36,990 nt of DNA from a virus (lineage: Duplodnaviria; Caudoviricetes), in the IMG/VR virus record IMGVR_UViG_3300028299_000012, positions 1 through 36,990 of that record. One strand, 5' to 3'. Position 1 is the stretch's first letter. Every line of letters begins with the position of its first letter. A program made the position numbers and the translations under genes. Of this stretch, positions 1 to 36,990 are shown piece after piece. Under the pieces are notes generated by a model. It worked only from the letters and a program-made list of their open reading frames with translations. It was not told where the DNA came from and did no database searches.

Positions 1-1
1 C

Positions 2-100
2 GTGATCCATACCGTGCTGACCCCCGCCAGCGACATCGACACATTCTCGGGCTGCGTATCCATGCCTGATTACGGCACGATTGCCGCGAACTGGAAGTGA
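2..100 (+). CDS. 3' end of an upstream gene (possibly tail fibre or receptor-binding protein)
   Basis: Open frame from the window edge reading ...SDIDTFSGCVSMPDYGTIAANWK, TGA at 98-100, next ATG at 104. Function is a guess from position. Confidence 0.45.
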   Translation: MIHTVLTPASDIDTFSGCVSMPDYGTIAANWK

Positions 101-103
101 GCC

Positions 104-424
104 ATGACCATCCGTACACCATCCGGCCGAACCGTCACCGTCACGCTTGGCGTGGTCTGGCACGACCGCGACCGGACGCCAGTCGTCCACTACACGGGCG
201 ACGAGACCGCCGACGTGTTGGTCGCGTTCGGCAACGTGCTGCTGCCGGACCCGCCCCCACCGCCCCCGCCGCCGACGCAGGAGCTCGAAGCCGCAGCGGT
301 GGAGGCGGTCGCCACCAGGCCGATACTCGGCGAGGACCACGACGCGCTGGTGGCCGCGGTAGCGGCGCTGGCGGACCGGGTGGCGGCGATGGAGAAGGCC
401 GCTACGGCAGAAGTCCCGAAGTAG
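104..424 (+). CDS. hypothetical protein with poly-Pro linker
   Basis: 106 aa ORF starting right after the upstream stop, GC-rich third codon positions. Confidence 0.65.
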   Translation: MTIRTPSGRTVTVTLGVVWHDRDRTPVVHYTGDETADVLVAFGNVLLPDPPPPPPPPTQELEAAAVEAVATRPILGEDHDALVAAVAALADRVAAMEKAATAEVPK

Positions 425-502
425 GTGTATCGTATTGTATGAGTCACGGGATGTTCCCGCAACGCAGAGTACCGGAGTCGAAATCAAGAAGGAGGTCTGA
501 CG

Positions 503-1315
503 ATGAAGACGTTGACGTTGGGTCGCATGATTGTCGCTCTGGTGATGATCCTGTTCTGCTGCATGATCGGGATTGCCCTGGCGTGTGCCGTTTCGGGCTG
601 CGCCGGATTCGGCAGCGGTACCCCGAAAACCGCGTTGTACACGTTCAACATCGCCAAGGATGCCAAATCCACAATCGTCGTGGGTTCTGCCGGCACGCAG
701 ACGTACATGCCGCAGACCCTCGAAGTTGCCGACGTGCCTGATGCCACGAAGCTGACCGCTACTACTGGGCCAGAGTTGCTGGCCAGCGGCGCCACCGCGG
801 CCGGTGTCGCCAAGGGCAAGATGTCTCAGGTAATCGTCGGAGCCGACAACGCCAAGCGAACCGCGGAAAACGACGTGAGCGCGGCTATGCAGGCGCTGGC
901 TGGCAACGAGCAGACGACCGCGGGGCAGACCCCGGCAATGGTGCAGCGACAGGGCGAAGCCGCGGCTACCGGCACAACGACCTCGACGCCTATGGCAACC
1001 AAGACAACCACCGTCAAGATCCCGCTCACCGGGCAGGGCTCGGCTACGGTTGACGACGCTTCCACGAATACCGGCACCGGCACTGCTACGCCCAGCGAGA
1101 CCGCAACACCCGCGGCGGAAGCGGGAACAACCGGGGTTGAGGTGGCCAGCAAGATGACGAAGAACGCCGACGGCAGCTATACCGTCGTCACCGACAAGGG
1201 CACCCATACCGGGGAACTCCTGCGCACGCCGACCGAAGCGGGGGGCCAGTACGTGCTACTGCGCACGGATGGCTCACCCGTGGCGTTCACCTGCGTCGGC
1301 TGCGCCGACGAGTAG
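503..1315 (+). CDS. putative lipoprotein (Thr/Ala-rich)
   Basis: Strong RBS AAGGAGG, basic N-terminus, hydrophobic signal ending in lipobox-like VSGC. Confidence 0.65.
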   Translation: MKTLTLGRMIVALVMILFCCMIGIALACAVSGCAGFGSGTPKTALYTFNIAKDAKSTIVVGSAGTQTYMPQTLEVADVPDATKLTATTGPELLASGATAAGVAKGKMSQVIVGADNAKRTAENDVSAAMQALAGNEQTTAGQTPAMVQRQGEAAATGTTTSTPMATKTTTVKIPLTGQGSATVDDASTNTGTGTATPSETATPAAEAGTTGVEVASKMTKNADGSYTVVTDKGTHTGELLRTPTEAGGQYVLLRTDGSPVAFTCVGCADE

Positions 1316-1413
1316 TGTTTTGCGCGGACCCGGCCGGGGCCTCCTTTCTCTTTTTTCTTCCCTCCACCCGGCCGGGTTCGCCACCATCGATACCAGGGGT
1401 ATGGGGTGACGGC

Positions 1414-1596
1414 ATGGCCCCCCGGACGGCAGCAAACACAGTGGCGCACTACCTGCTGCGGTGGGCGTGGAGTTGGGCCACGCTGGTCGCAGGTGTCTGC
1501 GGCGTGGTCACGCTGGGTGCGTGGCAGACCGACCTGGACGAGTGGGTTTTCGGGCACTACCTGACGCACTGCGACAGATTGGGGTTCCTGCCATGA
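1414..1596 (+). CDS. small membrane protein
   Basis: Hydrophobic stretch WSWATLVAGVCGVVTLGAW; stop overlaps the next start (ATGA). Confidence 0.4.
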   Translation: MAPRTAANTVAHYLLRWAWSWATLVAGVCGVVTLGAWQTDLDEWVFGHYLTHCDRLGFLP

Positions 1597-2111
1597 CGCC
1601 AACCCATATCGGCACCCCGTTTACCTGCGACGGCCATGTAATCGAGTGGCTGTGCCGGCTTGATGTCTACGCGGTCCCCGGTTCGCGCAACGTATTCCTC
1701 GCGCACCCGTGGGGCGCCAACGTCGACGGCGTGGACTACGTGGCGCCAGGCGATATGGAGACCGATGGCGTGAGCGCCGGCCGTCTGCTCTGGCGTGTCT
1801 TGGACCCGCCCATCCGGTCGCTGCTGTTCCCCGGTGCATGCATTCACGACGCGGCCTATGGCGGCATTCTGCTGGCGGTGGACCGGCATGGGAACGAGCT
1901 GACGGTGGACAGGACGCATGCCGACTGGCTACTGTCGATCCTAGGCCGGGCCAATGGGTACGGCCGGACCAAAGGCCAGGTCGTCCACGTCGGGATCACC
2001 GCGCTCGGCTGGCCACGCTGGAACGAGCTGCATGCCTACAACGCCCAGTTCATTGACCGGACTAAGTGGGAATACCGATGGCAGGACTTCGTCACACCGG
2101 AGCGCCCATGA
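1593..2111 (+). CDS. DUF1353-like phage protein
   Basis: Motifs PGDMETDGVS, ACIHDAAY and RTHADWLL resemble DUF1353. Confidence 0.65.
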   Translation: MTPTHIGTPFTCDGHVIEWLCRLDVYAVPGSRNVFLAHPWGANVDGVDYVAPGDMETDGVSAGRLLWRVLDPPIRSLLFPGACIHDAAYGGILLAVDRHGNELTVDRTHADWLLSILGRANGYGRTKGQVVHVGITALGWPRWNELHAYNAQFIDRTKWEYRWQDFVTPERP

Positions 2112-2404
2112 ACGCAACACGCCGTATGTCGTCCGAAGAGCCGACCCGTGAGACCATCCTGCCGTGTGACACTCCATGCAACAGGCTGGTGCAGCACATG
2201 GTCACGTACGCCAGGGACCGGGCGTTGGCGTGGGGCATGTTCGGCATTTGCGCGCTGGTCGCCGGCTATCTCTGGGTACGCGCGGACAAACTGGGCGAAG
2301 ACGGGGCAGAGCGCAACGCCCTGATCCGCGAGGTCATCGTAAAGGTGGACAACCTCAGCACCAGCATCCACGACTTGCGTGCGAGTCTGCCAAGGACCCC
2401 ATGA
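2108..2404 (+). CDS. single-TM protein with C-terminal coiled coil (holin-like)
   Basis: TM segment ALAWGMFGICALVAGYLWV; ATGA-coupled to neighbours. Confidence 0.45.
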   Translation: MNATRRMSSEEPTRETILPCDTPCNRLVQHMVTYARDRALAWGMFGICALVAGYLWVRADKLGEDGAERNALIREVIVKVDNLSTSIHDLRASLPRTP

Positions 2405-2595
2405 GCAACCCAGACTCAGACGACAATATGCACTACCAGAGAACCGACAACCTGCGCCGGCAAATCCGCGAGACGCAGGCGCGGTTGCGCCAGGTCGGCG
2501 CGATGGTCGACGAAATGCGGACGCACCTGGTGCGGCTCTGCGCGGCACTGGCAGACGCCGACGGCCACGCCGACGAGAGTGGCTGGATACCTTAG
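2401..2595 (+). CDS. small coiled-coil hypothetical protein
   Basis: MSNPDSDDN... start overlaps the previous stop; ends just before the terminator. Confidence 0.55.
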   Translation: MSNPDSDDNMHYQRTDNLRRQIRETQARLRQVGAMVDEMRTHLVRLCAALADADGHADESGWIP

Positions 2596-2616
2596 CGCCG
2601 ACCAAGCCACGGCGCC

Positions 2617-2662
2617 ACCGGCCCCGGTCGCATTCACCCCGACCCGGGCCGGTTCTTTTTTT
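2617..2662 (+). terminator. Rho-independent terminator ending the late block
   Basis: Stem ACCGGCCCCGGTCG / CGACCCGGGCCGGT followed by TCTTTTTTT. Confidence 0.8.
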
Positions 2663-2720
2663 GATTATTTTCTTTACAAGCGCTTGTAATGCGTTGAGCC
2701 GGGGTGTATTGTATTGAGTA
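2663..2720 (+). promoter_or_regulatory. AT-rich early promoter region
   Basis: AT-rich island with TTGAGC...TATTGT and the palindrome TTACAAGCGCTTGTAA (2674-2689), a possible operator. Confidence 0.5.
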
Positions 2721-2737
2721 GTAGGGCAAGGTGCCCT

Positions 2738-3043
2738 AAGGAGCAAGGCAAGATGAAGACCGCAACAGGAGAAGGCAAGATGAAGACCGCAGAATACATC
2801 GCCGTATGGCGAGACGAGGACTCCGACCCGGAGAGGCCGGTGTACTGCGTCAGCGTCTGTGACGACGACGGGGCAGAGCGCTGCTTGGATTGCGCCGCGC
2901 TGGCCGACACTGCCATCATGGTGGGAAAGGCCGAAGCCGCTTCGAGGCACATTGAGTGCCGCATTCAGTTCTGAGACCGTCCAAGCAAGGAGCAAGGCAA
3001 GATGAAGACCGCAACAGGAGAAGGCAAGATGAAGACCGCAGAA
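2738..3043 (+). repeat. 57 bp perfect direct repeat (2738-2794 and 2987-3043) carrying RBS and gene start
   Basis: AAGGAGCAAGGCAAGATGAAGACCGCAACAGGAGAAGGCAAGATGAAGACCGCAGAA occurs twice. Confidence 0.95.
2753..2974 (+). CDS. small early hypothetical protein
   Basis: RBS AAGGAG then MKTATGEGKMKTAEY... Confidence 0.6.
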   Translation: MKTATGEGKMKTAEYIAVWRDEDSDPERPVYCVSVCDDDGAERCLDCAALADTAIMVGKAEAASRHIECRIQF

Positions 3044-3436
3044 GCCACGAGGAAGATTGAGGATCGGAATCGGTATTGGACCTATGCCAACACCCAGCCG
3101 ACGGACGCAGACGCGCTGGCCTTTGCCAGCGGCGACGGCCATTGGGCCGGCGATGAGGGGGATTGGTCCGACGAGGACCTCCCCCTCTTCCGCAATCGTG
3201 AAGCAGTGGCGGAGGCCGCCGCGGCGGGCGGAGCGGACAGCAATCGGCTATCCTTTCTGAAGATAGCAATTTACCCGGCGGGGACGCCGCGGCCCCCAGA
3301 GAGGGACGACGCCCCCCAGGGGCGCTATACGGACGCCGGGTGGCTCTCGCACCGCCCGTACGGGTGGTGCGAACATCGGTGCGGAGGTGGAGCCTCATGG
3401 CTCCACGTTATTCTGCGGGGAGAGAAATCGTGGTGA
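3002..3436 (+). CDS. early hypothetical protein
   Basis: Same N-terminus (MKTATGEGKMKTAE) as the preceding gene. Confidence 0.6.
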   Translation: MKTATGEGKMKTAEATRKIEDRNRYWTYANTQPTDADALAFASGDGHWAGDEGDWSDEDLPLFRNREAVAEAAAAGGADSNRLSFLKIAIYPAGTPRPPERDDAPQGRYTDAGWLSHRPYGWCEHRCGGGASWLHVILRGEKSW

Positions 3437-3708
3437 AGCACAGCCGGCCGTCGGTCAAGGTCTTCGCGAGAGACGAAGGATTGGCGGTCGAGGGAGAGCG
3501 GCGGGCGGTCGTGACTGCCGCGGATATCCGGGAGGGCCTGCGGCGGGCGTTGTTGGCGCCAATAGAGGCGCGTTTCAACGGGCATGTGAGATCCGAGGTG
3601 ATGTCTCACCTCGACTGGTTGGACAAAGTTGGGGAGGTCGCCGTGCGCCTCCATAATGAGCGTCCCGGTGGGTGGGAAGCAGAGTGGGAGGTGACGGCGA
3701 GGTGGTGA
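3430..3708 (+). CDS. hypothetical protein
   Basis: GTG start after GGAGAG, overlapping the previous stop. Confidence 0.5.
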   Translation: MVKHSRPSVKVFARDEGLAVEGERRAVVTAADIREGLRRALLAPIEARFNGHVRSEVMSHLDWLDKVGEVAVRLHNERPGGWEAEWEVTARW

Positions 3709-3725
3709 ATCGGAAAGACGGAGGA

Positions 3726-3905
3726 ATGACCATGGAACCAAAGCAAGCCGCTGCCCAGGCGCTCGGCGCCATCGGCGGGCGCAGCAGGAGCGCCGACAAG
3801 GTGGCCGCGGCAAGGACAAATGCGGCCAAGGCCCGCCGCGCGCTCGCGGCAAAACGCCAGGCGGATGCTGCCCGTGTGGCAGCGCTTACGGGAGACCCGT
3901 CATGA
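3726..3905 (+). CDS. small basic Ala-rich protein (possible DNA binding)
   Basis: AAQALGAIGGRSRSADKVAAARTNAAKAR; RBS GGAGG. Confidence 0.6.
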   Translation: MTMEPKQAAAQALGAIGGRSRSADKVAAARTNAAKARRALAAKRQADAARVAALTGDPS

Positions 3906-4102
3906 CATCCGGGGAAGAACTTTGTCAGGCCGCACGCAACGTGCTGCGGGACGCCATCGCATCGGCCGTGCGGTTGGCCAGGCGTCACGGCACACGGCAC
4001 GACCTGATGCAGATTGCAGCCCTCTGCGAGTGCGAGGCGGTGCTCATCCGGCAGGAGCTGCGCGAGAGCGGGAAGACGTACCCGCAGTGCGAGGAAGACT
4101 GA
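3902..4102 (+). CDS. hypothetical protein
   Basis: ATGA-coupled 66 aa ORF. Confidence 0.55.
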   Translation: MTSGEELCQAARNVLRDAIASAVRLARRHGTRHDLMQIAALCECEAVLIRQELRESGKTYPQCEED

Positions 4103-4103
4103 C

Positions 4104-4229
4104 ATGAGTGACAACGACGAGAAGTTGGACGCATGGCTGGCGCTGGCGGCGCTGGCGATCACCGTGGGCCTGGCGCTGGTGGCGCTGGGCTGGATGCTGG
4201 GCGCGGCAACGATTGGAGGTGCGATGTGA
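4104..4229 (+). CDS. small single-TM protein
   Basis: MSDNDEKLDAWLALAALAITVGLALVALGWMLG. Confidence 0.5.
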   Translation: MSDNDEKLDAWLALAALAITVGLALVALGWMLGAATIGGAM

Positions 4230-4354
4230 GGCACGAGGACTGGCAATTCACACTGTGTGCCGCGCTGGCCGTGCTCGGCGCGGCGATCTGCACCGGCGTC
4301 GGGTTGGTCGGCGGCGACTGGCTGCTGTCGCTGATTGGGAGGGTCACGGGATGA
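4226..4354 (+). CDS. small single-TM protein
   Basis: GGAGG RBS, GTG start, hydrophobic LCAALAVLGAAICTGVGLVGG. Confidence 0.45.
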   Translation: MRHEDWQFTLCAALAVLGAAICTGVGLVGGDWLLSLIGRVTG

Positions 4355-5058
4355 CAATCTCAGAACGCAATCCGCGGACTGGATGGTGGTTTGGTGGGGA
4401 GGAGCTGCCGCATGGTGACGGGCGACCGGTCACGCCGGGCTGCGTGTTTCGCGTCCCCCCCCCGATTAAGTTGTGTTCGCGAGGCCTGCATATGGCGCAG
4501 CACGCGCTGCAGGCTATGGAATGGGCGCACGGTTGCAAGGTGTGGCGCGTCGAGGGCTGGGGAGAGTGCGCCAGCGACGCTTTCAAGTGTGTTTGCGAAT
4601 ACCGGCGACATTTGTGGCAACTCGATGCCGAGAATATCCTTAGGCGCTTTGCCTGTCGATGCGCGCTCGACGTGCTGCCTTCGGACGTGTCAGACGTGGT
4701 GCGCACGTACCTTAAGCTGGCAGACCGCGCGACTGATGGTCAGCGCATTGCCGCCTGGGATGCCGCCTGGTCTGCCGCCAGGTCTGCCGCCTGGGATGCC
4801 GCCTGGTCTGCCGCCAGGGATGCCGCCAGGGATGCCGCCTGGGCTGCCGCCGGGGATGCCGCCAGGGATGCCGCCTGGGCTGCCGCCTGGGATGCCGCCA
4901 GGGCTGCCGCCTGGGATGCCGTCGGGGAAGCCGTCGGGTTTGCCGCCTGGGATGCCGCCTGGGCTGCCGCCAGAATACGTTATGAGCGGCGGCTAGATTC
5001 CATGTTGTACGCAGAGGCGAAGAAACTCGGAACGCCGAACACGGAGGCGGGAGAATGA
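4351..5058 (+). CDS. phage protein with AAWDAA/AARDAA repeats
   Basis: N-terminal KLCSRGLH...[12 protein letters not shown] followed by tetrapeptide Ala/Trp repeats, a common phage accessory architecture. Confidence 0.75.
4750..4972 (+). repeat. 12-nt coding tandem repeat GCCGCC(T/A)GG(G/T)(A/C)T
   Basis: About 18 units encoding [16 protein letters not shown]. Confidence 0.9.
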
Positions 5059-5103
5059 CGACGGAGTGGTTGACCACAAACGCACAAAAAGGAGAATGAG
5101 GAC

Positions 5104-5340
5104 ATGGAAGCAACGTGTGCTGTGTGCGGCGAGCAAAAGCCGCTCTGCAATTCCGTCCGCATCGACGGGATTCAACAGCCGAGGCTGTGCTTGGACTGCG
5201 TGTCGAAGCTGCTCCGCACTGGCAAGGCCAAAACAAACGACGCCTACTGGCTGAGGCAAATGGCGCAGCTCGCTGATAAGGAGAGTCTTGACGCGCTGGC
5301 CGCACGGCGGTCGCGAAACGACACGGAGAGCAAGACATGA
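5104..5340 (+). CDS. small CxxC...CxxC zinc-finger protein
   Basis: CAVC and CLDC motifs. Confidence 0.6.
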   Translation: MEATCAVCGEQKPLCNSVRIDGIQQPRLCLDCVSKLLRTGKAKTNDAYWLRQMAQLADKESLDALAARRSRNDTESKT

Positions 5341-6164
5341 AGATTGACCACCTGAGCCATTCGCAGTGGCGCGCCTGGCATACATGCCCGGCCGCCGCCT
5401 ATGCCCAGTATGTGCTGGGAACCTACCATCCCGGCACGACGGAGGCCATGGCGCTCGGTACGCTCACCGAGGCCGCGATCACCGACCCGCGGGATGTACT
5501 GGACCTGATCGCATCTCTGCGTCCGAACGACCAAGCCCTGCTCACGACCCAGAAGGGGGCTCCTACGAAAGACGCGGAACGAGCGGTGCAGTGGGGCCGG
5601 CAGACCGCCGAGCTGCTGGATCTGGACGGGTACGCCATGCAGACAGAGCTGCGTCCGGCCATTGGGGGCGTGACGTGGATCTGCAAGCTGGACCTGTGGT
5701 CTCGCACCGACGGCATGGTGTGGGACGTCAAGACGTGCCCGGCGGACCCGCTGGCGGAGACATGGGTACCACGACTCGAGTGCCGCGGGAACTGCATTGC
5801 CGAGCGCGCCTACGGCTATCAGTTGGCCGCCTACCGCGAGGCCGTCCGGCAGGAAACCGGGGGCCTTTGCGACGTGGGGATCATGGCAATCGGGAAGCAC
5901 AAGACACGCAATGGCGACCCGGTTGCCAATCTGTGGCTGTTCTGTTGGGAAGACGGCAGCCAACTCGACGGCTATCTCGATGCCATGGCCGCAAGCTGCA
6001 TGCACCCGTGGACGTGCGGAACCGGCGCGCTCGTGCCGCCGATTCCCGAGATGTACGAAGCCGGAGCGCCGTTGCCCCGGTGCGAAACGTGCGACTGGTG
6101 TGTCACCAGTCGCGAACAAAGGGTGCGGATGTACTCCGACCCGCAGAAAAGGGGAAGGCAATGA
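5337..6164 (+). CDS. PD-(D/E)XK exonuclease (RecE/DUF3799/Cas4-like)
   Basis: LSHSQ..CP, CKLDL..VWDVKT, YGYQLAAY, C-terminal CETCDWC; lies upstream of the RecT-like gene. Confidence 0.8.
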   Translation: MKIDHLSHSQWRAWHTCPAAAYAQYVLGTYHPGTTEAMALGTLTEAAITDPRDVLDLIASLRPNDQALLTTQKGAPTKDAERAVQWGRQTAELLDLDGYAMQTELRPAIGGVTWICKLDLWSRTDGMVWDVKTCPADPLAETWVPRLECRGNCIAERAYGYQLAAYREAVRQETGGLCDVGIMAIGKHKTRNGDPVANLWLFCWEDGSQLDGYLDAMAASCMHPWTCGTGALVPPIPEMYEAGAPLPRCETCDWCVTSREQRVRMYSDPQKRGRQ

Positions 6165-6631
6165 TGACCTACAACGAAGCACCGGGACCGACCATGGACG
6201 CGACAGAGTTTTGGAAGCTGTTTGGCGACTACGAACGCGAAGACACAGACTGCCAGTTCTCTGACCTCTCCGGCCAAACCATCGTCAACATCCAGGGAGA
6301 TAAGGGTGATGAGTTTGCGGTGCTCACACTTGCCGACGGCCGCCAGATGGGAATGGCGCATATCCAGGACTGTTGTGAGAGTGTGACGCTAGAGAGCATC
6401 CGCGGCGATATAGAGATGGTCGTCGGGCACGAGATTGAGTACGCAGCAGAGACCAGCGGAAGCGCCGAACCGGCGTTGGGCTTCCTTGACGATAGTCACA
6501 CATGGACATACTACTACATCCGCACAGAAGGTGGTTCAATCGTAATACGCTGGTATGGAACCAGCAACAGATACTACAGCGAAAACGTGTACTGCCGGTG
6601 GTTGACCACAAACGCACAAAAAGGAGAATGA
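6161..6631 (+). CDS. conserved phage protein (HxQDCCESV motif)
   Basis: HIQDCCESV, SHTWTYY and RWYGTSNRYYSE motifs. Confidence 0.7.
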   Translation: MMTYNEAPGPTMDATEFWKLFGDYEREDTDCQFSDLSGQTIVNIQGDKGDEFAVLTLADGRQMGMAHIQDCCESVTLESIRGDIEMVVGHEIEYAAETSGSAEPALGFLDDSHTWTYYYIRTEGGSIVIRWYGTSNRYYSENVYCRWLTTNAQKGE

Positions 6632-7662
6632 CAACCATGAATGAAACCGAAACCGCAGTCGTGACCGTCGATCCTACAGGCAATCTGCCTGCGCCGACCT
6701 TCGGGGCACAGATGCAACTCCAGAGCCTGGCCAACGCCCTGGAGTTCGCTGCCGTGGTCGAGAAGTCTGGCCTGGCGCCGAAAGGCATGAACCGGGAGGG
6801 CATCGTCATCGCCATGCAGATGGGTTATGAGGTTGGCCTGAGCCCCATGCAGGCGATTCAGAACATCGCCAGCATCAATGGCAGGCCGGCGATCTGGGGC
6901 GACGCGCAACTGGCGTTGGTGCGCGCCAGCGGCCTGCTTGAGTCCTACGCGCAAGAGCCGATAGGGGAACCCGGAACAGACGGCCGCGGCTACAAGGTTA
7001 CGGTCCAGCGTGCCGGGAGCCCGGCAGCGTCCGAAGAGTTCACGGTGGCCGATGCCAAGCGCGCCGGCCTGTGGGGCAAGCAGGGACCCTGGACTCAGTA
7101 CCCGCAGCGGATGACGCTCTTCCGTGCCCGCGGGTTCATTCTGCGCGACCAGTTCGGCGATGTGCTGAAGGGGCTGAAGTCGGCCGAGGAAGTTATGGAC
7201 GAGCCGCGTGAGATCGACGTCACGGCTGTAGGCACCGACACGCCGTCGGGACCCCCCGCCGCCGCGGCGAAGATGTCACGCAGGCGGACGCCGAAGACAG
7301 AAGCGACGGTGACAGAACCCGCCAAACCGGCTACCGAGGCGGCGCCGGCAGAGGCTGCGGCGGCGGACACCGCGAATCCCGAGCCGCTAAATCCGACACC
7401 GGCGGACATCCGCGCGGCGCTTGGAGAGGTCGGTATGGACGAAGCGCTGGTGCTGGAGTACTTGGCAGCGCAGGTGCCGCCGCGCATCAAGTACGGCGGG
7501 ACGGTCGAGGACATCGGTATGAAGGTGGCTCGGTACATCGTGGACCATCCCAACGCGTTGGCCAATCTGGTGACGAAATGGCAGGCAGATCGGGACGAGG
7601 CGGCGCAGGCCGAGGCCAACGAGCAACTGGATCTCGCTGCCGAGGGCACGGCACAGGAGTAG
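6628..7662 (+). CDS. RecT-like single-strand annealing recombinase
   Basis: GYEVGLSPMQAIQNIASINGRPAIWGDA, AKRAGLWGKQGPWTQYPQRM, RDQFGDVLKGL. Confidence 0.8.
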   Translation: MTTMNETETAVVTVDPTGNLPAPTFGAQMQLQSLANALEFAAVVEKSGLAPKGMNREGIVIAMQMGYEVGLSPMQAIQNIASINGRPAIWGDAQLALVRASGLLESYAQEPIGEPGTDGRGYKVTVQRAGSPAASEEFTVADAKRAGLWGKQGPWTQYPQRMTLFRARGFILRDQFGDVLKGLKSAEEVMDEPREIDVTAVGTDTPSGPPAAAAKMSRRRTPKTEATVTEPAKPATEAAPAEAAAADTANPEPLNPTPADIRAALGEVGMDEALVLEYLAAQVPPRIKYGGTVEDIGMKVARYIVDHPNALANLVTKWQADRDEAAQAEANEQLDLAAEGTAQE

Positions 7663-7713
7663 TCATCACCCAACCCCGACTGCCCGGCGGGAGAGACCGG
7701 GCGCAACGGAGGT

Positions 7714-7742
7714 TTGACACCGCCAACGCCAGCGTGTAGTGT
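7714..7742 (+). promoter_or_regulatory. sigma70-like promoter
   Basis: TTGACA-17 bp-TAGTGT. Confidence 0.7.
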
Positions 7743-7749
7743 AGTGATG

Positions 7750-7886
7750 CCGGGACGATCCGGCCCGCCGTGAGACAGCGGTCAGTCAAAAGGATTGAAA
7801 TGTCCCCCAGAACACAAGCCACGCCACTGGCAAGCGCGCCCTTCCCCAATCCGGGCGGTCTCACCGTGACCCAGTGGCGTGGCTTG
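7750..7886 (+). ncRNA. C4-like antisense/attenuator module 1
   Basis: Small hairpin with GTGAGAC (7770-7776) complementary to GTCTCAC (7858-7864), which lies in the loop of a perfect 16 bp inverted repeat (7815-7830 / 7871-7886). Confidence 0.5.
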
Positions 7887-8024
7887 CCTGCTGGGAGAAC
7901 CGTTCATTAAGAAGGCGACACTTGCAGAACTGACGTACGAAGGAACCGAACCACAACGGGAACCGTTGCTATGGCTGGGATCGGTTCCGGCCGTGCAGGC
8001 AAACCTGCCAGGAATGGAAACACC

Positions 8025-8066
8025 ATGAAGCACGGCACCATAGACCACCCCAATATGCGCGCTTGA
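8025..8066 (+). pseudogene. possible truncated N-terminus of a former replication initiator
   Basis: MKHGTIDHPNMRA*; the stop overlaps a TTGACA at 8063. Confidence 0.3.
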
Positions 8067-8231
8067 CAATCGCCCAGACGCGTGATAACAGTATGATGTC
8101 CGCAGCGATGCGGGCCGGGTTGGTAGCCCGACGAAAGGCACAGAACCATGGTCCCAGAACAGACCCCACGAGGCGACCCGCAGGCGAGCCCTCCCACTGT
8201 GCCGGGCCTACCAGCGCTTGCGGGTCGCCTC
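8063..8231 (+). ncRNA. promoter plus C4-like antisense/attenuator module 2
   Basis: TTGACA at 8063; hairpin CGGGT-TGGTA-GCCCG (8116-8130) whose TGGTAG is complementary to CTACCA (8208-8213) inside the 17 bp inverted repeat 8170-8186 / 8215-8231. Confidence 0.5.
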
Positions 8232-8290
8232 CTGCGGTCTGGCATGATTGGAGCACGGAGGCACCATGCCCACGACTGGAGCGCCGAGGT

Positions 8291-9010
8291 ATGAGCCTGT
8301 GGTTCCGACTCTACACGGACTTACCAAACTGCGTGAAGCTGCGCAAGCTGACCATACAGCATCAGATCGGGTATATCTGGTGCCTGTGTCTGCACAAGGA
8401 GAATCACCTGGTAGGGCAAGACACGCAGGACATCGCATGGTCACTGCGTATGGAACTGGCCGACACCATCGAGATGCTCGACACGTTGAAGTCCGCGCGT
8501 CTGCTCGGACGCGACCTGACGCCGGTAGGTTGGGAGGAGCGCCAGTTCGTCTCTGATGGGTCAACGGAACGGGTTCGCAAGTACCGCCAGAAACAGCGCG
8601 GTAACGCCGAGGTGAAACGTTGCGGAAACGTTTCAGAAACGGCCGATGAAACGGACCAGAGCAGAGCAGAGCAGAGCAGAGCAGAGCAGAACAGAGCAGA
8701 GTGCCGCGCGCACGGGGACGAGTTTTGCAACGCCGATGAGACATGGAACACCGGCCAATACGTCGCTGCCTTCCATGCGATACCCGGCCTACAGGCGGTC
8801 CCAGATGTGTCCATACTCAATGCGCTGAAGGCCGAACCTGAACACAGATTCAGAGCGTCGGCGTGGAATGACTTCGCCGCCGCCGTGCTTGGATCCGTCG
8901 GTGGCATCGAGAGCCCGGTCGCAATGCTGACCGCCTACATGCGCAACGCCCGCAAGCACGCCGCCGCACCGAAACACGACATCCTGCCGGTCATCGGAGA
9001 GACAGACTGA
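8291..9010 (+). CDS. phage replication initiator (replisome organiser-like)
   Basis: MSLWFRLYTD..KLRKL, WEERQFVSDGSTERVRKYR, low-complexity linker with QSRAE repeats. Confidence 0.75.
   Translation: MSLWFRLYTDLPNCVKLRKLTIQHQIGYIWCLCLHKENHLVGQDTQDIAWSLRMELADTIEMLDTLKSARLLGRDLTPVGWEERQFVSDGSTERVRKYRQKQRGNAEVKRCGNVSETADETDQSRAEQSRAEQNRAECRAHGDEFCNADETWNTGQYVAAFHAIPGLQAVPDVSILNALKAEPEHRFRASAWNDFAAAVLGSVGGIESPVAMLTAYMRNARKHAAAPKHDILPVIGETD
8658..8701 (+). repeat. AGAGC pentamer run within the replication gene (possible origin or iteron-like region)
   Basis: AGAGCAGAGCAGAGCAGAGCAGAGCAGAGCAGAACAGAGCAGAG. Confidence 0.75.
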
Positions 9011-9732
9011 TGCAAGAGCCGACCCAGCTGACCCCGATCAACGTCACCGACGCCTACCTCGCACACTGGCCGCGGTTGACCAATACGTTCTCGTCATCCC
9101 TGGAGCGCTGGCCGGACCAGTTCGCCGCCGTGTTCACCGTGCGGCCGCTATTCCTCGAAGAGCTGATGTCGGCACTCAATGTCCTGGCTGTCGAAGGTCA
9201 GCATGTTCCAGGCTTCGAGGCGGTGCGGCAGCAGATATTCCACCGCCGCAACGCGGCAAAGATATCCGCTCACGAGTACCGGGAGGCAGGAAGGGAATGC
9301 GAGTACTGCCGCGGCGACGGCTACGTAACCGTGTTGGCCGTGGCCAAACCCGGCACCAGGCATTCCCGCGTCATGGTCCCGACGCGTCCCGAGTCGATCC
9401 CGGCACGCGCCATATACCCGTTCGCTCAGCCGTGTTGCTGTGCCGAGGGCGACCGCGTGAACAGCGACCAGAAGACCGGGTGCGCCGGTGGCGATGTCGA
9501 GACCAAGCCGTCCTATCGCTACCTGGCCACAACCCGGCAGAAGCTGGCGAAACTGCGGGTGACGCCAGAGCAGGCAGAGGCATTCGAGCGCGAGTGCGAG
9601 TCGATGTACCGGGAAGAGCACGGACTCGCGATGCTGAAGCGCCATGTACCGGGAACGCGCGACACGCAGTTGGACGCTCTCGTAGCGGTAATCCTGGACC
9701 GGGCCGTGTCGATGCAGGGGGTGCCGTTATGA
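9010..9732 (+). CDS. replication-associated protein with zinc-binding motifs (possible helicase loader)
   Basis: Translationally coupled to the initiator; CEYCRGDG and PCCC motifs. Confidence 0.55.
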   Translation: MQEPTQLTPINVTDAYLAHWPRLTNTFSSSLERWPDQFAAVFTVRPLFLEELMSALNVLAVEGQHVPGFEAVRQQIFHRRNAAKISAHEYREAGRECEYCRGDGYVTVLAVAKPGTRHSRVMVPTRPESIPARAIYPFAQPCCCAEGDRVNSDQKTGCAGGDVETKPSYRYLATTRQKLAKLRVTPEQAEAFERECESMYREEHGLAMLKRHVPGTRDTQLDALVAVILDRAVSMQGVPL

Positions 9733-9899
9733 CGCCATTTCCGTCACGCTGGATACGCATCTACACCGCCGAGGAACTGGAGCGCCTTGCCATCCGCACG
9801 GTGGACGGCGGCCTGACAGACCATCAGGCGCTGGTGGCAGAGCACTTGGTGCGGCGGCAGTGGGAGGCGCAGCACTCACCCCGACCAAGGGAGGATTGA
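9729..9899 (+). CDS. hypothetical protein
   Basis: ATGA-coupled; EELERLAIRTVDGGL. Confidence 0.55.
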   Translation: MTPFPSRWIRIYTAEELERLAIRTVDGGLTDHQALVAEHLVRRQWEAQHSPRPRED

Positions 9900-9964
9900 C
9901 GATGGCCACCGAACTGAAATGGATCGCTGTAGACACTTGCATGCCGCTACCGGAGTGACTGGCC

Positions 9965-10198
9965 ATGATGAACGACACAACCTACATCGTGATCGTAGGA
10001 GACAGGGACGGGGTCAAAGCGCCTCACATTCTGGCAGTGACAGACGACCTGCTGGTCGCCAGGAAGAAGTACGCGTCGCTACGGAAGACTGACGTGCCAC
10101 TCGCAATATGGGCGTTGGAGTCTGGCCAGGAGGCATACTCGGTTCAGGCCCGCAACGGGGGCACTTGGGGCTGCAGACGCTTCGAGACGGAGGGTTGA
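9965..10198 (+). CDS. hypothetical protein
   Basis: 77 aa ORF ending WGCRRFETEG. Confidence 0.55.
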   Translation: MMNDTTYIVIVGDRDGVKAPHILAVTDDLLVARKKYASLRKTDVPLAIWALESGQEAYSVQARNGGTWGCRRFETEG

Positions 10199-10201
10199 GC
10201 T

Positions 10202-10456
10202 ATGGCAAAATTGACGAAATCCGCACTGTTGCATAGCCGCTGCAAAGAAGCCTGCCATGGCTCCGACTGGAAGTTATTCATCAATTACGGCGGCATGGCG
10301 GCACACGGCTTGCCCGACTGCTCGTGCGGCTGCCGGTGGTTCGCACCATTGGCAGACTGCCCCGTCTGGGGCGTGTGCCTTCAGCCGGAGGGTGAATATC
10401 GCGGCAGCCTGGTCTTCGAGTGCTGGGGCTGCAAACGCTTCGAGACGGAGGGCTGA
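10202..10456 (+). CDS. Cys-rich small protein (DUF3027-like)
   Basis: DCSCGCRWFAPL..WGVC..VFECWGC. Confidence 0.6.
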   Translation: MAKLTKSALLHSRCKEACHGSDWKLFINYGGMAAHGLPDCSCGCRWFAPLADCPVWGVCLQPEGEYRGSLVFECWGCKRFETEG

Positions 10457-10460
10457 GGCG

Positions 10461-10766
10461 ATGCCGACACCGGAGCAACGCGAAATGCTGGCCACTATCG
10501 ACGCGCTGACTGCCGACCTGGCAAATGCCACGGAAAACGCCGCCAAGTGGTTTGCGCTGTGCCAGGACCAGGCCAGGACGGCGGCGGACAACTTCCTCAA
10601 GATTGCCGAGCTGGAGAGCGAGCTGTCCTTGCTGCGTCGCTGTGTAGCCAGCGAGGACGTGATGGCCGAATACTGCTGTGACGACTCGGAGGAGTGCCAT
10701 GCCGACTGGTGCGTCGCCTGGCGAGAGTGGCGTAGGAGGTACGGCAACCGGGAGGACAGGCCATGA
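10461..10766 (+). CDS. coiled-coil hypothetical protein
   Basis: RBS GAGG, ATG at 10461, ATGA-coupled to the next gene. Confidence 0.6.
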   Translation: MPTPEQREMLATIDALTADLANATENAAKWFALCQDQARTAADNFLKIAELESELSLLRRCVASEDVMAEYCCDDSEECHADWCVAWREWRRRYGNREDRP

Positions 10767-10978
10767 TCCGGCACATACCCAGTGCGACCTACACGCGAGT
10801 GGACCCGCAGCAGTATTTCGCCCTGACGCTGACGTCTCACGTGCGGATGCCGCTGAGCGAAATCCCGACCCACCTGCGACAGATTGCCGATGCGATAGAA
10901 CAGTATCCACCGGCGGAACTGCCAATCCGGCGGCGTGGATCAGGCGATGGCATAAGCTATGACTGGAGGATTGGATGA
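10763..10978 (+). CDS. hypothetical protein
   Basis: ATGA-coupled 71 aa ORF. Confidence 0.45.
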   Translation: MIRHIPSATYTRVDPQQYFALTLTSHVRMPLSEIPTHLRQIADAIEQYPPAELPIRRRGSGDGISYDWRIG

Positions 10979-11118
10979 TGACCCGAGCGGAAGCGGCCAG
11001 GCGCGAACAGAACGGCACGCTCGGGTTGCTGCCGAACTTAAGCGTAAGTGGCGCGGCTTGCCCGCGTACACTGCACGCTCTGGTTGGCCTTCCGGTTGGC
11101 CAGGGCAGAAAGGACAAG

Positions 11119-11598
11119 ATGGGACTGGATACGACACACGGATGTTGGCACGGCGCATACTCTGATTTTATGCGGTGGCGCTGTGAGATCGCAAAAGCGG
11201 CAGGACTGCCGCCGTTGCAGTTCATGGAGGGCTTTTACGACTGGGAGGACATCACGCACGAGGACGTCAATGCTGCGGTGCAGACACTCGGGTTCGCGTC
11301 CAGACACGAGTGGGCCAGAGACATGTTGCAGGCGTTATATTACGGCGGAAGCCTGCCGATCAAGTGGGATTGCCTGAAGCCGTCGCCGTTGCACGCGCTC
11401 TTGAACCACAGCGATTGTGAAGGCGACATTCCTGCGCAAGAATGCGCTGGCATTGCCGACGCGATGGAGGCGGTGCTGCCGGAACTCCAGAACGTCTCCG
11501 GCGGCGGGCACATCGGCGACTTGCGCGAGAAGACGCAGGCGTTTATCGCCGGGTTGCGACTTGCCGCCGAGAAAGGGGAGAGCGTTGAATTTCGCTAA
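11119..11598 (+). CDS. conserved phage hypothetical protein
   Basis: MGLDTTHGCWHGAYSDFMRWR and LLNHSDCEG motifs; RBS AAAGGA. Confidence 0.7.
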   Translation: MGLDTTHGCWHGAYSDFMRWRCEIAKAAGLPPLQFMEGFYDWEDITHEDVNAAVQTLGFASRHEWARDMLQALYYGGSLPIKWDCLKPSPLHALLNHSDCEGDIPAQECAGIADAMEAVLPELQNVSGGGHIGDLREKTQAFIAGLRLAAEKGESVEFR

Positions 11599-11599
11599 G

Positions 11600-11658
11600 G
11601 CCGAACGCCACGGGTGAGAATCGCGCTATTGCGCGTACTCTCCGCCCGATTGTTGGCA
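11600..11658. other. attC-like site 1 (59 bp)
   Basis: GCCGAAC...GTTGGCA ends with an internal imperfect palindrome, directly after a stop codon. Confidence 0.55.
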
Positions 11659-11674
11659 GTCTGGAGTGTGGGGA

Positions 11675-11743
11675 ATGAAGCCATATTATCAGGATGACGC
11701 GGTGACGATCTACCACGGCGACTGCCGGGAGGTGGCGACATGA
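11675..11743 (+). pseudogene. truncated N-terminus of an N6/N4 DNA methyltransferase
   Basis: MKPYYQDDAVTIYHGDCREVAT*, the typical start of phage DNA MTases, stops after 22 aa. Confidence 0.6.
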
Positions 11744-12000
11744 ACGCCGCGAGCCGTCCCGACGATTGGCGTGCCGGCGGGTTCGTGTGCTGCCGCTGCC
11801 GCGATACCGGCCGGAGGTGGGAGCAAGTGCATATTGCAGGAGAAGTGGGCAAAGTGAATGAAATCGTTGAATTCCGGGTCACGGAATGCCCGGACTGCAA
11901 CGAGTTCGCAGTGCGCGGAACGACAGCATCACGGGCGGCGAAGCCGTACCGTGAATGCACTGGTTGGCCTTCTTGGTCAGCCAGTGCGAGAAAGGAGAAC

Positions 12001-12339
12001 ATGAGCCGATACGGATACGATTCCGACCACCGCCAGGGAGAGCGCGACTTCGAGCGGAACGGGCGCTACGGCTATGATGAGCGCCGCTATCTCGGGCACG
12101 AGCGCGACGACCGCGACTACCGGGATGGATTCGACGAGGCGCGGAGGGCTGACGAGCGCCGCCGCGAGGAACGGGAGCAGGAAGAAGCGGCAGAGCGCCG
12201 CCGCGAGTACGAGCGCGAGCAACAGCGTCGCCACCAGGCCGAAGAGGAAGAGGCGGAATACGAGGCGCGGCGGCAAGAGGAAGAACAGGCGGAATCAGAG
12301 GCTAACGCCTCGCGTCAGTTTCGCGAGGAACTAGCGTAA
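12001..12339 (+). CDS. highly charged Arg/Glu-rich protein (in-frame upstream extension from 11740 possible)
   Basis: RBS AAGGAG before ATG 12001; the 3' end runs through attC-like site 2. Confidence 0.6.
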   Translation: MSRYGYDSDHRQGERDFERNGRYGYDERRYLGHERDDRDYRDGFDEARRADERRREEREQEEAAERRREYEREQQRRHQAEEEEAEYEARRQEEEQAESEANASRQFREELA

Positions 12340-12359
12340 ACTGCACGCGATTGTTCGCG
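12300..12359. other. attC-like site 2 (60 bp)
   Basis: GGCTAAC..TCGCGT-CAGTTT-CGC loop GCG-T-AAACTG-C-ACGCGA..GTTCGCG with two unpaired bases. Confidence 0.7.
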
Positions 12360-12378
12360 TGCCCGATTGGAGGTCAAT

Positions 12379-12687
12379 ATGTGGTGGAAACGGAAGAAGG
12401 AAAAACCTAAACCGGACTCGATACAGGAAGGTATAGGCAAGCTGATCGCATTTCGTAAGCGGGGTGAGACGTTCAGGTACTTGGGTGTCACGATGATGGT
12501 CACGGGCCACTGGGGGATACGAGACAGCCTGTACGGATGCGAAGTGTACCCGATCTTGCGCTGTGATTATGTTGACGCGCATGGAGTGCTGCATCAGGCA
12601 TCCTTCGTGCTGTCGGAACTGCCAACGCTTGAGCGCGAGAATGGTAACGCGAAACGATCAAGCTCAGTTTCGAGCGTAGCGAAGTAA
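12379..12687 (+). CDS. hypothetical cassette-like protein
   Basis: GGAGG RBS right after attC-like site 2; stop lies inside attC-like site 3; more AT-rich. Confidence 0.65.
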   Translation: MWWKRKKEKPKPDSIQEGIGKLIAFRKRGETFRYLGVTMMVTGHWGIRDSLYGCEVYPILRCDYVDAHGVLHQASFVLSELPTLERENGNAKRSSSVSSVAK

Positions 12688-12707
12688 ACTGGAGCGCCTG
12701 GTTGGCG
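12649..12707. other. attC-like site 3 (59 bp)
   Basis: GCGAAAC-GATCAAGCTCAGTTTCGAGCGTAGCGAAGTAAACTGGAGCGCCTG-GTTGGCG. Confidence 0.7.
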
Positions 12708-12732
12708 CTCCGCAACGACAGGAGAACAGGCC

Positions 12733-13149
12733 GTGAGTCTGTTGCTGGCGATCTACGAAGAACACAGACAGCGCACAGGGCACGACTTCGCTTCGCGCGC
12801 CGATGCATGCGTCGGGAGCTGCGAGGTCTGCAATGCCCTCTTCGCAGCGAAGCGACGCGAAGACGAGGCAGCCACCTTCGTTCTCCTTTCCTGCTGGTAC
12901 GAAGGCGACGGGAACCTCGTCGACGATTCGTTCGTAGCCTGCGGCGACCTCGAAGCGCTCAAACGTTTCGTGCCCGCCGGGGCGGAGCTTTTCATGCCCG
13001 GCGAGACGGTACCTGACAACGGGAAATACGGGGACTCCCGCCGCAGGTTTCGCATTGCAGCCGTTCCTCTGCTGCAGATACCGTATGGAGACGGCCAGAC
13101 GCATGGCACAGGGCGTGCTGGATTTTGGTACTGCCAACGCCGGAGGTGA
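12733..13149 (+). CDS. hypothetical cassette-like protein
   Basis: AGGAG RBS then GTG after attC-like site 3. Confidence 0.55.
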   Translation: MSLLLAIYEEHRQRTGHDFASRADACVGSCEVCNALFAAKRREDEAATFVLLSCWYEGDGNLVDDSFVACGDLEALKRFVPAGAELFMPGETVPDNGKYGDSRRRFRIAAVPLLQIPYGDGQTHGTGRAGFWYCQRRR

Positions 13150-13175
13150 AGCGTGAGCGGTAGCGAGTCGGTAGA

Positions 13176-13406
13176 ATGGAGTGGTTAGCGATGGCTTATG
13201 ATGGCAACAGATGCAAGGCACGCGGGTGTAAGAACGGACACTTGGTGTTTCGGTTTCGCGTCCCAGAGGTACGGGGGGACAGAGGTCATCTGGAGTGCGA
13301 CCAATGCGGTACATGGTCCGCTGAGGGTATGACACGTTGGAAGTCGCCACGCCCGTCAGGTGCATTCGGTGACGGGGGGCATCCCGATGACTACGGGGAC
13401 CGCTAA
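13176..13406 (+). CDS. small zinc-ribbon protein
   Basis: CKARGC and CDQCG motifs; TAA falls within the CGCTAAC of attC-like site 4. Confidence 0.5.
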   Translation: MEWLAMAYDGNRCKARGCKNGHLVFRFRVPEVRGDRGHLECDQCGTWSAEGMTRWKSPRPSGAFGDGGHPDDYGDR

Positions 13407-13459
13407 CGATCAAGCTCAGTTTCGAGCGTAGCGACGTAAACTGGATGCCTTTGTTGGGC
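13401..13459. other. attC-like site 4 (59 bp)
   Basis: CGCTAAC-GATCAAGCTCAGTTTCGAGCGTAGCGACGTAAACTGGATGCCTTT-GTTGGGC; 40 of 41 nt identical to the core of site 3. Confidence 0.75.
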
Positions 13460-13483
13460 ATCCGAATTAGGAGGGCTGAGGCC

Positions 13484-14080
13484 ATGCTGACCAAGGAGCA
13501 ACTGCAGCCGTTCTGCAGTACCGACGAGACACGTTTGAGCCTACAGACGCCATACGTCCGAGACGGCTGCACCTACGCGACCGACGGCCGCGTCGCTGTC
13601 AGGGTGCCTGGCGAGGTCCCCGGATGCCACGTGGACGTTAACGCGCCGGACACGGGTAAGGTCATCGACCAGATTCCCGACTCCGGGTCGTGGATTCCGG
13701 TCACGATGCCAGAGGACATCACCGCGTCGGTCCCGTGCGAAGATTGTCGTGGTGATCCAGACCACGAGTGCGCGGCGTGCGACGGCACCGGCGAGGTGAC
13801 GGCCAAATTCTACTGGCGTGGCACAACGTACGACATCGACGGCACCTGTCCGCTGTGCGACGGCAGTGGTGTGTGTGCGCGTTGCGGCGGTACCGGCTGG
13901 CACAGCAATGACGATCCAGTCAAGCTCGGCAGCAACGTTTACTCGGCAAACCGCCTGGCAAAGGTCGCCGCGCTGCCAGGCGTGATGTTGTGCGACGTTG
14001 AGGGATACCAGCCTGTGCGGTTCAGGTTCGACGACGACGGCGAGGGCGCAATCATGCCGATGAGGATGGAGGCCATATGA
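13484..14080 (+). CDS. beta-clamp-like fragment with inserted DnaJ-type CxxCxGxG zinc finger
   Basis: DETRLSL, YATDGRVAV and C-terminal IMPMR flank four CxxCxG repeats. Confidence 0.6.
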   Translation: MLTKEQLQPFCSTDETRLSLQTPYVRDGCTYATDGRVAVRVPGEVPGCHVDVNAPDTGKVIDQIPDSGSWIPVTMPEDITASVPCEDCRGDPDHECAACDGTGEVTAKFYWRGTTYDIDGTCPLCDGSGVCARCGGTGWHSNDDPVKLGSNVYSANRLAKVAALPGVMLCDVEGYQPVRFRFDDDGEGAIMPMRMEAI

Positions 14081-14640
14081 CCCGACGCCTTACCCTCGAT
14101 ACGCTGGCCGCCGGGATGAGCCCGGACGCGCTGGCGCGGAACCCGGTACTGGCCGCAAATGCCCGCCAGGACGCCCGGGCAGGGCGCGCACCGGGCACCG
14201 TGGCCATAGTTGGACAGGGGCAAGCTGCAAAGTCCCTAGAAACGGCCATACGGCGCAAATTAGAGGCGGTGCGGCTGGTGAGCGTCTGCACCAATGCCGA
14301 CACGCCGAAGCATGGCCGCTGTCCTCACACTGGCAGGCGCTACCGCAGTCAGACCGAGGCGCGCTGGGCGGCTGAGCATCCAGAGCACCGATACGAGGCG
14401 GTCGGCATACGGACTGCGGCGGGCGTGTACTGGGCGGACTTCGTGACGCCCGTCCATAGGGAAGGCAATATGTGCGAGCAGCAAGCGCTGGTCGAAGTCA
14501 AGGGCGCTCACATCCGGGACCGTTCCCTGCACAAGGTCAAGGCCGCGATCCGGCCGGCCAGGGCGATGGGATTCGCCGGGATCTGGCTGGCGCAGTGGGA
14601 CAAGGGCAGGTGGACGGTGACGGAATTGAATGAAGGCTAG
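14077..14640 (+). CDS. PD-(D/E)XK endonuclease (DUF1064-like)
   Basis: YRSQTEARWA, YWADF, VEVKG. Confidence 0.7.
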   Translation: MTRRLTLDTLAAGMSPDALARNPVLAANARQDARAGRAPGTVAIVGQGQAAKSLETAIRRKLEAVRLVSVCTNADTPKHGRCPHTGRRYRSQTEARWAAEHPEHRYEAVGIRTAAGVYWADFVTPVHREGNMCEQQALVEVKGAHIRDRSLHKVKAAIRPARAMGFAGIWLAQWDKGRWTVTELNEG

Positions 14641-14679
14641 GCCTGCAATCCGACGGGCGACCAACAGGAGGCGAAGAAG

Positions 14680-15330
14680 ATGGCAGCGAAGAAGATGGCA
14701 GCGAAACAGAATGTGACGATCAGTGCCCCGAACCTGAAGACTGCAGAATTCGAGATCGAAGGGACTGACCCGCTCGTGATTCACCGCGTGAGTGCGAAGC
14801 TGCAGAACGAGTTTCTGCAGAAGATCGTCAAGGGATCGACCCCGAAGGGCAAGGCCAAGCACGCCGCCGCAGACCCGGACGCCATCTGTGAGGCGGCAAA
14901 GTACGTCGGCATGACTGACGGCGTGAAGTGGGACGGGTTCAACGCGGCCAGCATCCGCTGCGCCATGATCTCGGCGTGCCGGTTGGCCAACTTCAAGATG
15001 ACGCTTGCCAAGCTATCACTCTTCACCGTGGCCGACGGTCGGGACATCTACAATCCGATGTACCACCTGGTGCGGATTCGTGGCAAGTGCTCTCGAAGCG
15101 AGATCATGGGCCGCACCTCCACCGGCAAGGCTATGCTCGTGATACGCCCGATGTACTACCCGTGGGATGCGACACTGCGGCTACGGTACGATGCTGACCA
15201 GTTCCAACTGCAGGACATCGCCAACCTGTTGCTGCGGGTCGGCTGTCAGGTGGGCATTGGCGAGGGCCGGCCAGACAGCAAGAACAGCGCCGGGATGAAT
15301 TGGGGCCTGTTCACAATCAAGGAAGGGTGA
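14680..15330 (+). CDS. RAMP/Cas7-like protein (putative RNA-binding effector)
   Basis: N-terminal strand EIEGTDPLVIH, central GFNAASIRCAM, C-terminal Gly-rich loop VGIGEGRP..GMNWGLF; adjacent to the GGC-NN array. Confidence 0.6.
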   Translation: MAAKKMAAKQNVTISAPNLKTAEFEIEGTDPLVIHRVSAKLQNEFLQKIVKGSTPKGKAKHAAADPDAICEAAKYVGMTDGVKWDGFNAASIRCAMISACRLANFKMTLAKLSLFTVADGRDIYNPMYHLVRIRGKCSRSEIMGRTSTGKAMLVIRPMYYPWDATLRLRYDADQFQLQDIANLLLRVGCQVGIGEGRPDSKNSAGMNWGLFTIKEG

Positions 15331-15333
15331 ACC

Positions 15334-15777
15334 ATGCAATCGATGACAAACGAGATTCAAACCGAACTGGAGGCGCTGGCAGCGCGCAATGGCGGCGTGT
15401 TGTCAGTACACGCCGTGGTGGAAGCTGCCGAACCCGAAGACTCGGTGCTGCATGACTGGTTCGAGTGGGATGACGGCGAAGCGGCAGCGCTCTGGCGGCT
15501 CGAACAGGCGCGACAGCTCATCCGTGTTGCCGTGACCGTGATCGACCGTCCCGACACGAAGCCGGTCGAGGTGCGTACATTCGTGAGCCTCCCGAGCGAC
15601 CGCCATGCGGGTGGGTATCGCCTGACCGTGCGGTGCCTGGAGGACTCCGATCTGCGCGGGGAAATGCTGGCCGATGCCCTGCGTGAGCTGAACCGCCTGC
15701 GCGCCAAGTACCAGACACTGAAGGAGCTGGCGCCGGTGTTTCGCGCTCTGGACAAGCTGGAGAAAAAAGCCTCTTGA
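15334..15777 (+). CDS. conserved partner protein of the RAMP-like gene
   Basis: VVEAA..SVLHDWFEWDDGEAAALWRLEQARQLIR; lies between the RAMP-like gene and the array. Confidence 0.7.
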   Translation: MQSMTNEIQTELEALAARNGGVLSVHAVVEAAEPEDSVLHDWFEWDDGEAAALWRLEQARQLIRVAVTVIDRPDTKPVEVRTFVSLPSDRHAGGYRLTVRCLEDSDLRGEMLADALRELNRLRAKYQTLKELAPVFRALDKLEKKAS

Positions 15778-15785
15778 CTAGAATG

Positions 15786-15957
15786 GGCGCGGCGAGGCAA
15801 GGCCCGGCGCGGCGCGGCGAGGCAAGGCATTGCAGGCGGGGCGTGGCCTGGCGCGGCTAGGCGCGGCTGGGCAGGGCGCGGCATTGCAGGCAGGGCACGG
15901 CGCGGCGTGACGAGGCATGGCGTGGCATGGCTGGGCGTGGCATTGCAGGCGAGGCAA
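15786..15957 (+). ncRNA. GGC-NN pentamer array (putative guide RNA array)
   Basis: 32 pentamers, 31 GGCNN plus one GACGA, in blocks of 9, 10, 11 and 2 separated by TGCA; intergenic, starting 8 nt after a stop codon. Confidence 0.75.
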
Positions 15958-16015
15958 AAGGACGGTGACGGAATTGACGGAGGGCTGACGGCGATGGCCA
16001 ACCAAGGAGACGACA

Positions 16016-16291
16016 ATGGGCAGACCGAAGGGTAGCCGAAACAAGCCGAAGACGACGATGCCTGCCGAAGCGGCAGTGCCGGTGGGCGAGGTCGCCGCAA
16101 CCGAGACGCCCGACCAGGCCGAAGCCCGAATCATGGCGGAACCGACGTGCGAGAATTGCCGGTTCGCGGTCAGCCGCAACATCGCGGGCGGCATCTTTTA
16201 CCGTTGTCGACGCTACCCGCCTACGGTGGCCGAGCGCTACCCGCGTGTGTTCGGCAACGACTGGTGCGGCGATTGGAAGGCACGGCCATGA
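16016..16291 (+). CDS. small Cys-rich protein with N-terminal GRPKGSRNK (AT-hook-like) motif
   Basis: CENCRF, CRRYPP, DWCGDW; RBS AAGGAG. Confidence 0.7.
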   Translation: MGRPKGSRNKPKTTMPAEAAVPVGEVAATETPDQAEARIMAEPTCENCRFAVSRNIAGGIFYRCRRYPPTVAERYPRVFGNDWCGDWKARP

Positions 16292-17058
16292 ATCTGCTCT
16301 CATTCGCACACAACACGTTCAGCCAGATGGGAGAGGACGGGATTACCTCAGAAGTCTTGCGGCTGGTCGGCACTACAGCCAACCCGTGCGCCGTCGACGT
16401 GGGAGCGGGAGACGGGGTGCTGTTGAGCAACACGCGCCAGGTCGTGGCGTGCGGCTGGTCCTCCGTGCAGATAGAGGGCAACCCCGAGCGGTATCGGCTT
16501 CTGCACGACCTCTACCGCGACCGGGCCGACGTGACCACCATTTGCGCCGCAGTCGGATGGGGCCAGGGCGACTCTATAGACGCACTGCTGGACAGGCATG
16601 CACCGCAGACACCGCCGGTGTTCGACCTGTTCAGTCTCGATGTTGATGGTACGGAACTTTCCATCTGGTACGCGATGAAGAAGTACCGGCCCCGGCTGGT
16701 GTGGATGGAACACAACCCAATGTGGCCGCACTTCATCGTCCGCACTCAGGCCCAGGACCCCGCGGTGAACAAGGGCGCTTCGCTGGCCGCCACAGTGGAG
16801 TTGGGCAGGACCAAGGGCTACGAGCTGGTGTGCTGCACGGCGTGGAATGCGCTGTTCGTGACCGCCGAACTGTACCCGCTGATTCCGCTCGACCCCGTAG
16901 CTCCGAACGACATTCGCGTGCTCGGCAGCCACTACCCGCAGTATCGTTCCTGGCGCGCTTGGGACTACGACGGCACTGAGCATGCCGGCGGCCCGCAGCA
17001 TTGCATCTGGCCCACAGAAGACGGCAAGTACGCGGGCCGGCTTGACCGGGAGGGCTGA
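16288..17058 (+). CDS. FkbM-like SAM-dependent methyltransferase
   Basis: FSQMGEDGI, VDVGAGDG, DLFSLDVDG, KGYELV. Confidence 0.8.
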   Translation: MNLLSFAHNTFSQMGEDGITSEVLRLVGTTANPCAVDVGAGDGVLLSNTRQVVACGWSSVQIEGNPERYRLLHDLYRDRADVTTICAAVGWGQGDSIDALLDRHAPQTPPVFDLFSLDVDGTELSIWYAMKKYRPRLVWMEHNPMWPHFIVRTQAQDPAVNKGASLAATVELGRTKGYELVCCTAWNALFVTAELYPLIPLDPVAPNDIRVLGSHYPQYRSWRAWDYDGTEHAGGPQHCIWPTEDGKYAGRLDREG

Positions 17059-17199
17059 CGCGGTGAACACGGCAACCTGGCACGGCGTGGCAATCGGCAT
17101 GGACCAGTGGCGTTTGGGAAGGAGGTGCGCACCCGCAGCACAAGACGGCGTGAGAGCGAGACGGCAACACAACGGCAGAGCACAAGGAGAGTATGGATC

Positions 17200-18018
17200 A
17201 TGGACATCTTCAACGGACTTGAAACCATCCCCGGATACGAGGCACGCATGGTGCTGGTAACCCCAGCGCTGGCCGCGGAACTGCTGAAGCGGAACACCCA
17301 CAACCGCAAGGTACGCGAGGTGACAGTCGCCAAATATGCAAAAGAACTCATCGCCGGTGAGTGGGTGGCTGTGCCTTCGGGCATCGGCATTGATGAAAAC
17401 GGCACGTTGATCGACGGGCAGCATCGGCTGCGGGCCGTGATGGACTCTGGCGTACCCGCCGCGCTTCTGCTCGTCTCTGGCTTTCCGGCAAAAAGCCAAA
17501 GTAAGTGTGATCGACATTTGAGGCGGACTCTTAGGGATGTATTCGCACTTGAGGGATACGACGTGCGAAACACGGGAGTAGCCGCTGCACTGTTTCTCGC
17601 TAAGCTCCGCAACGGCCAAGGGCGAGCTGATGCAACTGACTCTGAAGTGGCACATATGTTGTCATATTATGGAGAGTCAATCCAATCAATGCACAGCAAA
17701 GGGTCCACGGCGGGGCAGAAGCTGACCCGGAGAGCGGGCAGCCTGGCGGCACTTGCGTTATGGCATCGGCATGAACCGCTGGCCGCTATGGCATTCAGAC
17801 AGACATTATTGGCCGGCGTTGCCCCGGTGGAAAACCACCCAGCCGCAGCGCTAGTGCGAGCGGTCCAACAAGCAAACTGGTATGCTGCAGGCGGGAGTGG
17901 GGGCGCACAGCAACACGAGGACTTCCTGCGTACGATGACCGGGATAGTTGCCGCAAGAGAGGGGAGAACGTTGGCGATGATTCGGCCATATCGGGGCGAA
18001 CTACCCTGGCCCGTTTGA
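17200..18018 (+). CDS. ParB/Srx-like N-terminal domain protein
   Basis: VTPALAAELLKRNTHNR, LIDGQHRLRAV. Confidence 0.75.
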   Translation: MDIFNGLETIPGYEARMVLVTPALAAELLKRNTHNRKVREVTVAKYAKELIAGEWVAVPSGIGIDENGTLIDGQHRLRAVMDSGVPAALLLVSGFPAKSQSKCDRHLRRTLRDVFALEGYDVRNTGVAAALFLAKLRNGQGRADATDSEVAHMLSYYGESIQSMHSKGSTAGQKLTRRAGSLAALALWHRHEPLAAMAFRQTLLAGVAPVENHPAAALVRAVQQANWYAAGGSGGAQQHEDFLRTMTGIVAAREGRTLAMIRPYRGELPWPV

Positions 18019-18027
18019 GGTAACCCC

Positions 18028-18681
18028 ATGCCAAACCTCATCGCCACCTGCTACGGCCGCTACTGCGACCAGCTCGACCAGTGCGAAATGTGTCAGGAGC
18101 GGCCATGGTGCCGCGACGCTGCCGACCCGCGCCCGCTCAATACCGGGCAGGCTGCGGGCGAGGCATACGAGGCGGCACAGCGCGAACCGCACCAGCCCGA
18201 GCGGCACGACCCGGGGGCCACTACCGAGTTCAGCCAGGCAATGCGGCGCATCATCGTGCTGTGTGGCGGCAACCCGGCACGCATCGGCGCGGTCCTGCTG
18301 CGCCTGGCCGGCTGGTCGTTCGACGCCATCGGGGATAGCTTCCGTCTGGTGTCGGTCGGCAAGAGCAGGCAGGCAGCATGGAAGGACCTCCAGCGCGTCG
18401 TGGCGGACAACCCCGAACTGGCCAAGCTCTTGCGCAAGCGCTTCGACCGGCCCACGGTGGCGCCGACCGTCACTGCCGCGCTGGTAGCCGCGTTCGCCGA
18501 GCGCCGGCCATTGTGGCGCGGACCCGTCAAAGGCCCGACCGGAATCTATGCCATGCTCGCAGTCGAGTTCGGGCTCTCGAGCTGGCACGCCGCCGCGTCC
18601 AGGCTCAGGCGGGCCGGGGTACGCGTTGACAAGCGCCGCCATAGTGTGACACAGAAGCAGCAGCAAGGCCATGCGCCATGA
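18028..18681 (+). CDS. putative late transcription regulator (Cys-rich N-terminus, possible HTH)
   Basis: Lies directly before terS; HTH-like GWSFDAIGDSF..SRQAAWK. Confidence 0.45.
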   Translation: MPNLIATCYGRYCDQLDQCEMCQERPWCRDAADPRPLNTGQAAGEAYEAAQREPHQPERHDPGATTEFSQAMRRIIVLCGGNPARIGAVLLRLAGWSFDAIGDSFRLVSVGKSRQAAWKDLQRVVADNPELAKLLRKRFDRPTVAPTVTAALVAAFAERRPLWRGPVKGPTGIYAMLAVEFGLSSWHAAASRLRRAGVRVDKRRHSVTQKQQQGHAP

Positions 18682-19085
18682 CACCCAAGCGCGCCAAGTT
18701 CGTTTCTGAGTACCTCAAGGACTTCAATGCAACCCAGGCGGCACTGCGGGCGGGGTACTCTCAACGTAATGCAAACGTAGTCGGTCCGAGGCTGTTGGTA
18801 AGCGTTGGTATAGCCGAAGCTGTTGCCAGATCGGTCCAAAAAGCGCGCTCCGCCGCCATCATGACATTGGAGGAAGCGCTGGAGGTTGCCAGTCGCGGCG
18901 CCAGGGGCGACGACGGCAACGCGCGCTGGTCCGACCGGACCCGCTGTCTGGAGCGCCTGGCCAAGATGAGCGGCTGGGACAAGCCGGCAACGCTCGACAT
19001 CACCAGCGGCGGCCAGCCCCTGCGAACCGAGATCGTCGTAAGGGCGCGAGACGTGGCGGAACCGGACGAGGAGAGCACACCATGA
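18678..19085 (+). CDS. terS: terminase small subunit
   Basis: FVSEYLKDFNATQAALRAGYS (Terminase_2-type motif). Confidence 0.9.
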   Translation: MTPKRAKFVSEYLKDFNATQAALRAGYSQRNANVVGPRLLVSVGIAEAVARSVQKARSAAIMTLEEALEVASRGARGDDGNARWSDRTRCLERLAKMSGWDKPATLDITSGGQPLRTEIVVRARDVAEPDEESTP

Positions 19086-19128
19086 GAGTCTACATCCTGG
19101 CGGGCCACCTGGAGGTAGTCGAGACAGC

Positions 19129-20514
19129 ATGACCACCGACCCCCCAACCACAGCGCGCTTGGAGTTTGTGGAGCCCTACGAGCCGCTGCTCCGCGACGCC
19201 ATCACGACGCGCTACTGTATCGTGACCGGCGGCCGTGGTTCGGGGAAGTCCTTTGCCGTCACCACCGCGCTGGCCATGATGCTGCGCAAGGCGGGGATGT
19301 CGGCGCTGTTCACGCGGTACACGATGATAGCCGCGGTGGACAGCATCATCCCCGAGTTCATGGAGAAGATCGAGCTGCTGCAATGCGCGGGCGAGTTCAC
19401 TGCGTCCCAGCACGCGGTGATCCACTGCCGGGGCAGCTCGATACTGTTCCGCGGCATCAAGGTCGGGTCGTTGAACCAGACGGCCAAGCTCAAGAGTCTC
19501 CAGGGAATCAACGTGTGGGTACTGGACGAGGCGGCAGAGCTGGCAGACCCGGTGACGTTCGAGACCATCGACCTGAGCGTGCGTGACTCCCGCCGGCCCA
19601 ATCTGGTGCTGCTCGTGCTGAACCCGCCGCACAAAGCACACTGGATGTACTCGCGTTTCTTTGCGGACATTCCGCCCGAGTTCTGCGGGGTGCGGGGCGA
19701 TGTGACCTACATCCACACGACCTACCTCGACAACAAACCCAACCTGCCCGAGGGCTACCTGCGGCTGGCTGCCGACATGAAGGCAGCCAACCCGACGCGC
19801 TATGCCCACATCTGGCGCGGCCATTGGGCGGACGCCGCAGAGGGCGCGCTGTGGACGTGGGAGATGATCGACAGGCACCGGCACCGCGAGAGTGCCAAGC
19901 TGCCCGAGTTCTGCCGCGTGGTAGTCGCGATAGACCCCGCCGTGACCAGCAGCGACACCAGCGATGAGACAGGCATCGTGTGCGTCGCCATGGACTTCGC
20001 CGGGCACTACTATGTCCTGTCGGATCTGACCTGCCGGGCCAGCCCCATGCAGTGGGCCACGGTGGCGATAGGCGAGTACAAGACGCGCAGCGCTGACCGG
20101 ATCGTGGCTGAGGTGAACAATGGCGGGGACTTGGTGGAAGCGACGCTGCGCAACGTGGACCGCAGTGTGGCCTATGGCGCGGTCCATGCCAGCCGGGGCA
20201 AGATAGTACGGGCCGAGCCCGTAGCGGCGCTGTATGAGCAGGGCTTGGTACATCACGTCGGGGCATTCCCGGCGCTTGAGACTGAACTGATGACCTACGC
20301 GGGCAAGAGCAACGACGCCAGCCCCAACCGCCTGGACGCGCTGGTGTGGGCGTTGTCGAGTCTGATGGATTCGAGCGGCAGGGCGGAACTGGCCAGTGCC
20401 AGCTCCATGGACCCCGGCGCAAACCGGCGCCCGCGGGACTTCAACCGGCTGGACCTGTCGCCGGATGAACGCAGGGCGCGACGCGAAGAGGAGAGCTATG
20501 CCGATGTGTATTGA
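19129..20514 (+). CDS. terL: terminase large subunit (PBSX-type)
   Basis: Walker A GGRGSGKS, Walker B VWVLDEA, LNPP, nuclease VAIDPA and NRLDALVWA. Confidence 0.95.
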   Translation: MTTDPPTTARLEFVEPYEPLLRDAITTRYCIVTGGRGSGKSFAVTTALAMMLRKAGMSALFTRYTMIAAVDSIIPEFMEKIELLQCAGEFTASQHAVIHCRGSSILFRGIKVGSLNQTAKLKSLQGINVWVLDEAAELADPVTFETIDLSVRDSRRPNLVLLVLNPPHKAHWMYSRFFADIPPEFCGVRGDVTYIHTTYLDNKPNLPEGYLRLAADMKAANPTRYAHIWRGHWADAAEGALWTWEMIDRHRHRESAKLPEFCRVVVAIDPAVTSSDTSDETGIVCVAMDFAGHYYVLSDLTCRASPMQWATVAIGEYKTRSADRIVAEVNNGGDLVEATLRNVDRSVAYGAVHASRGKIVRAEPVAALYEQGLVHHVGAFPALETELMTYAGKSNDASPNRLDALVWALSSLMDSSGRAELASASSMDPGANRRPRDFNRLDLSPDERRARREEESYADVY

Positions 20515-20547
20515 GCAGCAGCACACCCGCAGCAGGAGAGCAACCCC

Positions 20548-20745
20548 ATGATCCTCCAAATGCACTGGCAGCACATGGACGGGCACTACGAGTTCAAGGC
20601 ACAGGCAGACGTTGACCCTGACACAGAGGCTATGATAGACTGGGCCAGGGACGTACAGAAGCAACACCCGCCGCCGGATGGCACAATCTGGCTAATGTGT
20701 GATGAGAACGCGCCAATGTTCAAGCAGCAGGAGCCAAGCCCGTGA
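20548..20745 (+). CDS. hypothetical protein
   Basis: AGGAG RBS; inserted between terL and the portal gene. Confidence 0.55.
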   Translation: MILQMHWQHMDGHYEFKAQADVDPDTEAMIDWARDVQKQHPPPDGTIWLMCDENAPMFKQQEPSP

Positions 20746-23531
20746 GCATCGCAACCGCCTACAGTGCCGTCAGCAACTGGCTCCGCTTCAAGTACGCCGG
20801 CAAGCCACCGCCACGCCCGGAACGCGCCGACGACCGGCTGTACGCTGACTTCACCTTTTCGACCAAAGGCGGCGTGTCGGCCGCCATGAGCCCGTCCGAC
20901 CTACAAGGGATACTGTCCGAGGCGGCCGAGGGCTACAGTTGCACGCAGGCCGCGCTGATCAAGGAGATCCAGGAGAAGGAGCCATTGATCGCGGCGCACC
21001 TGGCCACACGCAAGGCGGCGCTCATGGGTTGCCCGTGGAAGGTCCAAGGCGAAGACGAGCAGGACAAGGCCGAGGAGCTGACAGCCATGTTGACCACGGC
21101 GGGCCTGTCGGACGCGCTCTCGCACCTATGCGACTACGTGCCGACCGGCTACAGCTTGGTCGTGAACGACTGGACCGAGGGCGGCAAGGCGATTGCGGGG
21201 TTTTTGCCGGTGGCGCCTGAGGTGATCGAGTTCGATCTTGGCGGCAACATGGCGTTGCAGGACAAGATGGGGGTTAAGCACCTGCTGGCCAAGGAGCACC
21301 CGGCGCAGTTCCTGACCGTCCTCGGACGTAGCAAGCCCGGCTTGCCCTGCCGCAACGGGCTGGGGCGATCGCTGGTGTGGATGTACCTCTTCAAGCACTC
21401 GGGTTTGGCCGGTGCCGCGCGCTACGTCGAGAAGTTCGGCAGTCCCTTCATGTACGCGACCATCCCGGCCGGGCAGTGGGGTGAACGCGGCACGATCCTG
21501 GCCACGCTGAAGGCAATGGGCCGGGACCACGCCGGGGTAATTAAGGAAGGCGGCACCATCGAGAACCTGACCGGGGCCAACGCCGACAGCACCGACGCGC
21601 AGATGCAGTTCCTCAAGTACTGCGACGACATCTTCGCCGTGGCTATCCTCGGCCAGCTTGCGACCAGCGGCGACGCGGGCGGACTGAGCAAGGGCCAGGC
21701 GCAGGAGAACGTCCGTATGGACTTGCTGGCCGGGGACGCACGGGCGCTCATGGCGGCAGTCAACAAGGGCCTGATCCTGCCGCTGTGCCAGATGCGCTAC
21801 GGCTGGCCGGACACGAAGGGCCTGAGCTTCGAGATCGAGTATGAGCCGAGTGAAGACCTCGACGCCAAGGCCACGCGGTACAAGACGCTCACGGAGGTGA
21901 CCGGGCGGATGATGGACGTTGCGACCGTGGAGGAAGAGTTTGGTGTGAAGTTCGGGGAGCCGAAGCCCGAGCCGGTCATGGTGGCCCCGGGCGGCGCGGT
22001 GCAGGGCGGGACGGGAGCAGCCGGCAACGGCGCGGCAGTGGCCAGCGGCGGCAAGGGCAAACGAGCCGTGGAGAACTTCGAGAACCCGCAGGCGCCCAAG
22101 ACGGCGCTTTCCGACCTCGCCACCTTCGCCGACACCCCGGCCGCCGTGGGCGCGCTGGATCTCATCGCACGCGAGGCGCTGCGACGCTACACGGCAGACG
22201 AAGAGGCTGCCGCGGCGTGGCTCGGGCCGGTGCAGCAGGCGGTACGCGAGGCGTTCGGCGACCTGGCGCCGGATGACGTGGAAGGCTTCACCGCGCGTGT
22301 GCCGTTGTTCCAGGCGTCGCTGCCGGCGGTGCTCAGCAAGATGGACGCGAGCGGGTTCGAGCGGCAGTTGGGAGACGCCATGCTTGCCGCGGTGGTCAAC
22401 GGCTTTGAGGAAGGCCAGCCGCGCCCTTTTCCGGTGACGCTGTATGACCTGGGCCAAATGCGCGTGGCAGCGGGAAGTCCACGCGGCGGCCAGTGGACAG
22501 CCGAGGGCGCCGCGGCCGGCCTGACCGGGCATACCGGCGGGCTGAAACACGCGGGGAAGCTCCGCAACAGGCTGGCCGGCGGCGGTGACTTTGACCGCGT
22601 GCAGACAGGCACCAAGACGATACCGGCGCGCGAGGCCAGCGAGAAGCAGGTGAAGATCAAGGGCGGCGGCGGTGCAACCAAGACCGTGCAGGTCAAGGCA
22701 GCACCGGAGCGCACTGTACCAGTGCAGGAGTATCGGCACAAGGACGGCACCCCGGCGACCGAAGCCGAGGCGTCTTTCTTGAAGAAGCTGGGCGTACCGC
22801 CGGCCGCGCATGACGTGCAGGTCACGATGGCACCTGACGCGAAGAACTGGGCCGCGTGGAAGGACAAAAGCGGCCAGCAGCAGATCCGGCGCAGCGCCGC
22901 CCAGGAGGACTACGGCAAGGCGAAGAAGTTGGACCGCACGCGCAAGATGGCGGGCGAGATGGGCGCACTGAGGACGCGCGTCGCACAGCACCAACTGGAG
23001 GGCCGGCCAGAGTCGATGGTGTTCGAGATCGAAGACCGCACGGTGATTCGGCTCGGGTCAACCGCGGAAGGCAGAGGCAAAGTCAAGGCGTACGGGCTCA
23101 CCACCCTCGAGGGCCGGCACGCCATGGTCAGCGGTGACACCGTGTCGTTGAAGTTCATCGGCAAGCACGCCAAGGAGAACACCGCCACGTTCACCGACGC
23201 CCGGTTGGCGCGCTTTGTCGCGGACCGCAAGGCAGCGGCGGGCGACGGGGGCAAGCTCTGGTCTGACGTGGGGCCGTCGCGCTTCCACAAGTACGTCAAG
23301 GAAGTCTCGCGCGGTCGCTACAGCACCAAGGATTTCCGCACGGTGCATGCGACCAGAACCGCACTCGAAGTAGTGCGTCCGCATATCGGCAAAACGCTGT
23401 CAATCAAAGACAAGCGTGCTATAGTACGTTCAGCTTCCGAGGCAGCGAGCAAGCTCCTCAACAACACGCCGGGCATGGCGCTGAAGAGCTACATCGACCC
23501 GGCAGTATTCGACCTCATCGGGGAGGGCTGA
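20742..23531 (+). CDS. Mu gp29/DUF935-like portal protein fused to a C-terminal DNA topoisomerase IB domain
   Basis: Portal motifs TRKAAL, GLGRSLVW, YVEKFGSP, ILGQLAT; linker QMRVAAGSPRGGQWT; TopIB motifs IRLGS, YGLTTL, FIGKH, KDFRT, LNNT..ALKSYIDP. Confidence 0.85.
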   Translation: MSIATAYSAVSNWLRFKYAGKPPPRPERADDRLYADFTFSTKGGVSAAMSPSDLQGILSEAAEGYSCTQAALIKEIQEKEPLIAAHLATRKAALMGCPWKVQGEDEQDKAEELTAMLTTAGLSDALSHLCDYVPTGYSLVVNDWTEGGKAIAGFLPVAPEVIEFDLGGNMALQDKMGVKHLLAKEHPAQFLTVLGRSKPGLPCRNGLGRSLVWMYLFKHSGLAGAARYVEKFGSPFMYATIPAGQWGERGTILATLKAMGRDHAGVIKEGGTIENLTGANADSTDAQMQFLKYCDDIFAVAILGQLATSGDAGGLSKGQAQENVRMDLLAGDARALMAAVNKGLILPLCQMRYGWPDTKGLSFEIEYEPSEDLDAKATRYKTLTEVTGRMMDVATVEEEFGVKFGEPKPEPVMVAPGGAVQGGTGAAGNGAAVASGGKGKRAVENFENPQAPKTALSDLATFADTPAAVGALDLIAREALRRYTADEEAAAAWLGPVQQAVREAFGDLAPDDVEGFTARVPLFQASLPAVLSKMDASGFERQLGDAMLAAVVNGFEEGQPRPFPVTLYDLGQMRVAAGSPRGGQWTAEGAAAGLTGHTGGLKHAGKLRNRLAGGGDFDRVQTGTKTIPAREASEKQVKIKGGGGATKTVQVKAAPERTVPVQEYRHKDGTPATEAEASFLKKLGVPPAAHDVQVTMAPDAKNWAAWKDKSGQQQIRRSAAQEDYGKAKKLDRTRKMAGEMGALRTRVAQHQLEGRPESMVFEIEDRTVIRLGSTAEGRGKVKAYGLTTLEGRHAMVSGDTVSLKFIGKHAKENTATFTDARLARFVADRKAAAGDGGKLWSDVGPSRFHKYVKEVSRGRYSTKDFRTVHATRTALEVVRPHIGKTLSIKDKRAIVRSASEAASKLLNNTPGMALKSYIDPAVFDLIGEG

Positions 23532-23533
23532 CC

Positions 23534-23677
23534 ATGTACACCGCGGCTGAACTGAACGGCGAGGAATTCCGCGAGTTGGCAGACGACCTGGACGGGCTGG
23601 ACTACGTGGACGAGGACGGCAACCCCATCGACCTGGCCGACGTGGACGAGGATGAAGAAGACGACCCAGACGAGTGA
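23534..23677 (+). CDS. 47 aa extremely acidic protein
   Basis: MYTAAELNGEEFRELADDLDGLDYVDEDGNPIDLADVDEDEEDDPDE; GGAGG RBS; absent from the ORF track. Confidence 0.65.
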   Translation: MYTAAELNGEEFRELADDLDGLDYVDEDGNPIDLADVDEDEEDDPDE

Positions 23678-23967
23678 CACCCAGGCTGGTGCCCAATCGC
23701 ATTATAGAGGCGGCAATGGAGTTAGCCAAGTACAGCGGAAACAGGCCGCGCCCATTGCGCTGCGACGGTTGCAACGCCGAAGCGGCATTGACTCAGTTTG
23801 ACGCGTTTCAAGAGAGGCACGGCAGTGAGTGTTCGTGGACTTGGTGGTTATGCGAAACATGTTCCAGACCAAACAAGAACCCTGTCATATTCAGGACGCA
23901 CGTCAACGAAGCGCTGTTTCGCTTTGCTGCCGAATGGCACAAAACCCGAAAGATGCCAGAATGGTAA
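23674..23967 (+). CDS. hypothetical CxxC protein
   Basis: GTGA-coupled; CDGC and CETC motifs; lower GC. Confidence 0.55.
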   Translation: MTPRLVPNRIIEAAMELAKYSGNRPRPLRCDGCNAEAALTQFDAFQERHGSECSWTWWLCETCSRPNKNPVIFRTHVNEALFRFAAEWHKTRKMPEW

Positions 23968-23988
23968 TAGCCCATTAAGGGTGCGCGC

Positions 23989-24171
23989 ATGACCACCCTA
24001 CGCCAACACCAGCAGCGCGCAGCCCGTTCCCCCCGCGGCACCAAGGGAAAGCCCTGCACCCCGGCGCAACTGGCAGCCCGCCGCCGCAATGCGGCTAAAG
24101 CCACTGCAGCACGGATCAACGCCATCAACGACGCACTGTCTGCCCTGCAAGGTGGCGTCGCGCCTCAATAG
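23989..24171 (+). CDS. small basic protein
   Basis: TPAQLAARRRNAAKA; followed by a terminator. Confidence 0.5.
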   Translation: MTTLRQHQQRAARSPRGTKGKPCTPAQLAARRRNAAKATAARINAINDALSALQGGVAPQ

Positions 24172-24201
24172 CCCCAGCCTGACATAGCCCACCGACCACC
24201 T

Positions 24202-24232
24202 AGCCCCGGCCCGCCGCCGGGGCTTTCCGTTT
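24202..24232 (+). terminator. putative Rho-independent terminator
   Basis: AGCCCCGGC-CCGCC-GCCGGGGCT then TTCCGTTT. Confidence 0.55.
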
Positions 24233-24275
24233 GTGCCCGTGAGAGGCCGGCTCGGTTGACAAACCGCGCCAGAGT

Positions 24276-25391
24276 ATGAGCACGCCTAAGCTCCGCGATA
24301 CAGCCTTGGTACTCCCGGTGGTGTGCCTGTTCAGCGACGAACAGGCCGAGCGTATTCCGCCGGACAGCTTCCTCGTCGTCAAGTACGGCAAGACGCGGTA
24401 CACCAAGGGCGACGCCAAGGGTGAGTATGAGTTCACCCCGGCCGACGCCGACAAGGTGATAGCCGACTTCACCGAGCGGGACCGCGCCATCGTCGTCGAC
24501 TACGAGCACCAGACCCTGACAGGGCAACGCGCGCCCGCGGCCGGCTGGATCGACTCGCTCACCAAGACCGCAGACGGCATTGCCGCGAAGGTGCGGTACT
24601 GGACCGAGCAGGGCATTGCCGACCTGAAGGCCGGCGCGTACCGCTATTTCTCACCAGTGCTCACGATGTCCCGGCAGCATCCGCTTTCGCTGCACAGCGT
24701 CGGATTGACGAACCACGCGGCGACACACTCACCGCCTGCGCTGGTAGCCTCCGACGATGCAGATAGTCCCGAACCCACCACCGAATTGGAGAACCGTGAC
24801 ATGGAACACCTGACGCACGTCGCCGGAGCCCTCGGGCTCACCATCCCCCTGACTGACGGAACCCCTGACGAAAAGGCCACCATGGAGGCCGTCACGGGCC
24901 GGATTGCGGCGCTTCGTGCAGCGGCAGAGGAGACACACGCGTTCCTGATGCTGCACGACGCGAGAGACCTGGGCGCCGTCACGGGCAAGATCAAGGGCAT
25001 GGTGCCGGCATGCGAGCTGACCGCGCTCAACGACCGGCTGGCCCTGATCGACGCCGAGAAGGCCGTCCAAGCCGCGTTCGGCGAGCGCAAGCTGGTGGAG
25101 TCGCAGCGCGGCTGGGCGTTGGATTACGCCAAGACGAACCCCGCCGGGTTCCAGCTGTTCCTGGCCGGCGCCGCGCAAGTGGCCCCCGGCCCGGCCGCGG
25201 CGGTCATGGCCGCGCTGGCCGACACTGCCGAGGATTCCCTGGCGCTGACCGACGAAGCGCTGGGCAGGAAGTTCGACCGGACCCCTTCACTGGCGGCAGA
25301 GGGGTTCACCAAGGCGAGCTATGCGGCGTTCCGCAAAGCGGAAGCCGCACAGCTCGTCCGCGAGTACGCCACCAAGACCACCAAGGAGTAG
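24276..25391 (+). CDS. Mu-like prohead protease I / scaffold
   Basis: IVVDYEHQT, APAAGWI, YRYFSPV, SVGLTN; an internal Met (MEHL) could start the scaffold. Confidence 0.9.
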   Translation: MSTPKLRDTALVLPVVCLFSDEQAERIPPDSFLVVKYGKTRYTKGDAKGEYEFTPADADKVIADFTERDRAIVVDYEHQTLTGQRAPAAGWIDSLTKTADGIAAKVRYWTEQGIADLKAGAYRYFSPVLTMSRQHPLSLHSVGLTNHAATHSPPALVASDDADSPEPTTELENRDMEHLTHVAGALGLTIPLTDGTPDEKATMEAVTGRIAALRAAAEETHAFLMLHDARDLGAVTGKIKGMVPACELTALNDRLALIDAEKAVQAAFGERKLVESQRGWALDYAKTNPAGFQLFLAGAAQVAPGPAAAVMAALADTAEDSLALTDEALGRKFDRTPSLAAEGFTKASYAAFRKAEAAQLVREYATKTTKE

Positions 25392-25397
25392 TGCAAC

Positions 25398-26135
25398 ATG
25401 GCTCTCTCTGCTGACACCCCGCAAAAAGTGATGGGCGGGCACTGGATCGACTACCCGCTGGAAGCCTCGGCGACCGTGTACGAAGGCTCCATGATCGGTG
25501 ACAACGCGAGCGGCTACGCGCGTGCTCTGACGGCCGGGGACCGCTTCCTCGGCATCGCCCAGAAGGGCTGCGTCGAGACCACCGCGGTGGCCGGTGCCCA
25601 GTATGTCCGCTGCCGGGTCGGCACCTGGCGGCAGGAGTACGCGCTGGCCGGCGCGATCACGGACATCGGCGCCAAGGTCTACGCGAGCGACGACGGCACC
25701 ATCACCAAGACGGCCGGCACGAACACGCCTGTCGGTGAGATCAAGCGCTACGTCAGCGCCACGATGATGGACATCGAGTTCACGACCGACCAGGGCGTTT
25801 CGGCGCTCATCGCCACCGGGAACGATGTGGTCCTGAAGAGCAACGACGACCTGACGCTGACCCCTGGCAAGCTCGCCGCGGACAAGGTCGTGATTCAGGG
25901 CTACGACATCGACGGGTCGACATACGTCGACCTCATCACCGTGGCCAGTCATGCCACCGTCCCCAAGCTGACCCTCGGCGCCAGCGCCGCAGACACCATC
26001 GCTTTCTACGGCGTTGCTGGCGTGACGCAGTTCGCGCACACGAGCGCCGCGAGCACGACCACCACGGACGTTGCCGCCGCGCTGGCGGACATCTACCTCA
26101 AGTTCGAGGGCCTCGGCCTCATGGCAACCGCGTAA
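25398..26135 (+). CDS. capsid decoration / cement-like protein
   Basis: YEGSMIG, RFLGIA, DIGAKVYASDD; position between protease and capsid genes. Confidence 0.65.
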   Translation: MALSADTPQKVMGGHWIDYPLEASATVYEGSMIGDNASGYARALTAGDRFLGIAQKGCVETTAVAGAQYVRCRVGTWRQEYALAGAITDIGAKVYASDDGTITKTAGTNTPVGEIKRYVSATMMDIEFTTDQGVSALIATGNDVVLKSNDDLTLTPGKLAADKVVIQGYDIDGSTYVDLITVASHATVPKLTLGASAADTIAFYGVAGVTQFAHTSAASTTTTDVAAALADIYLKFEGLGLMATA

Positions 26136-26226
26136 CCAACCCCAACCGCCCGGCCGGCGGCTTTCGGCCAATGGCCGGGCGTGACCCAAGGACCGCAACC
26201 GCAGAGCAGCAAGGAGAGCATTTCCC

Positions 26227-27540
26227 GTGAAACTGAACATCGGAGCCGGCACCAGCGTACTACCGGGTTACGAACCCTGGGACATCGCCAAGCACCGCGA
26301 CGCGTACCCGCTGCGGGTCGAAGACGGCAGTATCGAGGCGATCTACGCCAGCCACATCCTTGAGCACTTCCCGCACGCGCAGACGCTGGCCGTCCTGGCC
26401 GATTGGGTGCGGGCGCTGCAACCCGGCGGGACGCTGCAAGTAGCTGTTCCCGACTTCCAGAAGATTGCCGCGCAGTTCCTCGCAGGCAACGACGGCAACT
26501 GGGAAAGCTACGTGTGCGGCGGACAGACCGACGCCAACGACACGCACCGCGCCATCTTCAACCGCGCGAAGTTGACCGAACTGCTGACGCTGGCCGGGCT
26601 GGAAGACATCAAGCCGTGGTCGCCCGTCATCGAGGATTGCGCCGCGCTGCCGATATCGCTGAACCTGCAAGGCACCAAGCCCGCGGCGAAGGCAGCCACC
26701 CCGACCAGCACCGAAGTGCTGGCATCCGAGTACCCGCCGCCCGCGACGCACGCGCCCACCATAGCGCCGTCGTGCTCCGGCATGCCGAAGGCGCAGCCGA
26801 TTGCGCCGGCACCCGCGAAGGTGGTTGCCGTGTGGTCCGTGCCGCGCCTTGGCTTCATGGACACGTTCAAGAGCATCTATACGACGCTGCCGGCTTACGG
26901 CATTCCGCTGTCAACGGGGCAGGGCGTGTTCTGGGGGCAGGCGCTTGAGAAGGCGATGGAGCAGGCCATCGAGGTCCATGCCGCACAGTGGTTCCTGGCG
27001 CTCGACTATGACAGCGTCTTCACCCCGGCCGACCTGTCGGAAATGTTCCGCATCCTGAACGCTCACCCGCAGGAGATCGACTGCCTGAGCCCGTTCCAAT
27101 GGTGCCGGACCCGCAGCCAGCCGCTCTTTTCGCCGGTCCCCGACGCACAGGGCAACCTGCCACCGGTGAGCAACGTGCAACTGCTGGCAAACGACATCTT
27201 CCCCGTGTCAACGGCACACTTCGGCTTCACGCTGATTCGGGCCGCCGCCGTAGCGCGCATGCCGCATCCGTGGTTCATGCCGCTGACCGCGCTTGACGGC
27301 ACCTGGGGCGAAGGCCGCGTAGACGACGACATCTACTTCTGGCGCAAGTTCCGGCTATGCGGCGGCCGGATGTACATGGCGCCCAAGGTCACTATCGGCC
27401 ACGCGGAGCTTGACCTCCGCTGGCCCGGCGCCGACTTCAAGCTTCTGCACCAGCACATGTACGAGTACAACGCCAAGGGGAAACCCGCAGGCGTGTTCGG
27501 CAGCACCCCAACCCCCACAACTGAAGGAAAGCAACCATGA
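26227..27540 (+). CDS. class I SAM methyltransferase fused to GT-A glycosyltransferase-like domain
   Basis: KLNIGAG, YASHILEHF, LQPGGTL; Pro/Ala linker; LALDYD, DDDIYFW, IGH. Confidence 0.75.
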   Translation: MKLNIGAGTSVLPGYEPWDIAKHRDAYPLRVEDGSIEAIYASHILEHFPHAQTLAVLADWVRALQPGGTLQVAVPDFQKIAAQFLAGNDGNWESYVCGGQTDANDTHRAIFNRAKLTELLTLAGLEDIKPWSPVIEDCAALPISLNLQGTKPAAKAATPTSTEVLASEYPPPATHAPTIAPSCSGMPKAQPIAPAPAKVVAVWSVPRLGFMDTFKSIYTTLPAYGIPLSTGQGVFWGQALEKAMEQAIEVHAAQWFLALDYDSVFTPADLSEMFRILNAHPQEIDCLSPFQWCRTRSQPLFSPVPDAQGNLPPVSNVQLLANDIFPVSTAHFGFTLIRAAAVARMPHPWFMPLTALDGTWGEGRVDDDIYFWRKFRLCGGRMYMAPKVTIGHAELDLRWPGADFKLLHQHMYEYNAKGKPAGVFGSTPTPTTEGKQP

Positions 27541-28496
27541 GCATTCAGTCCCTCAACGGGCTGTCCAGCAGGGCAATCGTCGGCCGCTACTACGCGACCC
27601 TCGAAAACCTGGGCGTCCCCGCCTGGGTCGACGCGCTCTCGATGGAGTTCTCGAGCAACCAGAGCGAAGAGACCTACAAGTTCCTCGGCATGGCCCCCGC
27701 GCTGCGCGAGTGGGTCGGCGGGCGCATGGAGAAGGGCCTGCTGGTCGGGTCTCAGGCAATCAAGAACGTACACTACGAGGCGACGCTGAACTTCGACGTG
27801 TCGGACATCCGCCGCGACAAGACCGGGCAGATCATGGTCCGTGTGGACGAGCTGGCCCGGCGCACGCAGAACCACTGGTGCAGCCTGTTGTCCAGCCTTA
27901 TCGTGAACGGCGCTACCTCGGCGACCTGCTACGACGGGCAGGACTTCTTCGATGACGACCACAGTTCCGGCGACTCCGGCACTCTCCAGAACGACATCGA
28001 CGCGACCGATGTGCCGGCGCTGAACCTGACGCTGGCCGCACCGACTGCGGCCGAGATGGCGGCGGCGATCCTCGACACCATCGCCTACATGCACGCCTAC
28101 AAGGACGACCAGGGCGAGCCGATCAACGACGAAGCGCGCGAGTTCATCGTCATGACCGGCATCCCCCTGTTTTGGGGCGCGTGTGTTCAGGCGTGCAGCT
28201 TGTACAACATCAGCGGCGGCAGCGTCATGAACAACCCGCTGGTGGGCGGTGACTTCAAGGTGGTCCCGGTCTTTAACGGCAAGCTCTCGGCCGGCACGGC
28301 CCAGATCTGGCTGTTCCGCACCGACGCCCCGATCAAGCCCTTCATCCGGCAGGTCGAGACGCCCGTCACGATGAAGACCATTGGCGCCGGCAGCGAAAGC
28401 GAGTTCGACAACGATGCCTGGAAGTTCGGCGTGGACACCTGGCGCGGGGCCGGTTACGGGATGTGGCAGTATGCCTGCCGCGCGACCCTGAGCTGA
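27537..28496 (+). CDS. Mu-like major capsid protein (gpT family)
   Basis: FLGMAPALREWVGGR, YEATL, CYDGQDFFDDDH, KPFIRQ, GYGMWQ. Confidence 0.92.
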   Translation: MSIQSLNGLSSRAIVGRYYATLENLGVPAWVDALSMEFSSNQSEETYKFLGMAPALREWVGGRMEKGLLVGSQAIKNVHYEATLNFDVSDIRRDKTGQIMVRVDELARRTQNHWCSLLSSLIVNGATSATCYDGQDFFDDDHSSGDSGTLQNDIDATDVPALNLTLAAPTAAEMAAAILDTIAYMHAYKDDQGEPINDEAREFIVMTGIPLFWGACVQACSLYNISGGSVMNNPLVGGDFKVVPVFNGKLSAGTAQIWLFRTDAPIKPFIRQVETPVTMKTIGAGSESEFDNDAWKFGVDTWRGAGYGMWQYACRATLS

Positions 28497-28594
28497 GTCT
28501 GGTTTGGCCGGGCCTGCATGCCCGGCGCTCTGCCGCCTGGGGGCGGACGCTCTCCCCGCCCTCAGGCACCTTTTCAACCACAACGGGGTGAGAC

Positions 28595-29029
28595 GTGCCG
28601 AGCTACATCACAGAGGCGATGCTGGAAGGCCGCACGAGCGGCCCCAAGCTGCTGGCGAGCCTGCTGCAGCAACCGGCAGGCTCGGCTGCGTATAGCGCTG
28701 CCGTGCTCGTGGTCATCGACCGCGCCGAGGACCGGATCGACGGCTACCTCTCGCCACGCTATACGGTTCCCGTCCCCACGTCGGGCTACATCGAGGAAAT
28801 GGCGCTTGCGGTTGCTGAGTGGGAACTGTACCGGCGCGGCAGCGGCAACGTACCGGAGAAGGTCCGCCAGGCATACGAAGATGCGCTGAAAGACCTGCGG
28901 GACATCAGTACCGGCAAGATGGATCTCGGCTCTGCCACGGCCGCGACAACCGCGGGCACCGTAGGTCTGGAGACGGCCGGCGCGGTGGGTCTGTTCGACG
29001 CTGACAGCATGGAGGATGCGGACTGGTGA
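28595..29029 (+). CDS. Mu gp36/DUF1320-like head-tail adaptor
   Basis: IDGYLSPRYTVP, YEDALKDLRDISTGK. Confidence 0.85.
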   Translation: MPSYITEAMLEGRTSGPKLLASLLQQPAGSAAYSAAVLVVIDRAEDRIDGYLSPRYTVPVPTSGYIEEMALAVAEWELYRRGSGNVPEKVRQAYEDALKDLRDISTGKMDLGSATAATTAGTVGLETAGAVGLFDADSMEDADW

Positions 29030-29610
29030 TTGCGGATCGGGACAACTTCACGACGATCACATGGCGGATGTCCGGCTCGCTCGCGCCTGTCTTTGCGCGG
29101 TTCTCGACCACGGCAGTCTCGCGCGTGCTGCGCATGACCGGCCGCACGCTGGTGAGCGATGCCAAGGACAATATCAGGGCCAAGGGTTGGAAGAAGCTCG
29201 GCAACGCCATCATTTCGTCGCTGAACGCGCAGCAGGCCGGCACGCGCCTGGAAGTCGGGGCCACGCACGTCGCCGCTCGCATGCGCGAGTTCGGCGGCCG
29301 GATCTCGGCGCCGGGGCAGGGCGACCTGGCGCGGCGCCGCGACTGGCTCACGATACCCGTAGGCGAGGCAAAGGGTCGCACCTATGACGAAATGCGCGCG
29401 CGTGGATGGAGCTTCTTTCGCATCATGGGAAAGAAGGGCTTTCCGGTTCTAATGGGCTACAAGACGGGCGTCGGCAAGCGCAGCAAGTACCGTGCCGCCC
29501 GGCCGCTGTTCGCCCTGCGTACCGAAGTGCGGCACCCCGCCAGCCCGTGGTTCCCGACGTTCGCACAGATCACCGCCAGATTCAACGAGGCATTCGGCAC
29601 CGCCCTATGA
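29026..29610 (+). CDS. virion morphogenesis / neck protein
   Basis: VGATHVAARMREFGG, WLTIP; position. Confidence 0.7.
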   Translation: MIADRDNFTTITWRMSGSLAPVFARFSTTAVSRVLRMTGRTLVSDAKDNIRAKGWKKLGNAIISSLNAQQAGTRLEVGATHVAARMREFGGRISAPGQGDLARRRDWLTIPVGEAKGRTYDEMRARGWSFFRIMGKKGFPVLMGYKTGVGKRSKYRAARPLFALRTEVRHPASPWFPTFAQITARFNEAFGTAL

Positions 29611-30053
29611 GTCTGCTCACCACAAGCACGCACGCGATACCCGAGCTGCGGGACATCCTGGCAGACAGGCTTCTGGAAAGCACGGGCCTAGCGTGGACGG
29701 TGCGGCAGTACCACGGCACGACCGCGGCCGGGCTGCTTGCGGCTATGCTGGCGACTGACCTCCCCAGCGCGGTAATCTCATGGTCCGGCGAGGAAACGCA
29801 CGGCGAGCCTGGGCGGCCGCAGCGCGCATACAACACCTTCCACCTGATGCTGCTGGCTGAGGATGCACAGGACGACGGCGGGGCCGACGTCGTGCAGGAG
29901 ATGCTGGACGCGGTAAAGGACCTGCTGGACAACTACGTCAGCGGCGACACCGTCTGGCGCTACATGGGCGCGGAGGCCGTGGACCTGAGCGAAGCCACCG
30001 ACGCCCCGAACATCACTTGCGTCGACGCCACTATCGAGGTGGGCGACCACTAG
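29607..30053 (+). CDS. putative tail terminator / completion protein
   Basis: ATGA-coupled, acidic, LPSAVI motif, position before the tube-like genes. Confidence 0.6.
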   Translation: MSLLTTSTHAIPELRDILADRLLESTGLAWTVRQYHGTTAAGLLAAMLATDLPSAVISWSGEETHGEPGRPQRAYNTFHLMLLAEDAQDDGGADVVQEMLDAVKDLLDNYVSGDTVWRYMGAEAVDLSEATDAPNITCVDATIEVGDH

Positions 30054-30113
30054 CGGACGCGGGTGCCGTTTTGGTTGACACGGACGGCACCCGAAACGAC
30101 AGGAGCAACAGAC

Positions 30114-30482
30114 ATGCCGACAACCGATGTCACTTTCACGCTGGTCGCCGCTTCGACCACGACCGGGGTTGCGATCATCCCCGGCACGCTGGAATACGGC
30201 GGCAACCACGACCAGCGCGGCGGGCGTGTGACCCCCGTCGTTGTGGCAGGCAATGCCCGTGACGGCAAATGCCAGGTCATCATCGACACGACGAACCCCG
30301 AGACGACCGTGCTGGCGCTGCAGAGCGCGGCTGGGCACGGAGACGTTACGGTTGCCGGCACCTACCTCGCGGCGGCCGGCTACGAGAGCTACCAGGCGCT
30401 GGTGGACGTATCGGCCGGCGAGGGCGAAGACGGCCCCGAAGTCTACACACTCACCTGGAAAGGCACCGTCGCCACAGCGTAA
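30114..30482 (+). CDS. putative tail tube-like protein 1
   Basis: AGGAG RBS; beta-rich Thr/Val/Gly composition; position. Confidence 0.5.
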   Translation: MPTTDVTFTLVAASTTTGVAIIPGTLEYGGNHDQRGGRVTPVVVAGNARDGKCQVIIDTTNPETTVLALQSAAGHGDVTVAGTYLAAAGYESYQALVDVSAGEGEDGPEVYTLTWKGTVATA

Positions 30483-30494
30483 GGAGCTACCACT

Positions 30495-30842
30495 ATGGCT
30501 GCTGTACTGAGATTCGACAACATCGACGTGGACGGGACCGCCGTAGCCGAGACGGAGTTTGTGTCCGGTTCGGGCCGGCTCACGCTGACCGGCGATGACG
30601 TGACCACAACCACTGCGGACGGGCGCATCCAGCACGACCGCCGCATCCTGAACCTGCGCGCGGAGTGCTCGCTCTATGGCGACTACAACAGCCTGGAGAC
30701 CGACAACGGACTCGGCGTGGTGTGCCAGTTCCTGCGCGGCACGAGCACGGTCAAGACCGCCACCATGGCGGTGTCGGTTGTGGTCTCCGGCGACGTGGCG
30801 GACAAGCAAAGCCGCGTGTCGTTTGTCGGTGATGCGGGCTGA
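30495..30842 (+). CDS. putative tail tube-like protein 2
   Basis: AAGGAG RBS; similar size and composition to the previous gene. Confidence 0.5.
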   Translation: MAAVLRFDNIDVDGTAVAETEFVSGSGRLTLTGDDVTTTTADGRIQHDRRILNLRAECSLYGDYNSLETDNGLGVVCQFLRGTSTVKTATMAVSVVVSGDVADKQSRVSFVGDAG

Positions 30843-30878
30843 GTAGATCCACCCCAGAGCACAGGAGAGCAACAGATC

Positions 30879-31340
30879 ATGAGCTACCACGGCATACCGA
30901 TCCGGCTGGTGCCGGACAACCCCGAGACGCACGAGCCGGAGTCGACTTACGAGACTGTCGTGTTCGCCACCCTCCGGCGCTGCCCGAAGCTCACCAAGCT
31001 GCTGAAGACGTACAACACCAAAGACGTGGCGGACGACGCGGCGCGCATGAAGGCCATCCTGGCCAAGCGCGCGATCCTGCAGGCGGAAACGCCCGAGGCT
31101 GTGGACGCCGCGGCAAAGGTGGCCGAGGCGGCATCGGCGGCAGCGGAGCAGGCAACGGCCGATCTGGCGAACGTGGTCCACGAGTTTCTGTTGGCAGGCT
31201 TCGTCGGCGCCGGCTACACCGATGACCAGGCCGAGCGCTACGCGTCCATGGTGCCACCGCAACGCCTGGCCGAGATCAAGGCCGCGGCTCTGGTAGGCTC
31301 CGGCCGACTGGATTTTACGAAGGCTCTGCCGGGGGCCTGA
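30879..31340 (+). CDS. tail assembly chaperone (gpG-like)
   Basis: Position; ends near the slippery-like GGATTTT at 31310-31316. Confidence 0.65.
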   Translation: MSYHGIPIRLVPDNPETHEPESTYETVVFATLRRCPKLTKLLKTYNTKDVADDAARMKAILAKRAILQAETPEAVDAAAKVAEAASAAAEQATADLANVVHEFLLAGFVGAGYTDDQAERYASMVPPQRLAEIKAAALVGSGRLDFTKALPGA

Positions 31341-31573
31341 CCCCTGCAGAGCTGTGTTACGCTGTGGCTGAGTCGCGATACTGGCGGGCGCGCGCGATAA
31401 GCCTCGGACTGCCGCCCGATGCGGACCCCGCCGACGTGATGCTGGTACAGGGCGGCGAAATGGGCGGGATTGAACCGGCGCGCAAAGTAGTGGACGAGTA
31501 CAACCGAACCGCGCGCGTGCTGCAGGCAGAGCTGGCGAAGGAGCAGCGAAAGGAAGCCGATGCCGCTTCGTAA
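31313..31573 (+). CDS. -1 frame extension of the tail chaperone (gpGT-like)
   Basis: The -1 frame is open from the slippery site: FYEGSAGGLTPAELCYAVAESRYW... Confidence 0.6.
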   Translation, partial: FYEGSAGGLTPAELCYAVAESRYWRARAISLGLPPDADPADVMLVQGGEMGGIEPARKVVDEYNRTARVLQAELAKEQRKEADAAS

Positions 31574-33041
31574 GCCAGTGTCGTTCACCGAAGCCGAGTC
31601 CTACCTGAAGGCCCGCCAGGACCGCCCGACCGCGCTCAATTCCACCCAGTATCTGACGCTGTGGGACAAAGAGGCCCGCCGCAAGGCGTTCTTTAGCGCC
31701 CGCGTCGCATCTGCCGATATCCTGGCCGAATTCCACCGGCTGACCCAAGCCGTAGTGGAAGGCCGGGGCAGCCAGACGCAGGCGGTCGAGCTGATGCGCG
31801 AGTTTCTGATGACGGACGGGCGCTCCGCACTGGAGAGGGGCGGGTGGATGATGCCCCGCGAAGCCGAGGGCAAGCTCACCGAGCTGGCGAGCACGCGCCG
31901 GCTCAACCTCATAGTCTACCAGAACGTCAAGATTGCGCAGGAAACGGGCAGCTATCAGCAGTGGGCACAGGTACGCGAGGACGTGCCCTATGGCCAGTGG
32001 CAACTGGGCTACTCGGAGGAGCACCGGGCCGAGCACGTTGCACGCGACGGGCGTATCTACCCCTTCGATCATCCAATCTGGACGGTGAGCCCGCCCGGCA
32101 GCGAGTTCAACTGCCATTGCTACCGGCGCGAGATGACCGCCGCGGAGGCGCGCGCGTCCGGTGCGACCATTGAGCCTGTAGACGCCGACGTGCAGCCTGG
32201 GCTGGTGGACTTCGACCCCAGCGGGGGCCTGGACCTGCCGCCCGTGGTCAAGGAAGACCTGCCGCCGGATTTGCGGGCCGAACTGCGCAAGGCGCTGGGC
32301 ATGGAGAACGAAGAAGAGGCGCTCGCGCGACGGTATCGGCGCGAAGTCAGAACGGCTATCGCCGCCCCGGTAGGAAGCGACCCGACCGAAATAGCGCGGG
32401 CAGCGCTTGACATGGCCACAGTAGACGCGATGCCATTTGAACAGGCAAAGCGCTTTGCATCGGCGGTTCGCCAATGGAAGGGCAGCCTACGCCTGTATGA
32501 CGTGGGCACAGAGGTCGTGGGGCACCACCTGGCAACCCTTAAACGCGTGCCGCCCGCTATGAGGCGTGCCGCCATTGAAGGGTCTGGTACTATCCATATT
32601 GGCGCACGTCCCGTTACTGGCTTTCATGGCATGGCGCATCTGAAAGGTGTTACACCAAGGGGATGGGAGGGAACGGGGTATACGTGGGACGATGTTGGCG
32701 GCGCAGGTCCAGACAGAAAGGGAGCTGGCACGTTCATTGGCGCGGATAGGTTTTATGGCGGGTCTCGTGACACTACGGCACTACATGAACTAGGGCACGC
32801 TGCCGATGTGGTTACCAAAAGCGTCGAGAATGCTACCGTGGAGCACCAGCGCCGCCTGTATGACAAGCTGGACGGCTATTTCCAGCAAGGCGGGCCGGGC
32901 GGCCAGGTTGGAGCACAGGAGCTAGCGGCACAAGGGATGGCGCAATACTTGAAATGGGGGCATGACTATGTTAAAGTTAACTATGACCGACCCTTTGCTA
33001 CTCTCATGGCAAGGGCGGTGCGGGGCGCGCTATGGAAGTAA
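31560..33041 (+). CDS. MuF (Mu gp30-like) protein with C-terminal zincin metallopeptidase domain
   Basis: AFFSARV, RRLNLIVYQN, HRAEH..DG..DHPIW..PP..FNCHC; C-terminal LHELGH and QELAAQ. Confidence 0.85.
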   Translation: MPLRKPVSFTEAESYLKARQDRPTALNSTQYLTLWDKEARRKAFFSARVASADILAEFHRLTQAVVEGRGSQTQAVELMREFLMTDGRSALERGGWMMPREAEGKLTELASTRRLNLIVYQNVKIAQETGSYQQWAQVREDVPYGQWQLGYSEEHRAEHVARDGRIYPFDHPIWTVSPPGSEFNCHCYRREMTAAEARASGATIEPVDADVQPGLVDFDPSGGLDLPPVVKEDLPPDLRAELRKALGMENEEEALARRYRREVRTAIAAPVGSDPTEIARAALDMATVDAMPFEQAKRFASAVRQWKGSLRLYDVGTEVVGHHLATLKRVPPAMRRAAIEGSGTIHIGARPVTGFHGMAHLKGVTPRGWEGTGYTWDDVGGAGPDRKGAGTFIGADRFYGGSRDTTALHELGHAADVVTKSVENATVEHQRRLYDKLDGYFQQGGPGGQVGAQELAAQGMAQYLKWGHDYVKVNYDRPFATLMARAVRGALWK

Positions 33042-33241
33042 TGCCCAATGGCATGATAGTCGAAACCCGGCGAGTGTCCGCCGCGGATGTTGTCGGCGAT
33101 TTACGTATAGAAATCCCGATACGCTCTTTGCTTACAACGACCGCCGGCAAGCAGCGGCTGTTGGCACTGCCCCCCGAGCAGTACGCATATCTGCAAGCCA
33201 AGTACGGCGTTCTATTGCCTGCTCGGCCGTCCTCGCGCTAA
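33032..33241 (+). CDS. small protein, candidate immunity or partner of the MuF effector
   Basis: Overlaps the MuF stop and shares the lower GC of the effector domain. Confidence 0.45.
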   Translation: MEVMPNGMIVETRRVSAADVVGDLRIEIPIRSLLTTTAGKQRLLALPPEQYAYLQAKYGVLLPARPSSR

Positions 33242-33376
33242 CCGCAGACGCCTTGTGCGCTTCCGGCCTGGCCAGCGCGCACGACCACGCCCGCCCCTAC
33301 CCCGGCGACAACGGCATCCGCTTTGAGCCGGTGACATCCGCGCCGCCAAAGCCGCAGCCGACGAAGGTATAGCACC

Positions 33377-35968
33377 ATGGCCACCCGCAACACCATCGCC
33401 GTCCAGATCGACGCCGAGACCGCGTCGGCTCACGCCAAGGTCAAACAGCTTGACTCGCAACTGCGTGCGCTGAAAACTGCCGGCGGTATAGGCGGGGCTG
33501 GAACCGGCCTGGTCAACATGCTTGGCAACTTGGGCGGCGGCACGGGGTCGCTAAAGAGCATGACCGGGCTGCTCGGGCTGGTGCCTGGGCTGTTCGGCGC
33601 AATCGGTACGGCCGGCAAGCTCGCATTCGGCGCAGTGAGTACCGTTGTACGCGGCGCGGCAAGCCTCATTTCCGGCGCGTTCAGTCTGGCGGTGACCGGC
33701 GCAAAGGTGCTGCTGGGCGGCCTGGCAGCGGCTACGGCAGCCACGTTTGCCGCGGTCTATGCCGGCATGAAGGCGCTGGCACCGGCCGCGGCAAAGGAGA
33801 TGTCTCTGGCCCAGTGGGACGTGCTGCTAGGCGGCATGGACAAGGCAAAGGCGCGGTTCCAGGAGCTGGAGACGTTCAACCTCGCCACGTCCTTCCAGAC
33901 CGAGGAAATCGACGCCGCTTCCCGCCAGATGCAGGTGTTCGGGTTCTACAGCCTGCGCAACCTGACCGCCATCGGCGACGCCGCAAGCGCGATGCACCGC
34001 AACATCGTGGACGCCGTAAGCCCGCTGGCCCGGCTGCGCCAGGGCAGCTTCCAACAGGAAATGATGGCCCCGCTCGGGCTGTCACGGGACATCCTGGCCC
34101 GCGAGGGCGTCAAGTTCGGCAAGCAAGGCAACATGATTACGCCTGGGCCGGAAGCGTTCGACGCGGTAATCGCCATGTGGGAACGCACCATGGGCGGCAT
34201 GGCGGCAAAGATGGCACTCACCTGGGAAGGCGTGCTGAGCAATATCAAAGACGCATGGACCCGGCTGTGGCAGTACGCGGGCGAGGGACCGCTGACCCGG
34301 ATCAAACCCGCGCTGACCGAGGTGTTCACGATCATCAATGCCATGGCCGACCGCTTCAAAGGCTTCGACCTGCCCTGGCTCGACAAGCTCACCGTGGGCC
34401 TGAAGGTGGCGGGCAAGCTCATGGAGGACCTGTCCGACGCCGGCAAGCGCGGCCGGGCCATGGAGTTGGGAACAGCCGCAGTCAAGGCCACTCCCGGCTA
34501 CCTGTTCGGCACAAAGAACGCGGCCACCGGCGAGCGCGAAGGCGGCATGGTGCAGGCGCTGGCGGCCGGGCTGGGCGCCGGCTTGAATAAGTTGTTGTTG
34601 GGCCTGCCTGTCGTGTTCGGGGTGCTTGGCAACATCCTCGCCGGGGCCTGGCGCTTTGGCGTGGCGCTGTTTGCCGAGGTATGGCATGGCCTGAGCATGG
34701 AACTGCGGGACAAACTGGTGGCGGCCATAAACCCGGCAGAAAGACTGCGCCAGCAGAGGGACTTCGGCATAGTCCTTGCGGACGAGGTGCAGCTTGCGGC
34801 AAGAGGCTTCCCCGAGCGGCGCAAGGCAGCAGACGAGTATGGCGAGTCGCTGGCGTTCGACCTGAAGTGGTTTGACGTTAACCCCCTACAGCATATCCGC
34901 GGCAAAAAGAGTACCGGGCTAAAGAAGGCCGGGTTCAACGTGCCCGGCATCATGGAGGCGGCAAACCAGCGTTGGGCGACCCAGCGCGGATATTCGACCG
35001 GTGCCGGCACCTACGGGCTGGGGACCGCCAAGGCCGAAGAGGTACGCATGCAGGCAGAGCAGGGCAAGGCGGCCGGGCCGCTGCTTGAGATTGCCAAGAG
35101 TGTCGGGACCGCGGTATGGGATGCCTACACCGCGAAGGCGCCAAACGCACCCGCGGAGTATTCGGCGCTGGCCACGTTTGCCGACCTGGGCGGGCGGACC
35201 AAGGTTGCAACACGCGAAGCGTCGGATGAGAAGTACTGGAAAGACTTCAACGCGCGCAACGATGCAGCCCGAGCTGCCACCAAGCCGCAGCGCAGTGCGG
35301 CGGGCGACTCGTCTGCGGCGGTCAGCAAGGAGCTTGGCGCGTTCTTCGGCCCTCTGGACGACATCATGTTCGGGCCGTTGAAAAAAAGCAACGCAGCGCT
35401 GGGCATGGAGGTATCGGCAAACACGGCAGAGGCACGGTCAAACACGAACGCCATCGGTGGCCTTGTCGGCGCCATGCAGGCGGCGGCGGTGGCCGGAGCC
35501 AAGAGCATAGGCATGCCGCCAGACTTTGCGGCGCAGATGGGGCGCACGCCTGGCCAACGTGCCAAGAAAGAGCGCGACCAGCGTCAGGACGCCGATATCA
35601 AGGAGAAGATGGGGCGTCTCGAAGCGGGTAAGGCGGTCAGCTTCACGACGCCGGAGAAGCGACGCATCAAAGAGCTTACCGGCAAGGACGTACCCAAGCC
35701 GGATTGGCAGATTGAACAGGAGCGGGTGCGCCCGTCCCCAACCCACAAGCCAGGCATGCCGGATCGGCCAGACCCCCGCCCCGTCAATCTTGGGCTTATG
35801 CGGCATATGGACCAAAGCCGCATTGACATGCGCGAAGACAACCCCGGCGGGCGCAAGGTCGCCGGCGGCTTCGAGACGATGCTGGCAGACTTCCGCAAAA
35901 TGACCATCAACGTGAACAGCATCATGCAGGCTCTAGACCGCATGTCCCGCATGCAGGCAATAGGGTAA
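33377..35968 (+). CDS. tail tape measure protein
   Basis: 863 aa, Ala/Gly-rich; ATSFQTEEI, TWEGVLSNIKDAW motifs; position. Confidence 0.85.
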   Translation: MATRNTIAVQIDAETASAHAKVKQLDSQLRALKTAGGIGGAGTGLVNMLGNLGGGTGSLKSMTGLLGLVPGLFGAIGTAGKLAFGAVSTVVRGAASLISGAFSLAVTGAKVLLGGLAAATAATFAAVYAGMKALAPAAAKEMSLAQWDVLLGGMDKAKARFQELETFNLATSFQTEEIDAASRQMQVFGFYSLRNLTAIGDAASAMHRNIVDAVSPLARLRQGSFQQEMMAPLGLSRDILAREGVKFGKQGNMITPGPEAFDAVIAMWERTMGGMAAKMALTWEGVLSNIKDAWTRLWQYAGEGPLTRIKPALTEVFTIINAMADRFKGFDLPWLDKLTVGLKVAGKLMEDLSDAGKRGRAMELGTAAVKATPGYLFGTKNAATGEREGGMVQALAAGLGAGLNKLLLGLPVVFGVLGNILAGAWRFGVALFAEVWHGLSMELRDKLVAAINPAERLRQQRDFGIVLADEVQLAARGFPERRKAADEYGESLAFDLKWFDVNPLQHIRGKKSTGLKKAGFNVPGIMEAANQRWATQRGYSTGAGTYGLGTAKAEEVRMQAEQGKAAGPLLEIAKSVGTAVWDAYTAKAPNAPAEYSALATFADLGGRTKVATREASDEKYWKDFNARNDAARAATKPQRSAAGDSSAAVSKELGAFFGPLDDIMFGPLKKSNAALGMEVSANTAEARSNTNAIGGLVGAMQAAAVAGAKSIGMPPDFAAQMGRTPGQRAKKERDQRQDADIKEKMGRLEAGKAVSFTTPEKRRIKELTGKDVPKPDWQIEQERVRPSPTHKPGMPDRPDPRPVNLGLMRHMDQSRIDMREDNPGGRKVAGGFETMLADFRKMTINVNSIMQALDRMSRMQAIG

Positions 35969-35975
35969 CACGACC

Positions 35976-36278
35976 ATGGCTTTCCTCACCGCAGGCGCTC
36001 CGAATACGGCAGAGGACGAAATCGGCCCGTGGTCAGAGTACGAGTACGGCTGGTATCTCTCGGGCGCCTGGACGTGGAGCCAGCAGAAGCGTGCGATTTC
36101 GACCTACCGCGTCTACTACGTCGTAGACGACACCGGCGGCGAGGTCCCAAACGCGACCTGGACCGTGGGCGCCGCAACCTACAATCTGCGCAGCTCCGGT
36201 CCCGAGCTGCAATACCTCGACAAGCGCGGCATCTATGTCTGCGTGTATGAGCTGATTGGCGATTGGACTCCGGTGTGA
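35976..36278 (+). CDS. putative distal tail protein
   Basis: Directly follows the tape measure gene; aromatic-rich. Confidence 0.55.
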   Translation: MAFLTAGAPNTAEDEIGPWSEYEYGWYLSGAWTWSQQKRAISTYRVYYVVDDTGGEVPNATWTVGAATYNLRSSGPELQYLDKRGIYVCVYELIGDWTPV

Positions 36279-36279
36279 C

Positions 36280-36870
36280 ATGGCCATCCGTGAACGCGTC
36301 AAAGATAACTGGATTGCCAAGAACAGGATGTTCTGGCCAATCTCGCAGGCCCTCAACCGCGCGGCAAAATGGTGTAACGGTTTCGACGCGCGCCCGCCGC
36401 TGATCGTAACGGGCGTAGGCTATGGCGTCCATTTGACATTCGAGCCCTGGGAGACGCCCTTTACTCACCCGTGGCGGGCCTACAGCAGCGAGACTTCCGG
36501 CAAGATCAACGTTCGCGGTGGAACCGTCAACGACGGCTATTCTCTCAATGTCGTTACCGCGCTGAGCAATGAGACGCCCAGCGACGGGTGGAAATGCTGG
36601 CTGCGGGTCAAACACTATTACGATACGACGGTGGCGAGCGAGTACGTCCTGGTCACGGGTACGGGCGCCTGGCCCACAGACACCCACAATTCGACTGCCA
36701 TGGAAGTGATTCAGAAGGCGGCCGAGATCGACGGCACTACGCTATATCAGTATCTGTATGAGGACCAGTTCATACCGCGCATCAATCCGCCGCTGCCAAG
36801 CACTTCCAACGTGTGGTTTCTGACGGCGATCAATGGCGTGATCCAATGGGTGCAATCGGGGACGTGCTGA
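36280..36870 (+). CDS. putative tail protein
   Basis: Coupled to the previous ORF; HPWRA motif. Confidence 0.55.
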   Translation: MAIRERVKDNWIAKNRMFWPISQALNRAAKWCNGFDARPPLIVTGVGYGVHLTFEPWETPFTHPWRAYSSETSGKINVRGGTVNDGYSLNVVTALSNETPSDGWKCWLRVKHYYDTTVASEYVLVTGTGAWPTDTHNSTAMEVIQKAAEIDGTTLYQYLYEDQFIPRINPPLPSTSNVWFLTAINGVIQWVQSGTC

Positions 36871-36876
36871 GGACGT

Positions 36877-36990
36877 ATGAGCCAGCCGTGGACCATATCG
36901 CACAGCGGCCAGACGTTTGCGCTGGTGAATGGCGACGGCGCGCCGGTGTACGATGACCACTGCTGTTGCTCGCAATCTCCTAGCCCGAGC
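36877..36990 (+). CDS. 5' part of a putative tail protein (truncated by the window)
   Basis: GAGG RBS; MSQPWTISHSGQTFALVNGDGAPVYDDHCCCS... Confidence 0.5.
   Translation, partial: MSQPWTISHSGQTFALVNGDGAPVYDDHCCCSQSPSPS

Follow-up and report, generated by a model that had tools for sequence, protein, structure and literature searches.

The cores of poxvirus virions contain a type IB topoisomerase (TopIB) that serves early transcription, and we know of no partner protein for this stand-alone enzyme of a eukaryotic virus. Its gene, H6R, is a late gene in vaccinia virus (PMC11980589), and the fourth residue of its catalytic set is a histidine (PMC2943603, Table 1). In tailed phages, portal- and MuF-fused effectors and polyvalent proteins place an enzyme on the portal or on MuF within the head module. 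They have been proposed to be packaged and injected, and the repertoire of such head-delivered effectors comprises ART, GNAT, Acb1, InPase, NUDIX, zeta-kinase and zincin domains (Iyer et al., PMC5512222, PMC9503650). MuF polymorphic toxins are head proteins with a C-terminal cargo that varies and a small ORF directly downstream, and small immunity-like ORFs follow 89.4% of their toxin genes (Jamet et al., PMC5576092). Finally, Forterre and Gadelle proposed that a missing viral TopIB group was the source of bacterial TopIB (PMC2647321).

We analyzed a stretch of 36,990 nucleotides of tailed-phage DNA (IMG/VR record IMGVR_UViG_3300028299_000012; referred to as the window). Its plus strand encodes, from 20742 to 23531, one protein of 929 amino acids without internal stops. 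The original prediction had described this single frame as a portal joined to an intact TopIB; the frame is indeed uninterrupted, and every motif quoted there is present in the protein. The GTG start codon and the stop of a 65-aa ORF overlap, and a GGAG sequence lies 8 nt 5' of this start. The portal stands between the large terminase and the prohead protease and is the only one among the 40 ORFs scanned (Table 1). The MuF head protein encoded further downstream is a second cargo carrier of this lake phage. No Rfam match was found in the window.

Table 1. Features of the portal-TopIB locus and its head module, in window positions
Feature	Position	Strand	Evidence
Terminase small subunit	18678..19085	+	PF03592 E 2e-21
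Terminase large subunit	19129..20514	+	PF04466 E 3.5e-25, PF17289; phrog_979, phrog_2
65-aa ORF, no assigned function, stop overlapping portal start	20548..20745	+	translation, RBS
Mu-type portal, residues 1-560	20742..22421	+	PF06074, phrog_113 to residue 558, 8rka, sister portals
Cargo tag QMRVAAGSPRGGQWT, residues 572-586, swap point	22455..22499	+	precedes other cargo in P0271, P0270, P0281
Gly/Ala/Lys-rich linker, residues 587-662	22500..22727	+	composition
Type IB topoisomerase, N-terminal domain and catalytic core	22728..23531	+	Pfam, PDB sequence search, residue conservation, predicted fold
Catalytic codons R770; K808; R866; N908; Y917	23049; 23163; 23337; 23463; 23490	+	
47-aa acidic partner, predicted inhibitor/immunity peptide	23534..23677	+	47% Asp/Glu, GGAGG site, peptide HMMs
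Mu-like prohead protease/scaffold, candidate cargo releaser (putative)	24276..25391	+	PF10123 E 3.7e-45, phrog_328
Mu gpT-like major capsid protein	27537..28496	+	PF10124 E 6e-36
MuF head protein with C-terminal zincin-like domain	31560..33041	+	PF04233 E 2e-11, PF07737 E 8e-7; phrog_220

Sequence and model comparisons confirmed that the C-terminal domain is a bacterial-type TopIB with a complete predicted active set. Topoisom_I (PF01028) matched residues 727-912 (E 9.5e-14; 51.7 bits against a cut-off of 23.7), and profile searches recovered both predicted families, portal and topoisomerase. The PDB sequence search matched residues 663-925 to Deinococcus radiodurans TopIB (2f4q, E 4e-23), in an alignment that starts at 2f4q residue 24 and takes in the N-terminal clamp domain, modelled at a pLDDT of ~90; the Pfam family for that domain, Top1B_N_bact, scored 17 bits, below its cut-off of 27. 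Residues R770, K808, R866, N908 and Y917 align with 2f4q positions 137, 174, 239, 280 and 289, which we take to be the catalytic residues of the Deinococcus enzyme. The claim of an intact set with Asn at the fourth position is in agreement with this alignment and with the predicted fold, and the R-K-R-N/H-Y set is intact in 148 of 150 clade members. A single sequence gave a pLDDT of 49.9, and a 45-row alignment yielded the high-confidence model (pLDDT 95), whose best Foldseek match was again 2f4q (E 1.2e-14). A tyrosine recombinase was ruled out, as XerH reached only E 1.7e-2 in the same comparison and the protein has KxxR (K863) instead of HxxR.

The phage enzyme thus shares the two-domain fold and the R-K-R-N-Y set of D. 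radiodurans TopIB (2f4q/3m4a), its best match in both searches, but it is part of a portal protein, is missing the C-terminal tail found in bacteria and comes with an acidic partner. It also shares the fold of the poxvirus enzymes (vaccinia H6R; variola 2h7f, TM 0.71), which have His where the phage has Asn.

The N-terminal part had been predicted to be a DUF935-like portal of about 410 residues followed by a helical segment. Portal_Mu (PF06074) matched residues 72-402 (E 2.5e-61; profile positions 3-336 of 336) and the JBD30 portal 8rka residues 48-414 (E 7e-31, PDB sequence search), bearing out the portal. The helical segment is present but is not an extra domain. The portal consists of a core (72-402), a variable Gly/Ala loop (~411-465) and a conserved C-terminal helical domain (~465-560); all 12 aligned sister portals share the last of these, which rules it out as separate cargo, and nine of them end shortly past it. 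By analogy, the portal would form a dodecamer built into the head; in JBD30, the crown and wing domains point to the inside (PMC11445458).

Because the closest sister portals have the same tag before different cargo or none, the tag marks a swap slot. Up to the end of the tag, portal P0271 is 52-74% identical; beyond it comes an unrelated domain of ~140 aa, to which the searches made assigned no identity; the suggestion that GGQWT is a cargo-swap point is upheld by this protein. In P0270, the tagged cargo lies within the portal, flanked on both sides. A loose form of the motif occurs in 19 of 26 portal-TopIB fusions. It is not universal to all fusions, being found in only 4 of 28 MuF-only fusions, three of these being the enzyme's own hairpin. 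The linker (residues 587-662) had no family match in Pfam and PHROG profile searches.

Directly behind the TopIB lies the gene for the acidic peptide, with its GGAGG site within the last TopIB codons; it is called in the JGI, Logan and ENA records and was overlooked in the original prediction. The peptide had no Pfam match, and its Atlas matches were under 0.8. A composition filter alone retrieved such ORFs at 50 of 65 loci and among 11 of 182 control ORFs; it further picked up a giant-virus gene family of 207 aa and 5 of the 74 bacterial loci. Because it was not specific, we relied on peptide HMMs, which matched 61 of 65 head-type phage loci (14 of the 18 outside the training set, among them the window, E 4e-5) but none of the 74 TopIB loci on bacterial chromosomes and none of the 24 giant-virus or other loci. 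All 74 matches were downstream on the same strand. Four head-type loci, and one with a portal upstream (L081), had no recognizable peptide.

The three peptide types are weakly alike (hhalign E 0.006-0.1), and on the TopIB tree the type changes twice (minimum 2; shuffled mean 21.7). Peptide type follows the TopIB tree, showing that the two are a cassette co-inherited across carriers in dozens of uncultured phages; co-inheritance is evidence of a cassette, not of physical contact. There are also 11 proteins in which the peptide is fused to TopIB, 2-15 residues behind it. At two loci where TopIB shares its protein with other domains (L004 and L040), two small ORFs are present and the second encodes the peptide, a pattern of one partner per effector.

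A full HMMER scan returned 3570 relatives. A broad alignment had no stretch conserved enough for a locus search. Among 50,697 isolated phages there was one weak TopIB match only, in Bacteroides phage BS162P1. Within 115 long relatives scanned (of 149 non-self matches), portals of four different Pfam families were found in 25, MuF in 31, and one or the other in 53, a few of these domain matches being below the Pfam cut-off; others carry ART, GNAT, Acb1, InPase, NUDIX, zeta-kinase or zincin domains. At 42 of the 56 viral loci, a head or packaging family was on the same protein or adjoining. Elsewhere the cassette is a tagged gene by itself or part of a polyvalent protein that has ART, GNAT or Acb1. 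Carrier type changes 14 times on the TopIB tree (minimum 4), the Portal_Mu label six times. Judged from these sequences, the cassette moves among its carriers, which are portals of four families, MuF and polyvalent head proteins. The virion association put forward in the original prediction is likely, since the same domain is found on portals, MuF and head-module genes of many phages. A pattern scan of 3 of the 64 GTDB parts identified no host or prophage; it returned chromosomal TopIBs, mostly actinobacterial, which served as the control.

To us it is about an even call that the swappable TopIB and its peptide form a partner-silenced, capsid-loaded effector that acts after infection. The cassette occupies the cargo slot at the portal C terminus. 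The peptide would likely bind the basic DNA clamp and hold the enzyme off during virion assembly; this inhibition is suggested by the charges (-21 for the peptide against +16 for TopIB) and by the toxin-immunity gene order. The enzyme would likely be built into the head on the inner face of the portal, inside the capsid if JBD30, whose crown and wing remain inside, is a guide, in up to 12 copies per head. It could then be freed near the tag, putatively by the prohead protease, pass unfolded through the tail and, once in the next host cell, alter DNA topology. The likeliest target would be the entering phage genome, through ATP-free supercoil relief for early transcription, by analogy with the vaccinia virion enzyme; relaxation of host DNA would be a sub-variant. 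Portals are not ejected, so release of the enzyme needs proteolysis, and the P0270 cargo would need two cuts because portal flanks it on both sides. Where the peptide is fused in cis, an inhibitor would accompany the enzyme unless it is cut off, which speaks against an effector, as do two further points: TopIB has no obvious toxic role, and many bacteria keep one without such a partner.

Alternatively, a portal-held enzyme could be a tethered swivel that nicks and reseals DNA, releasing twist in late packaging or ejection, with the peptide as a maturation-time guard or adaptor. We consider this unlikely. Portal and MuF are both at the DNA entry vertex, with crown and wing facing inward (PMC11445458), TopIB requires no ATP, and in simulations motor-induced torsional strain is only partly released late in packaging (PMC7203069); the six changes of the Portal_Mu label also indicate that portal fusions arose repeatedly and independently. 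However, close sister portals (55-65% identical) package without TopIB or hold unrelated cargo in the slot, the stand-alone and polyvalent forms of the cassette speak against a swivel, and a simultaneously made partner would likely block the enzyme when packaging needs it. The acidic peptide favors a silenced, delivered effector over torsion relief.

Late action in the producer cell appears rather doubtful. Fusion would then give no more than late expression and localization, and the enzyme, tuned by the peptide, would relax replicating or concatemeric phage DNA or counter a packaging-sensing defence. This leaves unexplained why nearly every copy of the enzyme is tagged or part of a head protein, and why a tightly coupled acidic partner is retained; moreover, the C terminus faces inward once in the procapsid. 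The same alternative has been raised for portal-linked ARTs (PMC9503650), and a preprint reports that portals in the cytoplasm can counter responses of the host (bioRxiv 10.64898/2026.01.27.700999).

We find it quite improbable that the cassette is a polymorphic toxin-immunity pair directed at competitors or non-immune hosts through chromosome relaxation or nicking, with the peptide as the immunity protein of the lysogen. The gene to which the peptide is coupled is a late structural one and not part of a lysogeny module, and no integrase or repressor was found among the 40 ORFs scanned in a record that is 65% complete, although the gene order is that of MuF toxin-immunity modules (PMC5576092), L004 and L040 have one small ORF per effector, and a minus-strand sigma70-like site at 23729-23701 (a single consensus match) could give separate control.

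The chimera check asked for reads across the junction. One 16.9-kb Logan contig (depth 12), from a run that may be the source sample, covers 19000-25500 with zero differences, gaps or joints; pieces with 99% identity to both halves occur in three further lake runs, and among the pieces listed none bridges the junction. The 929-aa product is recorded in JGI, Logan and ENA, possibly from one sample, and GC3 is alike in the portal (0.88), TopIB (0.83) and neighbors (0.84-0.91). Even with a single bridging run, an assembly chimera or dead passenger domain is highly implausible, given 25 other portal-TopIB fusions, the shared junction architecture of P0271, the peptide of matching type directly behind the TopIB and the invariant catalytic residues.

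Compared with the described systems, the 929-aa protein fits a portal-fused effector, being an enzyme on a late-module head protein whose slot varies among relatives, with putative delivery. The Iyer effectors share co-occurring ART, GNAT, 2H/Acb1, InPase and MPTase domains with the TopIB relatives, whereas the cargo here is a DNA-topology enzyme. We do not file the protein as a MuF polymorphic toxin: its carrier is a portal without an N-terminal MuF domain, and MuF is a separate gene, unlike in the 31 relatives that are MuF fusions. The word topoisomerase occurs once in the main text of PMC5512222, in a reference title, is absent from the text of PMC9503650 and has no match in PMC5576092, where TopIB is not among the listed toxin cargos. 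Our literature search found no description of a portal- or head-borne TopIB with an acidic peptide.

In an unrooted tree, a branch with an SH-aLRT of 99 splits the phage TopIBs from 28 bacterial and 7 giant-virus enzymes. We tentatively raise the possibility that they form an old, widespread tailed-phage clade of capsid-loaded TopIBs, each with a small acidic protein as its natural DNA-mimic inhibitor, and that this is the missing viral group from which bacterial TopIB came. The clade is a candidate for the group predicted in 2009; the tree separates phage from bacterial enzymes without giving a direction. If the effector reading is true, tailed phages would count DNA topology among the tasks for which they equip the particle, which to our knowledge has so far been associated with poxviruses. 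The 47-aa partner would then be a naturally occurring protein that inhibits TopIB enzymes, a family to which the human drug target belongs and for which we know of no other such inhibitor. The cassette makes two questions testable with small proteins, namely whether a swivel is required for packaging or ejection, and whether release and injection of portal-bound cargo are possible.

The original prediction of a portal and a type IB topoisomerase (TopIB) in one ORF was borne out by translation, which gave a single open frame of 929 amino acids with Pfam matches to Portal_Mu at residues 72–402 (E 2.5e-61) and Topoisom_I at residues 727–912 (E 9.5e-14). Its sequence matches in the PDB were the portal of phage JBD30 and the Deinococcus radiodurans TopIB (DraTopIB). 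The head module around the gene is Mu-like: TerS, TerL, 65-aa ORF, portal-TopIB, 47-aa ORF, prohead protease, cement protein, methyltransferase and major capsid protein, with MuF at a greater distance (Pfam, PHROG). The portal is of the Mu type.

Residues R770, K808, R866, N908, and Y917 of the fusion align with positions 137, 174, 239, 280, and 289 of 2f4q (counted along the alignment), which we take to be the DraTopIB catalytic set; a full-text literature search for DraTopIB residue numbers found no paper. The poxvirus set is listed as R130, K167, R223, H265, and Y274 in Table 1 of PMC2943603. Of 150 sequences (the query and its best relatives), 148 retain all five residues, the exceptions being one sequence cut short and one with Asp in place of Asn. 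An AlphaFold2 model of the TopIB domain, built from a 45-row alignment, reached a pLDDT of 94.9; it matched 2f4q/3m4a (E 1.2e-14) and also poxvirus TopIB, with Xer recombinases far behind. Alignment, fold, and conservation thus uphold the predicted intact catalytic set with Asn, and by every feature tested the query is a TopIB.

A full HMMER scan found 3570 relatives of the enzyme. Among the best 149, Pfam was run on the 115 of at least 400 aa: 53 carried a portal or MuF, with portals on 25 (Portal_Mu, Phage_portal, _2, and _3; the match of P0109 is weak) and MuF on 31 (three under cut-off), and others carried Phage_min_cap2, DUF2213, ART, GNAT, Acb1, InPase, NUDIX, zeta-kinase, or zincin domains. 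TopIB was C-terminal in 130 of the 150 sequences. The Portal_Mu label needed six changes on a tree of 52 rows, where the query had a MuF-TopIB as its nearest row; the fusions therefore arose repeatedly. IMG/VR loci were gathered by a pattern scan, whose pattern matches only 55 of 150 clade members, and by two scans with proteins; TopIB was present in 130 of 139 loci (91 clusters). Sorting by hand, with scores and neighbours already seen, gave 67 head-type clusters, 17 giant-virus-like ones (so labelled from their likeness and the names of two contigs), and 7 others. A PHROG head or packaging family occurred on the TopIB protein or an immediate neighbour in 42 of the 56 clusters of at least 4 kb, giant-virus clusters left out (hand tally). 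In an unrooted 90-row quick tree, 48 head-type enzymes plus homologues P0195 and P0267 and locus L081 shared one side of a branch (SH-aLRT 99), and the opposite side comprised 28 enzymes from bacteria, 7 from giant viruses, and 4 from other viruses. Two stand-alone phage TopIBs without the peptide described below (L029, L075) group with the giant-virus enzymes.

The portal's C-terminal helical block (465–560) is conserved in an alignment of 12 of the 17 closest other portals, nine of the 12 stopping soon after it; no TopIB family is listed for any of the 17 (E up to 1e-40, lengths 510–1626 searched). One sister portal, P0271 (65% identical), shares the tag, DQPRVPAGNAAGGQWT, and continues after it with an unrelated domain of ~140 aa. 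In P0281 a similar domain follows a related tag; in both portals this domain lacks a Pfam match and has only hypothetical proteins as Atlas neighbours. P0270 has the tag and a different insert. Because these sisters carry other cargo behind the same or a related tag, the tag is a cargo-swap point, as had been proposed. A loose tag pattern, counted at most 130 aa N-terminal of TopIB, occurred in 19/26 portal fusions (2 being the enzyme's own first hairpin), 11/31 short stand-alone proteins, 4/28 MuF-only fusions (3 the hairpin), and 1/71 bacterial enzymes.

Two bases past the TopIB stop begins a 47-aa ORF with 22 acidic residues, its GGAGG site lying within the last TopIB codons. After two of the 67 head-type clusters were dropped for open 3' ends, composition revealed an acidic ORF at the TopIB stop in 50 of 65 head-type loci versus 11 of 182 other long ORFs. 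Three HMMs trained on 47 peptides matched 61 of the 65, among them 14 of the 18 loci outside the training set, one of these being the window (E 4e-5). None of the 24 non-head-type loci matched, many having only ~250 nt of flank; one of these, L081, has a portal upstream. All 74 matches in viral loci lie downstream of TopIB on the same strand, and no match was found in the 1.3 kb downstream of each of 74 bacterial chromosomal TopIB genes. Peptide type changed twice on the TopIB tree, the minimum (shuffled mean 21.7; 46 rows), and since kin share labels this agreement shows co-inheritance, not contact. The three peptide types are only weakly alike, and the peptide has no Pfam family and no confident Atlas match. 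In 11 stored proteins (P0062, P0086, P0070, P0078, P0061, P0046, P0160, P0173, P0179, P0182, and P0187) the peptide follows TopIB in the same chain by 2–15 residues, possibly as an auto-inhibitory tail; at loci L004 and L040 a multi-domain protein is followed by small ORFs, the second of which is the peptide.

Coordinates of the fusion, its partner, and further features in the window and in related records
Feature	Location	Strand	Remarks
Portal-TopIB	window 20742-23531	+	
Acidic peptide	window 23534-23677	+	
Sigma70-like site	window 23729-23701	-	TTGGCT-17-TATAAT; 10/12 positions, 0.1 expected, single match; in lower-GC spacer, antisense toward peptide and TopIB 3' end
Short basic ORF	window from about 23989	+	read by eye; between peptide gene and protease
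Terminator-like hairpin	window 24202-24224		after short basic ORF
437-aa ORF	window 26227-27540	+	between cement and major capsid genes; methyltransferase match N-terminal; C-terminal half matches phrog_1574 and is presumably glycosyltransferase-like (motif)
MuF gene	window 31560-33041	+	moved away from portal to just before a long ORF (no family match; tape-measure label inferred); C-terminal HExxH zincin-like domain, Pfam label ATLF (E 8e-7; also on TopIB-bearing P0008, P0012, P0014, P0038), probably of the MPTase type found in polyvalent proteins
Further cargo behind tag	P0271 585-724		
Further cargo behind tag	P0281 520-663		
Further cargo behind tag	P0270		internal loop of portal
Peptide at N-terminus of downstream protein	L017:7789-8295		NUDIX hydrolase
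Peptide at N-terminus of downstream protein	L015:3820-4323		NUDIX hydrolase
Peptide at N-terminus of downstream protein	L049:6633		
724-aa protein	L002:3099-5273; L004		TopIB N-terminal, then domains without family assignment; between MuF-ART gene and prohead protease, then two small ORFs
Stand-alone phage TopIB	OP172706.1:2115-2546		Bacteroides phage BS162P1; annotated topoisomerase, no peptide

The crown and wing of the JBD30 portal are described as remaining within the capsid (PMC11445458), so by analogy up to 12 copies of the cargo probably point inward, toward the packaged DNA. Other occupants of this slot are enzymes proposed to be injected (PMC5512222, PMC9503650), and the small coupled ORF fits the toxin-immunity arrangement described for MuF proteins (PMC5576092). 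The TopIB clamp is basic (49 K/R versus 33 D/E) and the peptide has a net charge of -21, which suggests a DNA-mimic plug of the clamp. On these grounds we favour, with evenly balanced confidence, a reading in which the enzyme would be kept silent in the producer cell, enter the head as part of the portal, be released by the prohead protease, and become active after entry. We propose that the cassette operates as portal- and MuF-based effector-immunity cassettes do, but it has no MuF domain and is not a MuF toxin.

The portal-borne TopIB could instead act as a swivel, for which the late-packaging strain discussed in PMC7203069 offers a physical basis, but sister portals manage without TopIB and we consider this unlikely. 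Late action in the producer cell has a portal precedent in bioRxiv 10.64898/2026.01.27.700999 and seems rather improbable. A competitive toxin is more doubtful still. That the fusion is an artefact is highly improbable. The source record, a 36,990-base virus contig that is 65% complete, is present in lake-water runs, and the 929-aa product is recorded in three assembly sources (possibly one sample). One 16.9-kb contig, from a run that is possibly the source sample, covers the whole gene with zero differences; three other runs contain pieces of each half, and none of those listed bridges the junction.

The fusion is real, its enzyme is intact, and it is a member of a widespread cassette. The TopIB of vaccinia is a virion enzyme that aids early transcription. 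Its gene is described as late and conserved (PMC11980589, PMC4542343). Full-text literature searches, covering the main texts of mostly open papers, turned up no description of a TopIB fused to a head protein, nor of its partner; such an enzyme could still appear among the supplementary domains of PMC5512222 and PMC5576092. In PMC2647321, viral TopIB is listed for poxviruses and mimivirus only, and bacterial TopIB is proposed to stem from a viral group yet to be discovered. We tentatively raise the joint possibility that the peptide is a natural TopIB inhibitor and that this phage clade is the missing viral TopIB lineage.
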